Part shown: positions 1 through 64,000 of the stretch, in pieces
Position numbering within the stretch: the first letter of the stretch is position 1
Layout: each line of letters begins with the position of its first letter
Origin: an uncultured Sandaracinaceae bacterium
GTDB lineage: Bacteria; Myxococcota_A; Polyangia; Polyangiales; JAFGIB01
NCBI GenBank assembly: GCA_964450715.1
Contig: CAYVFC010000003.1
Location: forward strand, 5,407 to 69,406
Length of the DNA stretch: 64,000 bases
Reading direction: 5' to 3'
The notes under the pieces: model-generated
Databases searched by the model: none
What the model was told of the DNA's origin: nothing
Seen by the model: the letters and a program-made list of their open reading frames with translations, nothing else
Translations under genes and position numbers: made by a program

Positions 1-1426
1 CGAACAAAATAGGGCTCGGGGGGTAGCGGGGCGGCGCCAGGTGAAAGAGCAGCGGCAACAGCGCGTTCATCTTCCGGTATTGTTCCGGCCGCTCGCCGGG
101 AACGCCCCAGAGCAGGTTGTAGTGCACCTGGATACCGTGCTCCGCGCACCATTTTAAGGCCTGTATGTTTTGCAGCGCGGTGGTCCCCTTGCCCATCAGC
201 TTCAACAGCTCCGTGTTGAAGCTCTCGACACCGAACTGCACGTACCGCGCGCCGCTCAGCGCCAGATCTCGGATCTGGCTCTTCGGCAGGGTGGCGCGCA
301 GCTCGCAGATGAAGGTGAAGTCGCAGTCGAGCCTGCGTAGCGGAGCCAGCGCGTCCCGCAAGACCGCCCGCGGCAGCAGGGTGTCGGTCAGGTGAAAACG
401 CAGAACGCCGTGGGTCGAGGCGAGGGTCTCGATGTCCCGCTGGATCCTGCCCGCCGACTTGACCCGGTGGGGCAGGTTCTCCCGGTCCAGCCCGCAAAAC
501 CGGCAGCGGCGCTCGCCCTTTCCCCACCAGCAGCCGCGCGAGGTCTCGTAGGCCACTCCCTCCAGCGGTATCTCGCACCCCTGCTGGCGGCAGCGCCGCG
601 CTTGATCGAAGTAGTCCGAGTAGTCCGGAAGATAATGCTCGTCCAGCGAAAGGCTCGGCGTCCGGCCCGGGTTGACCACCAGCTGGCCGTCGCGCCGCCA
701 GCAGACGCCGGGTAAGGCGGAGAGGACCCGCCGCTCGCCGCGGCTCAAAGCGCGCACCAGCGGGGTGATCAGCTCCTCGCCCTCCCCCTGAACGCAGCAG
801 TCGATCCAGGGAAAGGCCATCATGTAGCCGGGGCCCATCTCGCCCGAGAAGCAGAATCCGCCGAAGACGACCGGCTTGTGCGGGTATAGCTCCTTGATGC
901 GCCGGGCCAGGGCCAGTGACGGTAGGGTCTGGTGAAAGGTGCAGGTGAAACCGATCAGATCGCTCTGGCGGACCTCGTCGCGAAGCGCCTCTTGCTCGAT
1001 GAAACGCGGCACCAGGCTATCGCGGATATGCAACAGCTCGTCCGCAAAGGCTTCGTCCAGCGGCTCCCCCGGCCGAGCGTTTCCGGCCCCGTACCCGCTC
1101 GGGGCCGCCGGGAAACCGTGACGGGTGCGGTCGAGCAGAAGCTCGAGCCTCTCGCGGTCGCTTTCGGGATGCGAATCGTCCCCGGGAAACAGGCCGCGGT
1201 TGAAGAGCCATTCGGAGACGAACCGCAGGGCGATGTCGTGGACGATGCGCTCGTAGGTCTGTACGCCCAGCAGCGAGGCGAAACGCAGGTTGGCGTGAGA
1301 GGCGGCCGCCGCCACGCCGTCGGCCCTCAGCCGCGCCCCGAGCAGCCCCAGCGGTAGCGAGGGAATGCCGATCGGCGCCCAGGGCATGGTGACGAGCAGC
1401 ACGGTTCCGGCGGGGGTCTGGTCCAA
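1..1426 (-). CDS. B12-binding-domain radical SAM enzyme, TIGR03975-like RiPP-maturation family (partial; C-terminus lies beyond the left edge)
   Basis: My own minus-strand translation reads ...VLLVTMPWAPIGIPSLPLGLLGARL..., then YETSRGCWWGKGERRCRFCGL (approx 487-530) and QFGVESFNTELLKLMGKG. The frame stays open to base 1, so it is absent from the ORF track. Start is TTG 1426 (GAGG 9-12 nt upstream) or GTG 1402. Confidence 0.8.
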   Translation of the reverse strand, partial: MDQTPAGTVLLVTMPWAPIGIPSLPLGLLGARLRADGVAAAASHANLRFASLLGVQTYERIVHDIALRFVSEWLFNRGLFPGDDSHPESDRERLELLLDRTRHGFPAAPSGYGAGNARPGEPLDEAFADELLHIRDSLVPRFIEQEALRDEVRQSDLIGFTCTFHQTLPSLALARRIKELYPHKPVVFGGFCFSGEMGPGYMMAFPWIDCCVQGEGEELITPLVRALSRGERRVLSALPGVCWRRDGQLVVNPGRTPSLSLDEHYLPDYSDYFDQARRCRQQGCEIPLEGVAYETSRGCWWGKGERRCRFCGLDRENLPHRVKSAGRIQRDIETLASTHGVLRFHLTDTLLPRAVLRDALAPLRRLDCDFTFICELRATLPKSQIRDLALSGARYVQFGVESFNTELLKLMGKGTTALQNIQALKWCAEHGIQVHYNLLWGVPGERPEQYRKMNALLPLLFHLAPPRYPPSPILF

Positions 1427-1586
1427 CGATGCGCGCCTCGTGCAAGACGGATCCGAGCTTCCTCGGGCCATCCAAGGTACCACGCTGAAACCTTGCCTGG
1501 CCAGCGTCGCGACGGGGCCGGATCGGCGGCTCTATCCGCGATGGAAAGCGCTTGACCCGGCCTCGAAGGCGGATAGAAGTATTCAA

Positions 1587-3656
1587 ATGGGAGTCGGGGT
1601 AGAGAGCTCGCACGTACTGATCTCCTCCAGGTGCGTAAACGATTGCGTTTTCTGCGCGGTAGCGAACAAGCGCAAGGCCGGGGCGCTGTCCAGCCGGGAG
1701 GAGATCCTCCGCTTCATGGAGAAGATGGCCACCGCCGGCGTCAAGCACCTGACCTTCTCCGGTGCCGGCGAGCCGACCCTGGACGAGCACTTCGAGGAAT
1801 ACCTCGACTATGCCCACCAGCTCGGCTTCCCGCGTATCCAGCTCTTCACCAACGGTCATGCCGTGTCGAGCGACAAGGTGCAGGCCTGGAAGCGATCCGG
1901 GCTCGGCCAGGTGCTGCTCTCGCTGCACGGCCTAGAGGGGGGGCACGACCGCAACGTGCGCCGACGAGGGTCGTTTAGAGAAGCCCTGCAGGCGCTCGAT
2001 ACCTTTCTGGCTGAGGGGCTTCAGGTCAACGTCAATACCTGCCTGACCCGCCATAACCTCGACGAGATAGCCGAGTTGTGCGCGCTGGTGGATCGCTATC
2101 CGGTCGGCCGCCACATGCTCTCCTTTCCCGAATGGCACGGCGCCTGTCTGGCCAATCCGGATCAGCTGCTCTGCTACCAGCAGGTCCGCGATCTCTGCGA
2201 TGACGTCGACTTTTTCGCCTTCCCCAGGGTCGTCTTCGACAACACGCCCTTCTGCATCGCCCGGCACCGGACACGCGAGCTCAGCGGGCTGGGACCGGTG
2301 GTGCTGCTGGACGCCGATCAGGAGCACACGCTGGCCATGGGCGGCGGCAATCGCTATCTCGGGGCGTGCGAGAGCCATTCCTGTCCGGTCAGGCACCTAT
2401 GCTGCGGATTCGACCCGGACTACATCGCGCATCACGGCTGGGGAGCCCTTCCCGGGCTGATCGAGGGCTTCTTCCGGCAGTTCGACTTCACCAGGTTGCG
2501 GCCGCTTCGTTCGGGCAGCGGCGGTTTCCGCCTCTCGCCGCCCCTGCGCCGCCCGGCGGCGCACCGAGCCGAGCCGGATACGGCCGGCGAGGGCATCTTC
2601 AACCTGATCCTCAAGCCGACCGCGCGCTGCAACGGTTCCTGCGCCTACTGCGCGGCCCGGAGCGAGGCCATTGCGTACGCAGATCTCTCGGTCGAGGATG
2701 CCGTCCGCATTTGCGGGACGGTGGCGCGAACCCTTCGCGAGCGGGGCGAGCGCCATCTGCAAATCGTCTGGCACGGCGGCGAGCCGCTTCTCATGGGTCG
2801 CGAGTTCTTCCGCGAGGTCTTGAGCTGGTGCCGGCAGAACCTCGAGGCGCCCCGCGTGAGCCACTCGGTGCAGTCCAACCTGCTTCTGCTGGACGAGCAG
2901 TGGATCGATCTCTTCGGTGCCTTCGACGTGCGGCTGAGCACCTCGGTCGAGCCGGTGGTCGAGGGGCTCCGGGTCTTCGCGGACGGTAGCGAGCAATTTC
3001 CGGGATGGTTCGAACGTTTCCGGCTGGCGATGCGCCGCGGCGTGAAGGTGGGGATCGTATATACCGTCACCGCTCACCACCTCGGACGGGAAGAGAAGAT
3101 CTACAACTACTTTCGCAACCTGCTCGCCACCTACCGCTCTTGCAGCGGGGTCCGTTTCAGTCCCATATACGCCGCCGGTCGCGCGGGCGACGGGAGCCGT
3201 GCGCGTTTGCTGCTCACCGACCAGCAGTACGCCACCTTTCTCCAGGCGATGCAGGCTCTTTGGAGCACGGCCGGGCGGCGGCTCGCTTTCGAGCCCTTCC
3301 GCAGCCTCGCCGGAGGCCACCGCAACTCGTGCGCGCTTTTACCCGACTGCAGCCGCCACTTCCTGGCCGTGGACGGCCAGGGCCGCGTCTCGCCCTGCGG
3401 GCGTTTTCTCGATTCCCGCGTCTTCATCGGTTCTATATACGGCGACGATTTCCCGACCCTGCAACAGAAGGCCCGCGAGCTGCTTTTCGAGCAGCGGGCG
3501 CTCCGCCTGGCCGAGACCGAGTGCCAGGGCTGCCCCGACCTGGAGCGCTGCCACGGCGGCTGTCCCTACCTGGCCTACCTGTACGGCGGCGACGCCAGCC
3601 GCAAGGAGCCCTTCTGCGCCGCCCACCGCGCGCTGTTCGCCTCAACCCGCGGGTAG
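1587..3656 (+). CDS. Tandem radical SAM / radical SAM-SPASM fusion protein (two catalytic cores in one polypeptide)
   Basis: ORF 1365..3656. Its 5' part overlaps the divergent gene, so ATG 1587 (MGVGVESSHVLISSRCVNDCVFC) is preferred. Core 1 has CVNDCVFC (1632-1655) plus FSGAGEPTL. Core 2 has CNGSCAYC (2628-2651) plus WHGGEPLL. The C-terminal SPASM block is CQGCPDLERCHGGCPY...C. Confidence 0.85.
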   Translation: MGVGVESSHVLISSRCVNDCVFCAVANKRKAGALSSREEILRFMEKMATAGVKHLTFSGAGEPTLDEHFEEYLDYAHQLGFPRIQLFTNGHAVSSDKVQAWKRSGLGQVLLSLHGLEGGHDRNVRRRGSFREALQALDTFLAEGLQVNVNTCLTRHNLDEIAELCALVDRYPVGRHMLSFPEWHGACLANPDQLLCYQQVRDLCDDVDFFAFPRVVFDNTPFCIARHRTRELSGLGPVVLLDADQEHTLAMGGGNRYLGACESHSCPVRHLCCGFDPDYIAHHGWGALPGLIEGFFRQFDFTRLRPLRSGSGGFRLSPPLRRPAAHRAEPDTAGEGIFNLILKPTARCNGSCAYCAARSEAIAYADLSVEDAVRICGTVARTLRERGERHLQIVWHGGEPLLMGREFFREVLSWCRQNLEAPRVSHSVQSNLLLLDEQWIDLFGAFDVRLSTSVEPVVEGLRVFADGSEQFPGWFERFRLAMRRGVKVGIVYTVTAHHLGREEKIYNYFRNLLATYRSCSGVRFSPIYAAGRAGDGSRARLLLTDQQYATFLQAMQALWSTAGRRLAFEPFRSLAGGHRNSCALLPDCSRHFLAVDGQGRVSPCGRFLDSRVFIGSIYGDDFPTLQQKARELLFEQRALRLAETECQGCPDLERCHGGCPYLAYLYGGDASRKEPFCAAHRALFASTRG

Positions 3657-3684
3657 GGGGGATACCATTTAGTTACCCCCCTAC
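3653..3684 (+). terminator. GC hairpin overlapping the stop codon (terminator-like, no U tract)
   Basis: Perfect 9-bp stem GTAGGGGGG (3653-3661) / CCCCCCTAC (3676-3684) with a 14-nt loop. The TAG stop at 3654-3656 sits inside the stem. Confidence 0.3.
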
Positions 3685-3757
3685 GCGAAAGACGACGGGA
3701 AGGGTTTTTACGAACCGCCTCTGGTCACCTACCGACGCGCCCGACTACCGGGCGCTG

Positions 3758-3990
3758 GCCGGGCGCGGGAAGGCCGGGACCGGGCGGCGGGGGCTACCCG
3801 CGTGCCAACCCGCCCAGCTATCGAGACCCCGGGTTGGCGCGCGGGTCGAGCGCGGGTTGCGTCCGGCAGGGCAAGAGCCCGTACGGCCGGACAATGCAAC
3901 CCGCGCGACCCCCGCCGCCCGGTGTCGGCCTTCCCGCGCCCCACCCGAAACGCAGGCAGCCCTGAAGCGATCAAGTCGTGCTAGTGTAGA
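3758..3990. repeat. Dispersed GC-rich intergenic repeat (family C), copy 1
   Basis: 3758-3816 aligns by eye at roughly 80 percent with 51411-51470. 3843-3869 is identical (27/27) to 60434-60460, and 3886-3897 is identical (12/12) to 60477-60488. The internal hairpin is CGCGGGTTGCGTCCGGC...GCCGGACaatGCAACCCGCG. Confidence 0.6.
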
Positions 3991-4907
3991 TGCCAACCCG
4001 GCGCCGCTTCGCGCCCTGCCACCAGACCATGCCCGACTTCCCCGAACAGATGATCGTGAGCGCGCCGCCGGGATTTCTCGAGCAGCAGAGCTGCCGGGTG
4101 ATCCTCCGGCTCTTCGACGTCGGGCGCGACGCCGCCCGGCTGGCCGCGCCCTACGGAAAGCGCATCAGCCACATCGACATGAACGGCAAGACGCTGGCCT
4201 CATTACCGAGGCTGGATCTGCTGGCCGAGCACCGCATCCGGCTCTTTGTCTCGGACGCGGATATTCCCTTGATACACCGGATCTCGAAGACCGCGGTCAA
4301 GCACCGTCTGGTGCTCTTCGTCCAACCGGACGCTGGCGCCGCCCGACGGATCAACCTGCTGAGCGAGTTCGATATCCCCATGCACATCGATCCCGGCGCG
4401 GGCCCCGCGGCGGAGGGCGTGCTGCCGCAACTTCTCGAGTACTACCTGCATAACCCGCTGCTGAACGCCTCCATCGCGCCCTTCAACGCGCTGATGAAGC
4501 ACGAGATCGAGGGCAAGGGGTATACCCTCTGGGATACGGAGTACGAAAAACCGGGTCGATACCTCTACCTATCCGCCGAGGGCGACATCTCGCTTTCGGG
4601 CAGGTTTCACCGAGCCGGGGTCGTCTTCGGCACCAGGTACGAGGCTTGGGAGCAAATCGCTGGGTCCGAGGCCTACCGGCGCCTGCTCGGATACCGGGAC
4701 GCCATGTTTGAGAAGGGCGAGCCCTGTGCCTTCTGCGCCGGGTTCCGCTTCTGTCAGGGCTATCTGAAAGCGGTGGACGCGGACGCCGACTGCGAGCAGT
4801 GGCAGCGGGTGTTCGAGGGAATCGGGCTGGCGGTCGACCAGGCCAGGGGTATCATAAGGGACGGTTATGGAAAGCGTGCCCGGGACCGCGGCGGGAAACC
4901 GGCGTAA
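3990..4907 (+). CDS. Hypothetical protein with only a SPASM/twitch-like Cys block (no radical-SAM CX3CX2C motif)
   Basis: ORF track, 305 aa. The only Cys cluster is C-terminal, CAFCAGFRFCQGY...DC (CX2CX5C). It overlaps the next rSAM gene by 41 nt. Start is uncertain: ATG 3990 lies at the end of the repeat, and ATG 4029 is the alternative. Confidence 0.6.
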   Translation: MPTRRRFAPCHQTMPDFPEQMIVSAPPGFLEQQSCRVILRLFDVGRDAARLAAPYGKRISHIDMNGKTLASLPRLDLLAEHRIRLFVSDADIPLIHRISKTAVKHRLVLFVQPDAGAARRINLLSEFDIPMHIDPGAGPAAEGVLPQLLEYYLHNPLLNASIAPFNALMKHEIEGKGYTLWDTEYEKPGRYLYLSAEGDISLSGRFHRAGVVFGTRYEAWEQIAGSEAYRRLLGYRDAMFEKGEPCAFCAGFRFCQGYLKAVDADADCEQWQRVFEGIGLAVDQARGIIRDGYGKRARDRGGKPA

Positions 4908-5976
4908 GAAGGTATTCTCCGTCGTCTTCATGCCCACGCTGGCGTGCAATTGCACCTGCGACTATTGCTTCCAGAACAAGACCGGCAGCCTGATGTCGGA
5001 CCAGGTGCTGCACCGCTTTCTCGACGGCCTGCTCGATCATTGCGGGCAGGAGAACATCCGTGGCCTCAAGATCTTCTGGCAGGGCGGCGACGTGCTTACC
5101 CTCTCCCCGGAACGGGCGAGCCAGATCCTGGGGATCTTCCGCGAGCGGACGGCCGGTAGCGGCGTTGCGGTCAACCACTATATACAGACCAACCTGCTGG
5201 GCTATCACCAAGGCTGGAAGCAGATCCTGCGGGACAACTTCAAGGACAGGATCAGCTCCTCGCTGGACTATCCCAACCTGTATCGCCAGGGGCCCGGCAT
5301 CGGCGTCGACGACTACTTCGACCGTTGGTTGCGGAAAAAGGAGCAGATCGAGAGCGACGGCTTTGGCGTGAGCGTGATCGCCCTGCCCAACGCGGAGACC
5401 CTCGAGCGAGGCGCCCAGGCCTTCTACGACTTCTACGGCAACACCGCCGGCATCAAGAGCCTGCAGGTCAACTTCCCCTTTCCCGGCATCGGCTCCGACT
5501 ACCCGCGAGAGCTGTCGCTCGAGAAGTACTCGGACTTCCTGCTAGATCTGTACCGGATCTGGAAAGAGGACGGCAGGCGTATCCACCTCAGGCCCTTTGT
5601 GACCATCGAGCGCAAGAAGAAGACGCCGGCGGCCAGCACCTTCTGTATCTGGTCCTATTGTTGCGCCGACGACATCCTGGCCGTGGCGCCGGCAGGAGAG
5701 GTGGCGCAGTGCGACTGCTGGATCCTCTGCCTGAACGAGTTCCAGTACGGTACGGTGCGCGACGCGAGCATGCGGCAGCTGCTGGACTCGCCCAACCGAC
5801 GGATCTTCTACCAGCGGGCGGAGAAGCTGGCGCTTCAGAGCGAGTGCGGGCAGTGCGTCTACTGGAGGCTCTGTCACGGCGGATGTCCGATCCGGGCCTA
5901 TCGCTTCTCGGGCGAGTTCTTTGCCAAGGACCATTTTTGCGCCGTTTACCGGGCCTTGTTTGACACGATTAGCTGA
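4867..5976 (+). CDS. Radical SAM/SPASM domain maturase
   Basis: ORF track, 369 aa. Motifs are FMPTLACNCTCDYC (CX3CX2C), FWQGGDVLTL, and the C-terminal SPASM block CGQCVYWRLCHGGCP...FC. Confidence 0.85.
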   Translation: MESVPGTAAGNRRKKVFSVVFMPTLACNCTCDYCFQNKTGSLMSDQVLHRFLDGLLDHCGQENIRGLKIFWQGGDVLTLSPERASQILGIFRERTAGSGVAVNHYIQTNLLGYHQGWKQILRDNFKDRISSSLDYPNLYRQGPGIGVDDYFDRWLRKKEQIESDGFGVSVIALPNAETLERGAQAFYDFYGNTAGIKSLQVNFPFPGIGSDYPRELSLEKYSDFLLDLYRIWKEDGRRIHLRPFVTIERKKKTPAASTFCIWSYCCADDILAVAPAGEVAQCDCWILCLNEFQYGTVRDASMRQLLDSPNRRIFYQRAEKLALQSECGQCVYWRLCHGGCPIRAYRFSGEFFAKDHFCAVYRALFDTIS

Positions 5977-6011
5977 CTTCGATAGTCTGGTTCAAATTCA
6001 AGAGGTGCTCC

Positions 6012-6869
6012 ATGGCTAAGAAGAGGGAACCTGAAGACGGGCGGAAGAACACCGTCGCGCGGGAGCCGGATCCCCGCGAAGCGCGCTGGCTCGATCGACG
6101 CAGCTTCCTGATGAGCGCGGGCAAGTACTCGGCTGCCGCGGCCGGTCTGCTCGCCGGCGCGCCGACCCTTTTCAGCGGCTGTTTTTTCGGCAAGAGCGAC
6201 GACGACCAGAGCGATGCCAAGCCGATCGAGCGCTACCAGCAGGAGGCGGTGCCGGCGATCATGGACGCGGACACCGGAGCCTCGCTGTCCGATGGCGAGG
6301 ATGCGGTCTACGAAATCTCCATCGAGCAAGCCGGCGACTACATGTTGACCGTCTCGTCCGAGAGCACCTTGCCGGAAGCAGACGCGGTACGGGCCTTTTT
6401 GCTCGAGGAAGACGGCGACGTGATCTGGTGGGAAGATATAAGGGCAGGTGCTACCTATACCGAAGGGTGGGAGGGCCTGCACTCGGGCATTTATTACCTG
6501 GTCATCGAGAGCCAGACCGACTCGGTCAAGGTCGTCTTCACCGTGACCGAGCAGAGCGGTAGCGGCGAGGGCGGCACGGGCGGTTCGGGCGAAGGGGGCA
6601 CGGGCGGCACCGGCGAGGGCGGTAGCGGCGAGGGAGGCACCGGCGAAGGCGGTAGCGGCGAGGGAGGTACCGGCGAAGGGGGCACGGGCGAGGGCGGCAG
6701 CGGCGAGTGGGACGACTACTCGGACTGGGTCGACAGCGCCTGGACCAACAACACCTGGTCCGACAGCTCGGGCTGGAAGGATGCGGGCAGCGGCACCTGG
6801 GTGGCCTACTCGGATTCCTGGTACGCCGGCGAGTGGGACGACGGCTGGCTGAACTACGGCTACTACTGA
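6012..6869 (+). CDS. Tat-signal lipoprotein with a PPC-like beta-sandwich, a (GEGG[ST]G)n linker and a Trp/Tyr/Asp-rich C-terminal tail
   Basis: ORF track, 285 aa, with AGAGG upstream. The twin-arginine motif is DRRSFLMSAG, followed by an h-region and lipobox LFSGC. The PPC-like pattern is GDYMLTVSS...GIYYLVIES. The last 54 residues contain 9 W, 6 Y and 9 D. Confidence 0.75.
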   Translation: MAKKREPEDGRKNTVAREPDPREARWLDRRSFLMSAGKYSAAAAGLLAGAPTLFSGCFFGKSDDDQSDAKPIERYQQEAVPAIMDADTGASLSDGEDAVYEISIEQAGDYMLTVSSESTLPEADAVRAFLLEEDGDVIWWEDIRAGATYTEGWEGLHSGIYYLVIESQTDSVKVVFTVTEQSGSGEGGTGGSGEGGTGGTGEGGSGEGGTGEGGSGEGGTGEGGTGEGGSGEWDDYSDWVDSAWTNNTWSDSSGWKDAGSGTWVAYSDSWYAGEWDDGWLNYGYY

Positions 6870-6878
6870 TCCCCCCTT

Positions 6879-6961
6879 GTCATTTCGACCGACCCTGTCA
6901 TTTCGACCGAAGGGAGAAATCTCTTTTTCGATAGAGATCTCTCACGTACGTTCGAGATGAC
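6879..6961. repeat. Palindromic dispersed repeat, family A (GTCATTTCGACCGAAGGGAGAAATCTC ... GAGATCTCTC..CG.TCGAGATGAC), full copy with a duplicated left end
   Basis: The left arm occurs twice (6879-, 6897-) and the right arm ends at 6961. The same element is found at 8562, 10714, 34679 (half copy) and 63805 (half copy). Confidence 0.85.
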
Positions 6962-8486
6962 GCGCGCCACGGGCGTGCTGGCCCTGTTCGGCGCCATCAT
7001 CGCCATGACGGCGCTGAACCGCGAGGTCGTCTCCATTTTACCTTTCGGGATCGAGGGCGACGGCCCGGGTTACATTTCCTATGCTGCCGCCCTCGGCGTG
7101 CACGGGTTCCGGGCGGTCGACCCCATGTGGCAGCCGGGCTACCCCTTTGCCCTGTGGCTGCTATCGCCGCTGTTCGCGGAGCCGTTCCGGGCCGGCGTGA
7201 TGATCTCCCTGGTCGCCGGCCTGGGCTTTTTGGCTCTCTGCTACCTGCTGGTGGCCGAGCGCTTCTCCGCCCCGCTCGGCCTGCTCTCGGTCGCCCTCAT
7301 CGCCAGCAGCGATCTGTTCGTCGTAAGCGCCTGCAGCGTCAACTCGGACATGACCTACGGCTGCCTGGCGCTGGGCAGCATCGCAGTGCTGTTTCGCGAG
7401 CGGATGCCCGCGGCCCGGCGCCTGGCCGTCGCCGGACTGCTGGCCGGCGCGGCCTATATGGTTCGACATCAGGCGCTTATGCTGCCGCTGCTCATGGCAC
7501 TCGTCTTGCCGACGCTGCCGCGCGGCGAGCGCCTGAAGGCCGGCCTATGGGGCGCGCTCGCCTTTTCGCTGGCTGCCCTTCCCGTGCTCGTCGCCTACGC
7601 TCTGCGTTTCGGCAATCCCCTCTACAATGAGCACTACCTCAACCTGGCCGGCGCGGCCTACTTCGACGGCAATCTGAACCTGTTCTTTCACGGGGGGCAC
7701 GCCGCGGCCTACGATTCGTGGGGCCAGGTACTGTCCGAGCGGCCGATGGCCATCGCGCGCTTTCTGGCGCTCAATTTTTGGCGGAGCTTCGCCGCGCTTC
7801 TTACCGAAACCCACGCGATACCCTTGCTCTGGGTCCCAGCCGTGGTGGGGATGGTGCGGATCAGGAGCGTCGACAGGCTCGTCCTGCTCGCCGCGCTGCT
7901 GCTCTGCCTTCTGTCCATGTCGACGGTTGCCACGCGGCCGCGCTACCTGCTGCTGGCGCTGCCGTTTTTCCTGCCCTTTGCGGTCGACGGCGCTGTTTGG
8001 GTTTATGGACGGGCGCGGGCGGCGATCGGGTGGAAGCTTCACGACGCCGTTCCGGCAGGTATCCTGCTGGCCGTTTTCGCGCTGCTGGCGGCGCGCGCCG
8101 GCCGGGAGGTGCTACGGGAAGAGGATCCGGTCTTCCGCGCGGCCGGGCTTTTACTCCGCGAGGCGACCGATCCGGGTGACCGAGCGCCGTTTCTCTCCAT
8201 CTACCCCTTTCACGTGGGGTACTACGCCGAAAGGCGCGGCGTGTTCCTGCTCTCGCCCCGTTTCAACCGGCCGCCCTATTCGCTCGAGGCCGCGAACCGG
8301 GCGCTGCGCGCGACCATCGAGAGAAACGGCGCCGGATACCTACTCTATTACAGGTTTCCCGGCTTCAACCGGCCCGCTTTTCCCCACCTCGCCTCGGCGG
8401 GCAGAGCCCCGCCCTTCCTCGAGCCGCTGGCCGAGCGATCCGATCCGCTGCTGGTCCTCTATCGCTACCGGCCGGAGCTTCGCTGA
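6957..8486 (+). CDS. Polytopic membrane protein, GT-C fold glycosyltransferase (PMT_2/ArnT-like, GT39/83-type)
   Basis: ORF track, 509 aa, with many hydrophobic segments. The first-loop pattern GDGPGYISYAAAL...QPGYPFALWLL resembles the D-x-x-x-Y...hPPl motif of ArnT/PMT_2 enzymes. The ATG lies inside the right end of the family A repeat. Confidence 0.55.
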   Translation: MTRATGVLALFGAIIAMTALNREVVSILPFGIEGDGPGYISYAAALGVHGFRAVDPMWQPGYPFALWLLSPLFAEPFRAGVMISLVAGLGFLALCYLLVAERFSAPLGLLSVALIASSDLFVVSACSVNSDMTYGCLALGSIAVLFRERMPAARRLAVAGLLAGAAYMVRHQALMLPLLMALVLPTLPRGERLKAGLWGALAFSLAALPVLVAYALRFGNPLYNEHYLNLAGAAYFDGNLNLFFHGGHAAAYDSWGQVLSERPMAIARFLALNFWRSFAALLTETHAIPLLWVPAVVGMVRIRSVDRLVLLAALLLCLLSMSTVATRPRYLLLALPFFLPFAVDGAVWVYGRARAAIGWKLHDAVPAGILLAVFALLAARAGREVLREEDPVFRAAGLLLREATDPGDRAPFLSIYPFHVGYYAERRGVFLLSPRFNRPPYSLEAANRALRATIERNGAGYLLYYRFPGFNRPAFPHLASAGRAPPFLEPLAERSDPLLVLYRYRPELR

Positions 8487-8561
8487 GCTTCTACGCGCTT
8501 GACAGCACTATTCCCGTCAATTCGTCCGCTCCCGCTGCCATTTTGCCCGCCCCCCCCTTTT

Positions 8562-8650
8562 GTCATTTCGACCGAAGGGAGAAATCTCGTTTGTGTAACA
8601 GAGATCTCTCACCTCCGTTCGAGATGACAACGATATTCGTTCGAGATGAC
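8562..8650. repeat. Palindromic dispersed repeat, family A, full copy
   Basis: Left arm 8562-8588, right arm 8601-8628, plus an extra partial right end at 8636-8650. Confidence 0.85.
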
Positions 8651-8656
8651 ACTTCG

Positions 8657-9547
8657 CTACGGGCACTCGGCGTGCATCTCGTCGTCGCAGGTCGGCTCGG
8701 GCTCGCCGCTGAAGTCGCAGGCATAGGTCTCGCCCTCGGAGCTGAAGGTCGCTTCGGCTGCGACGACTTTCCCGTTGGAAGTGTGCTCGCAAGGGCACGA
8801 GACCCCGATGGCTATGTACCCGAATCCCGAGCTCTTCCCGCCTTCCATATGGTAGAGGATGCACTCGTTTTCGGCGAACCAGGACGGAAACGTGGCGTCG
8901 TTCGCCTCACAGATCGTCTCGCTGGAGGAGCCGCACAGATCACCGGGATCGTCGGCGCAGGCCACGAACTGGTTCGCGCCGCAGTGCTCGGTGCCGTAGC
9001 AGTCGGTGAAGCAGCACCAGCCGTCCGTGCACTCGAGGTAATCATAGGTCGGTGCGCTTCCGCCCGAGCCGCCGTCGCCGCCGCTACCGCCGGTTCCGGC
9101 GGTTCCGGCCGTTCCCGCGGTACCGCCGGTTCCGGCGGTAGAGCCGCCCTCGCCGCCCTCGCTGCCGCCGGTTCCGGCAGCCGATCCGCCCTCGCCGCTG
9201 GTTCCGCCGCCTCCGCCGGACTCGCCGCCGCTTCCGCCGCTTCCGCCGGACTCGCCGCCGCTTCCGCCGCTTCCGCCGGACTCGCCGCCGGTGCCCGCGG
9301 CGGTTCCGCCGGAACCGCCTGTGCCGGATCCGGAACCGCTGCTGTCGACCACGCACTTGTCGGACAGGCAGACCAGCCCCGTGTCGCAGGTTCCACCCGA
9401 CGTACAGTCACAGCCCTCGGACCCAACATCGCAGTCGTTCGCCTCTTCCTCGCAGGCCGTCACCGCAACCGTGCCCAGCATCACCGCTCCCAGTAAAACG
9501 GCTCGCAAAATCGCGGATTCAACGCTCGTTCCCCTCGTCCTCATCAT
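8657..9547 (-). CDS. Secreted lipoprotein with a Gly/Ser-rich linker and Cys-rich N- and C-terminal modules
   Basis: ORF 8657..9691. The internal start MMRTRG at 9547 is preceded by GGGAGG. The signal and lipobox read LGTVAVTAC. The linker is (GGESGGSGGS)n. The C-terminal domain has many Cys. Confidence 0.7.
   Translation of the reverse strand: MMRTRGTSVESAILRAVLLGAVMLGTVAVTACEEEANDCDVGSEGCDCTSGGTCDTGLVCLSDKCVVDSSGSGSGTGGSGGTAAGTGGESGGSGGSGGESGGSGGSGGESGGGGGTSGEGGSAAGTGGSEGGEGGSTAGTGGTAGTAGTAGTGGSGGDGGSGGSAPTYDYLECTDGWCCFTDCYGTEHCGANQFVACADDPGDLCGSSSETICEANDATFPSWFAENECILYHMEGGKSSGFGYIAIGVSCPCEHTSNGKVVAAEATFSSEGETYACDFSGEPEPTCDDEMHAECP
9213..9292. repeat. Perfect 30-bp tandem repeat (about 2.7 units) inside the lipoprotein linker
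   Basis: CCGCCGGACTCGCCGCCGCTTCCGCCGCTT is repeated head to tail. It encodes SGGSGGSGGE units on the minus strand. Confidence 0.8.
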
Positions 9548-9721
9548 CCGACCTCCCAGTCGACCTCTGCCGGGCCAGGGCCATTGCGGCGCTGCGAAAA
9601 ACCCTGCAGAGAAGCCAAGAACCTTCCCGGATACCCGGAATCCCTTCCAGCCCATTTTTATCAGGTTTCGACCGACCCTTCTACAGCTCACCGGTTGTCA
9701 GCCGGTCGCCGGGGCACCAGA

Positions 9722-10678
9722 ATGGGGGCGAGTCGATCGATGAGACGCAAGGCCGCGCTGTACTGCGAAAACCAGGGATCGGAGCCGACGATCCATTCGT
9801 TTCTGGACCGGATCGTGATCGGGCGCCGCCAGCCCGGCGACCCGGATCAGTGCCACATCGTCATCCCCGACCGGATGGTCTCGGCACGCCACTGTATCGT
9901 CAGCCAGTCGTCGGACGGCCGCTTCCTGCTCCGGGACGTCAGCCGCAACGGCGTCCGGGTAGACGGGCGGAGAATCGCGCCGAACGTGGAGACCGAGCTC
10001 GCGCCGGGGGCGGTCATCCAGATCGCCGGCCGCAGCTTCACGTTCCGGGTCGAGGAGGCACCGGTCGAGCGGGCATCGACGGTCCGCGAGCAGGACTCGA
10101 CCGAGGCCGCCGCTGGCGAGTCGCCGGTAACCCTGCTGGTGGGCGATATCCGGGGCTACACCACCTTGAGCCAGCAGTTCGGCCCGGCCGATGTCGCCGG
10201 ATCGGTCCGAACGGTCTTCGAACGGTTAGCAGCATTCATCGGGCAGATGAAGGGCACGGTAAAGGAGTACCAGGGCGATGCCATCGTAGCCTTCTGGGAG
10301 GGCGATCTCAACCCGCCGTTTCAGTTCGCCCTGGACGCCTGCAACGCGGCGCTGCGCTTGCACGAGGAAGTGCGCGCCATGGCGGGCAATCCGGGCGTCT
10401 GGCGGATAAGGGACTTTCCCCTGCAGATGGATTTCGCGCTGGCTTCCGGCATGGTGTCTATCACCACCGTGGGGGGCAACCTGGCCGTGGTGGGCGACCC
10501 CATCAACTACGCCTTCCGGCTGGAGAAGTTGGCGACCGACCAGACGGGTTTCATCCTGACCTGCAACACCACCCAACTTCTAGCCAAGAAGGGCTTCCGC
10601 TTCCGGCCCCTGGGCGTGACCCAGGTCAAGGGGCGGGCCAAGGCCGAGCCGATCTTTTCCCTTCAGGGCGCTCTGTAG
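9722..10678 (+). CDS. FHA domain - class III adenylate/guanylate cyclase
   Basis: ORF 9584..10678, with ATG 9722 preferred. The FHA pattern is IGRR...VSARHCIV...RFLLRDVSRNGVRVDG. The cyclase motifs are LLVGDIRGYTTL, GDAIVAFW and VVGDPINYAFRLE. Confidence 0.85.
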   Translation: MGASRSMRRKAALYCENQGSEPTIHSFLDRIVIGRRQPGDPDQCHIVIPDRMVSARHCIVSQSSDGRFLLRDVSRNGVRVDGRRIAPNVETELAPGAVIQIAGRSFTFRVEEAPVERASTVREQDSTEAAAGESPVTLLVGDIRGYTTLSQQFGPADVAGSVRTVFERLAAFIGQMKGTVKEYQGDAIVAFWEGDLNPPFQFALDACNAALRLHEEVRAMAGNPGVWRIRDFPLQMDFALASGMVSITTVGGNLAVVGDPINYAFRLEKLATDQTGFILTCNTTQLLAKKGFRFRPLGVTQVKGRAKAEPIFSLQGAL

Positions 10679-10713
10679 ACGTCGGCGCCGAAGCCGTCGG
10701 TTATCGCGTTTCT

Positions 10714-10803
10714 GTCATTTCGACCGAAGGGAGAAATCTCTTCCTTTGATGATGGAGATCTCTCGCTCCGCTCGAGATGACACTTCACCTGGCTCGAGAT
10801 GAC
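10714..10803. repeat. Palindromic dispersed repeat, family A, full copy
   Basis: Left arm 10714-10740, right arm 10755-10781, plus an extra partial right end at 10791-10803. It sits between convergent genes. Confidence 0.85.
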
Positions 10804-10833
10804 ACCGCGCCGACGTTCGTTTCGGTATACGAT

Positions 10834-12474
10834 CTACGAACCCAGGATGGTATCCAGCGAGCTCTTTTTCGGTTGGGGCTCGTCGTCATCGGCGCCCAGC
10901 ACCGAGTCCAGGATCCGTTCCTTGCCGGCCGGCCGGGCGGGTTTCGCTGGAACGGGCGCCTTCTGCCGGCGGCTTACCCGGCGTTTCGGCGCCGCGGCCG
11001 GCTTCGAGGCCGAATCGACCGCATCGCTCTTCGCGCGCGCGCGGGCGGCCGTTGTGCCCCGGTCATCCGTCGCGCTCGGCCGATCGGCCCGGTCGGCGAC
11101 CGCGGCGTCCGCTCGCCTCGCGGCCAGCGCGTTTTTATTTGCGATATCCGTCGCGCTCGATTGCGACCCCGGCGGCTCGTACGGGTGAAGCTCGTTCATC
11201 GCGTCGGTCGATCCGTTCTCGTCCGTGTCCCCGCCGCCGCCCGCGCCCCCGGCGAAAAAGCCCACCGCTACCAGCGCGCCGCCCAGCAGTATCGCGGCCA
11301 GACCCAGCAGCGGCGCGCGACTGGATATCGTCCGTCGCATGGGCACGTTGACCGGCTGCAGGGTCGACGACTCCGCCGCCGCCTTGGCCTGCGGTCCGGC
11401 GGCCGAGGTCACGGCAGCCGCGTCGGCAGCCGCGTCGGTCCGGGCTTCGGGCGCGCCGCCAGGTACCGCGTAGGTCTCCTCCGCCGGGTCTCCTCCGCCG
11501 GCCGGCGAGTCGCCGGGCGGGGAAGCGCCCGGGGAGCCCGGCCCGGCTTCGTCTTTGATCGGCGAATCCAGCCCCCCGACCGGATGGTCGTTGCTCGCTT
11601 CCCAGTCCAGTTGTTGATCGGGAAAGAAGGGCGCGAGCGCCTTGGCCAGGCTGGCCACGTCCTGGTAGCGCGTCTCGAGTGAGCTCGATATCGCCCGCTT
11701 GACCACGGCGTCGAGCTCGGCCGGAAGCTCCTCGACGTGCTCGGTCATGGGGGTCGGGTTGCCCTCGTGAATCTTGATCGCCAGCTCCAGGATGCTCCCT
11801 TCGTAGGGCATCTGCCCGGTGAGCACCTCGTAGAGGATGACGCCCAGCGCGTAGACGTCGGTCTGGACGGTGACGTTCCTGGCATCCTGTAGCTGCTCGG
11901 GGGACATGTAAAGGAGCGTGCCCATGGTGCTCCCCTCCTGGGTCAGGGTGCCCTGCCCCCTACCCTCGGTCACCTTGGCGATGCCGAAATCGAGCACCTT
12001 GGGGGTCCAGCCCTCGGGCGTCTCGGCCAGGAAGATGTTCGCCGGCTTGAGATCGCGGTGCACCACGCCCTTCTGGTGGGCCGCGTAAACGCCCCGCAAT
12101 ACCGGTCCCATGACGCGGCCCGTTTGCTCCAGCGGTAGGCGCCCCTCCCCCAGGTAGTCGCTCAGCGACTGACCTTCGAGAAACTCCATGACGATGTACG
12201 GGGCGCCCGTCTCGGTGCTGATGTCGATGGGCCTGACCACGTTGGGATGCTCGATGCGCGCTGCGACCTGGGCCTCGGTCAGGAAGCGTTTGACCGCCAC
12301 CTCGTGGCTGGCCAGATGCGGCATCAACCACTTGATGGCCACGCGGTTGCCGAGCACGGTATGGGTGGCCGCATAGACCGCGCCCATCGCTCCCTCGCCG
12401 ATCTTCCTGTCGATGCGATACTTGCCGTTGTCGACCAGGTCGCCGACCTGGGGGAGCTGTGGTTCGCTACTCAC
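10834..12474 (-). CDS. Ser/Thr protein kinase with a C-terminal TM segment and a Pro/Ala-rich tail
   Basis: ORF track, 546 aa. Motifs are GEGAMGAVY...VAIK, VVHRDLKPANIFL, DFGIAKV and YMSPEQ. Confidence 0.9.
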   Translation of the reverse strand: MSSEPQLPQVGDLVDNGKYRIDRKIGEGAMGAVYAATHTVLGNRVAIKWLMPHLASHEVAVKRFLTEAQVAARIEHPNVVRPIDISTETGAPYIVMEFLEGQSLSDYLGEGRLPLEQTGRVMGPVLRGVYAAHQKGVVHRDLKPANIFLAETPEGWTPKVLDFGIAKVTEGRGQGTLTQEGSTMGTLLYMSPEQLQDARNVTVQTDVYALGVILYEVLTGQMPYEGSILELAIKIHEGNPTPMTEHVEELPAELDAVVKRAISSSLETRYQDVASLAKALAPFFPDQQLDWEASNDHPVGGLDSPIKDEAGPGSPGASPPGDSPAGGGDPAEETYAVPGGAPEARTDAAADAAAVTSAAGPQAKAAAESSTLQPVNVPMRRTISSRAPLLGLAAILLGGALVAVGFFAGGAGGGGDTDENGSTDAMNELHPYEPPGSQSSATDIANKNALAARRADAAVADRADRPSATDDRGTTAARARAKSDAVDSASKPAAAPKRRVSRRQKAPVPAKPARPAGKERILDSVLGADDDEPQPKKSSLDTILGS

Positions 12475-12579
12475 TATGGATCCGCGCTGTCGGCCGGGAT
12501 TTTGGAGCCCGGATCAGTGTACCGCATTTCCGGGGCACGGACGACCGCGGGCCGATCGCCGCGGCAAACCGAGCGGAAA

Positions 12580-13602
12580 TCAGAACCGGCCGTCCAGGCA
12601 AAGACCTGCCACCGACGGGCCGACCACGGGCGTGACGCTCGCCGATTCGCTCGGCTCGCCCGGCAGGACGAAGTGCAGCACCACGCCCGTGCCCACGGTC
12701 AACACGCCGGCCACCCAGAGCACGTCGGTCACGGTCGCCAGGGTGTCGGCGCTCTGCTTGGTCGATTCGAGATCCGGGTCGCAGACGTCGTCGCGGCACT
12801 TCTGCTCCAGCTCGCTCTGCTCCACCAGTGCCATCACCCCGGTCACCGCGGCTCCGATCAGCATCGCGCCGCCCACGCCGGCCACCACCACCGGAACCAG
12901 GGGAAACCCGCCGCCGGTATCCTCTGCTCTCTCCGACCCGGGAGCCGAAGCCGAATCCGCTGTGGAAGCCGGCGACGCGGCCGCAGGCAAAGCGGCAGCC
13001 GGTGCAGCCGCCAGCTCGGTCTCGGGCGCCCGTGCCTTTTGCAGCACGTATATGAGCTCCTTGCTCTCGCCGCCCTTTACCTCGAGCTCGGCGGTCAGCG
13101 TCTGGTAGCCGTCCGCGGATACCGTGACGGGGTGACGGCCAGCTTCCAGAAAGGCCCGGCCCTTATCGTCCAGCTCGAGGGGCTGGTCCGCGATCTTTAT
13201 CTCGGCCTCCCGCGGAGAGAGCTCGACCGTGAAGGCGCCCACCCGCTGGCGCGCCCGCTCGAGCAGGCTCTCGGCTTTTTCGCGCCGCTTGTCCTCGAGC
13301 GGGTAGCGCTGGATTCCCTCTTGCAGGTTGCGTACCGCCCGCACGTTGTCGCCATCCTCCAGCGAGCAGCGGCCGATGGCCAGGTAGACCAGGGGATCGT
13401 CGGCTCTAAGCGCGCGCGCCCTCTCGAAGTAGTGCACGCAGGCCTTCCAGTCCGAGTCGATCACCGCCGCTTCCCCCTTTTTCAGCAGCTGCTCGTAGCT
13501 CTCCCCGGATCCGGCGTCGCCGTTGGGCCTGCTCTGCGCGGCGACCCCCCGGGGCACGCCGATAACCGCTACCATCATCAAGACGCTCGGTCCGATTCGC
13601 AT
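12580..13602 (-). CDS. Secreted TPR-like / PEGA-domain protein with a C-terminal TM anchor
   Basis: ORF 12580..13896. The internal start MRIGPSVLMMVAVIG (signal peptide) at 13602 is preceded by AGGAGGA. The PEGA-like strand pattern is VTVSADGYQTLTAELEV. The hydrophobic segment is VVVAGVGGAMLIGAAVTGVMAL. Confidence 0.7.
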   Translation of the reverse strand: MRIGPSVLMMVAVIGVPRGVAAQSRPNGDAGSGESYEQLLKKGEAAVIDSDWKACVHYFERARALRADDPLVYLAIGRCSLEDGDNVRAVRNLQEGIQRYPLEDKRREKAESLLERARQRVGAFTVELSPREAEIKIADQPLELDDKGRAFLEAGRHPVTVSADGYQTLTAELEVKGGESKELIYVLQKARAPETELAAAPAAALPAAASPASTADSASAPGSERAEDTGGGFPLVPVVVAGVGGAMLIGAAVTGVMALVEQSELEQKCRDDVCDPDLESTKQSADTLATVTDVLWVAGVLTVGTGVVLHFVLPGEPSESASVTPVVGPSVAGLCLDGRF

Positions 13603-13654
13603 GGGCTTCCTCCTGCCTTCGAGCGCCTCCACTTCCCTCGACGCGCTTCGACGA

Positions 13655-15319
13655 TCAAGGAACATACTTCGCCGTCCAGATGTTGTTACCGTCCGTTTGA
13701 TCGATGTGTCCGGTGACCAGGACGTTGTTCTCCGAGTCGGCGGCGATGGCGTAGGCGGTGTCGTGACCGTCGGCGTCGCCGTTGCGGGTCCGCGTCCAGA
13801 GCACGACGCCGTCCGAGCTGTACTTGCGGACCCAGGCGTCAGCTCCCTGGGCGGCGTCGAGCTCGCTGCCGGCGACCAGCACGTTGCCCCGGGCATCGAC
13901 CGCTACGCCGTATCCCCGGTCGTCGCCGTCCACGCCGTTGTTGTTGTAGGTCTCGCTCCAGAGCAGCGATCCGTCGGCGCCGTCGAGCTTGCCGATCCAG
14001 ATATCCGCGCCCTGGCCCGAGACGGTCTGGTAACCGGCCACCAGCACGTCATCCTCTCCATCGATAGCGATGGCCCGGCCCTCGTCGGGCAGATCGCCGT
14101 TGCCGGAGAAGGTGGCGGTCCACAGCTCGGCCCCGTCCGGATCGTACTTGCGAACCCAGATGTCCGTACCCTGGCCCGTGACGGTCTGGTAACCGGCCAC
14201 CAGCACGTTGTCCGCGGAATCGACGGCAATGCCGTAACCGACATCGTCGCCATCCGCGCTGCCGTTGTGGGTCCGGGTCCACTGCTCGCCCGAGCCGCTG
14301 CTCCCATATTTGCCGATCCAGATGTCGCCGCCCTCGCCCCCGAGCCCGACGGTACCGGTGACCAGCACGTTACCCGCCGAGTCCAGCGCCACGCCGTAGC
14401 CGTAGTCAAAGCCGGCGCTGGAGTCGGGCTGCTGGCTCCACGGCGCTGCTCTGCCCTCGGCGCCGTACTGCAAAAGCCAGATATCCGTATAGCTGTCGGC
14501 GGTGAGCACGTAGCCCACGACCACGGCGTCGCCCGCGGAATCGACGGCAACGCCGCAACCCCGGTCATCGCCGCTCGACTCGCCGTTATAGTAGCGGTCG
14601 TCCGTCCACAGGGCCGTTCCCGCCGGGTCGTACTTGACCGTCCAGATATCCCTGCCCGACGCGCTACCGTCGCCGCAGGAGGTTCCGGTCACCAGCAGGT
14701 TGTCCGAGGCGTCCGCGGCAACGCCGAAACCGCGGCTGTCGCACTCGGCGGCGCTGTGCAGCCGCTCCCACTCGCGCGTGCCGACCGCGCAGCCGCCGCC
14801 GCCGTCGCACCGGCCGGTCGAGCTCTCGCACGAGGTCTCGCTACGCTGGTAGTTGCTCTGGCATACACCCTGCCCGTCGCAGGCATCGGGCAGATCGCAC
14901 TCGGTCTGGCTCGGGTCGCCGCAGGCCGTTCCTTCGGCTACGGCGCAGCTTCCCGCCACCTCGTCGCAGGTGTCGTTGCACTCGTCGCCGCCCTGGCACG
15001 GATCGCCCGCGTGGGTGCAGTTTCCCTCGGCGTCGCAGCTATCCACGCCGTTGCAGAAGATCCCGTCGTCGCAGCTCTGCCCCTCGTCCAGCCAGAAGCA
15101 GCCGTCGCAGCAAGCGTCGCCTTCCGAGCAGGTGCATCGACCGCCGTCTTGCGGCGAGCCGCCGTCGTTCTCGCCGGCACTGCCGCCGTCATCCGTATCG
15201 CGGAACACGTACTTGTCCGTGTCGATGATCGTCGAGCACGAGGTGAGCAAAAAAAGCGCGGGCAAGAGTATCGCCGCGTTCGGGGCAATTCGTTTTAGAT
15301 CTCTCGTCGCCATGTTCAT
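13655..15319 (-). CDS. Lipoprotein with an N-terminal Cys-rich module and SBBP-type beta-propeller repeats
   Basis: ORF 13655..15418, with start MNMATRDLKR at 15319. The lipobox is LFLLTSC. The repeated pattern is D.(A/S)GNVLV(T/A)G......DIW..KY...G...W. Confidence 0.75.
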   Translation of the reverse strand: MNMATRDLKRIAPNAAILLPALFLLTSCSTIIDTDKYVFRDTDDGGSAGENDGGSPQDGGRCTCSEGDACCDGCFWLDEGQSCDDGIFCNGVDSCDAEGNCTHAGDPCQGGDECNDTCDEVAGSCAVAEGTACGDPSQTECDLPDACDGQGVCQSNYQRSETSCESSTGRCDGGGGCAVGTREWERLHSAAECDSRGFGVAADASDNLLVTGTSCGDGSASGRDIWTVKYDPAGTALWTDDRYYNGESSGDDRGCGVAVDSAGDAVVVGYVLTADSYTDIWLLQYGAEGRAAPWSQQPDSSAGFDYGYGVALDSAGNVLVTGTVGLGGEGGDIWIGKYGSSGSGEQWTRTHNGSADGDDVGYGIAVDSADNVLVAGYQTVTGQGTDIWVRKYDPDGAELWTATFSGNGDLPDEGRAIAIDGEDDVLVAGYQTVSGQGADIWIGKLDGADGSLLWSETYNNNGVDGDDRGYGVAVDARGNVLVAGSELDAAQGADAWVRKYSSDGVVLWTRTRNGDADGHDTAYAIAADSENNVLVTGHIDQTDGNNIWTAKYVP

Positions 15320-15458
15320 CGTCGAGCCTCGCTCAACCGTAAGATGCCATGATATCGCTTCCGAACGGTATGCTGTAGCCGAGGCGCGGGGGAAGCCCGC
15401 GGCGCGAGTGGAGACCACGGGGCATCAATAGCCGCGCCTCATGCCGAAAAGACGCATC

Positions 15459-18400
15459 TCACGCTGAAGGCTCCGGCGAGGCCGGCTCGGACGAGGGGGG
15501 CGGAACCGGGGGCAGGATGGTGCAATCCTGCAGCGGCGCGGGCGCAAGCGCGGCCGGGTCGTCGCGCCAGGCGGCGAGCCATTGTTGCCAACCGAGCTGT
15601 TGGCGATCGAACACGACGCGGCGCCGGTCGAGCAGGGGCGGGCGTGCGGCCGGGGCCGGGCCGCGGACGCGCGGCCGCATGGTCGAGGGGCGGATGAGGC
15701 TGTCGAGCTTGTAGACGATCTCGGTACGGTAGTCGGGCTCGGGCCAGACCAGCAGGTGCTTGCCGGTGACGTCGTAGGTGGCGCCCGGGCCGATGGCTTC
15801 GCGTATCTGCTCGCGCACCAGGTTCACGCCCGCCAAGCGGTATAGTCCCGCCAGCGCGTTCTCGAAGAGCACGGCGGCAAGGCCGGTTTCCTCGGCGGGC
15901 TCCGCTTGCGCAGCCGGATCGGCTTTTGCGTCACCCGAGGTTCCCCGGCTCCCTACCAGCGCGCTCACGAAGCCGGGCTCGGGCATGCTGGCCAGCAGCA
16001 GCCCGCCCTGCTCCTCGAGAGCTATTTCGCAGGCCGGCGCCGGGTCCAGCGCCGGGCAGGCCAGGCGCAGGTGGATGCGGTGCGAGCCGCAGTTGACCGT
16101 TTCGACCAGAACCGGTCCGTGGGGCCAGCCGGGCGACCGCACGAGCAGCGCCAGGATCTCGCGCTGTACCAGGCGGCGCACCGCGGTCTCGACCTGCCCG
16201 AGCTGCTCGCGGAACTCGGCCCGGTAGCCGCCCGGCGCCTGGCCCCCGGGCGCGCTGCCGCGCGCGCCGCCGTCCGAACGGGTGCGCTGCAGCTCGTGCT
16301 CGCGCTGCGCGTTGCGCCTGAGCCGCTCGTAGATCTTGGGCAGCGTGCCCGAGTGCAGCCCCGGCAGCAGCAGCATGGCCACCGTCTCGCCGTGCGGCCC
16401 GAAGGGCAGGGGCTCGAGCAGCCGCGGCATGGCGGCCCGGTAGAGCTTGCGGTTCTCTTTCAGCTCCCAGGCCAGGAAACCGAATACGCTGGGTAAAATG
16501 AACACGGTGACGCTGACGAAGGCGCCGAGCGCGACGGTCAGCAGCGGCGGGAAGAGGGTCTCGAAGTACGCCACCACGGCGGCGGGAACCGGCAAGAGGA
16601 TGGGTAAGGTGAGCTTGTGGGCGACCGTGGCCACCGGGAAGTGCTTGAGCGGGTTGAGCTCCGGCTCCACGAAGAGGGTGACGTACATGCGCACCAGGTA
16701 GGCCAGCGAGCCCCAGATCAGCGCGGCGGCCGCGCTTACCGCCAGTGTGGCGCGGTTCTGACCGGGCCGGAAGCGCAGCATCTCGTCCACCCGGTACATG
16801 GCTCGCTCGATGCGGTCCATCAGCCTGCTGAACAGGTCCGCGATCAAACCGATGAGCCCGGGCAGCACCTGGTGGCTGAAGACGTGCCAGCGCGGCGCTA
16901 CCCAATCGAAGAGCAGCTCCTCTATCCGCTCGCCCATGCGCGGCCCCGACACCAGAGCCACCAGCAGGAAGACCTCGCAGGCCATCAGCTCGGCCCAGGG
17001 CATGTCCAGGGAGTGCGCGAACCAGGTGTTTCTCGTCAGAAGATAGGCGAGCGCGCCCGCGGCTGCCGGCGCTAAGACGCGGCGAAGCGCTGCGCGAACC
17101 GGCCGTATGCGGAAGGCGCGCGCCACGGCGCGGCGCTGTAGCAGCCAGCGCGGCAGGTGGATGAACAGCGCGAGCAGCAACCAGCCGATCCAGCCCAGCA
17201 GCTTGAGCGTTGCCCCCCGGAAAAGCGGCAGGTGGGCCAGGGCCAGGGTCAGCAGCGCCGTGGCCAGAAACGATACGGGCGTGAGCAGCGCGACCGGGCG
17301 GTGGCCCAGCGCGCTCCAGAGCGGGTTGATTGCGATGTAGCCGAGCCCCTCCAGCAGCAGATAAGAGCCACCAAAGGGCAGCAGGAAGAACCAGAAGAGG
17401 AAGCGGCCCGTCCGGATGCCGAAGGCGAGCGAGGTCAGCCGCTGCAGCCCCCGCAGATAGATCTCGCCGCCGCGGTAGACGCCGTCCAGCGATCGGGCCA
17501 GCAGCCGATCGAGCTGCAGCAGCTCGTCGCCCTCGATGAGCTGCCGGCCGCCGGACAGGTCCCCGAGCCGGAGCCGGTTGCGCGACAGCGCGTCGCGCAG
17601 ACGGCTGAAGCTGGTGAAGCCGCGTTCCACGATCTCGTCCAGCAGCTCCTCCACCAGCCTGTCCCGCGCCACCTGCTCGACCATCGCGCCCGGCCGCAGT
17701 CCCACTGTATCGAGCGCCTCTACGATGGCCGACCGTAGGGCCAGCCGGACGTTGTCGTCCGCGCGCTGTACGGCTCGTTCGAGCGTGCGGCAGAGAAGGC
17801 TGCGGTCGGACCGCTCCAAGCGGGCGCAGGCGGATTTACGGGCGGCAGCGCGCAGGTGGCCGGCCACGCGGACCTCGCGGGTGGCCGGAAGCGGGCGCAC
17901 TAGCGGCTTTTTGCCGCGCGAGAAGATCCAGCGCGCCGGGTCCAGGGCGGAGCGCGGCCGCTCGAAGGCCTCTGCCGCGCGCTGCAGGTCGAACAGCAGG
18001 CGGGCCTCCAGCGAGTAGCGCCGGCCACGGTGCGGTGCCGCTACCTCCAGCAGGGGAATCAGAAGCTGCCTCCACTGCTCTGGCGTGCGCAGCGGGTAGG
18101 GGGACTGCTCGAAGGCGTCCAGGGCCGCTTCCAGCCTGGCGCCGAGACCGCCCAGGTCTGCCTCGACCTGCTGTCCGATTCTCTCGTCGGCGATGGTCCG
18201 CGAGGCGCACGCATAGAGAAAGGCAGCGCGCACCTGGTTTCCCTTGGATCTGGCCGCGTCGCCCGCGCGTATCATGCGCCTGGCTTGCCGCGCGCTCGGC
18301 GGCGGGCGCGGGCAGGGTGCGGCCGGTTGCGGGGACGCCTCCGAATCGGAGGTGCGTACCGAAACGCCGGAGCCGGGTGGCGAAAGCTCGCTCTTCAGGA

Positions 18401-19037
18401 TGGTGCCGAGCAGCGGCGAGAGGCGCTGCTTCAACGCGTCTACGTCCAGGTCCAGCCCGATGACCTCGTCGACCTGCTCGGGCGACTCCAGGCTGGGAAA
18501 GGTGGGGGCGAGAAGCCCGGGCGCGAAGTGCCTGAGCTCCAGGTAGAGCGCCACAAACTCGATATAGTGCTGCCGTTCGTCGTGCGGCGGCAACAGCAGC
18601 CCGTCGTGCCGCAGGATGGCGCTGGCCTCGTCGAACTCGTTGCGGCCGATGCGTTCGATGCGCTCCCGGATGCGGGCCGCGGTCAGCGTGCCCTGGCGTG
18701 CCAGCCGCTCGAGCTGCAGGTGAACGCGCGCGTGAAAGAAGTGCCGCAGCAGCCGCTCCCGCATCAGCTCGGGATTGCGCCGCGCGGCGCCCGAGGGCGG
18801 CGGGCGCTCGAGCAGCACCACCTCCTCGGGCAGCGACTCCGGGTCGGCGTCTATCTCGTCGGCGGCGACGATCCGCAACAGGGCCTCGCGGCCGATGCCG
18901 TAGCAGTGAGAATGCGGCACCTGCAGGCTCAGTCCCAGCATCCCGCGATCGGTCAGGATGACCCGCCGCATCAGGCGGGGATCCACGATCAGCGCTCCCG
19001 CCTCCCGCAGCTCGGCCTCGATTCCGCTCGGCTCCAT
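15459..19037 (-). CDS. Large (1192 aa) conserved-hypothetical integral membrane protein
   Basis: ORF track. It has a soluble Arg/Leu-rich N-terminal half, a central block of hydrophobic segments (FLFWFFLLPFGGSYLLLEGLGYIAI, LLGWIGWLLLALFIHL and others) and a soluble C-terminal region. I recognise no family. Confidence 0.7.
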   Translation of the reverse strand: MEPSGIEAELREAGALIVDPRLMRRVILTDRGMLGLSLQVPHSHCYGIGREALLRIVAADEIDADPESLPEEVVLLERPPPSGAARRNPELMRERLLRHFFHARVHLQLERLARQGTLTAARIRERIERIGRNEFDEASAILRHDGLLLPPHDERQHYIEFVALYLELRHFAPGLLAPTFPSLESPEQVDEVIGLDLDVDALKQRLSPLLGTILKSELSPPGSGVSVRTSDSEASPQPAAPCPRPPPSARQARRMIRAGDAARSKGNQVRAAFLYACASRTIADERIGQQVEADLGGLGARLEAALDAFEQSPYPLRTPEQWRQLLIPLLEVAAPHRGRRYSLEARLLFDLQRAAEAFERPRSALDPARWIFSRGKKPLVRPLPATREVRVAGHLRAAARKSACARLERSDRSLLCRTLERAVQRADDNVRLALRSAIVEALDTVGLRPGAMVEQVARDRLVEELLDEIVERGFTSFSRLRDALSRNRLRLGDLSGGRQLIEGDELLQLDRLLARSLDGVYRGGEIYLRGLQRLTSLAFGIRTGRFLFWFFLLPFGGSYLLLEGLGYIAINPLWSALGHRPVALLTPVSFLATALLTLALAHLPLFRGATLKLLGWIGWLLLALFIHLPRWLLQRRAVARAFRIRPVRAALRRVLAPAAAGALAYLLTRNTWFAHSLDMPWAELMACEVFLLVALVSGPRMGERIEELLFDWVAPRWHVFSHQVLPGLIGLIADLFSRLMDRIERAMYRVDEMLRFRPGQNRATLAVSAAAALIWGSLAYLVRMYVTLFVEPELNPLKHFPVATVAHKLTLPILLPVPAAVVAYFETLFPPLLTVALGAFVSVTVFILPSVFGFLAWELKENRKLYRAAMPRLLEPLPFGPHGETVAMLLLPGLHSGTLPKIYERLRRNAQREHELQRTRSDGGARGSAPGGQAPGGYRAEFREQLGQVETAVRRLVQREILALLVRSPGWPHGPVLVETVNCGSHRIHLRLACPALDPAPACEIALEEQGGLLLASMPEPGFVSALVGSRGTSGDAKADPAAQAEPAEETGLAAVLFENALAGLYRLAGVNLVREQIREAIGPGATYDVTGKHLLVWPEPDYRTEIVYKLDSLIRPSTMRPRVRGPAPAARPPLLDRRRVVFDRQQLGWQQWLAAWRDDPAALAPAPLQDCTILPPVPPPSSEPASPEPSA

Positions 19038-19084
19038 CCCTCCCCTTGTCTGGCCCTTTGGTTGGCGGATGTCGAGTCAATTCG

Positions 19085-19690
19085 TTACCAGCTGAAGCGC
19101 GTCGCCAAAGCCGGCTCGTCCGGGCGACTCGGGTCCGTCTCATACACGCGGGCACTCTTTCGGAAGAGGCTTGCCAGAGTGGACATGTAGGCCGCGTACG
19201 CGTGGCGGAAGGGATGATATTGCACCAGCGGGTTGCCGTAGTCTTCCAGTTGAAACGCCGCCGGTCCGAGCCGCACCACCAGGCACGCGCCGCCCTGGTA
19301 CATGCGTTCCCACATCTTGTCGTTCTTGGCCATCACCGCGGCGAAGGCCTCGACTGCTCTTCCGCTCTTGATCGCCGGGGAGAGGTACATCTCCGCTACG
19401 CGCACCGCCATGCGTCTGCCCGCGTCCTCGATGGTCGAGTTCGGAATGTTCAGTTGCGAGGCCGTCCTGTAATGTAGCTCCGCCGCCTCGATCGGAACCC
19501 AGCTGGTAACGATGGTAGACACGAGCCAGTCGCGGTCTTTCTCGGACAGGGCCTCCAGGTACCTGTCGTACACGCCCCAGCTCTTGAGGTTGTTTATAGC
19601 GTTTACCAGCAACAGGCCGCGCATATGGGTCACCCGCGGGCCATCGGGATGGACGTAGTCGAGGAGCACCTCTCCGTCAGGAGCGGGCAA
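19085..19690 (-). CDS. Hypothetical protein, possibly DUF2378 / TIGR02265-like (Myxococcus paralogous family)
   Basis: ORF track, 201 aa. The TTG start has a perfect AAGGAG 8 nt upstream. It lies 48 nt upstream of the 1192-aa gene. The family call is a weak recollection only. Confidence 0.6.
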   Translation of the reverse strand: MPAPDGEVLLDYVHPDGPRVTHMRGLLLVNAINNLKSWGVYDRYLEALSEKDRDWLVSTIVTSWVPIEAAELHYRTASQLNIPNSTIEDAGRRMAVRVAEMYLSPAIKSGRAVEAFAAVMAKNDKMWERMYQGGACLVVRLGPAAFQLEDYGNPLVQYHPFRHAYAAYMSTLASLFRKSARVYETDPSRPDEPALATRFSW

Positions 19691-19871
19691 GGTCTTCTCC
19701 TTTTCGCCGGTGAAGCGATCTGACCGGAAACCGGTTTGTTAACGGCATAGACCGCCCCTGGATAAAGGCCACGAAGTACTCTGCCATTGTCGTACGGTCT
19801 ACGAAAAATTTCCACCCCGGCCGGGAGGACGCGGAACCATGGGGACGCTGAAAAGGAGACAAGCCCCCCTA

Positions 19872-20669
19872 TCATTCCCAGACCCTCTCCCCCGGGGCCG
19901 GCGGATCGATCGCGCCGCCGGCAAAGCACTGCGCGATCGACATCCACTTGTCAGCGATTTCGCCCGTGACCCGCAGTCCGGTGTCGGCCCGGTTGCGGCA
20001 CTGGGTCACTACCAGGCAGAAGTCCTCGGCCGTGCCTTCGACCCGGTCGCTCTGGTTGGACTGGTTCCATTGCCAGGTAGCGCCCGAGGGCGCGGTCAGC
20101 TTCACATGAGGCGCCTCGGCCGGGGGCTCGAGCCCCCGGTTGATGAAGGTCCAGCCAAAGGTCTTGACCCCGATCACCGCCACATTCTTGATGCGATCGG
20201 TGTTCTCCCGCTTCACGCGGAGTAGATCGTAGATAGCCTGGCCGTGCGCCCAGGTCTCCATCTGCCGCGCGGTGGTGAACATCTTGACGCCCATGTCCGG
20301 GCCGAACCATTTAAGCCGCAGCTGCGGGTCGGCCTCGCCCAGCCGGTCGCACATTTCGATATAGCCCCGGTGCCAAGTCTCGAGCAGCTCTGCCGGACCC
20401 TGTTTTCCCAGTTTTTGTCTGGCAAGGGCGGACAGCTCCACGCCCCCTAGCATGGCGGTGACCAGCTCGTCGGCGGCCTGCTTGAAATCGGTCTCCGAGG
20501 TCAGCGACTGAAGCGCCATCCGGTCGAAGTAGTGCAGGTGGGCGATGATGTCCCAGAGGGTCCAGTCGTTGAACAGGGTAGGCCGCTCCCAGGCACTCGC
20601 CTCCAGGGGTTTCAAGAAATCGTACAGCGCGTCGCCTTCCTCGCGCATGTCCAGAGCTTGTTGCAGCAT
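19872..20669 (-). CDS. DinB/MDMPI-fold protein (TIGR03084-like)
   Basis: ORF track, 265 aa. WTLWDIIAHLHYFD is an N-terminal four-helix-bundle His motif. This is the last gene of the carboxylase operon. Confidence 0.6.
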   Translation of the reverse strand: MLQQALDMREEGDALYDFLKPLEASAWERPTLFNDWTLWDIIAHLHYFDRMALQSLTSETDFKQAADELVTAMLGGVELSALARQKLGKQGPAELLETWHRGYIEMCDRLGEADPQLRLKWFGPDMGVKMFTTARQMETWAHGQAIYDLLRVKRENTDRIKNVAVIGVKTFGWTFINRGLEPPAEAPHVKLTAPSGATWQWNQSNQSDRVEGTAEDFCLVVTQCRNRADTGLRVTGEIADKWMSIAQCFAGGAIDPPAPGERVWE

Positions 20670-20699
20670 CTCTTCGCCTTTCGGTTAGGGCGTAGCGGC

Positions 20700-21863
20700 T
20701 CAGTACTGCTCCAAAATATGCCGGGCGATGGTCAGGATCTGGATCTCGGTGGTGCCGCCGCCGATCTCCACCAGCTTGGCGTCGCGCGCCAGGCGTTCCA
20801 CCACGTACTCTTCCATATATCCGTAGCCGCCCAGGATGTGAATGGCCTCCAGCGCCACGAAGGTGCCGACCTCGGCCGCGTAGAGCTTACCGGCGCAGAC
20901 GTCCAGGGCATCCATCTCGCTTTCTTGGTAGACGATACGGCGCGCGTTGCTGAGCGCCACGTACATGCGGGCCAGCCGCTGCTGGATCATCTGGTAGCTC
21001 GCGATGCTCTGGCCGCCCTGCACGCGGTTCTTGGCGTATTCGACCGCGATCTCGAAGCAGCGCTCGGCAATGCCGTAGCCCATCACCGCCAGGCCCATGC
21101 GCTCGGTCACCAGCGACTTGCGCACGTGGTCCCGGTCGGCGATGCCGCCGCCCAGCAGGTTCTCGCGCGAGACGCGCACCTCGTCGAGGTATACGGCTCC
21201 GGTGGGCGAGCTCTTCATCCCCATCTTCTTGAAAGGCTGGGAGACGGTCAGGCCCTCGGCGCCCTTCTCCACGATGAAGGCCTGTACCGCGTCCCGTTCG
21301 TCCTTGGCGTATACCAGAAACAGATCGGCATAGGGCGCGTTGGTGATGAAGGTCTTCTCGCCGCTCAGCAGGTAGTCGTCTCCATCCGGGCGCGCCCGGG
21401 TGCGCATGGCGCGCAGCGCGTCCGATCCCGCTCCCGGCTCGGTCAGGCACCAGCAGCCGATCTTTTCCGCCCGCATGACGGGCGGAAAGTAGCGCCCCAC
21501 CTGTTCGGGCGTGCCCTTGTTGCGCAGGTTCATGCCGAACAGCCCCACGCTGGCGCCGAAGGAGAGGGCATAGCCCGGGTTGACGCGGCTCATCTCGATC
21601 ATCAGCTGGTTTTGGGCGAAGCGAAAGAGCGATTTCATCTGCGAATCTGCCTCGCCTTTCGCGTTTCCGGCTTCTCCGGCAGGCCTTTCCCGCCCCATCT
21701 GCTCGGCGCCGGCAGCCAGGCCCAGCTGTTCGACCATCTTCTTCATCAGCCCGAAGGGGAGCTCCTGTCCGGACTCGAAGGCCGGGGTTCTCGGCTCCAG
21801 CTCCTGCTGCATGAAGCGCCGGAACTGGTCGCGGATGGCTTTCTGGGTTTCGTTCAGTTGCAT
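20700..21863 (-). CDS. Acyl-CoA dehydrogenase
   Basis: ORF track, 387 aa. Motifs are CLTEPGAGSD, a YVVERLARDAKLVEIGGGTTEIQ-type C-terminus and a catalytic-base region YGYMEEY. Confidence 0.9.
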   Translation of the reverse strand: MQLNETQKAIRDQFRRFMQQELEPRTPAFESGQELPFGLMKKMVEQLGLAAGAEQMGRERPAGEAGNAKGEADSQMKSLFRFAQNQLMIEMSRVNPGYALSFGASVGLFGMNLRNKGTPEQVGRYFPPVMRAEKIGCWCLTEPGAGSDALRAMRTRARPDGDDYLLSGEKTFITNAPYADLFLVYAKDERDAVQAFIVEKGAEGLTVSQPFKKMGMKSSPTGAVYLDEVRVSRENLLGGGIADRDHVRKSLVTERMGLAVMGYGIAERCFEIAVEYAKNRVQGGQSIASYQMIQQRLARMYVALSNARRIVYQESEMDALDVCAGKLYAAEVGTFVALEAIHILGGYGYMEEYVVERLARDAKLVEIGGGTTEIQILTIARHILEQY

Positions 21864-21865
21864 GG

Positions 21866-22741
21866 CTACCGTCTCATTCCCAGCATCTGCCGCGCCTCGG
21901 CCGGGGTGGCGGGCTCGCGCCCGGCCTGGCGCGCGATCTCGACCAGCGCCTCGACGAGCTGACCGTTGTCTGTGGCCTGGCTGCCGTCCGGCAGGTAGAA
22001 GGTATCCTCCAGACCGGTGCGCAGGTTGCCGCCCTGCTCGGCCGCTGCCCGGTGCAGCTCCCAGATCTTCTCGCGGCCGCTGCCGGTGGCGATCACCTGC
22101 CAGTGGGCCCCCTCCGGCAGCTCCTCCTTCAAAATGGGAAGCAGGTCGGCGCGCGCGGGCATACCAGATTCAACCCCCATGACAAAGGAGAGGTGCGCGT
22201 CTCCGTCGAACATGCCGTTCTGCTGGTACATGCGCACGCTGCGTACGATACCGGTATCAAAGCACTCGAACTCGGGAACCACGCCGTTCTCCCGCATGAT
22301 GTCGAGGAAACGCTCGATCTTTTCCACCGGGTTGTCGAAGAGAAGCGGCGGCCAGGCCCATTGGCCGTTCTTGCGGATCTTGAGGTAGTTCAACGAGCCG
22401 GCGTTGCAGGCCGCCATTTCGGGCTTGAAGGCGTAAAGACAGGCCGCCGGCCCGGAGATGTCCTCTCCCACCACCCCGGTGCTCATGCAGATGATGATTT
22501 CGGGCACTCGCTCGCGGATGGCCGCCAGGATGTCGCCCACCTCGCCCAGATCCCAGGTAGGAAAGGCGCCCGCCCCGGGCTGCTGCGAGCGGAAGTGGGT
22601 GTGCATGACGCTGGCCCCCTGGTCGTAGGCTCGCCGGGTGGCCTCGGCCATCTGTTCCGGGGTGACCGGGACGTTGAAGCGGGCGGGATCGGTGAGCACG
22701 CCGGTGAGCGCGCAGGTGACCACGACTTTGTCGCTAGACAT
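21866..22741 (-). CDS. BKACE family enzyme (3-keto-5-aminohexanoate cleavage enzyme-like, DUF849)
   Basis: ORF track, 291 aa. Motifs are VVVTCALTGV...PVTPEQ and VMHTHFR (the H-x-H metal site). Its stop is 2 nt from the ACAD start. Confidence 0.8.
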   Translation of the reverse strand: MSSDKVVVTCALTGVLTDPARFNVPVTPEQMAEATRRAYDQGASVMHTHFRSQQPGAGAFPTWDLGEVGDILAAIRERVPEIIICMSTGVVGEDISGPAACLYAFKPEMAACNAGSLNYLKIRKNGQWAWPPLLFDNPVEKIERFLDIMRENGVVPEFECFDTGIVRSVRMYQQNGMFDGDAHLSFVMGVESGMPARADLLPILKEELPEGAHWQVIATGSGREKIWELHRAAAEQGGNLRTGLEDTFYLPDGSQATDNGQLVEALVEIARQAGREPATPAEARQMLGMRR

Positions 22742-22753
22742 GTTCTACCTCCC

Positions 22754-23530
22754 TCACTTCCCCTTGAAATCCGCTGGCCGCTTCTCGATGAAGGCCGTTA
22801 TCCCCTCGGCCGCGTCCTCGGTGGAGGCCACCTCCTTCAACTTGCCGGCCAGGAAATCGAGCGCTCGGTCGAAAGGCATGTCCTCCATGTCGTAAAAGGC
22901 TTCTTTCCCGATCTTCATACCGATGGGGCTCTTGGCTGCCAGTGACTCGATGACGCGGTTGACCTCCCGGTCCAGATCCTCGGGCGGCACCAGGCGCGTC
23001 ACCATGCCCATCTCGAGCGCTTGCTCGGCGCTCAGCTTCTCGCCCAGCAGCACCATCTCCATGGCCCGCTTGCGGCCCAGGTTGCGGAAGATGAGCGCGC
23101 CGATCATCATGGGAAACAGGCCCACGTTGACCTCCGGGGTGCCGAAGCGGGCCCGGTCGCTGGCGATGACGATGTCGCAGGCCAGCGCGAATCCCGTTCC
23201 CCCGGCCACGCAGGAGCCGTTGACCCGGGCCACGGTGGGCTTGGGAAAGCGAGACAGGCGCTTGAGCAGGTCCGCGTACCTCTGGAAGGGATCGGCGTCG
23301 CCCCCTGCCTCGGCCGCTCCGGAGCCCAGGTCGGCTCCCGAGCAAAAGGCGCGCTCCCCGGACCCGGTCACCAGCACCACCCGCACCTGCGGGTTTCTCT
23401 CGGCCCGGTCGAGATACTCGTGAAAGAGCCTTATCGTCTCGCCGGTAATGGCGTTTCTCTGCGGTTCGCGGTTGATGGTGATGCGGGCGACCCGCCCCTC
23501 TTCCTCGTACAGTAGATCCCTGTCGTTCAT
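22754..23530 (-). CDS. Enoyl-CoA hydratase/isomerase (crotonase) family
   Basis: ORF track, 258 aa. Motifs are AFCSGADLG and VNGSCVAGGTGFALACD. Confidence 0.9.
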   Translation of the reverse strand: MNDRDLLYEEEGRVARITINREPQRNAITGETIRLFHEYLDRAERNPQVRVVLVTGSGERAFCSGADLGSGAAEAGGDADPFQRYADLLKRLSRFPKPTVARVNGSCVAGGTGFALACDIVIASDRARFGTPEVNVGLFPMMIGALIFRNLGRKRAMEMVLLGEKLSAEQALEMGMVTRLVPPEDLDREVNRVIESLAAKSPIGMKIGKEAFYDMEDMPFDRALDFLAGKLKEVASTEDAAEGITAFIEKRPADFKGK

Positions 23531-23552
23531 GCTCTCTGTTCCCTTACCCCTT

Positions 23553-23642
23553 CCCGTTCCCGGCTCGAAACGCTCTTCCCGCCTCCGCGCGGGTGCCCCG
23601 CGCTCCGTTAGGTCCGGCAGGGTATTCCGAGCCGGGAACGGG
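23553..23642 (-). other. Intercistronic long-range stem (15-bp perfect inverted repeat, about 60-nt loop)
   Basis: CCCGTTCCCGGCTCG (23553-23567) is the exact reverse complement of CGAGCCGGGAACGGG (23628-23642). It lies between the accC stop and the crotonase start. Confidence 0.5.
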
Positions 23643-23643
23643 C

Positions 23644-25023
23644 TCAGTCGTCATTGTCGTCGTCATCGTCGTCATTGTCATCGTCCGGCACGAATCTCCT
23701 TATGAATCCCGTATCGAAGTCACCGGCGCCAAAGGTCGCGTCGTCCATTATTCGAAGATAGAGCGGCACGGTGGTTTTGACGGGCGAGATTTCCAGCTCC
23801 TGAAGCGCCCGCTTCATCACCGCGATGGCCGCCGGGCGGGCAGGGGCGTGGGCGACGAGCTTGGCCAGCAGCGAGTCGTAGTAGACCGGAAGCTCATAGC
23901 CCTGGTAGAGGTGGGTATCGATCCGCACCCCCGGGCCGCTCGGGGCATGGTAGCGCTCGACCCTTCCCGGACAGGGCAGGAAGTTCCTTTCCGGGTCCTC
24001 CGCGTTGATCCGGCACTCGATGGCCGAGCCGCGAAAGGCGACTTCAGCGGAGGCGTACCCGAGCTGTTCGCCGGCCGCCAGCCGAATTTGCTCCTTTACC
24101 AGGTCTATACCGGTTACCAGCTCGGTCACCGGGTGCTCCACCTGGATGCGGGAGTTGATCTCGATGAAGTAGAAGCGCTTGTCCCGGTCCAGCAGGAACT
24201 CGACCGTGCCCGCGTTTCGGTAGCCCACCGCCCGCATGGCTTGTACCGCGGCGTCGCTCATCTGCTGCCGTAATTCCTCCGATAGCGCAGGCGATGGCGA
24301 CTCCTCGATCAACTTCTGGAAGCGCCGCTGGATGGTGCACTCGCGCTCTCCGAGATGGGCAATGTTGCCGAACGCGTCCGCCACTACCTGGAACTCCACG
24401 TGCCGCGGGCTAGATAGGTACTTCTCCAGGTAGATTTCGTCGTTACCAAAAGCGGCGCGCGCCTCGGCCCGGGCGATCGCGAATTCTCCTCGCAGCGCTT
24501 CGGTGTCGCCGCACACCCGTATCCCTCGCCCGCCGCCGCCGGCCGAGGCCTTGATCATCACCGGATAGCCGGCCCGGTCGGCGAAGACCTCGGCCTCGGT
24601 AACATCGGCCACCGCCCCCCGGCTGCTCGGCACTACCGGCACGCCGGCCTTATGCATGGCCTGCTTGGCAGCCAGCTTGTCGCCGGTGAGCCTGAGGCAC
24701 TCGGGCGAGGGCCCGATGAAAACCATGCCCTGCTTCTCGCACCTCTCGGCGAAATCCCCGTTTTCGGCCAGGTAGCCATACCCGGGATGGATGGCGTCCG
24801 CGCCGCACTGTTGCGCGGCGGCGAGGATCCTCTCCTGGTCCAGGTAGCTCTTACCTCCCGGCGGCGGCCCGATGCAGATCTTCTCGTCGGCCCACCTGAG
24901 GTGCAGCGACTCGCCGTCCGCCTCCGAGTAAACGGCCACGCAGGCGATACCCAGCTCCCGGCAGGCGCGGATCACCCTGAGCGCGATCTCACCCCGGTTG
25001 GCCACGAGGATTTTTCCGAACAT
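23644..25023 (-). CDS. accC: Biotin carboxylase subunit of acyl-CoA carboxylase
   Basis: ORF track, 459 aa. Motifs are MFGKILVANRGEIALRVIRACRELG, KASAGGGGRGIRV and EINSRIQVEHPVTE. It carries an unusual acidic tail, DDDNDDDDDDNDD. Confidence 0.95.
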   Translation of the reverse strand: MFGKILVANRGEIALRVIRACRELGIACVAVYSEADGESLHLRWADEKICIGPPPGGKSYLDQERILAAAQQCGADAIHPGYGYLAENGDFAERCEKQGMVFIGPSPECLRLTGDKLAAKQAMHKAGVPVVPSSRGAVADVTEAEVFADRAGYPVMIKASAGGGGRGIRVCGDTEALRGEFAIARAEARAAFGNDEIYLEKYLSSPRHVEFQVVADAFGNIAHLGERECTIQRRFQKLIEESPSPALSEELRQQMSDAAVQAMRAVGYRNAGTVEFLLDRDKRFYFIEINSRIQVEHPVTELVTGIDLVKEQIRLAAGEQLGYASAEVAFRGSAIECRINAEDPERNFLPCPGRVERYHAPSGPGVRIDTHLYQGYELPVYYDSLLAKLVAHAPARPAAIAVMKRALQELEISPVKTTVPLYLRIMDDATFGAGDFDTGFIRRFVPDDDNDDDDDDNDD

Positions 25024-25278
25024 CTACCCCGCCTCGATCACGAAAAGCAGATCGCCGTCCCCAACCGTGGCCTCGTTCTCCGCGGCGATCTCGACGACCG
25101 TACCGTTCGCCGGGGACTTGATCTTCTGGAAGACCTTCATGGTCTCCATCAGGCCCAACGTCTGCTTCTTCTTCACCGCATCGCCCTTCTCCACGAAGGG
25201 CGGCTGGTCGGGCGCGGGCCTGCGGTAGAACACACCTGACATCTTGGCTCTTACCTCCACCAGCTTCTTATCCGTCAT
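25024..25278 (-). CDS. Biotin carboxyl carrier protein (short biotinyl-domain form)
   Basis: This is the last 84 codons of ORF 25024..25842, MTDKKLVEV...LGLMETMKVF...VVEI (the E-x-MK biotinyl-lysine motif). GAGGAAAGGA lies upstream of ATG 25278. The stop abuts the accC start. Confidence 0.8.
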   Translation of the reverse strand: MTDKKLVEVRAKMSGVFYRRPAPDQPPFVEKGDAVKKKQTLGLMETMKVFQKIKSPANGTVVEIAAENEATVGDGDLLFVIEAG

Positions 25279-25301
25279 CGCTTGTCGTCCTTTCCTCGAT
25301 C

Positions 25302-26858
25302 TCAGGTGGGCGGCGTCCCGTGCATCTTCGCCCTTCTGGGAGCGGTTACCGTTTTGTTGCGGGTGATTTCCAACGCCTCGATGAGCTTTATCCTGGTATC
25401 CGCGGGTTCGATGATCTCGTCCACCACCCGCGCGGTGTAACCCCGGGCCACGTCGAAAACGTCGACCTTCTCCCGGGATCGGCCCAGGTACCCCTGGTAG
25501 GCGTCCGGCTCGATCCCCTTGCCGTAAACGGTCCGGTAGTCGAGCTCGGAGGCCTCCACCGCGAAACGGGCCGCGGGCCAGGCGTAGCAGAGGTCCACCC
25601 CGGTCGAGCCGGCCATGCCCATGATCATACCGCCGGCGTCCGAGTAGCACTCCCGGAGGACCACGCTTATCTTGGGTATGCTGGCCGTGAGATAAACGTC
25701 CAGTATCTTGCCGAAGTGGCGTAACAAACCGCGGGCCTCCTGCTGTTCGCCCGGCACCCGCGCCGGGGTGTCCACTAAATTGATGAGCGGGATGTTGTAG
25801 GCATCCAGTACCTGCAGGAAGCGATAGTACTTGTCGCAGCAATTGATCTCCATGATGCTGCCCGGCCCGGCCGGGTTGCAGGCGGCGATGCCTACCGATT
25901 CGCCGTTCAGCCGGGCGAAGCAGGTGATGAGGTCAGCGGCATAGCCCGGTTTGATCTCGTAGATCTCGCCGCCGTCCACCAGCTTCTCGATCACCCGGTG
26001 CATGTCGTAGCTCTGTCCGTAGTCGACCGGGACGATGTCGCCCAGCTCCTCCACCCGGCGGGTGGGTTTGTCGCCCATATCCCGGCGGGGCGGCCGCTCC
26101 TTGAAGCTCGAGGGAAGATAGGCGAGCAGCTTCCGCGTTTGCCGGATGGTCTGTTCGTCGTCATCGCCCACCACGTCGCAGGTGCCACTGTGCACCATGT
26201 GGTAGTCGGCATTGCCGACGCTCTGGTCTATCTTCTCGGCGGTGACCGCCGCCGCCTGCCGCGGCCCGGCCAGCCAGAGGTTGGCGGTCTTGCGGCTCAT
26301 CAAGAGGAAATCGCAGAGCGTGGGCGCGTAGGCCTGACCGGCGATGCAGGGCCCCATCAGCACGTTGATCTGGGGAACGATGCCGGAGCAGCGGGATATG
26401 GTGTAGAAGTACCAGTCGATTCCGGCCATGATCACGTCCACGTAGCCCAGCCGGCCGCCGGAGGAGTCGAGCAGCCAGACCATGGGGAATCCGTTGCGGG
26501 CGGCCATGCTGATCAGCTCCGCGCACTTCTGGATGTGCTGCATGCCGAGCGAGCCGCCCAGCACGGTGAAGTCGCTGGCGTACACGGCGATGGTCCGTCC
26601 CTCTACCTTGCCCGTACCGATCACCGCCCCGTCGCAGGGCGCCTCGGTCTTTCTGCCGTCCATGCGCACGCTGGTGGCGTTCGCGCAGGAGCCGATCTCG
26701 ACGAAGGTTCCCGGATCGAGCAACACCTCGATCCGCTCCCTGGCCGTGAGCTTGCCGCGCCCGTGCTGCCGCTCGATGTGCTTCTGCCCCCCGCCCAGCA
26801 GGTTGTCCTGCTGGATCTGGCGCAGCCTGGCGATACCCTCCTGTAACCTGTCCGACAT
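25302..26858 (-). CDS. Acyl-CoA carboxylase carboxyltransferase subunit (PccB/MccB family), copy 1
   Basis: ORF track, 518 aa. Motifs are GKLTARERIEVLLDPGTF and DFTVLGGSLG, in a two-lobed CT architecture. Confidence 0.9.
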   Translation of the reverse strand: MSDRLQEGIARLRQIQQDNLLGGGQKHIERQHGRGKLTARERIEVLLDPGTFVEIGSCANATSVRMDGRKTEAPCDGAVIGTGKVEGRTIAVYASDFTVLGGSLGMQHIQKCAELISMAARNGFPMVWLLDSSGGRLGYVDVIMAGIDWYFYTISRCSGIVPQINVLMGPCIAGQAYAPTLCDFLLMSRKTANLWLAGPRQAAAVTAEKIDQSVGNADYHMVHSGTCDVVGDDDEQTIRQTRKLLAYLPSSFKERPPRRDMGDKPTRRVEELGDIVPVDYGQSYDMHRVIEKLVDGGEIYEIKPGYAADLITCFARLNGESVGIAACNPAGPGSIMEINCCDKYYRFLQVLDAYNIPLINLVDTPARVPGEQQEARGLLRHFGKILDVYLTASIPKISVVLRECYSDAGGMIMGMAGSTGVDLCYAWPAARFAVEASELDYRTVYGKGIEPDAYQGYLGRSREKVDVFDVARGYTARVVDEIIEPADTRIKLIEALEITRNKTVTAPRRAKMHGTPPT

Positions 26859-26880
26859 GGTCTCTCCTCTTTCTTCGCCG

Positions 26881-28431
26881 TCAAGCCGGTTTGACGTAAC
26901 GCCGCTTTTCGGGGATCTCTTCCTGCTTGTCCTCTGTAGCCTGCAAGGCCTTGATGATCCGCGGGCGGGTCTCTCGCGGATCGATGGCCTCGTGCAGCAT
27001 GTAATAAGAGGTCCAGCTCTTGGATAGGTTGAGCACGTTCATCTGCTCGCGGATCACGCTCACCATGGAGTCGTACAGCTGCTGGTATTGGCCCTCTTCC
27101 CGGGCCTTCTCCAGCTCCTTGTGGAAGATGGCCTGCACGATCGACTCGGGGCCGGTGGGGGCGAACTCGCCGCAGGGCCAGCCCAGCACGATGTCGGGGT
27201 TCATCTGCGCGCAGCCCATCACGATGTTGGTACCCCCGTAGGCGCGCCTGAGCACCACCGTGATCTTCTGGGTGGTCAGATGCGCGTAGGAGAGCAGGTT
27301 CTTGGCCCCGTGACGGATGATGCCCAGCCGCTCCCACTTGTCCCCGGGCACGTAGGCGGTGGAGTCGACCAGGGTCAGCAGCGGGATGTTGAAGGCGTCC
27401 AGGAAATTGATGAAGCGGTCGTACTTGTCCGCCGAATCGATCTCGAACACCCCGCTCATCTCGTCCGGGTTGTTGGCCGCGATGCCCACTACCCGGCCCT
27501 CGAAGCGGGCGAAGCCGGTCACCAGGTGGGTGGCGTAATCGGGCTTGAGCTCGAACAGCTCGCCGTCGTCCGCGATCTTCTCGATGATCTCGTGGATGTC
27601 ATAGGTGTGCCTGGGGTCATCCGGCATTACATCGAGGATGTTCTCGTCTTTCCGGGCCGGGTCGTCGCCGCTTTGGACGCGGGCCGGACGCTCGAAGCAG
27701 CTCTGCGGCAGAAAGCCGAGCAGCTGCTTGACCAGGTCGATCGCCTCCGGGTCGCTGTCGGCCACCAGGTCGCACTGCCCCGCTCTCTCCATGTGGAAGT
27801 CCGCCCGCCCGGCCTCTTCCGACTCGAGCGGCCCCCCGAGCCAGAGAAAGCCCGTGCTGCGGTTGATGATGAGAAAGTCGGCCAGCGCGGCAACCGCGGC
27901 CTGCGTACCGGTGCAGGGGCCCAAGAGCAGCATGATCCGGGGAATGATGCCGGAATAGAGGCTGAGGTTTCTCAGCAGCTTGCCCAGACCGTTCAGCCCG
28001 CAGTTGCCGTCCCTGAGGCTCAGACGTTCCCCGGCCGAGTCGAGCATGCCCACCAGCGGCATCCGTCGCTTGCCGGCCATCTCCACCAGGTCCGCCAGCT
28101 TCCAGGCAGCCTGGTCCCCCAGCGAGCCCGACATAACGGTGAAATCCATGCTGAAGAGCATGATCGGCCGTCCCTTCACCCGGCCGGAGCCCATCACGAT
28201 GCCCTCGCCGGGTGAGGGCCTGAGCTTGCCGTCGAAGGGCTGCCGCGCGTCGCGCACCAGCGAGCCGATCTCGTCGAAGCTGTCCGCATCGAGCAGCTTT
28301 TCGATCCGTTCGCGGGCGGTGAGCTTGCCCAGCGCGTGCTGCTCGTCGATGCGCTGCTGGCCACCCCCGTAGAGGTTCTCCAGCCGGTTCATCTCGAGCC
28401 GCTGGATATATCCTTCAATCCATTTACCCAT
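26881..28431 (-). CDS. Acyl-CoA carboxylase carboxyltransferase subunit (PccB/MccB family), copy 2
   Basis: ORF 26881..28491, with start MGKWIEGYIQ at 28431 preceded by GGAGGAGGA. Motifs are GKLTARERIEKLLD and DFTVMSGSLG. Confidence 0.9.
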   Translation of the reverse strand: MGKWIEGYIQRLEMNRLENLYGGGQQRIDEQHALGKLTARERIEKLLDADSFDEIGSLVRDARQPFDGKLRPSPGEGIVMGSGRVKGRPIMLFSMDFTVMSGSLGDQAAWKLADLVEMAGKRRMPLVGMLDSAGERLSLRDGNCGLNGLGKLLRNLSLYSGIIPRIMLLLGPCTGTQAAVAALADFLIINRSTGFLWLGGPLESEEAGRADFHMERAGQCDLVADSDPEAIDLVKQLLGFLPQSCFERPARVQSGDDPARKDENILDVMPDDPRHTYDIHEIIEKIADDGELFELKPDYATHLVTGFARFEGRVVGIAANNPDEMSGVFEIDSADKYDRFINFLDAFNIPLLTLVDSTAYVPGDKWERLGIIRHGAKNLLSYAHLTTQKITVVLRRAYGGTNIVMGCAQMNPDIVLGWPCGEFAPTGPESIVQAIFHKELEKAREEGQYQQLYDSMVSVIREQMNVLNLSKSWTSYYMLHEAIDPRETRPRIIKALQATEDKQEEIPEKRRYVKPA

Positions 28432-29044
28432 GCTTCCTCCTCCTACCGCCCGCGGCCGCCTTTTTGCCGGGCATCTCCTGCAGGGCCGCATCGATGAACG
28501 CGTCCGCCGACTCGGAGAGCGTATCGACGATCGACTCCCGGCTCATCTTACCCGCCAGGTCGAAGCAGGCCAGAGTGGCCAGCCCCTGGGCGAAGATCCA
28601 CATTTGCAGCACCAGCGCCTCGACCTGGCGCGGCGACAGCCCGGCCAGCCTCGGATCGCGCGCCACGCTCTTCTGGAAGGCCGCCTGCTGGGTGCGGGCG
28701 ATGTCCCGGATCTCGTCCTTCTCGAAGAACATCGATCGCAAAAAGAGCTCCCGCTGCTCGCGGGCGAAGAGCACCGTGCCCACGCCCATGTTGAGCAGCG
28801 GCTGGTCGGTGTACGACCTGGATATGTACTCGACGTACAGCGCCCTGGCGTTCTTGACCACCTCGCGGCTGAGCTCCGCCATGGAGTCGAAGTAGCTGTA
28901 GACCGGAGCGGTAGAGGCGCCCAGCCGCTCGGCCACCCGGCGGGCGGTGAGCACCTTCAGCCCCTGGTCGATGCCCACCTGTTGCACCACCTCGAAGGCG
29001 GCCCGGACCACGTCATCCCTGCTGAACTGCTTTTTTGGCGGCAC
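28424..29044 (-). CDS. TetR/AcrR family transcriptional regulator
   Basis: ORF track, 206 aa, GTG start. The HTH is LTARRVAERLGASTAPVYSYFDS. It overlaps the next gene by 8 nt and is the first gene of the operon. Confidence 0.9.
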   Translation of the reverse strand: MPPKKQFSRDDVVRAAFEVVQQVGIDQGLKVLTARRVAERLGASTAPVYSYFDSMAELSREVVKNARALYVEYISRSYTDQPLLNMGVGTVLFAREQRELFLRSMFFEKDEIRDIARTQQAAFQKSVARDPRLAGLSPRQVEALVLQMWIFAQGLATLACFDLAGKMSRESIVDTLSESADAFIDAALQEMPGKKAAAGGRRRKHG

Positions 29045-29093
29045 CGCGGTCGACCCCTTATGGTAACGCTTGTTCTGTAACAGACGTTAGATA

Positions 29094-29115
29094 ACACTTG
29101 TAATATAACAGGTGT
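29094..29115. promoter_or_regulatory. Candidate TetR operator palindrome in a divergent promoter region
   Basis: ACACTTGTaatataACAGGTGT has 7/8 inverted arms. It sits in a locally AT-rich 150-bp gap between the TetR and NMO genes. CTGTAACAG / CTGTCAACAG motifs lie nearby. Confidence 0.35.
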
Positions 29116-29193
29116 CATGTTACTGTCAACAGAGATAGGCCGCCTCCGGGGTAGAATGGCGGAAACCAGGCAGACGAGCGGGAGAACCAGGCC

Positions 29194-30351
29194 ATGAAGA
29201 AAGGTAGAGTCCTCAGGACCAGGCTGTGCGAAATGCTGGGCATCGAGTACCCCATCCTCAGCGCCGGGATGGGGCCGAGCCTCATCGGGGAGAAGACCGG
29301 CGCGCCGGTGGAGCTGGTGGCGGCGGTCTCCGAGGCGGGCGGGCTCGGGGTGCTGGGCGCGGCCGGCTTCACGGTCGAGGAGCTGCGCGAGCAGATCCGG
29401 GAGGTCAAGAAGCTAACCGGGCGCCCCTTTGGCGTGGATCTGCTCCTGCCGCGGCAGATCGTGGACGCGGGCGACGCCCAGGTCGAGGGTGACGGCGAGC
29501 TGTTGCTGAGCGAGGTCATCAAGAGCCTGCCCGCCGAGCACCTGCAATGGATGATGAAGATTAAAGAGGAGATGGGCCTACCCGACGTCGAGGCCCGGAT
29601 CAGGATGGGCAGCACGGTCAACCGGCCCCACGCCTCGGTTCGGGTCTGCATCGAAGAGAAGGTGCCGCTGTTCTGCGCGGGGCTGGGTAATCCCGGTTTC
29701 ATGGTGGCCGACGCGCACAGGGCGGGCATGAAGGTGCTGGGCATCGCCGGCAACGTCAAGAACGCCGTGCGCATCGCCCGCTCGGGAGCGGACCTGGTGG
29801 TGGCGCAGGGCCACGAGGGGGGAGGGCATACCGGGCGGGTGGGATCGCTGGCCCTGTGGCCGCAGGCGGTCGACGCCGCCTATCCCACGCCAGTGCTGGC
29901 CGCGGGCGGCATCGGCGACGGCCGGGGGGTAGTGGCCGCGCTCTCGCTCGGTTGCATCGGCGTCTGGGTGGGCACCCGCTTTCTGGCCACGGTCGAGGGC
30001 GGCGCCACCGAGGTGCAGAAGCAGGCCATCCTGCAGGCCACGGACGAGGACACCCGGCGGACCTATCTGTACACGGGCAAGACCTCGCGGGCTACCTTCA
30101 ACAGGTTCCACGTCATCTGGGAGGAATCGGGCCTTCAGCCTCTGCCCTTCCCCATCCAGGTGATCTTCGCCTCTGCCATGGCCGAGATGTTCGACCGTGC
30201 CGAGAAGAAGGAGTTCATCGGCCCCTTTGCCGGCCAGGTCTGCGGGCTCATCGACGAGATCAAGCCCGCCGCCCAGGTTCTGCAGGACATGGTCGACGAG
30301 GCGGTCGACATCCTCGGCCGCCGGCTCCCGCAAGAGGTGACCATTTCCTGA
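29194..30351 (+). CDS. Nitronate monooxygenase / 2-nitropropane dioxygenase family (FMN TIM barrel)
   Basis: ORF track, 385 aa. Motifs are LGIEYPILSAGMG and VVAQGHEGGGHTG. Confidence 0.85.
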   Translation: MKKGRVLRTRLCEMLGIEYPILSAGMGPSLIGEKTGAPVELVAAVSEAGGLGVLGAAGFTVEELREQIREVKKLTGRPFGVDLLLPRQIVDAGDAQVEGDGELLLSEVIKSLPAEHLQWMMKIKEEMGLPDVEARIRMGSTVNRPHASVRVCIEEKVPLFCAGLGNPGFMVADAHRAGMKVLGIAGNVKNAVRIARSGADLVVAQGHEGGGHTGRVGSLALWPQAVDAAYPTPVLAAGGIGDGRGVVAALSLGCIGVWVGTRFLATVEGGATEVQKQAILQATDEDTRRTYLYTGKTSRATFNRFHVIWEESGLQPLPFPIQVIFASAMAEMFDRAEKKEFIGPFAGQVCGLIDEIKPAAQVLQDMVDEAVDILGRRLPQEVTIS

Positions 30352-30749
30352 TCGGTGTGGAGGGTCAACAGACCGGCCAGGATATCGCGTTCCGATTCGT
30401 CCTCCCGCGCGAGTATTTCCTCTCGCCTGCTCGTCGTAGGCGTCGCTCGGGTGGTAGAGCTTGACCGACCGGTAGCCGTGCAGGCTGACGCACCTCTGCA
30501 GTAGCCGCTACATCTGCTCAGCATTGCGCATGGTGTCTCCCTCCCGCCAGACGGTAAACGCATGCGGAAACCGTGAGGGTAGTCGTTCGGAGTTTTTCCC
30601 GTCAAGTCAGCGCCGCGACTTACGGACCGGTCGGCGAAGGGAGCAAGAGGTGAACGAATCGTGAGCCTGCTGAACTCTGTCCGGACACTGTATAACGATA
30701 GGGCCGTTCTTTCGGCAACCGCTCGCTTCCCAAGAGGAGGTTCGTCGAC

Positions 30750-33059
30750 GTGAAGGTGAAGGGAACGCTTCTACTCTTGGTTGTCGCGGCCGGGACTTGG
30801 CCCCGGTCCGCGCTCGCGCAGGACGCGATCACCGGGGAGTCGATCGAGGTGCACGCCACCTTTTTCAACGTGGGGGTGATGGTCGCGGTTTCCGGCGATG
30901 ACAACGGAAACGCCAGCGCCAGTTTGGAGGTCGAGGTGAACGGTAGCGGGTTTCGACCCGCGCACCGTCTTTCGCGCACGGGCGCGGACCGCTTCGTGGG
31001 AAGCGCCTTTTTCCTGCCCGAGGGGACCGGCTTCGGCGTTCGCGTCACCCTTTCCGATCCGGACGGCACGACGAACGAGGTGTTGACCGCGTCGGGAACG
31101 CTACGACGGCTCGAGATCCCGGAAGCGGATGGCGATACCATCCACGTTTCTCCCATCGGCGACGACGAGGGTAACGACGGGTCGGAGTCGTCTCCCTTTG
31201 CCACGGTGAGCCGTGGCGTCGAAGCGGCCGAGCCCGGAGACACGGTGCTGATACACGCGGGGACCTATCACGAGGAGGTATATCTCCCCCGCGGTGGAAC
31301 CGTACAGGCGCCCATCGCCATCCGCTCGGCCGGCGACGGGCCAGCGGTTCTCGATGGCGCCGCCCCGGATCTCAAGGACGCGGGGGCCTGGACCGATGAA
31401 GGGGGCGGCGTCTACAGCGCGGCCGTGGCCGGGACGCGCTACGTGGCCGTGAACGGGGTGCGGCTCTGGCGCTACGAGAGCCTCGCTGATTTGCAGAATT
31501 TATCCGAGGGCATGGACGGAGGATTCTTCTTCCAGGGGGGGCGGGTGTACGTCCGGCTGTCCGGAGACGCCGCCCCGCAGGGCAAGGAGATCCAGGTGTC
31601 GACCCTGGGGCGCGCTTTCTGGCTGGAAGCCACGCCGTACCTGGTCATCCGGGGGCTGACCATCCGCTGCTACGGGAGCGAGCAGTACTCGCAAGGGATC
31701 ATGGTGCGCGACGGCTCGCACGGCGTGTGGATCGCGGAGAATAGCTTCGAGAACGTCATGCCCGGCATCTGGGTCAAGAACGAGGTCGACGACCTGACCG
31801 TCATCGATAACGAGTTCTCGGACCGGGGGCTCGGCGAGTTCCCCTGGGCCGCGGTCAAGGCCCAGGGCGGCATGGAGAGCGGCGCTATAGGCGTGGATAA
31901 CCAGTACCAGGGCCAGGGTATCGTCTTCTACCGCAACCGGGTGCACGATTCGTTCGACGGGCTGGGTATCTGCGGCGATCAGGTCATGGCCCGTCCCAAC
32001 AACGCCGACGTCATGGGCAATACCCTCTATCACTTGGGCGACGACGGCATCGAGACCGACGGCGAGTGCGTGAACGTGCGCATTCTCATGAACCGCTTCG
32101 AGGACACGCTGGTAGGCGTATCGGCGGCGCCCGCCGTGGGAGGTCCCACCTATGTCATCCGCAACCTGATGGTGGACCTCAAGAACGTCGCCGCGGGCTC
32201 GGACTGGATGACCCGCGCCTTGAAGTTCAACGTGGGCGATCCGCGCACCTCGGGTGAGGTCTTCGCCTACCACAACACGGCGGTTACCTACGAGGCCGGA
32301 CAGGCGTCCTTCGCGGTCACCGACGACTCCAGATGGAGCGCGCTTCACCTGGCCAACAACATCTGGGTCGGCACGGACTACGGCTTTACCTACACCAATA
32401 CCGGCGACGAGCCGTTGACGCAGCGCAACGATCTCATCTTCTCCACCGGAACTCGTTGGGTCAGCTTCCAGGCAGAGCGCTACGGTACGGTCGACGAGTA
32501 TTTTGCGGCCACCGGCCTCTGCGACGCTTGCCTGGCGCTCGACCCGGCGTTCACCGACGGCCCGGGCGGGGACTATACGCTTACCGCGTCGAGCCCCGCG
32601 GTAGACAGAGGGCTGGTGATAAACGGTGTCAACGACGACTTCGCGGGTGACGCGCCCGACCTGGGCGCTCACGAGCTGGGCGGGCCTGAGCCCGGGTTTA
32701 TCGATGCCGGTGTGGCCGGCAACGGGGCCGGCGGTTCGAGCGGCGAAGGAGGAATCGGAGGCGGATCCGGCTCTGCTGGCGCGGATTCGGTCGCCGGTAC
32801 CGGCGGGGAGACCGGTGGCGGCGCGGGAGCGGGCGGAAGCGCCGCCGGTGACGCGGGCGGCCTGGTGACCGGCGAGGACGGCGGCCCGCTCTCCCCCGGC
32901 GCCAGCGTCGAATCGTCAGCAGGCGGCGATAGCGCGACCTCGGGTTGCGGTTGCCGACTGGCGGCGATGGGGAACCAGCGGCGCGAGGCCTTGCTGCCGT
33001 TTTTTCTTGTTTTGATGTTCGTATCGATTTTCTACCGGCGCCGGCATCGAACCCCGTAG
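30750..33059 (+). CDS. Secreted right-handed beta-helix protein with a Gly-rich spacer and a MYXO-CTERM-type sorting tail
   Basis: ORF track, 769 aa. The GTG start follows AAGAGGAGG. The signal peptide is LLLLVVAAGTWPRSALAQ. Parallel beta-helix repeat patterns are present. The tail is SGCGCRLAA...LLPFFLVLMFVSIFYRRRHR. Confidence 0.8.
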   Translation: MKVKGTLLLLVVAAGTWPRSALAQDAITGESIEVHATFFNVGVMVAVSGDDNGNASASLEVEVNGSGFRPAHRLSRTGADRFVGSAFFLPEGTGFGVRVTLSDPDGTTNEVLTASGTLRRLEIPEADGDTIHVSPIGDDEGNDGSESSPFATVSRGVEAAEPGDTVLIHAGTYHEEVYLPRGGTVQAPIAIRSAGDGPAVLDGAAPDLKDAGAWTDEGGGVYSAAVAGTRYVAVNGVRLWRYESLADLQNLSEGMDGGFFFQGGRVYVRLSGDAAPQGKEIQVSTLGRAFWLEATPYLVIRGLTIRCYGSEQYSQGIMVRDGSHGVWIAENSFENVMPGIWVKNEVDDLTVIDNEFSDRGLGEFPWAAVKAQGGMESGAIGVDNQYQGQGIVFYRNRVHDSFDGLGICGDQVMARPNNADVMGNTLYHLGDDGIETDGECVNVRILMNRFEDTLVGVSAAPAVGGPTYVIRNLMVDLKNVAAGSDWMTRALKFNVGDPRTSGEVFAYHNTAVTYEAGQASFAVTDDSRWSALHLANNIWVGTDYGFTYTNTGDEPLTQRNDLIFSTGTRWVSFQAERYGTVDEYFAATGLCDACLALDPAFTDGPGGDYTLTASSPAVDRGLVINGVNDDFAGDAPDLGAHELGGPEPGFIDAGVAGNGAGGSSGEGGIGGGSGSAGADSVAGTGGETGGGAGAGGSAAGDAGGLVTGEDGGPLSPGASVESSAGGDSATSGCGCRLAAMGNQRREALLPFFLVLMFVSIFYRRRHRTP

Positions 33060-33082
33060 GGGAGCGCAAGGCCCGCCCCTAC
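33056..33082. repeat. GTAGGGG...CCCCTAC GC-hairpin repeat (family B), degenerate copy just after a stop codon
   Basis: GTAGGGGAGCGCAAGGCCCGCCCCTAC resembles the reverse complement of the 44267 and 60243 copies. Confidence 0.5.
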
Positions 33083-33162
33083 TTTGCCCGCCCCTCTGTA
33101 GGCCATATTTCCCGACCTCCCCGCGCCCCCACCGAGACGCTAGGAACGAATAGGAAAACAGT

Positions 33163-33198
33163 TGTGTAGAATCATTGGCGCTTGCCCCCTCCCCCGCG
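33163..33198. repeat. TGTGTAGAAT-type terminal motif (family C end)
   Basis: TGTGTAGAATCATTGGCGCTTGCCCCCTCCCC resembles 51569-51604 and the inverted copy at 51124-51156. Confidence 0.5.
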
Positions 33199-33202
33199 TC
33201 GA

Positions 33203-33754
33203 TTACTCGAGCTCGAATCCCTGCCGCTTGAGGTCGAGCTTCTGAAAGGCAACGGCGATCAGCGCGTGGTCGATCTCGCCGCTGGCCAGCATAACGGCAA
33301 TACGTTCCAGGTCATGAAGCTCGACCTCGATATCCTCCCCGGCATCTAGCTGTTGCCCGGAGACCTTCCGGCACCCTTCGGCCAGATAGCAGTACAGGCG
33401 GTTGTTCTGAAAGGCCGGGTTGGGCGAGATGGAGCCGAGAGAGGTCCAGCGTTCCGCCTCGTACCCGGTCTCCTCTTTGAGCTCCCGCCTGGCGGCCTGC
33501 AGCGGCTCTTCGCCCTGGTTCACCATGCCGGCCGGGATTTCCAGGGTGTGCGTTCGCGGGCCGAAGCGGAACTGCCGGATCAACAGCACCTGCCGCTCCG
33601 GCGTCAGCGCGATGACGTTCACCCAGTCGGGCGAGTCCACGACGGTCGCGTCGATCTCCAGGCCGGTGCGGGGCGAAACGAATATCTCGGTGCGCAGATC
33701 GAAGATGCGGGTGCGCTGTATCAGGCTGCCCGATACGTGTTTCCACGGTTTCAT
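33203..33754 (-). CDS. NUDIX hydrolase (ADP-ribose pyrophosphatase-like)
   Basis: ORF track, 183 aa. The Nudix box is GMVNQGEEPLQAARRELKEETGY. Confidence 0.9.
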   Translation of the reverse strand: MKPWKHVSGSLIQRTRIFDLRTEIFVSPRTGLEIDATVVDSPDWVNVIALTPERQVLLIRQFRFGPRTHTLEIPAGMVNQGEEPLQAARRELKEETGYEAERWTSLGSISPNPAFQNNRLYCYLAEGCRKVSGQQLDAGEDIEVELHDLERIAVMLASGEIDHALIAVAFQKLDLKRQGFELE

Positions 33755-33814
33755 TTTTTCGGCTCGGTATCCGACGCGTGCTCCAACCGAACTCGCCGTC
33801 GGGGCGGTCCGGCT

Positions 33815-34591
33815 TCAGAACTTTCCGTGCTTGCCCTTGCCCTTGGCAAAGCTCTTGGCGCCCTCGGTAGACTCCCCGCTCGACAGGCTCTTCATGCCCA
33901 GGCCGTACTCTAGCGCCAGGCCCTCGTCAAAGGGACGGCCCATGCCGCGGTACACGGCCTGGCGATCGTCCCTTAAACACTGCTGCGGAAACTCGGCCAG
34001 CTCGGCGGCCAGCTTCTCGGCAGCCGCGCGCGAGCCGCCGGTCTTCACCACCCGGTTGACCAGCCCGATGTCGAGCGCCTCCTTGGCCTTGACCGGCCGG
34101 CCGGTGAGGATGAGATCCAGCGCCCGGCTCATGCCGATCAGGCGCGGCAGCCGTTGCGTTCCGCCGTCGATCAGCGGTACTCCGAAGCGCCGTTCGAAGA
34201 CGCCCAGCACCACGTCCCGTTCCGCGATCCGCAGGTCGCACCAGAGCGCCAGCTCCAGGCCTCCGGCCACGCAGTAGCCGGAGATGGCCGCGATCACCGG
34301 CTTGGAGAGCAGCATACGGGTTGGCCCCATGGGAGCGTTCGCGCTCATGTTGTGGTCGAGCCGCTCGGCCTCGTAGGTCGGGTTTCGGGCTAGCGCCTTG
34401 AGGTCGGCCCCGGCGCAAAAGGTGCCGCCCGCTCCCCAGAGGACCGCCGCGTACGCCGAGTCGTCCGCCTCGAACGCGCGAAAGGCATCGGCCAGCAGGC
34501 GCGACGTCTGGTAATCGACTGCGTTCTTCACCTTGGGGCGGTCGATGATCACCGTCGTCACCTTGCCGCTCTTCTCAACCACGACCTTCAT
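33815..34591 (-). CDS. Enoyl-CoA hydratase/isomerase (crotonase) family
   Basis: ORF 33815..34621, with start MKVVVEKSGK at 34591 preceded by AGGAGG. Motifs are TFCAGADLKA and ISGYCVAGGLELALWCD. Confidence 0.9.
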   Translation of the reverse strand: MKVVVEKSGKVTTVIIDRPKVKNAVDYQTSRLLADAFRAFEADDSAYAAVLWGAGGTFCAGADLKALARNPTYEAERLDHNMSANAPMGPTRMLLSKPVIAAISGYCVAGGLELALWCDLRIAERDVVLGVFERRFGVPLIDGGTQRLPRLIGMSRALDLILTGRPVKAKEALDIGLVNRVVKTGGSRAAAEKLAAELAEFPQQCLRDDRQAVYRGMGRPFDEGLALEYGLGMKSLSSGESTEGAKSFAKGKGKHGKF

Positions 34592-34678
34592 GTTTCGACC
34601 TCCTGGGGTTCTGCAGCGCAATACGGCGCCATCCTAGCGGAAGCGCGCCGATCTGTAAAAAGAGGCGTTCCACAATAA

Positions 34679-34705
34679 GAGATCTCTCCCTCCGGTCGAA
34701 ATGAC
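34679..34705. repeat. Family A repeat, solo right-arm half copy
   Basis: GAGATCTCTCCCTCCGGTCGAAATGAC. Confidence 0.7.
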
Positions 34706-34760
34706 ACCGAAAGGCGCGCTCGGTCTGGGCGCGCCGTTCGACCTGTCCCCGCTTCCTAAC

Positions 34761-36209
34761 TCACCCGTCCCGGGCCGTTTTTGCCTCTGCCAGCCTCGGG
34801 CCGCTCCGTGCCATCAGCTCTCGCGCGCTCTGCACCCACTTATCTCGAACGATCCGCTTCGCATTGACGCCGATCTTTCCGGCGATTTCTTCTATCTCGG
34901 CGGGCCCCCAGGCAGCGATCTGCTCGTACTGTCCGATCCCGTTGTCCTTGAGCGCGCGTTCGAAGCGCGGACCGATTCCGCGGATGCGCTTCAGATCATC
35001 CTCTGGTTCCGCCGCATCCCGGCAAGACGCCGCGGCCGGAGTCTGCAGCTGCCGGACGGTTCCCATGCGCTGCCCCTCTTCGCTTCCCTGCTCGGCCGCG
35101 GCCCGTTCCGCCCTGGGTTCTCCCTCGTCGATCTGCGCCCGTAGCTGCTGCAGCTGGTGTTTCTGCCGCTCGAGCCTCCGGTCGCGCTCTTCAATCTCCT
35201 CCTGAAGCCGCCGCAGGCGCTGCTCCTGCTGCTCGATCTTCTGTCCGCGCTCTTCAATCTCCTCCTGCAGCTGCCGAAGCCCTTGCTCTTGCCTGTCGAG
35301 CTTCTGTCCGCGCTCGTCGTTCTGTTCCCGCAGCTGTTTCAGCTGCTGCAGCTGTTGTTTCTGCTGTTCCAGCTCCCGGTCGCGTTTGGCGATCTCTGCC
35401 TGTTGCCGTTCTGTCTCGCGCGCCAGCCGGCCATTGAGCTTATCGATTTCGACCCGCAGCTCCCTGGTGTTCCGCTCGATTAGCTTCTCGCGCTCCAGGT
35501 GCTCCGCCCGTTCCTCTCGACGCCGGTTGGCCTGGAGCCTCCGCTTGAGCTCGTCGCGTTCGGCTTCAGCCGCCGCCCGCGCCCGCTGGCTGCGCTCCAG
35601 GGCGCGCGACCTCTCGGTGAGCCGCCTTTCCAGCTCGACGGTTCGCGTGCGGTAATACCTGGCCTCGTAGGCCTCCTTGGTTTCCGTCTCGCGCCGCGCG
35701 GTCAACCGATCATCGGCAAGCGGCCGGGCGGAGGTAGGCAATCCGTTCGGACTGCTCGCCCGCGTGTCCCGGTTCGAGCTCGCCGCCCGAGCGGCCTTGC
35801 CCGATGGTTGTAGGGACAGGCCCCGCTCGGCGCTGGTGTGCGCGGCAACACTGCTTGGCGACAAGTGACGCTGCAAGGAAGGCGAAAATGCGACGGTCGG
35901 CATTTTCGGCATCTTGACCGAGCCGACGGGCGGAGGCGGGGGCGGGAGGTTGACCGCCGGCGGAGGCGCTGGCGGCAGGTCGACCGCGGCGACCGCTGGC
36001 CCCCGCGGTTGGGGCGCCGCGAGCGGCCTGTCCTTGGCGCCGCCCGCCCCGAATTGGGGCAAGGCGAATTTCAGGGTCGGATCTTCGCGGTCGAGGTCGG
36101 GATCCGGCTCAGGTTGGCCGCCACGCCCCAGGCCTTGCCCGCCTTCAGAGACGGCCACCGAAGGCCTGTCGCTCTTCTCACCGCATTGCCCGTCGCTTCG
36201 CTCTTGCAT
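34761..36209 (-). CDS. Coiled-coil protein with a Pro-rich N-terminus and a C-terminal helix-hairpin-helix motif
   Basis: ORF track, 482 aa. It has long E/R/Q/L heptad-like repeats with 21-aa units. The C-terminal motif is DDLKRIRGIGPRFERALKDNGIGQYEQIAAW. The start is not well supported by an RBS. Confidence 0.7.
   Translation of the reverse strand: MQERSDGQCGEKSDRPSVAVSEGGQGLGRGGQPEPDPDLDREDPTLKFALPQFGAGGAKDRPLAAPQPRGPAVAAVDLPPAPPPAVNLPPPPPPVGSVKMPKMPTVAFSPSLQRHLSPSSVAAHTSAERGLSLQPSGKAARAASSNRDTRASSPNGLPTSARPLADDRLTARRETETKEAYEARYYRTRTVELERRLTERSRALERSQRARAAAEAERDELKRRLQANRRREERAEHLEREKLIERNTRELRVEIDKLNGRLARETERQQAEIAKRDRELEQQKQQLQQLKQLREQNDERGQKLDRQEQGLRQLQEEIEERGQKIEQQEQRLRRLQEEIEERDRRLERQKHQLQQLRAQIDEGEPRAERAAAEQGSEEGQRMGTVRQLQTPAAASCRDAAEPEDDLKRIRGIGPRFERALKDNGIGQYEQIAAWGPAEIEEIAGKIGVNAKRIVRDKWVQSARELMARSGPRLAEAKTARDG
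35184..35309. repeat. 63-bp tandem repeat (2 good units plus a degenerate third) within the coiled-coil gene
   Basis: GCGCTCTTCAATCTCCTCCTG... recurs at 35184 and 35247. It encodes EEIEERGQK(I/L)(E/D)(Q/R)QEQ(R/G)LR(R/Q)LQ units. Confidence 0.75.
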
Positions 36210-36380
36210 CGTCCGGAGATCCTCGTCGGATATTCAGATGTATCACAACCGGGCGCCAGTGGATCGCATTTCCCGTAACCCGGCGAAAATCGCGGAATTT
36301 CACCGCTGTTCGCGACGGCTTTTCGGTATACTTGCCGTCGGGCGGACCGGGTATGACCGGGTGCTCGCCCGGTGAGGGTC

Positions 36381-38663
<2,283 letters not shown>

Positions 38664-38679
38664 GGGGGGAGACCGGAAC

Positions 38680-39615
38680 ATGTCGAGGCCGCCTTTTCAG
38701 AAGGGGCTGCACCAGCTCGCCGAGCACACCTGGGTCTGGTTGCAGCCGGACGGCTCCTGGGGGTACAGCAACGCGGGGCTCATATGCGACGGCGACCGGT
38801 CGCTACTCGTCGATACGTTGTTCGATCTTCCGCTCACGCGTGAGATGCTGCGCGAGGTGATGCGCGTCACCGCGGGCCGGACCATCGATACGTTGGTCAT
38901 CACCCACGCCAACGGGGATCACTGCTGGGGCAACGAGCTCGTCGGGGGAGCCGAGATCGTCTCCTCGCAGCAGTGCGCGGAGGAGATGCAGCAGGTGGAC
39001 CCTTCCCTGTTGGCGATGCTGCTCGGATCGGAGGCACAAAGCCCGGTGATCGACTACATGAGGCGGATCTTCGCCGCCTTTGATTTCCGGGGGATAACAG
39101 TCACCTTGCCCACGCGTACCTTCGAGGGGGAGCTAGAGCTAGCCGTGGGCCAGCGGCCGGTACGCCTGATCCAGGCCGGGCCCGCCCATACGGGCGGCGA
39201 TATCATGGTACACGTGCCCGACGATCGAATCCTGTTTACCGGGGATATCCTATTCATCGGCGTCACGCCTCTGATCTGGGCCGGCCCTATCTCCAGCTGG
39301 GTTACCGCCTGCGACCGCATCCTGCAGATGGACGTGGATCATTTGGTGCCCGGCCACGGGCCGGTAACCGACAAGGCCGGAGTACAGCAGGTGCGCGACT
39401 ACCTCTGCCTGGTGGAGCGCGAGGCGACCGCGCGCTTCCAGGCCGGCATGAGCGTGGAAGAGGCGGCGCGCGACATCCCGCTCGGCCCCTTCCAGTCCTG
39501 GAAGGACAGCGAGCGTCTCGCGGTCAACGTTTACGCCAGGTATCGCGAGCTCGGCGGCGAGCAGCAGCCGGCCAGCACCATCGATCTGTTCGAGCTGATG
39601 GCCAGGCTGGCGTAG
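38680..39615 (+). CDS. MBL-fold metallo-hydrolase
   Basis: ORF track, 311 aa. Motifs are VITHANGDHCWGN (an HxHxDH variant) and PGHGP. Confidence 0.85.
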   Translation: MSRPPFQKGLHQLAEHTWVWLQPDGSWGYSNAGLICDGDRSLLVDTLFDLPLTREMLREVMRVTAGRTIDTLVITHANGDHCWGNELVGGAEIVSSQQCAEEMQQVDPSLLAMLLGSEAQSPVIDYMRRIFAAFDFRGITVTLPTRTFEGELELAVGQRPVRLIQAGPAHTGGDIMVHVPDDRILFTGDILFIGVTPLIWAGPISSWVTACDRILQMDVDHLVPGHGPVTDKAGVQQVRDYLCLVEREATARFQAGMSVEEAARDIPLGPFQSWKDSERLAVNVYARYRELGGEQQPASTIDLFELMARLA

Positions 39616-39793
39616 CGCGGCGTCGCCTTGACGCTCTGGCGACGGCGGCGGTGAAAATTCGCGCTACGAGCGGCGACCCAATGCAGTCGGTGTAGGACCC
39701 GCGTGTTGTCGCATTGACACCTACATAGGTGGATAGGTAGAGCTTCATGGCTCTATCCGCGGGGGATTCGTCTTAACAGTTGTTGGAGCTCTT

Positions 39794-41089
39794 ATGACCC
39801 GTCGCTTCTCGAATCGCTTGATAGCCGATTTTTCTCGCATCGCTCGATCCCGGAGTCGCGCATTGTGCGTATGTTGCGCTCTCGCGTTGATTTGTCTCTC
39901 CTGCTCGATCGAGCCGACGCAGCCGGACTGGTCCGGGATAAGCGGGATGGACGGTTCGGTAGCGGGCAACGGCGGCAACGGCGGACAAAACATGGACGCG
40001 GGTCCGGGCGGCTCGGGAGGCACTGGCGGTGCTGGTGGTGCCGGTGGACAGGGTGGAGCGTCGGGCACGGGCGGCCAGGGCGAGGCCGGCGGCGGAACGG
40101 CGGAATACGACGACGCGGGCAACGTCACCTACCACGACGGCGACGGGGGCGTCTGTACTTCCATGGGACAGCGGGCCGAGAACAAGGTGCAGCCGGCCGA
40201 TATCATCATCGCCGTCGACCAGTCGGGGAGCATGGATCTGGAGACGGCGTGGGTGCAGCAGCAGCTGAACGACTTTGCCAGCCTGATCACCGCGGCCGGT
40301 ATCGACGCGCACGTGGTTTTGATCGCCAGCCGGACCTCGGACAACGCGATGTGCGTGCCGCCGCCGCTGGCCGGACCCAGCTGCGCCGATAACCTGCCGG
40401 TTTTCCTGCAGGTGGACGACGGGGTGGGCAGCCACAACGCTCTGGTCAAGATCACCGGGCACGTCGCCAACTACAGCGCAATCCTGCGGCCCGACGCCTC
40501 CAAGCACTTCGTGGTCATCTCCGATGACGAATCGACCGAGATGACCGCGGCCGCCTTTGACGCCCAGATCCGCGCGGCCGACCCGGTGCTGTTCGCCTCC
40601 TACGTCTTCCACGCCATCTACTCCTTTGCCGATCCCATCTCCTCCTGCTTCACCGGCAGCCCCTGCTGCGGCATTTCCGCCGCCCCGGGCCTGGTCTACC
40701 AGCAGCTGGTCGACCAGACCGGAGGCGTGTCCGGCGACCTGTGCGCGCAGAACTTCCTGCCGGTCTGGAACGCCGTGGCCACCACGGTGATCGAGAGCAG
40801 CGGCCTGGCCTGCGAATGGGATATCCCGGATCCGCCCGACGGGGAGAGCTTCGATCCCGCCCTGGTCAACGTCAACTTCAGCACCCCGAGCGCGCCCGGG
40901 CAGTCCATCGGTTTCGTGCAGGTGCCCGACGACTGCGTGCGGACCTCAGACGGCTGGTACTACGATGACAACGATGCCCCGACCCGCATCTTCTTCTGCC
41001 CCGAGACCTGCCAGCGGATCCAGGGGCAGATCGACGCCGCGGTCGATATCGAGTTCGGCTGCAAGCAGGTCATGGCCCCACTGGAGTAG
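39794..41089 (+). CDS. Lipoprotein with a von Willebrand factor A domain
   Basis: ORF track, 431 aa. The lipobox is LICLSC, followed by a Gly-rich linker. The MIDAS motif is IIIAVDQSGSM. Confidence 0.8.
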   Translation: MTRRFSNRLIADFSRIARSRSRALCVCCALALICLSCSIEPTQPDWSGISGMDGSVAGNGGNGGQNMDAGPGGSGGTGGAGGAGGQGGASGTGGQGEAGGGTAEYDDAGNVTYHDGDGGVCTSMGQRAENKVQPADIIIAVDQSGSMDLETAWVQQQLNDFASLITAAGIDAHVVLIASRTSDNAMCVPPPLAGPSCADNLPVFLQVDDGVGSHNALVKITGHVANYSAILRPDASKHFVVISDDESTEMTAAAFDAQIRAADPVLFASYVFHAIYSFADPISSCFTGSPCCGISAAPGLVYQQLVDQTGGVSGDLCAQNFLPVWNAVATTVIESSGLACEWDIPDPPDGESFDPALVNVNFSTPSAPGQSIGFVQVPDDCVRTSDGWYYDDNDAPTRIFFCPETCQRIQGQIDAAVDIEFGCKQVMAPLE

Positions 41090-41140
41090 GTAGCGGCAAG
41101 TCCGGCAACGCGGTATATAGCCTGCCCGGAGAAGCCGAGC

Positions 41141-41836
41141 ATGGACGCGTTTGACCAGGATGCCCTGAACAGCTTCATCATCGACAACGGCGTCATCGGT
41201 TTCTTCCCCGAGGGCAGGACGCTCAAGTCCGGAAGGTTCTCTTATTGGTATGCGAACTGCCGGAACCTGGCCTCGAGCGTCGGGCGGATCGACCGTACCG
41301 CCGATTTCCTCATCGCCTTTCTGGCCGCGCGCAGCCTTGTCTGCGACTACGTATACGGGGTGCCGGCCGGCATTACCGGTTTGGCCACCGTGGTCAATTA
41401 CAAGCGGGGGATGGCCGGTGATCGCGAGCACCGGGTGGTGATAGGAAGGGAGAAACCCAAGCAGCACGGCGACCCTCGCGACCGGTACTTCATCGGAAAG
41501 GTCGAGCCGGGCGACCGGGTGGTGGTGATCGAGGACGTGACCACCACCGGCGGCTCCATGCTCAAGAGCCTCGGAGCCCTGGCCGAGGCCGGGGTCGAGG
41601 TGGCGGCAGTGGTCTCGATCGTCGACCGGATGGAGAGGCGGGACGACGGCAAGAGCGTGGCCGAGTGCGTGCAGCAGAGAGGATCGGTCTACCACTCGAT
41701 GACCGACGCGGATCAGCTCATCCCGCTGGCCATCGCCCGGTACCGTCCCGACGCGGATTTCCTTCGGCAATTCCAGCAGAGGTACAACCAGTACGCGCTG
41801 AAAACGATCGAGGTGGCGCCCAGGGAAGGTTCCTGA
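41141..41836 (+). CDS. pyrE: Orotate phosphoribosyltransferase
   Basis: ORF track, 231 aa. The PRPP-binding motif is RVVVIEDVTTTGGS. The stop overlaps the pyrF start (ATGA-type overlap). Confidence 0.85.
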   Translation: MDAFDQDALNSFIIDNGVIGFFPEGRTLKSGRFSYWYANCRNLASSVGRIDRTADFLIAFLAARSLVCDYVYGVPAGITGLATVVNYKRGMAGDREHRVVIGREKPKQHGDPRDRYFIGKVEPGDRVVVIEDVTTTGGSMLKSLGALAEAGVEVAAVVSIVDRMERRDDGKSVAECVQQRGSVYHSMTDADQLIPLAIARYRPDADFLRQFQQRYNQYALKTIEVAPREGS

Positions 41837-42591
41837 TGGTGGAGCTGAGCGAACGCGAACGGGAAGCCCGCAAGAAGCTCTGCCTTCCCCTGGACGGCCT
41901 GCAGACGATTGGGCAGGTCGAACAGCGGATCGAAGAGCTCGCGCCCTTGGTGGGGCTTTTCAAGATCGGCAAGGAGTCCTTCGTCCGTTTCGGCCCCGAG
42001 GTCGTCCGCCTGGTGCAGCGGCGCGGCGCCGAGGTCTTCCTCGATCTCAAGTTCCACGACATTCCCAATACGGTCGCCGGGGCCGCGCGGGCGGCCGCCG
42101 AGCTGGGCGTGTTCCTGTTTAATGTCCACGCCTCGGGCGGCCTGGAGATGATGACGGCGGCGGTCCAGGCGGCCAGGTCGGTGGCCCTCGGCGGCGGTGC
42201 GCCGCCGGCGAGGGTGGTCGCGGTGACGGTCCTTACCAGTCTTGATCGGGGTATACTCAACGGCGAGCTCAGGGTCGAAGGCTCCGTGGAGGAGCAGGTA
42301 CTGCACCTGGCCCGCCTGGCGGTGCGGGCGGGGTGTGACGGTATCGTCTGCTCGGCCGCGGATTTGCGGGCGATCCGGCCGAGCCTGCCCGAGGGCTTTC
42401 TCTACGTCACCCCGGGCATCAAGGGCCCCGCCACCGCGGCCGGGGCGGACCAGAAGCGGGTCTTCACTCCCGGCAAGGCGCTGCGCGCCGGCGCCGGCAT
42501 CCTGGTGGTGGGCCGGGCGATCACCGCCGCGGCCGACCCGGTGCAGGCGGCGCGCGAGGTGCTGCGCGACATGAGCGAAGATGCGCTCTAG
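41836..42591 (+). CDS. pyrF: Orotidine 5'-phosphate decarboxylase
   Basis: ORF 41665..42591, with start MVELSERE at 41836. Motifs are FKIGKE, FLDLKFHDIPNTV and ILVVGRAI. Confidence 0.9.
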   Translation: MVELSEREREARKKLCLPLDGLQTIGQVEQRIEELAPLVGLFKIGKESFVRFGPEVVRLVQRRGAEVFLDLKFHDIPNTVAGAARAAAELGVFLFNVHASGGLEMMTAAVQAARSVALGGGAPPARVVAVTVLTSLDRGILNGELRVEGSVEEQVLHLARLAVRAGCDGIVCSAADLRAIRPSLPEGFLYVTPGIKGPATAAGADQKRVFTPGKALRAGAGILVVGRAITAAADPVQAAREVLRDMSEDAL

Positions 42592-44263
42592 GGATAGTAT
42601 AATAAAATACTTGCTGAGCGAGGAGATCATCTTCGCCACCGTGTCCGGGATCCTGACCACCAAGCCCGAGCTCATCCGGCTGGTCGATCGAACCATCCCC
42701 CAGATCGGGATCATCACCACCAAGAGCTACCAGGTCCTGCCCAATCCCGGGAACCGGGAACCGATCATCGTAGAAGCCGGGGTGGGAAACTTCGGAAACG
42801 CAGTTGGGCTGCGCAATCCCGGTATGGAGGCCGGAAGCCGAGAGCTGAGCCGGTTCGAGCTCAGAGCGCTGCTCAACGTATCGCTTTCAGCCAGCTGCCC
42901 CGAGGACTTCGTCATTCTGGCGGAGAAGTTCGCCGATATAGCCGACCTCCTGGAGCTGAACTTTTCCTGCCCCCACGCCCGGGAGGGCTTCGGCTCCAGC
43001 ATCGGCTCCGACGCGCGGTTGGTAGGGCAATACCTGACGGTCATACGACGCGCGACCGACGCGGTTCTCTTTGCCAAGCTAACGCCGAACGTCGAGAACA
43101 TCGGCGAGATCGCCCGCGCGGCGGTGGCGGCCGGGGCGGACGGGATCGTCGCCATCAACACGGTCGGGCCCGAGCTGTACCTGGAAGAGAGCAGCGGAAA
43201 ACCGCTTCTCAACAACCCGCGGGGCCACCGGGGCGGCAAGTCCGGCGAGTGGATCCGTGAGATCGCCCTGGAGAAGGTGAGGGAGATCCGGCGGGCGGTG
43301 GGCGATGGCGTTCCCGTCATCGGCATGGGCGGGGTCACCTACGGGCAGGACGTCCGGAACATGATCTCGGCCGGGGCCAATGCGGTGGGCATCGGCAGCG
43401 TCCTGGCCCGGATCGAACCGGAAAAGCGGCCCGATTACTTCGCGGCGCTCATCGCTGACGTCGAAACCGGGAGCGATGCCGCCGGCGCCTTCGTCTCTCG
43501 GCAGCGGCTGGGACACTACAGGCCCTACCGAATCGCGCGCATCGAGGAGCACGGCCCGGATCTGCGGGTGTTCGAGCTCGACGGCACGCTCGACTACCGA
43601 GCGAGCCAGTTCGTCTTCATCTGGCTTTCGGAGATCAGCGCGGAGAAACCCTTTGCCGTGGCCGGCTCCGATCCCTTGACGTTTATCATCCGCAAGCGCG
43701 CTTACCATCCGGCCGAGAACCGGGGGCTTTTCACCCACGAGATCTTCCAGAAACGGGTCGGTGACCGGCTCTTCGTCCGGGGACCGTACGGCCGGCCCGC
43801 GCCGGTTACCCGCAAACCCCGGGCTTGCCTGGTAGTCGGGGGAACCGGGCTAGCGGTAGCGCCCGGGCTGGTTCAGGAGTTGGCCGAAGCCGGCAAGGAC
43901 GTCGTCGTCTACTATGGGATCGCCTCTCCCGAACAGGTCGCCTTCCGCGAGTCTATCGAGCGATTTGCCAGGTATATCCCGGTAGCGGATGAAGGCGTCA
44001 TCGGTCGGGTGCTACAGGTAATGCAAGCCGATCTGCAGGGCGAGCCGATCGGAGAGTTCTGCTTTTACAACATAGGCCCCGAGCCCATGATGAAGGCCGC
44101 TGCGGAGATCGAGCAGAAGCTGGGCGCCAGCGAGATCTACCTGTCGCTGGAGACCAACACCATGTGCGGCTACGGCATCTGCGGCGAATGCGAATGCGGC
44201 GGGAGGCTGCCTTGTCGGCAGGGGACCTTTTTTGACTACGAGTTCCTGGTCGGCCGCCTCTAG
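42581..44263 (+). CDS. pyrD: Dihydroorotate dehydrogenase class 1B catalytic domain fused to a PyrK-like FAD/[2Fe-2S] electron-transfer domain
   Basis: ORF track, 560 aa. The N-terminal half has LELNFSCPHA (Cys base) and GIVAINT. The C-terminal half has FVRGPYG, LVVGGTGLAVAP and CGYGICGECEC...C. It overlaps pyrF by 11 nt. Confidence 0.8.
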   Translation: MRSRDSIIKYLLSEEIIFATVSGILTTKPELIRLVDRTIPQIGIITTKSYQVLPNPGNREPIIVEAGVGNFGNAVGLRNPGMEAGSRELSRFELRALLNVSLSASCPEDFVILAEKFADIADLLELNFSCPHAREGFGSSIGSDARLVGQYLTVIRRATDAVLFAKLTPNVENIGEIARAAVAAGADGIVAINTVGPELYLEESSGKPLLNNPRGHRGGKSGEWIREIALEKVREIRRAVGDGVPVIGMGGVTYGQDVRNMISAGANAVGIGSVLARIEPEKRPDYFAALIADVETGSDAAGAFVSRQRLGHYRPYRIARIEEHGPDLRVFELDGTLDYRASQFVFIWLSEISAEKPFAVAGSDPLTFIIRKRAYHPAENRGLFTHEIFQKRVGDRLFVRGPYGRPAPVTRKPRACLVVGGTGLAVAPGLVQELAEAGKDVVVYYGIASPEQVAFRESIERFARYIPVADEGVIGRVLQVMQADLQGEPIGEFCFYNIGPEPMMKAAAEIEQKLGASEIYLSLETNTMCGYGICGECECGGRLPCRQGTFFDYEFLVGRL

Positions 44264-44268
44264 AGGTA

Positions 44269-44300
44269 GGGGCGGGCCTTGCGCCCGCCCTTGACTTTTT
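44269..44300 (+). terminator. Intrinsic terminator (family B GC hairpin plus T-rich tail)
   Basis: GGGCGGGC (44270-77) pairs with GCCCGCCC (44283-90), followed by TTGACTTTTT. It starts 6 nt after the pyrD-K stop, between convergent genes. Confidence 0.55.
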
Positions 44301-44320
44301 AGGGGAGGGGGCAACGGGGG

Positions 44321-45613
44321 TTAGTCGTCGAAGTCGCCTTCGGGCCCCTTGTCCGTGTCGAGCTGGGCGGCGCGCTCGATGATCTTCTCGCGCGACCACT
44401 CCGAGGGGTTCTCGAGGCGGCCCACCTTGGGACCGGGATCGTAGCCATTGACCTGCAGGATGTTCTCCACCACCAGGGGGGCGGTGTCCGCCGCGTCGAA
44501 GACATCGGTAAGCAGCGTGTAGACGAATCGCTCCACCGCCCCGGCCATCCGCTCGCGGACCTCGGCCTGCAGCCCTAAAAGCCGGTTCTCGAAGGGCAGG
44601 TTCAGCTTCTTGTAGTCGCCCGCCTTGAGCCCCTTGGACTCGGCGTGGGCGACCATTTCTTTCCAGACCTCGTCGGTCACTCCGTTGCCCTGCACCTTGC
44701 GGAGCCGGCCCTCTTCCAGGATGGCGTTGCCGAACTCGTTGACATCGACGCCCCAGGATAGCATCTGCAAAGCGGTGGCTACGTTGGCCTTGGTGGTGCG
44801 CGTCTGCTCGGCGATGGCCCGCAGCCGTTCCGAGTTGTTGCCCGAGGTGCCGTGCTGGGCACCGGAAACGCCGTAGGGCTCCAGCGCCTGGTGGACGGAC
44901 GCGGTCAGCCCTACGTCGATGCCGGCGTCGCTCTGCTCGATGCCGTGCGTGGTGCCGTTGTTGAGCGCGATCCAGTCGGGGAAGATGCCGTGTGCGTTCA
45001 GGCCCTGGATGAGGAAACGGGCCTCTGCGGGCGTGGAGAGCCCCGCCGCTCCTTTGATCTCGCCCACCTCGGTTTCCAGCCCGGCCCAGCTCGGGATGCA
45101 GGGATTGATCTCGATGTTGGCTGAAAGGTTGTCCGCGTCCGGCTGGTGGGAAGCGTCGACGGCGATGGAGGTAATACCAGCATCAAACAGCGACGGGATC
45201 TCGGTCTTGGCCCATTCCAGGTCCTTTGCGTTTTTGATCCCGTAGTGATCGGCGTGGACCGCCACCGGGACGGTGATCCCCAGCTCGTTGCAGGTGCCGT
45301 CGACCATGCGGGCCATGTTCCAGAGGCTGACCGCACAATAAGCGGCCGCTCCGCCCTCGGACTTGGCTATCTCGATGATGATGGCGGCGTTGGCCCGCTG
45401 GGCGGCCTGCAGTGCGCCGCGCATGACGAAGTAACTGCGGGCGTTGGCGGCGATGGTCATGCATTTGCCCTTGGCAATCATGGCCCGGTCGATGAACTTT
45501 CCGCTGACGATCAGGGCTTGGGAGCCGGGGAAGAGTCGCTGGACGTTGGGGGGACGGCCGATTTTCAGGGCGTTCTTGAAGGCGTTCTTGGAGATCTTTT
45601 TCCTTTTCGGCAT
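44321..45613 (-). CDS. fba: Class II fructose-bisphosphate aldolase family protein (long form)
   Basis: ORF track, 430 aa. Motifs are VAVHADHYG, NNGTTHG and AQHGTSG. The RBS AAGAGGA lies upstream. Confidence 0.8.
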   Translation of the reverse strand: MPKRKKISKNAFKNALKIGRPPNVQRLFPGSQALIVSGKFIDRAMIAKGKCMTIAANARSYFVMRGALQAAQRANAAIIIEIAKSEGGAAAYCAVSLWNMARMVDGTCNELGITVPVAVHADHYGIKNAKDLEWAKTEIPSLFDAGITSIAVDASHQPDADNLSANIEINPCIPSWAGLETEVGEIKGAAGLSTPAEARFLIQGLNAHGIFPDWIALNNGTTHGIEQSDAGIDVGLTASVHQALEPYGVSGAQHGTSGNNSERLRAIAEQTRTTKANVATALQMLSWGVDVNEFGNAILEEGRLRKVQGNGVTDEVWKEMVAHAESKGLKAGDYKKLNLPFENRLLGLQAEVRERMAGAVERFVYTLLTDVFDAADTAPLVVENILQVNGYDPGPKVGRLENPSEWSREKIIERAAQLDTDKGPEGDFDD

Positions 45614-45644
45614 GAATTCCTCTTAAGTATAGATAAATTAAATT

Positions 45645-45672
45645 AAAAAAACCGGCACCCCCGTGCCGTTTT
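45645..45672 (-). terminator. Bidirectional intrinsic terminator, stronger on the minus strand
   Basis: A7, then CGGCAC (45653-58), CCCC, GTGCCG (45663-68), then T4. On the minus strand the hairpin is followed by T7. It lies 32 nt upstream of the fba start codon. Confidence 0.5.
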
Positions 45673-45742
45673 GTATGCGAGTGTGGCAGCAGGGGGAAAG
45701 ACGCCCGCGTTCACAAGGTTCGGGGCGCCGCCGGTTATTTTG

Positions 45743-45748
45743 ATTATA
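45743..45748 (-). promoter_or_regulatory. Perfect TATAAT -10 box (minus strand) about 90 nt upstream of the terminator
   Basis: The minus strand reads GTGTTGCGGTATAATC. The -35 is weak. No ORF follows. Confidence 0.25.
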
Positions 45749-45998
45749 CCGCAACACTCACCAGGGAAGAAGGGCCGTCCATATCGGATAGCGCTTTTTT
45801 TATAGGCCGAGGCATCTTTTTTTTCATCGTTCCCAGGCAGGGTATCGGTTTTCGGCCCGGAGCGATTTTTCCGTTTTTACGGCTCTTTCCTGCGAAGCGC
45901 CACCTCTTTTTTCATTTCGAGGAAAATTAGAAAATAAGCTCGCAGCCTTTTGAGATAACAGGCAAAAGGGGTAAAACCATAATCGGTTTTCGTTCGCG

Positions 45999-46013
45999 GG
46001 CACGAGCGTTGCA
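45999..46013 (+). promoter_or_regulatory. Sigma-54 type -24/-12 promoter motif, copy 1 of 3
   Basis: gGGCACGagcgTTGCAt compared with the consensus TGGCACG-N4-TTGCW. Confidence 0.5.
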
Positions 46014-46043
46014 TGGGCGAAACCGTTTTCGATTTCGCTTCCG

Positions 46044-46058
46044 GGCACGCGCGTTGCA
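46044..46058 (+). promoter_or_regulatory. Sigma-54 type -24/-12 promoter motif, copy 2 of 3
   Basis: gGGCACGcgcgTTGCAt, 45 bp after copy 1 within a tandem repeat of about 46 bp. Confidence 0.5.
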
Positions 46059-46089
46059 TGGGTCGAAACCGATACTCATGTCGCTCCGG

Positions 46090-46104
46090 GGCACGAGCGT
46101 TGCA
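46090..46104 (+). promoter_or_regulatory. Sigma-54 type -24/-12 promoter motif, copy 3 of 3
   Basis: gGGCACGagcgTTGCAt, 46 bp after copy 2 and about 64 nt upstream of ATG 46168. Confidence 0.5.
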
Positions 46105-46167
46105 TGCATTCAGCATCCCGTTTCGTGTGACGGTTTTCGATCGCGAGCGACAGGGAAGGAAGATTCG

Positions 46168-47160
46168 ATGGACGAGGTCTCGACGCGACAGGCGCGGATT
46201 CCCACCTTGCACGTGGTAGCGGACTCGATTCCGCTGGCTCACTACCGGGCGATGAAGGCGGTATGGGAGCAAGGGATCTCCATGCGCACCGAGTACGACC
46301 GCCGCGGTCGGAACGGCGAATTCATCGATCCCCCGAGCCGAGAGGCGCGCGTGCTGGTCGAGGTCACCCAACCCTACGCCCAACCGCGCTTTCCGCCGGT
46401 CTCCTTTTGCGAGATCGGGGCCTATATCGCCGAGGTCATGGGCCTGAAGGATCACTACGTGGTGCCCATCGACGAGTTGAAGAAGTGCAAGGACGGCGAG
46501 CTGACCGCTACCCGCTGGCCTTATACCTACCACCAGAGGCTCTTCGCCCATCCGGCCGAGGACGGATCGGTCGTAGACCAGATGGAGCTGGCGGTCGGGC
46601 GCGTGGCGACCACTCCGTATAGCCGCCGGGCCGTGGCCTCCACCCCGGTGCCCAACCTGGACGTCTTCCTCAAGGAGGACATTCCCTGCCTGCGCGAGGT
46701 GCAGCTCCGCTGCCCCCTGGACGAGAGGGGCAACCGCGTGCTCAACATGAACACGGTCTGGCGCTCGCGCGACCTGTACAAGGCCTGGGCGGACAACGTG
46801 ATCGGCATGACCTTCCTGATGGGAAAGATCGCGCGCGACCTCGAGCAGAGGACCGGCGAGAGGGTCCGCGTGGGCAGTTACGCCGATTACAGCTTCTCGC
46901 TGCACATCTACGGGCAGGACTTCGCGGCCGTGGGAGGGGACGCGGACAGGGGGCTCAAGAGCTTCTTCGACAACTTCGACGAGCGGAAGATCCTTGAGCG
47001 CTCCATGACCAGCGAGCGCGCGCGCGACCTGCTTATCCTGCCGCAGCTCGAGGAGTTACGTACCGAGGCCAAGATAAAGGAGTGGAAGCTCGACGACCGG
47101 GCTATCGCGCTGCTCGATAGCCTGATCGAAGAGCTGAGCAGCGGCAGGGTCCTGCCCTGA
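46168..47160 (+). CDS. Thymidylate synthase (ThyA-fold) family protein, divergent
   Basis: ORF 46009..47160, with start MDEVSTRQ at 46168 after GGGAAGGAAG. ThyA-like motifs are YSRRAV (the SRR), IPCLREVQL (P-C nucleophile), WRSRDLYKAWADNVIG (RS.D...N) and SLHIYGQD (HiY). Confidence 0.6.
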   Translation: MDEVSTRQARIPTLHVVADSIPLAHYRAMKAVWEQGISMRTEYDRRGRNGEFIDPPSREARVLVEVTQPYAQPRFPPVSFCEIGAYIAEVMGLKDHYVVPIDELKKCKDGELTATRWPYTYHQRLFAHPAEDGSVVDQMELAVGRVATTPYSRRAVASTPVPNLDVFLKEDIPCLREVQLRCPLDERGNRVLNMNTVWRSRDLYKAWADNVIGMTFLMGKIARDLEQRTGERVRVGSYADYSFSLHIYGQDFAAVGGDADRGLKSFFDNFDERKILERSMTSERARDLLILPQLEELRTEAKIKEWKLDDRAIALLDSLIEELSSGRVLP

Positions 47161-47175
47161 ACCCTCCTCGAATTT

Positions 47176-48789
47176 TTACTCCGCGGCTCCGGCGCTCGCC
47201 TGCTTGCGCAGAGCCTTCTTGGCCACCGCTCGCACCGTGGCGTCCTCGTCGTCGGCGGCTTTCTGCAGCGCCTCGGCGAACGCATCCGGGTCCAGCTTGC
47301 TCATGGCCCGCACCGCGTAGTAGCGGACCAAAGAGCTCTCCGCCCGGCTGCCGGTCTCCAGCTGCTCGGCGATGGGCTTGCGGGCCTCGTCCGAATCGGC
47401 GTCCTTGTACTCCTGCATTAGGCGGTCAAAGGTCTCGCGGTCGGCGTTTCCCTCTCCGTTCTTGGTGTACACGCCGCTGGGAGAGGAGGGCCTGCTGGGC
47501 GGCGGGATGCTGCCCGTCGCGGGGGGCACGCTGATCGAACCGCGGGCGGCCGGACCGGCGGGCGGTTGCACCGCGCCCCGACTCAACGCCGAGGTGTCGA
47601 GATTCAGGTCGGGCTTGCGCCCCGATCGCCTGCGCACCGGGCTCTCGGTCATACCGGTGAGCGTGTGGGTGCGGAACAGGTCCAGGCTCTCGATCTCGCC
47701 CAGATCCAGCGCCGGGATCTCCTTCTGCAGCTTCTCCCGGAGCGCGCCGCCCTCGCGCTGGGCGTTGGCTACCATCTGCTGCACCCCGTCGGGCAGCGAG
47801 TGCGAGGAGGCGAGCAGGCGCCAGGTCACCGGAAGTGACTTGTTCTCCATCGACCTGTAGACGCCCAGATAGATGGCGCCCCCGCCGGTTTCGTCCTTGA
47901 GCTGGTCGTTGACCTGCTCGAAGACCGAGAAGGGGGTCTCCTTCAACGTCTCCTCGTTGGCCTCCAGCACCAGCCCCAGGTAGGAGACGCGCTCCAGCGA
48001 CGCGCCCGCGGGCATCAGCGAGCTGTACTGCATGTTTTCGCGCACCGCCTGCATGACCGAGTCCACCGTCACCTTGGCGAGCTCGCCCTCCCCGTAGTTG
48101 AGCAGTCCGCCCGAGAGCAGTATGGAGCGGAAGTCCTCGCCGTCCAGGGGACGGATGGCTGTGACCTGCTCCCGGTCGTTGAGCCCGTTCAGCACGTCGA
48201 GCGGGGCGAGGATGGCCGAGTTGATCTTCTCGTAGTAGCGGTCCAGGGAGACGTCGCCGTGCACCTGCGAGAGCTGCTGATTGTCGATCAGGATCCAGCC
48301 CAGCAGCGGGGTGCTGGTCAGCGAGCTCACGGCTCGTACGGCGTTTACCTTGGCTATGCCGCTCTCGTGCTCGTGCGGAAGCGTGGTCAGCGCGATCATC
48401 GGCAGCGAGAGGTCCTTCAGGGTTTCAATCAGCTCGCGTAGCGCCGAGCCCGTGCCCCCGCCCAGCCCGGCCGTCAGCAGCACCGCGTCCGCTCCGGCGG
48501 CGTGGGCCGAGACCGCGCTTCGGACGCGTTCCGCGTGTTGCTGAATACATTCATAGCCGTAGTTCAGGTCCGAGCCCGCTCCATCGTAGCCGTCGATACC
48601 GATGTAGATGCGCTGCTCGCTCGGCACGTTCAGGTGCGCCCCACCGGGCGCCAGCGAGGCCAGATCGGTATGAGCGGTGTTGAGCGCCAGCGCGCGATAG
48701 CCCCGGCGGTAGAGCTCGGCGGCCAGGTTGCCCCCGGCTTGCCCCAGACCCACGGCCGCGATTTCCAGAGAACGATTAGCGGGTTTCAC
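47176..48789 (-). CDS. FtsZ/tubulin-superfamily GTPase paralogue with a Pro-rich linker and a HEAT-like C-terminal extension
   Basis: ORF track, 537 aa. The GTG start follows TAGGAGG. Motifs are IAAVGLGQAGGNLAAE (G1), ALNTAHTDL, GAGSD, VLLTAGLGGGTGSA (the tubulin signature GGGTGS) and PLDGEDFRSIL (T7-like). The C-terminus reads DEDATVRAVAKKAL. Confidence 0.8.
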   Translation of the reverse strand: MKPANRSLEIAAVGLGQAGGNLAAELYRRGYRALALNTAHTDLASLAPGGAHLNVPSEQRIYIGIDGYDGAGSDLNYGYECIQQHAERVRSAVSAHAAGADAVLLTAGLGGGTGSALRELIETLKDLSLPMIALTTLPHEHESGIAKVNAVRAVSSLTSTPLLGWILIDNQQLSQVHGDVSLDRYYEKINSAILAPLDVLNGLNDREQVTAIRPLDGEDFRSILLSGGLLNYGEGELAKVTVDSVMQAVRENMQYSSLMPAGASLERVSYLGLVLEANEETLKETPFSVFEQVNDQLKDETGGGAIYLGVYRSMENKSLPVTWRLLASSHSLPDGVQQMVANAQREGGALREKLQKEIPALDLGEIESLDLFRTHTLTGMTESPVRRRSGRKPDLNLDTSALSRGAVQPPAGPAARGSISVPPATGSIPPPSRPSSPSGVYTKNGEGNADRETFDRLMQEYKDADSDEARKPIAEQLETGSRAESSLVRYYAVRAMSKLDPDAFAEALQKAADDEDATVRAVAKKALRKQASAGAAE

Positions 48790-49168
48790 GGATACCTCCT
48801 ACAAATGAAAAACCTTTCCAGAACCGATGTCCGCGGCTCGTTCGGGGTCCTGCGACCCTCGGCTGCCGGGGACCATTTCGACGCCCTCGGAGCCCGGACA
48901 AGGGCGCTAGCCTACCACTTCGCGGCGGCGAGAAAAGCATCCCCGTTTGGGGGTAATTTGGCCGGCCGGATCGCGTGGTGGGCGTCGCGTTTTCCCCGGC
49001 GCGGCGTCTTCGGGTCGTACGTAGAGGTGATCCGGGTGTTTTGGATTTCCACATACGGATCCGAATCTTGAGCTTGGATAGGACGACTCATAGTGCTAAA
49101 AAGGAACAGTAGGTCCACTAGTGTCAGGTTCGGGTTGCTGGCAAATCAACGATAGGGAGCGAAAGACG

Positions 49169-51070
49169 ATGTATAGATTACCCCTTGGTATCATTAGTAT
49201 TTTAACGATTCTCACCTTTGCGGCCTGCGGGGGAGGTGACGACGAAGGTGGCGATGCGGCAGCCGGAGAGGGCGGCGGCGGCGCGGACGGCGCGGCAGCC
49301 GGCGGCGGCGGCGGCGGCGGCGGAGCCGGTGGAGCTGGCGGCGAGAGCGGTAGCGGCGCACCGGTCTGCGGAAATGCGGTGGTCGAGCCGCCCGAGCAGT
49401 GCGACGACGGCAACCAAATCGACGACGACGGCTGCACCAACCTGTGCGAGAAGACCTGCAGCGTCGACGGCGACTGCAACGACCTGAATCCCTGCAACGG
49501 CGTGGAGGTCTGTAGCGGCGGCGTCTGCGGCCCGGGCACCAACCTGACCAACGGCGAGCAGTGCGGGGACAACATGTCGTGCTACGAGGGGCAGTGCCTG
49601 GAGCACGTGTGCGGAAACGGGATCGTGCAGGGCGACGAGGAGTGCGACGACGGCGACGACGACGATACGAACGGCTGTACCCGCCAGTGCCGGTTCACCT
49701 GCATCGCCGACGACCAGGAGCGCGATGTCTGCGAAAACGACTGCGATCCCCTGGCAACCTGCGACGACGCGACACACACCTGCACCGCGGGCTCGCCCTT
49801 GCCTGACGGCACGCTCTGCGACCGCGACCGCGGTTACTGCGAAAACGGCCTGTGCATCCTATCGACCTGCGGCGACGGCAATCAGGAGCCCAACGAGGAG
49901 TGCGACGACGGCAACACCGTCGACGGCGACGACTGCACCGCGGTCTGCACCCTGTCGGTCTGCGGCAACGGGGTGATAGACGGCAACGAGCACTGCGACG
50001 ACGGCAAGACCTGTATCAACAGCGACGACGAGGCGCTCAACTTCACCTCCTGCACCGACGATCCGAGCCCCTGCGAGGCGGCCAACGGCATCTGCACGCC
50101 GGCCAACCTGGACGGCTGCGACTTCAAGTGCCGGGCCGAGTTCGCGGTCAGGGGCATCTCCCTGAACGTCTCGGCGGATCCGGCCCCGGCCTTCTGCGCC
50201 TACGCCAACAGCGACAAGCAGGGCAACGCGTTCGCCGGCCTGTTTCCGGACCCGACTCTCATCAACGCCGCCAACACTTTCATTTCGGGCTCGCTCCTGG
50301 ACGGCAGCTTCATCGTCCTGTTTCACGTGATGGACGTCGATGACTACTCGCTTAGCGTTTCCGATCCATTGACCAAGCTCGCCATGGTCCCGGGCGACTT
50401 TCCCGCGGGAGTGACCGCCTTGGCCGGCGCGGTAGATGAAGAGGTTCTCATCTACCACGCGTTCTACGATGACAAGCTGGAGCCCGTAACGTCCGCCAAT
50501 GCCGAGCTTGACGCCACCGCGGACAAGCTCATCTCCAAGACGCCCATACCCTATTCCATAGGGTTCAGCATGACCGACGGCGACATGGTCCTGAGCAATG
50601 TCATGATCGAGATTGAGGTCGATCCCGAGCGCAGCGGTATCCCGGCGCCGCCCGAGACCCGGGACGGCCTTGTGCTTCCGGAGAGCGTCGGCACATACAC
50701 CAACGGCGTGATGTGCGCCGCGATGCCGACCTCTATGTTCTCCTCCATGGGAGTGCCGCAGAGCAACGTGCTCGGGCTGCCGCTTTCTTTGACCGATATG
50801 TGTTCCGATCAGAGTTATACCTCCTGTCCCGACGGAGTGGACCCGCCCGATTGCAGCTCGGTGCTGGACCTTATTCAGGGAGGATGCTCTGGGACGCTCC
50901 CTGGATTTCCCCCCAACGTCTTGATCAAGCCCATCGGCGATCCCGATGCCGACACGGATGGCGACGGCGTGAACGATGCATACTCGATCGTGTTCATGGT
51001 CTCCGCCGTGCGGGCCAGGATCGCTGGCTTCTCCGAGAACGATCCCCCGTATGACCCCCTACCGCTGTAA
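49169..51070 (+). CDS. Lipoprotein with Myxococcus cysteine-rich repeats (TIGR02232/DUF4215 type) and a novel C-terminal domain
   Basis: ORF 49121..51070, with start MYRLPLG at 49169. The lipobox is LTFAAC, followed by a Gly-rich linker. Four repeats of the form CGNG.V...E.CDDGN..D.DGC...C are present. Confidence 0.8.
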   Translation: MYRLPLGIISILTILTFAACGGGDDEGGDAAAGEGGGGADGAAAGGGGGGGGAGGAGGESGSGAPVCGNAVVEPPEQCDDGNQIDDDGCTNLCEKTCSVDGDCNDLNPCNGVEVCSGGVCGPGTNLTNGEQCGDNMSCYEGQCLEHVCGNGIVQGDEECDDGDDDDTNGCTRQCRFTCIADDQERDVCENDCDPLATCDDATHTCTAGSPLPDGTLCDRDRGYCENGLCILSTCGDGNQEPNEECDDGNTVDGDDCTAVCTLSVCGNGVIDGNEHCDDGKTCINSDDEALNFTSCTDDPSPCEAANGICTPANLDGCDFKCRAEFAVRGISLNVSADPAPAFCAYANSDKQGNAFAGLFPDPTLINAANTFISGSLLDGSFIVLFHVMDVDDYSLSVSDPLTKLAMVPGDFPAGVTALAGAVDEEVLIYHAFYDDKLEPVTSANAELDATADKLISKTPIPYSIGFSMTDGDMVLSNVMIEIEVDPERSGIPAPPETRDGLVLPESVGTYTNGVMCAAMPTSMFSSMGVPQSNVLGLPLSLTDMCSDQSYTSCPDGVDPPDCSSVLDLIQGGCSGTLPGFPPNVLIKPIGDPDADTDGDGVNDAYSIVFMVSAVRARIAGFSENDPPYDPLPL

Positions 51071-51082
51071 TCTGTAGATGTG

Positions 51083-51105
51083 CGGGCGGGCCGTGCGCCC
51101 GCCCG
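51083..51105 (+). terminator. Family B GC hairpin directly after a stop codon (no U tract)
   Basis: CGGGCGGGC (51083-91) pairs with GCCCGCCCG (51097-105), with a 5-nt loop. Confidence 0.35.
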
Positions 51106-51123
51106 TCATGGCTTACCTCTCAA

Positions 51124-51604
51124 GGGAAGTGGCAAGCCCTCACGATTCTACACATCTTCAAGGGTACCGGATGAAAGGCGGTCCTACCCCGGTGATCGCG
51201 TCCAAGCAGGAACTCGCCGGTAGAATCGATGCAGGAGCCGGGCGGGTATAGCCCGTCGACGCTCCGGCCAGCGTTACCTCGGAGGGGATCGCCACTGCTT
51301 TTCTGCGAACAAAAAGCCGTTCGGCAGGGTATTGCACTCTTTTTCAGTCGCGCGCCGGGCCATACCCGCCCGGCTCCGCAGGCCGCACTTCTCGGATAGC
51401 AGCGCGACGCCGGCCTGGCGCGGACGGTCCGGGGCCGGCCGGCGGGGGCGTCCCGCGTGCCAACCGCCCCCGAATAGTGGGGCTATTTCGAGGAGGAACG
51501 ACGCAGCAGATGCGCCCGCCCCGCAAGCGAGGCGACGGGAGTTGCATTTTGAGCCGGGAACTAACTAGATGTGTAGAATGATTAGGGCAAGCCCTTCCCC
51601 TACG
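51124..51604. repeat. About 480-bp non-coding element bounded by about 33-bp imperfect inverted repeats (MITE-like)
   Basis: 51124-51156 (GGGAAGTGGCAAGCCCTCACGATTCTACACAT) compared with the reverse complement of 51569-51604 (...GGGAAGGGCTTGCCCTAATCATTCTACACAT). The interior shares about 60 bp with 3758-3816. It contains no credible ORF. Confidence 0.35.
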
Positions 51605-52577
51605 TCAGCTCTTCCAGGACCTCGGCCGCGATTTCGGCCACGTCCGGATTTGGATCCTCGAGCAGCCGCCGTACCGCTGGCGCGGCTTCTCGGGAGCCGA
51701 TCTTGCCAAGCAGGTCGACCGTGTCGCCTCGCAACGCCGCGTCCTCCGAGCCGAGCGCTTCGCACAGCCCGCCGACGATGGCACCTAGCGCGCCCGGGCC
51801 CTGCTCGAGCAACTGCTCGGCAGCCAGCAGCAGGCCCATGCGGCTACTGGTGGTGCTGCCCTGCCACAGGGCCAGAAAGGCCTCCGGGCCACCCGGGTCG
51901 CCGATGAGCGCCAGCGCCCCCGCGATCCGCTGGGTCTGCAACAGCGACTGCAGGTGGCGACGGCGGTAGTCGGCGCTGCCTCTGGAGAGAACGATCTCGG
52001 CCAGTCCCCGGGCCGGCTCGACCCCGGTCAGGGCCAGACCGCCGTCGATCACCGTCAGCGGAACGGACCGTACCTCCAGCTCGCCGGCCAGAGCGGTGAA
52101 GCGCTGAGCGTCGATCACGAAGACCGAGACGCGCTTGCTGGCCAGCGCCAGCTCGTTGGCGGCCCTGACGGCCTGCGGGCAGTGCGGGCACTCGGTGGCC
52201 ATGAAGACGAACAGCTCGGCCGGAGCGGGCAGCGCCCGCAGGCGCTCCACCAGCTCGACCTGGAGGCTGGGGGGATATTCGGCCGCGAGCGCTTCCACGA
52301 ATGGGGCTGCTTCGCGGCCCTCGGGAAGCGCCAAGTAGTGGATGTCGCCGCGGCCCGGGCCGGAGAGGGTCAGCGCCGGCCGGGCCGGTAGATTCCCCGA
52401 TTCCCCTTCGTGCAGCACCGCGCCTCCAGCCGCGGCAGCGGCGACCGCTTCGGCTACGCTTTTCAACGCCGCGCCGAGCTCGGAGCCGTCCGGCGCCTGG
52501 TGAAAATGCAGCTCGAGCGGCGGAACGCGGCCAGCGAGCGCCTGGCCGATACGCTGCAGATCCCGTTTGGCGAGCAT
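51600..52577 (-). CDS. Thioredoxin-fold (glutaredoxin-like, CPHC) protein with C-terminal HEAT-like repeats
   Basis: ORF track, 325 aa. Motifs are FVFMATECPHCPQAV and LLEDPNPDVAEIAAEVLEEL. Confidence 0.7.
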   Translation of the reverse strand: MLAKRDLQRIGQALAGRVPPLELHFHQAPDGSELGAALKSVAEAVAAAAAGGAVLHEGESGNLPARPALTLSGPGRGDIHYLALPEGREAAPFVEALAAEYPPSLQVELVERLRALPAPAELFVFMATECPHCPQAVRAANELALASKRVSVFVIDAQRFTALAGELEVRSVPLTVIDGGLALTGVEPARGLAEIVLSRGSADYRRRHLQSLLQTQRIAGALALIGDPGGPEAFLALWQGSTTSSRMGLLLAAEQLLEQGPGALGAIVGGLCEALGSEDAALRGDTVDLLGKIGSREAAPAVRRLLEDPNPDVAEIAAEVLEELT

Positions 52578-52608
52578 GAGGGCACGCTACCGGCCCGTCC
52601 GGGTGGCG

Positions 52609-53145
52609 TCAATCCGGTCCGGTCCGGTCGTCGTCGTCGCCCGTCTGCCCGGCAACGCACTGCAAGACCAGCTCCAGAAGCCTGCCGCTCTGCACCAGAC
52701 CTCGTAGCTCGTGGGTATCGTCTACCTCTATCAAACGGACGAGCCCCTCGGTTCCGGTGCGGGCCAGCGCCCGGCTGTCCTGTACCGGCACTACCTGGTC
52801 GCCGGTACCGTGCACCAGTATCACCGGCACCCCGGGGGGCAACCGGGCCTTGCCGTTGTATCGCAGGGCAGCCTGCGCCAGCAGCAGCGTCGGGCCCTTC
52901 CACAGCTCGCGGCGTAGCAGCTCCACCACCACCGCTCCGCCGAACGAGGAGCCGACCAGGACGTGGGGCAGGAACTCTAGCAGGGTGCGGGCTTGAAGCT
53001 GTACGCAACCCTCGAAGTCCTTGGTGTTCATGGCCGGTGTGCAGGCGGTGAAGTGCCGGGCGAACAGCACGGCCTTGCGCCCCGCCGGGCTGCTCTGCAG
53101 CCCGTGGGCGAACTGAACCCTCGTACTTGTTGGCGACGGTCGCAA
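52609..53145 (-). CDS. Alpha/beta hydrolase, YqiA-like esterase
   Basis: ORF track, 178 aa. Motifs are VQFAHGLQSSP, VGSSFGG (nucleophile elbow), ILVHGTGDQVVP and DDTHEL. The TTG start lies inside an inverted repeat, so the start is uncertain. Confidence 0.65.
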   Translation of the reverse strand: MRPSPTSTRVQFAHGLQSSPAGRKAVLFARHFTACTPAMNTKDFEGCVQLQARTLLEFLPHVLVGSSFGGAVVVELLRRELWKGPTLLLAQAALRYNGKARLPPGVPVILVHGTGDQVVPVQDSRALARTGTEGLVRLIEVDDTHELRGLVQSGRLLELVLQCVAGQTGDDDDRTGPD

Positions 53146-53230
53146 AAAAAACCGAAATGGCGCTTCGAAAACAATCCGCGTCGATCCGTTCTCTGCTTAG
53201 AACAGTTTCGGCTTTTTTGCGACCGTCGCC
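53132..53230. repeat. About 100-bp palindromic structure in a divergent promoter region
   Basis: GGCGACGGTCGCAAAAAAAACCGAAA (53132-53157) compared with the reverse complement of TTTCGGCTTTTTTGCGACCGTCGCC (53206-53230). Each arm contains the mini-palindrome GCGACgGTCGC. Confidence 0.7.
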
Positions 53231-53297
53231 CCGACAACCGATACCGCTCAAGGCAGATGTGGTACTGTATCCGCGTACAGCTAGAGGGGAGATCATC

Positions 53298-53954
53298 ATG
53301 CGCAAGATCACAATACAACTGTGTCTTATCTTCTGGGGGTGCGGTGGCGCTCAGTCGCACGCGACCGAGCTGGAACCGCTGGAAGATTCGGTAGCCGAAG
53401 CAGATCAGGTAGCCGAGGAATCCGAACCGGTCGAAGGGGAAGAACCGGTCGCCGCGCCGGCGAGCGGTCCTGCCTCTATCGCCGTCACGCCCAAGGTGGC
53501 CGGACAGGCGGTCGCAGGCCGCGTCCAGATCGTGAACGAGGCCGGGGAGACGGTCGCGGAGGGCAGTGCCGGTCAGAGCTTCACGGTTAAGTCCGGGAGC
53601 TACACCGTGCAGGTGCAGGTGACCGACGAGAAGGCGCTGGCCGACCGCCCGACCCGGACCATGGAGGTCGACCTGCAGCCCGGTGCCCAGTCCAAGCAGG
53701 AAATGAGCTTTCCGTGGTGCAAGGTGCGGGTAGTGGTACGGATCAAGGGCAAGAAGGCGCGCAAGGCCGAGGTCAAGCTGATACGCGGCGGAGAGCACGT
53801 GGCGACCCTGCAGTCCGGAGCCGCGCAGCACGTACCGCTCTCCCCTGGTCACTACCAGGCCGAGGTCACGTCCGGAGGTACCATGACCAAGCTGGACGAC
53901 GTCATGTTTCCCGAGGGCTCCACGCGCGACGTTCCCATAGATGTGAGCTTTTGA
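53298..53954 (+). CDS. Lipoprotein, acidic linker plus beta-rich domain, unknown function
   Basis: ORF 53127..53954, with start MRKITIQLCLIFWGC (lipobox) at 53298 after AGAGGGGA. Confidence 0.7.
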   Translation: MRKITIQLCLIFWGCGGAQSHATELEPLEDSVAEADQVAEESEPVEGEEPVAAPASGPASIAVTPKVAGQAVAGRVQIVNEAGETVAEGSAGQSFTVKSGSYTVQVQVTDEKALADRPTRTMEVDLQPGAQSKQEMSFPWCKVRVVVRIKGKKARKAEVKLIRGGEHVATLQSGAAQHVPLSPGHYQAEVTSGGTMTKLDDVMFPEGSTRDVPIDVSF

Positions 53955-54112
53955 CCGGCCGCGAAAATTCCTCCAAGATCAAAGTAGCTACGGGGTCACG
54001 ATCTAGACATGGCCCTGTTACCGACGCGCGCTCACCGTTCGAGCGAGCGGGGAAACGGGATGATGCGGTCATCTGTCCGACTGCCGAATAGTGCAGATTT
54101 TGCGCTGCAAGG

Positions 54113-54121
54113 TGCTATAAT
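54113..54121 (+). promoter_or_regulatory. Extended -10 promoter candidate (TGcTATAAT) for the kinase gene
   Basis: TGCTATAAT is flanked by the inverted repeat TGCAGAT...ATCTGCA and lies about 28 nt upstream of ATG 54149. Confidence 0.3.
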
Positions 54122-54148
54122 CTGCATATTCCGTAGAACGGGGATATA

Positions 54149-56011
54149 ATGGTAGGTGTGGCGGCGAGATCCAGTGATCGTGCAGGTCGTTCCCTGGTAG
54201 GCCGCAGGCTCGGCCGGTACGAAGTGCTCGCCAAGCTCGCGTCCGGAGGCATGGCGGCCGTGTACGTGGCACGCGCACAAGGCGTGGCCGGATTCGAGCG
54301 CCTGGTGGCTATCAAGATCCTGCACTCCAACCTGGCCCACGAGCAGGAATTCGTCAGCATGTTCCTGGACGAGGCCCGGCTGGCCGCCCGCATCCGGCAC
54401 CCCAATGTGGTCCCCACTCTGGATATCAGCGACACCGTCTACGCCGGCTACTTCATCGTCATGGAGTACGTCGAGGGAGACCACCTGGGACAGCTGCTCG
54501 CCGGTGCGACCAAGCTCAACGATCGCATACCGCAGCCCGCGGCTATGCGTATCATGGTCGATGCTCTGAGCGGGTTGGGCGCGGCGCACAAGCTGACCGA
54601 CGAGGACGGCAAGCCGCTCAATCTGGTACACCGCGACGTGTCACCCCACAACATCATGGTGGGGCTCGACGGTATATCCAGGCTCACGGACTTCGGTGTG
54701 GCCAAGGCCGAGGACCGGCTCACCCATACGCGCGATGGACAGATCAAGGGCAAGCTCTCTTATATGGCTCCCGAGCAGGCGTCGGTAGCGCGAACCGATC
54801 CGCGGTCCGATCTCTTTTCCATAGGTATCATCTTCTGGGAATCGCTGACCGGCGTGCGCCTCTTTCGCTCCGAGACCACGGCCGGCACCCTCAACAAATT
54901 GGTGTCCGAGCCGATACCCATGCCCTCGTCGGTGGACCCCGAGTTGAAGGCCTTTGACCCCTTGCTCAAGAAGGCGCTTTCGCGCGACCCCGAGGCGCGT
55001 TTCCAGAGCGCGGACGACTTTTCCGATGCCTTGGAAAAGCTGGCGCCCGAGGTCGGCGGGATGGCCTCGCTCCGAGACGTCGGCAAGGTCGTGGAGAAGT
55101 TCGCTGCCGAACGTATAGCCGCCGACAAGAAGCGCATCAAAGAAGCTATCCAGACCTTTGGCTCGGCCGAATACGCGATCGCCGCTCGACCTCCGGGAGC
55201 CGATGACGTCATCTCCGAGCCCTCGGGCGGCTCCTGGACGGGTTCCTCGGCATCGCCGATCTCGCGTTCAGGGATGTCGGCCGCCAACTCGGCGGTCTCC
55301 AAGATGAGCGGCGTATATCCCCATGGTACCTCGCCCTCGGCCGTGGTCCGCGGGATTCCGCTACGGCCTCCCCCGCCTCCGCCTCGCCGACCGTCGGTCG
55401 CTCAGACCGAAGAGGTGGTCGAGATCTCGAGCGTGGACCTGGAGCAGTCCGAGATTTCGATCATGTCGGCCTCGCAGGTCGGGCCTGCCCCGGGTTCGCA
55501 CGGCAAACTGCTAGCGGTTCTGGCGGTCTGCTGCGTGGTACTGGCCGGGGTGGCGCTGTGGGCGATGTTCAGGGAGCTAGAACCGGGCGGCGTACGGGTG
55601 ATCCAGATGGAGACCGAGTCCGAGCCCGCGCCGCCGGCCCCGCCGCAACCCCCCCCAAAACCTCCGGAGCCGAAAAAGCCCGCCGTTTCGGATGGCGATG
55701 GCCAGCAGCAGGCCGGTTCGGACACGACAGAACAGACCAAGGCGGAAGCGTCGAAGAAGCCCGACGAGCCGAAAGCGGTCAAGCCCCCGAAACACCCGCG
55801 CCGGCCGCCCCGGGTTCGCAAGCCGCCCAAGGCTAGCAGGCCGTCCAAGATCGATAAGCCCGCCGCGGTCGCTCCGGAGCCGAAAAAATCCGACCCCCTG
55901 TTACCGGATGGCATTCTCAAGCCGACTGCGCCTAACGCCAAGCCCGCGCCTCCTCCCCCGCCGAAGAGACGCCCGGTGGACGAGCTGGATCCGAATAACC
56001 CCTATCGTTGA
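54149..56011 (+). CDS. Ser/Thr protein kinase with a TM segment and a Pro/Lys-rich C-terminal tail
   Basis: ORF track, 620 aa. Motifs are GGMAAVY...VAIK, LVHRDVSPHNIMV, DFGVAKA and YMAPEQ. Confidence 0.9.
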   Translation: MVGVAARSSDRAGRSLVGRRLGRYEVLAKLASGGMAAVYVARAQGVAGFERLVAIKILHSNLAHEQEFVSMFLDEARLAARIRHPNVVPTLDISDTVYAGYFIVMEYVEGDHLGQLLAGATKLNDRIPQPAAMRIMVDALSGLGAAHKLTDEDGKPLNLVHRDVSPHNIMVGLDGISRLTDFGVAKAEDRLTHTRDGQIKGKLSYMAPEQASVARTDPRSDLFSIGIIFWESLTGVRLFRSETTAGTLNKLVSEPIPMPSSVDPELKAFDPLLKKALSRDPEARFQSADDFSDALEKLAPEVGGMASLRDVGKVVEKFAAERIAADKKRIKEAIQTFGSAEYAIAARPPGADDVISEPSGGSWTGSSASPISRSGMSAANSAVSKMSGVYPHGTSPSAVVRGIPLRPPPPPPRRPSVAQTEEVVEISSVDLEQSEISIMSASQVGPAPGSHGKLLAVLAVCCVVLAGVALWAMFRELEPGGVRVIQMETESEPAPPAPPQPPPKPPEPKKPAVSDGDGQQQAGSDTTEQTKAEASKKPDEPKAVKPPKHPRRPPRVRKPPKASRPSKIDKPAAVAPEPKKSDPLLPDGILKPTAPNAKPAPPPPPKRRPVDELDPNNPYR

Positions 56012-56037
56012 GCGGCACGCACGGTCTGCGGTACAAC

Positions 56038-56099
56038 TGTGGTGTAGGTGTAGGGTGTAGTGTAGGTAGTGTAGGTGTAGGGTGTAGGGGGTGTAGGGG
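56038..56099. repeat. TGTAG(G) microsatellite-like tract
   Basis: Eight TGTAG cores at 56043, 56049, 56056, 56061, 56070, 56076, 56083 and 56092, with 5-9 bp spacing. The top strand is G/T-only rich. Confidence 0.8.
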
Positions 56100-56264
56100 T
56101 CGGACTTAACTATTTAACAATTGGAGGGTGCAGGGGTCGGACTTAACTGTTTAACAATTGTGTGAAGAGGGCGGACTAAACCATTTGACAATTGTAGAGA
56201 AGAAGGAATACCCAGTTGTCGACTGGTTGGTTGAATCAATTGTTAAATAGTTAAGTACGACCCC
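56096..56264. repeat. Array of three direct 26-28-bp repeats plus one inverted copy (iteron/MITE-like)
   Basis: DR1 56096-56123 is GGGGTCGGACTTAACTATTTAACAATTG. DR2 is 56133-56160 and DR3 (degenerate) is 56169-56194. The inverted copy at 56237-56264 is 27/28 complementary to DR1. It ends 1 nt before the ACP GTG start. Confidence 0.8.
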
Positions 56265-56501
56265 GTGAAGACCGAGCAAAGGCTCATCCAGCTGGCGGCC
56301 GAGCATTTCCGGCTGGAGCCGACCGGCCTTGCACCCGAGGATGACATCTTCGAGGCGCTGGGTATCGACAGCGTGCAGGTGCTCGAGCTTCTCAGCGAGT
56401 TGGAGATGTATTTCGACGTTGAGATACCCGACTACGAGCTGAGGGAGGTCAGGACCTTCGCCGAGCTGGCCGAGCAGATCGAGCGGCGTGCGGGCGTGTG
56501 A
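56265..56501 (+). CDS. Acyl carrier protein (stand-alone)
   Basis: ORF track, 78 aa, GTG start. LGIDSVQVLEL contains the phosphopantetheine Ser. No obvious SD is present. Confidence 0.75.
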   Translation: MKTEQRLIQLAAEHFRLEPTGLAPEDDIFEALGIDSVQVLELLSELEMYFDVEIPDYELREVRTFAELAEQIERRAGV

Positions 56502-56528
56502 AGGCGCGAGCATCCTCGACAGACGCAG

Positions 56529-56999
56529 ATGAGAAACTCCGAGCAGATACGGTTCGTCGATGGCGGGGAGGTGCAAGAGGCCGCCTCTCCCGAGTTCCGC
56601 ATGGAGATCGAGGCCCGGCCCGAGGACGTGGACGAGCAGGGGCACGTATCCAACGTGGTCTATGTGCGCTGGGTACAGGACGTGGCGCGCGCCCACTCGG
56701 ATGCCATCGGCTACGACCTGGACGCCTACCTGCGTATCGGTTCGACCTTCGTGGTTCGCAAGCACGAGATCAGTTACTTCCTGCCGGCCTTTGCCGGCGA
56801 CCGAATCGTGCTGCTGACCCACGTGGCCTGGTGGCGCAGCGCTATCAGCGAGAGGCGCACCCGTATCGTGCGCCTGGCGGACGACAAGGAGATCGGAAGG
56901 GCGGCCACCGTCTGGGCCTTTGTCTCGGTGAGCAACGGCCGTCTGCGTCGCATTCCTGCCGAGATCCAGGAGGCGTTTAAAAAACCGCCGCACGGCTGA
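56529..56999 (+). CDS. Hotdog-fold acyl-CoA/acyl-ACP thioesterase (4HBT/YbgC-like)
   Basis: ORF track, 156 aa. Motifs are RPEDVDEQGHVSNVVYVRWVQDV and FVVRKHEISYFLPA. Confidence 0.8.
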   Translation: MRNSEQIRFVDGGEVQEAASPEFRMEIEARPEDVDEQGHVSNVVYVRWVQDVARAHSDAIGYDLDAYLRIGSTFVVRKHEISYFLPAFAGDRIVLLTHVAWWRSAISERRTRIVRLADDKEIGRAATVWAFVSVSNGRLRRIPAEIQEAFKKPPHG

Positions 57000-57044
57000 G
57001 GGATAGAGGCCCTGGGTGAGGGTCCGAGGATCGGGAGGGTATTC

Positions 57045-58148
57045 ATGCGAGCCAGCGCGCAGTTCGATCGAGGCGAAGCGCGGCGGCCCGGAGCCGTTCA
57101 TCCGGGTGGTGCGGAGGTGACCGCGTGCTTGCTCTTGGGCCTCTGCTCGCTCTGGGTCGCCTGCGCGGCGCAAGAGACCGGCATCGACGACGCCGGTGCG
57201 AGCGGCGAGGGGGGCGGCGCGGCCGCGACCGGCACGGCTGACGGCGGCGCTGGCGCAGGCGGGACGGACGCTGCGGCCGGCAGCGGCGCGCCTCCGGAGG
57301 ACGACCCCACGGTCGAGTCCCTGTCCGGCAACGGACCCTACGGGTACGAATCGCTTCTCGGGCAGGACCGGTTCAACCCCGAGGGATTTCCCATCGCCGA
57401 CAGCGCCTTTCTTTCGGCTACCCTCTACTATCCGATCGACGCCCCGACTCCTTTCGGGGCCGTGACCGTCTGTCCCGGTTTCACCGAATCGCAGGCCGAC
57501 ATCGGCTGGTTCGGGCCTCTGCTGGCCTCCTGGGGATACGCGGTGCTGACCATGGACACGGCCAGCAGCACCGATTCCCCTCCGCAGCGCGCGCTGCAGC
57601 TGATGGCGGCGATCGAGACGCTGAAGGCCGAGAACGACCGGAGCCAGAGCCCCCTGTACGGAGCCATTGACGCATCGAAGCTCGCGCTCATGGGCCACTC
57701 CATGGGCGGCGGCGGAACGCTGATCGCGGCCGATGCGAACAGCTCGCAATTGAAAGCTGCTATTCCAATAACTCCCTATTCCGGCGCGGTCGGGGGCGGC
57801 GCCGGCACCTTCCCCAACATTACCGTCCCCACCTTGATTCTCGCCGGCCAGCTGGACGGGATCGCGCCGCCCGCCCTGAACGCCTTACCTTTCTACCAGA
57901 GCATTCCGAGCACGACCCCCAAGGCCTATGTCGAGCTGGCCGGCGAGCCGCACGGCTTGGCCAACGGATCGGCGGACGGCAGCTGCCCGTCGAGCAGCTC
58001 CTTCTCCGGAGGTTGCGGCGCGCACCACGATATCGTCGGCCGTCTCGTCGTCAGTTGGCTGAAGCTGTTCCTGGACGGCGACCAGCGCTACCGGCAGTTC
58101 ATCGCCGATGAACCGGCCTTTTCCAGTTTCGACACCACGTTAGATTGA
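57045..58148 (+). CDS. Cutinase/polyesterase-like alpha/beta hydrolase lipoprotein (actinobacterial cutinase / PET-hydrolase family)
   Basis: ORF track, 367 aa. The lipobox is LWVAC, followed by a Gly/Ala linker. Motifs are TLYYP, VCPGFTESQADIGWFGPLLASWGYAVLTMDT, LMGHSMGGGGTL (Ser), LAGQLDGIAPP (Asp), ELAGEPHGLAN (His) and SWLKLFLDGDQRYRQF. Confidence 0.85.
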   Translation: MRASAQFDRGEARRPGAVHPGGAEVTACLLLGLCSLWVACAAQETGIDDAGASGEGGGAAATGTADGGAGAGGTDAAAGSGAPPEDDPTVESLSGNGPYGYESLLGQDRFNPEGFPIADSAFLSATLYYPIDAPTPFGAVTVCPGFTESQADIGWFGPLLASWGYAVLTMDTASSTDSPPQRALQLMAAIETLKAENDRSQSPLYGAIDASKLALMGHSMGGGGTLIAADANSSQLKAAIPITPYSGAVGGGAGTFPNITVPTLILAGQLDGIAPPALNALPFYQSIPSTTPKAYVELAGEPHGLANGSADGSCPSSSSFSGGCGAHHDIVGRLVVSWLKLFLDGDQRYRQFIADEPAFSSFDTTLD

Positions 58149-58155
58149 ACAGGGT

Positions 58156-60123
58156 TCAGGGTTCGACGGCGCCGGCGGTACAGCCCTGGGCGGGGCGCGG
58201 CTGGCCGCGCTGGTCGGTGGCCGGGCAATCGCTGCCGGCCCCCAGCGCCGGGCTCGTGCCTTCGGGCATCAGGGTGGCGGTGGGACCGCCGTTGTCCGCG
58301 AGCGCGCCCAGAAGCGCGTTCTGCCAGGTGATGCCGGCGGTGCAGGGGTTGTCGTCCTGGTCGTTGCCGCCGACCCTCTTGGCGGGCCACTGTAGGTTGC
58401 CGGAGCCGGGCATGGTGGCAGGAGCGCCGGGGTTGTCGATGGAGCAGGTCATCGGCGTCCACTCGTGGTTGTCGGTGTTGTCGAGGAAGATGGAGTTGAA
58501 GACGGAGAGCGTGCGCCGGCTGCCGTGATTCAGGATAGCTGCTGCAAAGAAACCCTCGCCGCCGCGCGCCTCGTTGCTGGCGAAGGTGACATTGCGAACC
58601 ACTCCCTCCCCGCACGGCGGGGTCGGGGTCCAGTCGCCGCAGCTGTAGACCAGCGCCCCTCCCAGGCCGCCGTCCGTGTAGTTCCCGTAGAAGGTGCTGT
58701 TCTCGATCAGCATTTCGCTACCGTGCGCGCCCTGCTCCACCCGCACCGCTCCTCCCAGACCGTCGCTATGATTGCCGGAAAAAGTGCAGGACTGGATCTC
58801 GAGATCCACGTCCTGCACGTACATGGCGCCGCCGCCCGAACCGGCGTAGTTATCGATGAAGGCGCAGCGGTCGAAGCTGAGCCGGCTGCGCGCGCTGTTG
58901 GGCGTGCGGAAGACCGTACCCAGCTCGTTACCCTGGTTGCCCCGGAAGATGCAGCCGCAGAAGCTGTTGTGGTCGTCGGCGCCCCCGTCGATGGCGATGA
59001 CCGTTCCGTTGCCGCCGGCTCCTCCCTGGTTGGCGTGTCCGACCCCCGGACAGCCGTCGGCGTCTCCGCCGGCATAGTTGGCGCCCGTACCGGTCGCCTG
59101 GTTGTTCTCGAAAAGGCAGTTCACGAAGCTCCCTTCCGCGTGTAGCAGACCCACTGCTCCCGAGTTCGATCCCTGGTTGTCCAGGAAGCGGCTGCCGACC
59201 ACGGTCACCTCGTTCGCTCCCAGGGCATAGATGGCGCCCCCGCCCACGTCGGGACCCGGCGTGGCCGCGCGGTTGCCGGAGAAGGTGCAATCCAAGACGC
59301 GCAGCCGCCCGTCGCGCACGTACACCGCGCCCCCCGCTCCGTCCGCGTACCCGTAGGCACAGGCCGGGTTGCCCGCGTCTTCGGGCGTGTAATCGACCGC
59401 CGGCGCTTCGGCGTTCTGAAGCGTCAGGCCTTGCAGCACCACCACCGTGTCGGTGGCGCGGAAGTCCGGGCTGTCGAACTCGAAGATACGGTTCGTACGC
59501 CCATCGAGCCGGCCGCCGTCCAGGGTGATGAGCCCGCCGCCGTCCACCGTGGTGTCTCTATCCAACGGAAGCTGTAGCGCTGCGGTGACGTCTATGGTCA
59601 CCGGATCGGGCCCGCAGTTAAAGGCGATGGCACCGCCCTGGACCACGGCCGCCTCGAGCGCGGTAAAGGTACAGCTCGCCGAGCTACCGTCGCCGACCAC
59701 GTGGTCGGGTGACGAGGTGTCGACCTGGTCGATCAGCCGCGCGCAGATCTCGTCCGGGACGCTGCCCGTGGAGCCGCCCGATCCGCCTGCGCCGCCCGTA
59801 CCGCTGCTTCCCCCCTCTCCGCTCGCGCCGCCCTCTCCCGCGCCACCGGTCCCGGACCCCGCGCTGCCCGAGGCGCCGGCTTCACCGCCCGCGCCCCCGG
59901 TTCCGCCTCCGCCGCTGCCCGCGCCTGGCTCGGCGCCGCCCGCGGTGCCGCTCGATCCCGCGTTCGTGCCAGCGCTACCCGCGCTGCCGCCGTCGCCTGC
60001 GCTCGTACCGCCAGCTCCCCCGTCGGAATCGTCATCGCCGCAAGCGGTGGCGAGGGTGAGTATCGCCGTGAGTGATGCTACGACGATCCCTTCACGTGCA
60101 ATAAACCGGTTTCTGTCTCTCAT
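58156..60123 (-). CDS. Lipoprotein with Pmp-like beta-helix repeats and a choice-of-anchor-Q type C-terminus
   Basis: ORF 58156..60156, with start MRDRNRF at 60123 after GGGAGGAG. The lipobox is LTLATAC, followed by a long Gly-rich linker. Repeats of the form GGA(I/V/M)Y...F.(G/N)N are present. The C-terminus reads ADNGGPT.T....SPA...G...C...DQRG.PRP. Confidence 0.8.
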   Translation of the reverse strand: MRDRNRFIAREGIVVASLTAILTLATACGDDDSDGGAGGTSAGDGGSAGSAGTNAGSSGTAGGAEPGAGSGGGGTGGAGGEAGASGSAGSGTGGAGEGGASGEGGSSGTGGAGGSGGSTGSVPDEICARLIDQVDTSSPDHVVGDGSSASCTFTALEAAVVQGGAIAFNCGPDPVTIDVTAALQLPLDRDTTVDGGGLITLDGGRLDGRTNRIFEFDSPDFRATDTVVVLQGLTLQNAEAPAVDYTPEDAGNPACAYGYADGAGGAVYVRDGRLRVLDCTFSGNRAATPGPDVGGGAIYALGANEVTVVGSRFLDNQGSNSGAVGLLHAEGSFVNCLFENNQATGTGANYAGGDADGCPGVGHANQGGAGGNGTVIAIDGGADDHNSFCGCIFRGNQGNELGTVFRTPNSARSRLSFDRCAFIDNYAGSGGGAMYVQDVDLEIQSCTFSGNHSDGLGGAVRVEQGAHGSEMLIENSTFYGNYTDGGLGGALVYSCGDWTPTPPCGEGVVRNVTFASNEARGGEGFFAAAILNHGSRRTLSVFNSIFLDNTDNHEWTPMTCSIDNPGAPATMPGSGNLQWPAKRVGGNDQDDNPCTAGITWQNALLGALADNGGPTATLMPEGTSPALGAGSDCPATDQRGQPRPAQGCTAGAVEP

Positions 60124-60242
60124 GGCTCTCCTCCCTGGATGCACCGGGTCGAGCACCTCTTGGAGCTAAGTGCAGAAGCCAGCCGCGGATGGCTCAAGAT
60201 TGATGGCGTCTCGTCCGGTTTTCGCGGGGATCATCCATCCCC

Positions 60243-60275
60243 GTAGGGGGCGGGCCTTGCGCCCGCGCGCCGCCC
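60243..60275. repeat. Family B GC hairpin repeat copy
   Basis: GTAGGGGGCGGGCCTTGCGCCCGCGCGCCGCCC. Compare 44267-44291. Confidence 0.6.
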
Positions 60276-60433
60276 GATTCCAGGGGGGCAAGCCCCTCCG
60301 CTCGTTTACCAGAATGGTCGTACGCGGGGTCACGGGAAGCGCGCGGCAGGAGCGTTACGGTAGCCCGTTCAGCGTGAAACCCGGTGAGAAGGCTCGATCG
60401 CGCGCTTCTCGTGACCCGGAGGGGGGGCGGGGG

Positions 60434-60488
60434 GGGTCGAGCGCGGGTTGCGTCCGGCAGAGCGAGAGTTTCCGAAGCCGGACAATGC
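60434..60488. repeat. Family C repeat core copy
   Basis: GGGTCGAGCGCGGGTTGCGTCCGGCAG is 27/27 identical to 3843-3869. GCCGGACAATGC is identical to 3886-3897. Confidence 0.8.
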
Positions 60489-60643
60489 GACTCTCGCGTC
60501 CACCGAGAGTTCTGTACACGTCCCCGCCGGCAGTAGACCAGCGCCGTAAGGGGGTCGAACTCGATAAGTCGATGATTGCCGCGTGAAGACGGCGGCAAGA
60601 CGTACGATGACTGACAGCTCTCTCGACTTCTCGAGTCCGACCC

Positions 60644-61291
60644 CTAGGAAGCACGGGGGGTGGAGAGGAATGACCGAACGAGCTGCCCGATGGTGATGGT
60701 CGGCCCGCCATGCCCACAGCAGTCGTCGTCGTCCAGGTCGATGAGCCGGCTGTCGTCCTTGAACGGCTCGATGGCGGCAAAGGCCTCCGGGGTGGCCAGC
60801 GATATAAGCGCTTCCACCGCCGCCCCGGCTATAGCCGCGCTTTCGTAGCCCAGAAAGGGCTTGATGAGCTGCTCGGCGTCGGGCTCGCCTATCTCGGCGA
60901 TGATCCAGGGAAGCTGCTCCAGCGCGGGCGAGGCCTGCTTGCGCTTGAGCGCCCGCTTGACCGCGGCCGAGAACGGACGAGGTCGGTCGCAGCCCACGTC
61001 GACCAGCGCCTCGCAGGCCTGGATGCGCACCGATGGGTCGTCGTGATCGAGCAAGCGCATCAGCGCATCCAAGGTCTCCGAGCCCGGCGCTTGCGCGCAC
61101 AGGTCGGCCAGCCGCTCCAGTTGCATGCAGGCCTGCGAAGCATCGGAGAGCTTCTCGGCTTCGGCGACCGCACGAGCCAGAAGCGTGCGCAGCTCCTTGC
61201 TATTGCTCTTCAACAGGCCGGACTCGGCCTTGCGTAGCGCCTGGTCGGCGTCGAATACGGCTTTTAACTGTGCGCGCAGTGTCTTTGCCAT
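60644..61291 (-). CDS. HEAT-repeat protein
   Basis: ORF 60644..61621, with start MAKTLRAQLK at 61291. Motifs are LLDHDDPSVRIQACEALVDVG and AIAGAAVEALISL. Confidence 0.65.
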   Translation of the reverse strand: MAKTLRAQLKAVFDADQALRKAESGLLKSNSKELRTLLARAVAEAEKLSDASQACMQLERLADLCAQAPGSETLDALMRLLDHDDPSVRIQACEALVDVGCDRPRPFSAAVKRALKRKQASPALEQLPWIIAEIGEPDAEQLIKPFLGYESAAIAGAAVEALISLATPEAFAAIEPFKDDSRLIDLDDDDCCGHGGPTITIGQLVRSFLSTPRAS

Positions 61292-61304
61292 CTTGATCCC
61301 TGAA

Positions 61305-61335
61305 CCCAAAACCCCGGAAGCAGACGCTTCCGGGG
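61305..61335 (-). terminator. Intrinsic terminator after the MaoC gene
   Basis: Perfect 10-bp stem CCCCGGAAGC (61312-21) / GCTTCCGGGG (61326-35) with a 4-nt loop. The minus strand then reads TTTTGGGTT. Confidence 0.6.
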
Positions 61336-61377
61336 TCGGAAAGAGGTTGACGCTCGAACAGAGGTGAGGTGCGGCGG

Positions 61378-62235
61378 TTACTCCTCCACCACGCACCAGG
61401 CATCGCGAAGAAGGTCCTTGCCCTCCTCGTTCTTGGCGATCAGTCCGTACTTGGTCCCGCCCTCCTCGGCCGGGCCGATCTTGAAGCCCTGGAAGGTCAG
61501 CGTCTGGCCGGGGATGACCGGACGGGCGAACTGCACCCGGTAGCGCTTGAGCTTCATCGGGTCCTTTTCCGGGCCGCAGACGTTGTCCACGAAGACCTTG
61601 TGGCCGAAGGCCATGGTGCATAGCCCCTGCAGGATGATGCCGGGCAGCCCCACGTCGGTGGCGAACTTGTTGTCGATGTGGATGGGGTTGTGGTCACCGG
61701 AGGGCTCGGCGTAGATCCAGGTCTGGCCGTTACGCACTTTCATCTGCTGGGTGAAGAGGATCTCGGTCGGCTCGGCCGAGGTGCGCTTGATCTCGTCCAC
61801 GTTCTCGTCGCCGGCGCTGCGGTCGAAGAACTCCCACTTGGAGAGCACCACTTCCTCGCCGTCCTGGTTCTTGGTGACCGTGTCCCAGCCGACCACGCCG
61901 CCCTTCTTGCGGGTCTCGATGTGGGTGATGGTTCCCTCGGTGGTCAACACGTCGCCCGGCTTGATGGCCTTGAGCCATTTGAACTCCTGGGAGTAGTGAA
62001 CCACCATCATGAAGTTCATACCGATCTCCGGGTCCAGGATGACGTGGGCCGTGGGGCCGGCCGTATACCTGACTGCGTACATCGGAGGCGCGATGATCCC
62101 GCCCTCCCTTCGGTTGTCGAAGTAGGCGTCGTTGTCGTCGTTGGTTCCCAGCGCGTAGTAGATCGTCTCGTGCTGCTCGATCTGCATCGGCTCGGACGGG
62201 TATTTCTTGCCAACCACCTTGTCGTTCAATGGCAT
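61378..62235 (-). CDS. MaoC-like (R)-specific enoyl-CoA hydratase/dehydratase, double hotdog
   Basis: ORF track, 285 aa. Motifs are YAEPSGDHNPIHID and GIILQGLCTMAF. Confidence 0.85.
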   Translation of the reverse strand: MPLNDKVVGKKYPSEPMQIEQHETIYYALGTNDDNDAYFDNRREGGIIAPPMYAVRYTAGPTAHVILDPEIGMNFMMVVHYSQEFKWLKAIKPGDVLTTEGTITHIETRKKGGVVGWDTVTKNQDGEEVVLSKWEFFDRSAGDENVDEIKRTSAEPTEILFTQQMKVRNGQTWIYAEPSGDHNPIHIDNKFATDVGLPGIILQGLCTMAFGHKVFVDNVCGPEKDPMKLKRYRVQFARPVIPGQTLTFQGFKIGPAEEGGTKYGLIAKNEEGKDLLRDAWCVVEE

Positions 62236-62462
62236 TACAGACCTCCTGAGGTGTTTTTACGGATGTTTCTCGGGAACGGTTCCCTGAAACGGATCGGGGG
62301 CATCGCGCCGCACGCGAGGCGGCGAGGATTTTCGAGATCCGTACTTACTCGTAAGTGCCGAAATTTGTCAACGCGGACGCCCTTTCCCGGTAATCGACAC
62401 ACCGGCAAGGGCGGGAGCCCCGGGGCGGGACCGGGCGCGGCGGCCGATTCCGCCTTCTGCCC

Positions 62463-63662
62463 TCAGCGCCGCGCCTTGTTCTTGCGGGGGCGGCTCTTCT
62501 TCAGCAGCATCGAGGCCAGCCGGGCGGCGCGGTCGGTCTTCTCCCAGGTGAAGCTCTTCTCGGTGCGGCCGAAGTGACCGTAGGCGGCCGTGGGCCGGTA
62601 GATGGGCCGGAGCAGATCCAGCTGCTGGATGATGGCCGCGGGCCTGAAATCGAACACGCGTCCGACCGCCCGGGCGATCTTGTCCTCGGACACCACGCCG
62701 GTGCCATAGGTGGTCACGTGAATGCTGATGGGCTTGGCCACCCCGATGGCATAGGAGACCTGCACCTCGCACCTGCGGGCCAGCCCGGCGGCCACGATGT
62801 TCTTGGCCACGTAGCGTCCGAAGTAACAGGCGCTGCGGTCGACCTTGGACGGATCCTTGCCGCTGAACGCGCCACCGCCGTGCCGACCCATGCCGCCGTA
62901 GGTGTCGACGATGATCTTGCGGCCCGTAAGCCCCGCGTCCCCGTAGGGGCCGCCGATGACGAAGCGCCCGGTGGGATTGACCCAGAACTTGGTCTTGCTG
63001 TCGATCATCCGGCGCGGCACCACCGGCTTGATGATCTTCTCGATCACGCCCTCGCGGATCTTTTTGTAGCTGACGTCCGGGGAGTGCTGGGTCGAGACCA
63101 CCACCGCGTCCACCCGCTTGGGCCGGTGGTCGGCGTCGTACTCGATGGTGACCTGGCCCTTGGCGTCCGGGCGCAGCCAGGGCAGCCGGCCGCTCTTGAG
63201 CAGCTGCGACTGCCGCTTCATCAGCTTGTGGGCCAGCATGATGGGCATGGGCATGAGATCGGGCGTCTCGTCCACCGCAAAGCCGAACATCAGCCCCTGG
63301 TCGCCGGCTCCCTGCTCCTTGAACATCCCCTTGCCCTTGGACACGCCCTGGCTGATATCGGGCGACTGCTGCTCGACCGCGGTGAGCACCGCGCAGGTAG
63401 CCGCGTCGAATCCCATCGAGGAATCCGTGTAGCCGATGTCGGTGACAGTCTGCCGCACCAGCTTGGCGAAATCGATATCAGCCTTGCTGGTGATCTCCCC
63501 GGCGCAGATTACGTAGCCGGTCTTGACCATGGTTTCGCAAGCCACGCGCGAGCGCTTGTCGGCGGCCAGCGCGGCGTCGAGCACGGCGTCCGAGATGGCG
63601 TCGCACATCTTGTCCGGGTGCCCCGCGGACACGGATTCGGAAGTGAACAGGTAGCCGGCCAT
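62463..63662 (-). CDS. metK: S-adenosylmethionine synthetase
   Basis: ORF 62463..63809, with start [21 protein letters not shown] at 63662 after AGGAGG. Motifs are [10 protein letters not shown] and GGGAFSGKD. Confidence 0.95.
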
Positions 63663-63695
63663 AAAAATCCTCCTGGGTCGCAATCGGAATCTTTC

Positions 63696-63713
63696 ACATA
63701 CGAGTTCGTATGT
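63696..63713. promoter_or_regulatory. Perfect 8-bp inverted repeat overlapping a TTGACA -35 box upstream of metK
   Basis: The minus strand reads TTGACATACGAACTCGTATGT, containing ACATACGA-AC-TCGTATGT. The -10 is weak. Confidence 0.3.
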
Positions 63714-63804
63714 CAACTGGTTAACACAGTTTGTAGACGCGCGTCCGTGCAGTGTCAAATAGGCCGTTTTTTTATCGTTTTCGTTCCCGCCGTAGAATTC
63801 CCAT

Positions 63805-63830
63805 GTCATCTCGACCGAAGGGAGAGATCT
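63805..63830. repeat. Family A repeat, solo left-arm half copy
   Basis: GTCATCTCGACCGAAGGGAGAGATCT. Confidence 0.7.
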
Positions 63831-64000
63831 TCTTCCGGTCGTGCTGGCTGCAGTCGCTCCTGTCGTAGAATCTGGGCCCAGTTGAGCATGGCCGTGCCCG
63901 CGTGCTGGACGAAGTCGTTCCTCACGGAGAGATCAGCCGGGTATCCGGGAACCCCTCCCAGGGCCGCCCGAGGATTTAGCAGCAGGTGCTCGGGCCCGGG
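63806..64000 (-). CDS. Unknown protein, C-terminal 64 codons only (gene continues beyond the right edge)
   Basis: My own minus-strand translation reads [64 protein letters not shown]. The last 8 or so codons and the TGA stop lie inside the family A repeat. Confidence 0.4.

Follow-up and report, generated by a model that had tools for sequence, protein, structure and literature searches.

Three tandem putative sigma-54 promoters upstream of a thymidylate-synthase-fold gene in a member of Candidatus Hydrogenedentota

The 64-kb stretch of DNA that was analysed here (the window) is placed by our analysis within Candidatus Hydrogenedentota, an uncultivated phylum, and it contains three near-identical -24/-12 elements in front of a gene for a thymidylate-synthase-fold (ThyA-like) protein. 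These repeats probably represent three functional sigma-54 (RpoN) promoters derived from a single one when the 46-bp segment that carried it was triplicated in tandem, an explanation built on comparative sequence evidence. The conserved position of the element, the consensus-respecting nature of its substitutions and the selection on its cores point to sigma-54 promoters and speak against a dispersed repeat, against iterons and against an RNA element.

The locus and its three elements

The ThyA-like gene (46168-47160, plus strand) encodes a protein of 330 aa of the archaeal thymidylate-synthase type that matches both PF00303 and TIGR03283, the latter with 94 bits, which is under the cutoff of that model. 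A large protein database holds 753 homologues, and in reference genomes the nearest orthologues, mostly at 63-68% identity, belong mostly to Candidatus Hydrogenedentota MAGs. The start of the gene, ATGGACGA, is kept in all relatives in the alignment, and a ribosome-binding site (GGAAGGAAG; 46154-46162, plus strand) lies 5 nt 5' of the ATG at 46168. Upstream, a 555-bp divergent intergenic region (45614-46167) separates the gene from a class-II-aldolase-like gene (44321-45613, minus strand; ATG at 45613). The gene on the 3' side is tubulin/FtsZ-like and convergent, so that plus-strand promoters within 45614-46167 serve the ThyA-like gene alone. The gene content of the window is that of ordinary chromosomal metabolism, and its G+C content is about 65%.

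Tandem Repeats Finder reported an array at 45988-46106 (plus strand) with a period of 46 bp, 2.6 copies, a score of 157 and 84% matches, and the array holds three -24/-12 cores, as expected from an earlier sequence-only reading of a unit of about 46 bp that is repeated three times. The motif GGCACG-N4-TTGC occurs exactly at 45999, 46044 and 46090 of the plus strand and nowhere else in the 64 kb on either strand, where 0.31 occurrences are expected. On rescoring, the 16-mers that begin at 45998, 46043 and 46089 each matched 11 of the 12 specified positions of TGGCACG-N4-TTGCW, the same score that had been assigned to them before; every copy has G in place of T at the first consensus position. 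Shuffled sequences of the same composition yield about 0.002 matches of at least 11/12 per 555-nt strand, and about 0.53 per 128 kb. The GGGCACG-N4-TTGCATG string is common to the three copies, all of which are on the plus strand and oriented towards the ThyA-like ATG at 46168, again in agreement with the earlier description. Two independent Logan assemblies are base-identical across the array, and the repeats are therefore not an assembly artefact.

The distal element, P1 (GGGCACGAGCGTTGCA; 45998-46013, plus strand), has its GG at 45999-46000 and its GC at 46011-46012, with a predicted transcription start near 46024 that would leave a 5' UTR of about 144 nt. For the middle element, P2 (GGGCACGCGCGTTGCA; 46043-46058, plus strand), the predicted start is near 46069 and the UTR about 99 nt long, and for the proximal element, P3 (46089-46104, plus strand), which has the same sequence as P1, these values are about 46115 and 53 nt. 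The GG and GC dinucleotides are exactly 10 bp apart in all copies of the window and in every copy of the five related loci described below (L028-L032). In terms of sequence, the elements agree with sigma-54 promoters in every feature that could be tested.

Conservation and history of the element

The comparison set consists of five loci (L028-L032) whose ThyA-like proteins are 82-89% identical to that of the window, and whose contigs were fetched from the matches in the large protein database. Each of them carries a -24/-12-like element at -79 to -81 relative to the ATG. Four of them (L029-L032) have one copy each; L028, with a ThyA-like protein 89% identical, has three, at -172, -126 and -80. 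P3 corresponds in position to the single ancestral promoter, and the TGC that follows its core (GCATGC context) recurs in the relatives that have one copy. In the alignment the 20-mer GGGGCACGAGCGTTGCATGC is conserved, while the stretch of ca. 60 nt from the element to the ATG is essentially unalignable. On the evidence of the alignment, a conserved element followed by a free, unconserved 5' UTR is the pattern of a promoter. In orthologous ThyA-like loci at 45-72% identity the element is absent and synteny is lost, which makes the element a young, clade-specific feature.

The copies themselves vary in an orderly manner. The single cores of L030 and L031 read GGGCACGAGCGTTGCA, identical to P1 and P3, while the distal and middle cores of L028 both read GGGCACGCGCGTTGCA, identical to P2; the single cores of L029 and L032 read GGGCATGGGCGTTGCT and GGGCACGACCGTTGCA, respectively. 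Only the proximal core of L028 (GGGCACGAGCGTCGCG) is weakened, to 9/12. Among the nine intact copies, changes occur in the N4 spacer, at the W position (A to T, which W allows) and, in one case, at -20, where C is replaced by T in L029; this is the sole change at a specified position. The same replacement of C by T at -20 is frequent among genuine sigma-54 promoters, Pu being one example. The original suggestion that these are promoters of the sigma-54 type is strengthened by the fixed position of the element in five relatives ahead of an unconserved UTR, and by substitutions that respect the -24/-12 consensus.

The single copy is the ancestral state, four relatives having retained that arrangement. 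The triplication is common to the window and L028 in the same 45-46-bp register and hence predates their split. According to the preferred explanation, the ancestor would have had one promoter about 80 nt 5' of the ATG, directly downstream of a conserved block of 38 bp, and the promoter core with some 26 bp would have been triplicated before the window organism and L028 parted from their common ancestor. Since that event P1 has held the distance to the upstream blocks (it retains the ancestral spacing to the 38-bp block), P3 has held the distance to the start codon, and selection has preserved the cores as the spacers drifted.

The alternative that only one copy works, the others being recent by-products of replication slippage, is unlikely in our judgement. 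One copy suffices in four of the five relatives, and the decay of the proximal copy of L028 to 9/12 shows that the full set is not required in every case; but the triplication is older than the split between the window and L028, whose ThyA-like proteins have diverged to 89% identity, and all three cores of the window still match at 11/12. The pattern of divergence between the two arrays also argues against a neutral origin. Cores 1, 2 and 3 are 90%, 95% and 85% identical between the window and L028, whereas the successive spacers and the UTR are only 56%, 48%, 77% and 74% identical, so that core 1, at 90%, is embedded in flanks of 48-56%, and the spacers range from 48 to 77% against 90-95% for cores 1 and 2. 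Pooled, the cores are identical at 55 of 61 positions (90%) and the spacers plus UTR at 87 of 130 (67%; Fisher p = 6e-4); for cores 1 and 2 against the spacers p = 3e-4. Since the cores are more conserved than the spacers, the extra copies are under purifying selection, a result that also favours the sigma-54 reading of the array. The weakened proximal copy of L028 shows some redundancy among the copies.

The comparative data have already largely refuted a set of explanations that involve no promoter at all, namely iterons beside an AT-rich unwinding region, a 5'-UTR RNA or riboswitch, and a dispersed REP/MITE-like repeat, and we regard these as highly improbable. Direct repeats beside AT-rich DNA are superficially iteron-like, and a riboswitch would be in keeping with the connection of the gene to folate and nucleotide metabolism, but in four relatives the element is single and its distance from the ATG is fixed. 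The iteron or origin reading was rejected on the same single copies, on the metabolic neighbours and on the lack of replication genes in the vicinity; the GC-skew minimum near 29 kb, considered as a sign of an origin, is only the boundary between divergent operons. An RNA element in the leader of the ThyA-like gene was likewise rejected, as the plus strand folds no better than shuffled sequences (z = -0.57). For the repeats, an Rfam scan of the window at gathering thresholds gave no match, and a sensitive scan of 45550-46250 gave only noise (DnaX, P11, GHRLOS; E of at least 0.3). A dispersed repeat unrelated to promoters had been named beforehand as one of the observations that would overturn the promoter assignment. 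There is no second locus in the window, where a 28-mer of core plus flank has no further copy within 3 mismatches; the 18-mer core has no match in viral contigs; and the copies of the relatives occur only before the ThyA-like gene.

The upstream region and the divergent leader

An AT-rich stretch at 45795-45934 precedes the array, with T runs at 45795, 45817, 45849, 45866, 45874 and 45907 and A runs at 45923 and 45931. The AT-rich character noted in the sequence-only reading is real: the G+C fraction is 0.46, no other intergenic region of the window being below 0.52, and it is likewise 0.46-0.47 in the matching region of all relatives, where the offsets of the T and A runs from the first -24 element are conserved. 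The listed positions needed one correction, the second run lying at 45817-45824 and not near 45826; the other extents are T7 at 45795-45801, T5 at 45866-45870, T5 at 45874-45878 and T6 at 45907-45912. The proposal that these runs are in helical phase, as in bent DNA, did not hold. The resultant R reaches 0.67 only at a period of 10.0, falling to 0.11 at 10.5 and 0.37 at 11, and a value of 0.67 is matched by about 7% of random placements (p about 0.07); in the relatives R is 0.28-0.64, and AA/TT periodicity in the AT-rich region is no better than in shuffles. Nor did we find grounds for a delivery region of the IHF type, the IHF core consensus WATCAR-N4-TTR having zero matches in the whole window, although this consensus may not fit the IHF/HU proteins of the phylum. 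The AT-rich DNA is moreover shared with a divergent, predicted minus-strand promoter and leader, and for that reason it cannot all be credited to the sigma-54 promoters.

That promoter-leader-terminator unit (45636-45752, minus strand) is a neighbour of the array and lies outside the sigma-54 unit. Reading along the minus strand, it is composed of a TATAAT (45748-45743), a conserved RNA of about 60 nt (CCGGCGGCGCCCCGAACC...UUUCCCCCUG), an intrinsic terminator (stem 45668-45653 followed by U7) about 30 nt 5' of the ribosome-binding site, that site, and the aldolase ATG at 45613. The leader RNA folds better than shuffled sequences (z = -2.26), a conserved CCCCCUG pairing with the terminator arm, and L028 has two tandem copies of the leader, with one terminator each. 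Rfam gave no match to it in either the gathering scan of the window or the sensitive scan of 45550-46250, and the six available sequences, too few and too similar for a covariation analysis, revealed no compensatory pairs. The leader is a candidate for a new riboswitch or attenuator, a matter separate from the sigma-54 question. Some 60-90 nt 5' of its predicted start are the first T runs (45795-45824), which may belong to the minus-strand promoter and not to the sigma-54 promoters.

Two conserved blocks lie between the divergent leader and P1. Block c (CGGTTTTCGGCCCGGAGCGATTTTTCCGTTTTTACGGCTCTTT; 45846-45888) is an invariant run in the alignment with a small inverted repeat (CGGAG/A-N6-TTCCG), and its TTTTAC-GGCTCTTT segment is partly complementary to block d; located at about -175 to -135 from the P1 start, it is a candidate upstream activator site. 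Block d is the almost invariant 38-bp segment directly 5' of P1 (45941-45978, about -85 to -47 from the P1 start), 36 of its 38 positions being identical to L028 and its identity across L028-L032 amounting to 91-97%. It contains the inverted repeat CCTTTTG (45946-45952) / CAAAAGG (45963-45969), with ten nucleotides between the arms, and also a weak sigma-70-like pair of hexamers, TTGAGA (45950-45955)-N16-TAAAAC (45972-45977). Block d is a candidate for an activator-binding site or, equally, for a basal sigma-70 promoter, and the two blocks together are the best candidates for activator sites; a search of 45780-45990 for inverted repeats had been proposed for this role, and both blocks have one. 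A metagenome scan with the invariant block AGCCTTTTGAGATRACAG returned 42 matches, all due to chance and lacking the remainder of the block.

The hexamers in block d leave room for two readings that involve sigma-70. One of them would place a sigma-70 promoter in block d (start near 45985) and regard the 20-mers as sites for a factor or a repressor roadblock that resemble -24/-12 elements by chance. It can appeal to the near-invariance of block d in the six sequences (TTGAGA in all six, TAAAAC in five), to sigma-70-like upstream hexamers in more distant orthologues, as judged by eye, and to the N4 spacer and flanks of the 20-mer, which are conserved beyond the needs of a sigma-54 consensus. 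This reading is nevertheless improbable: an operator would match the sigma-54 consensus at 11/12 by chance at a rate of only about 0.002, the substitutions follow sigma-54 degeneracy, and the 20-mer core has neither dyad nor internal direct-repeat symmetry. By eye, the 20-mer also bears no resemblance to NrdR, LexA or CRP/FNR-type boxes. The TAAAAC hexamer failed the promoter scan because it lacks the highly conserved last T of the -10 hexamer. The excess conservation of the N4 spacer and immediate flanks points to a possible second, overlapping constraint on the cores, such as a DNA-binding protein.

The other reading is a refinement of the preferred explanation and not its opposite, combining a basal sigma-70 promoter in block d with an inducible boost from the sigma-54 elements. 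We consider it a minor but credible possibility. The same conservation of block d speaks for it, and it would ease the all-or-none control of a possibly essential gene of dTMP synthesis, but the sigma-70-like element is weak and its use is a prediction. Tandem promoters for these two classes of sigma factor are documented: the sigma-70/sigma-54 pair glnAp1/glnAp2 precedes glnA of E. coli (cited in PMC2995071), and in Chlamydia sigma-66 and sigma-54 promoters stand in tandem (PMC7482065).

Sigma-54 in the phylum and the meaning of the array

A motif search of the 64-kb window revealed neither an RpoN box nor a GAFTGA motif, and tblastn with approximate PspF and RpoN query sequences gave no match in the window. 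The sole match of the same tblastn among the comparison loci was a fragment of an enhancer-binding protein (EBP) in Hydrogenedentota contig L004, recognized by Pfam as Sigma54_activat, AAA_lid_14 and HTH_8. The GAFTGA loop is intact in the full-length product of this gene (P0121) and in six of seven further EBPs that NCBI labels as Hydrogenedentota; the exception (P0166) reads GAFTDA. The retrieved Hydrogenedentota EBPs are short, ca. 320-410 aa, and combine a GAFTGA-type AAA+ domain with an HTH of the Fis type. These proteins add to the case for the original sigma-54 assignment. According to a MAG study (PMC10866078), regulators of the ntrC/glnG/norR type occur in almost all representative Hydrogenedentota, and a literature search for rpoN or sigma-54 in this phylum returned only EBP annotations. 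Further -24/-12 matches of 10/12 are located just 3' of the EBP gene in L004 and, in L034, 80 nt 5' of a response-regulator/Rnf operon; over ca. 247 kb of mostly Hydrogenedentota DNA there are 24 matches of at least 10/12 against 17 +/- 4, a weak excess. Sigma-54-dependent transcription in Hydrogenedentota is strongly implied, and from the sequence data we infer it for the genome of the window as well.

Under the preferred explanation, RNA polymerase with sigma-54 would park on the cores as closed complexes, and an ATP-dependent EBP, possibly of the short, PspF-like type, would bind blocks c and/or d. Remodelling of the closed complexes by this EBP would give nested transcripts with the three predicted 5' UTRs, and the total output would be higher than from one promoter. 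An extension of this scheme, in which one enhancer-bound assembly at the upstream blocks would fire all three pre-loaded closed complexes as a "promoter amplifier" with graded or burst-like high output, seems doubtful to us. The 45-46-bp spacing corresponds to 4.3-4.4 helical turns, and the copies are consequently on different faces of the helix. In the sigma-54 promoter class output is normally all-or-none. For the earlier idea that the copies act as a sink for sigma-54 holoenzyme, nothing in the data speaks specifically.

The elements resemble canonical sigma-54 promoters (glnAp2, nifH, pspA, Pu) in having GG and GC one helical turn apart, CAC after the GG and TT before the GC, in their place upstream of a co-oriented gene with an 11/12 match, and in the conserved blocks 45-175 bp upstream, the usual range of activator sites. 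They differ from them in that three near-identical copies at 45-46-bp spacing take the place of one, in the G for T at the first consensus position and in that no IHF-like site was found in the window. With glnAp1/glnAp2 and the pairs of Chlamydia the array has in common that several tandem promoters, sigma-54 included, precede one gene; those pairs, however, involve different sigma factors and unrelated sequences, whereas here one sigma-54 promoter is duplicated. Our searches of open-access papers turned up no description of identical sigma-54 promoters in tandem. The rrn P1/P2 promoters are tandem sigma-70 promoters that feed one transcription unit, and the likeness is one of several starts for one unit, presumably raising or diversifying its output; they are of another promoter class, are not sequence duplicates and are regulated differently. 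As for PspF and pspA, the Hydrogenedentota EBPs are similarly short, with an AAA+ domain carrying GAFTGA, a Fis-type HTH and no receiver domain, but the window encodes no such EBP and no PspA-like partner.

To our knowledge, a thymidylate-synthase-fold gene is not a usual sigma-54 target, and we know of no study of sigma-54 in the phylum of the host. Exclusive sigma-54 control would be unusual if the ThyA-like gene were the only thymidylate synthase of the organism.

The array is probably an uncommon tandem form of a known class of promoter, that of sigma-54, and is maintained by selection. It leaves the understanding of sigma-54 unchanged and offers a testable variant rather than a new principle. 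If all three promoters fire, it would be a natural case of amplification by promoter copies in the sigma-54 class, whose promoters depend on enhancers, and the series of one copy in four relatives and three in two genomes, with one of them decaying in L028, is suited to testing copy number and enhancer distance against output. Should the amplifier scheme prove true, tandem identical sigma-54 promoters maintained by selection would be an architecture for which we found no description, and an archaeal-type thymidylate synthase, and with it dTMP supply and DNA replication, would be under an enhancer-dependent signal. For the uncultivated Hydrogenedentota, the array provides a first concrete conserved candidate for a sigma-54 promoter, and it suggests signal-dependent control of a thymidylate-synthase-fold gene in this phylum.

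A leader element upstream of the class-II-aldolase-like gene

The leader of the class-II-aldolase-like gene (45636-45752, minus strand) is a candidate for a new cis-regulatory RNA. Among the contigs of closer relatives the element recurs, each time on the minus strand, in L028 (732-850 and 366-482), L029 (692-809), L030 (268-384), and L031 (1254-1370). It is organized as a conserved TATAAT, a RNA of about 60 nt that is rich in invariant positions and reads CCGGCGGCGCCCCGAAC ... UUCCCCCUG, and an intrinsic terminator with a U-run, which lies about 30 nt upstream of the ribosome-binding site. The two copies in L028 stand in tandem, and each has its own terminator. The fold of the leader RNA has a z-score of -2.26, and an alternative pairing in the modelled structure looks like an antiterminator. 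Rfam returned zero matches for this RNA, and covariation was not demonstrable among the six sequences.

A motif bracketing the promoter array, and possible sigma-54 sites in relatives

The array of three sigma-54-type promoters before the ThyA-like gene is bracketed by a 20-nt motif, CGGTTTTCG-N-GAGCGA, as one site (45846-45865) lies upstream, in conserved block c, and the other (46131-46150) in the 5' UTR, immediately ahead of the ribosome-binding site. The two sites are 80% identical to each other, and each repeat unit is flanked by shorter copies of CGGTTTTCG / CGAAACCG as well. Of the two 20-nt copies, the downstream one is common to the window and L028 (the 89% relative); it is not evident in the relatives with a single promoter copy.

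Two further sites, each matching 10 of the 12 consensus positions, were found on contigs carrying more distant ThyA-like orthologues. The first (CGGCATG-N4-CTTGCT; 6135-6120, minus strand) is on L004, a contig of a Hydrogenedentota MAG, downstream of and on the same strand as the gene for P0121, a PspF-like enhancer-binding protein of 348 aa with GAFTGA; this gene ends near 6270 and is about 3 kb away from the ThyA-like orthologue. A small ORF, receiver-domain-like in appearance when judged by eye, opens at an ATG about 45 nt beyond the site. The gene, the site, and the small ORF possibly form a sigma-54 unit in the phylum. The second site (AGGCAC-N5-TTTGCAT; 2690-2675, minus strand) is on L034, a relative of 71% identity and low G+C, in the intergenic region adjoining the ThyA-like gene; it is directed away from ThyA, and a Response_reg-RnfC-RnfD operon begins about 80 nt downstream.

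The ThyA-fold protein and its gene neighbourhood

The ThyA-fold protein (46168-47160) is strongly conserved across Hydrogenedentota, and its 753 homologues at E <= 1e-60 are almost all about 330 aa long. Against the NCBIfam model of the methanogen-type thymidylate synthase it scores 94 bits, below the cutoff of 175 bits, and no relative was found in the PDB at the sequence level. It retains a Pro-Cys motif (IPCL) that appears similar to the one holding the catalytic cysteine in thymidylate synthases.

The gene that converges on the ThyA-like gene, in an adjacency kept in the close relatives, encodes a 537-aa protein (47176-48789, minus strand) whose N-terminal part is a tubulin/FtsZ GTPase domain and whose C-terminal part consists of HEAT repeats; a nearby thioredoxin-domain protein (51600-52577, minus strand) has HEAT repeats too. 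A 367-aa protein (57045-58148, plus strand) strongly matches the PET-hydrolase-like family PF12740 (E = 1e-63). Directly adjoining the aldolase-like and ThyA-like genes are those for a 560-aa fusion of a PyrD-like dihydroorotate dehydrogenase with an electron-transfer (PyrK-like) protein (42581-44263, plus strand) and for a phosphoribosyltransferase-domain protein (41141-41836, plus strand). This stretch may be a pyrimidine or nucleotide-related neighbourhood.
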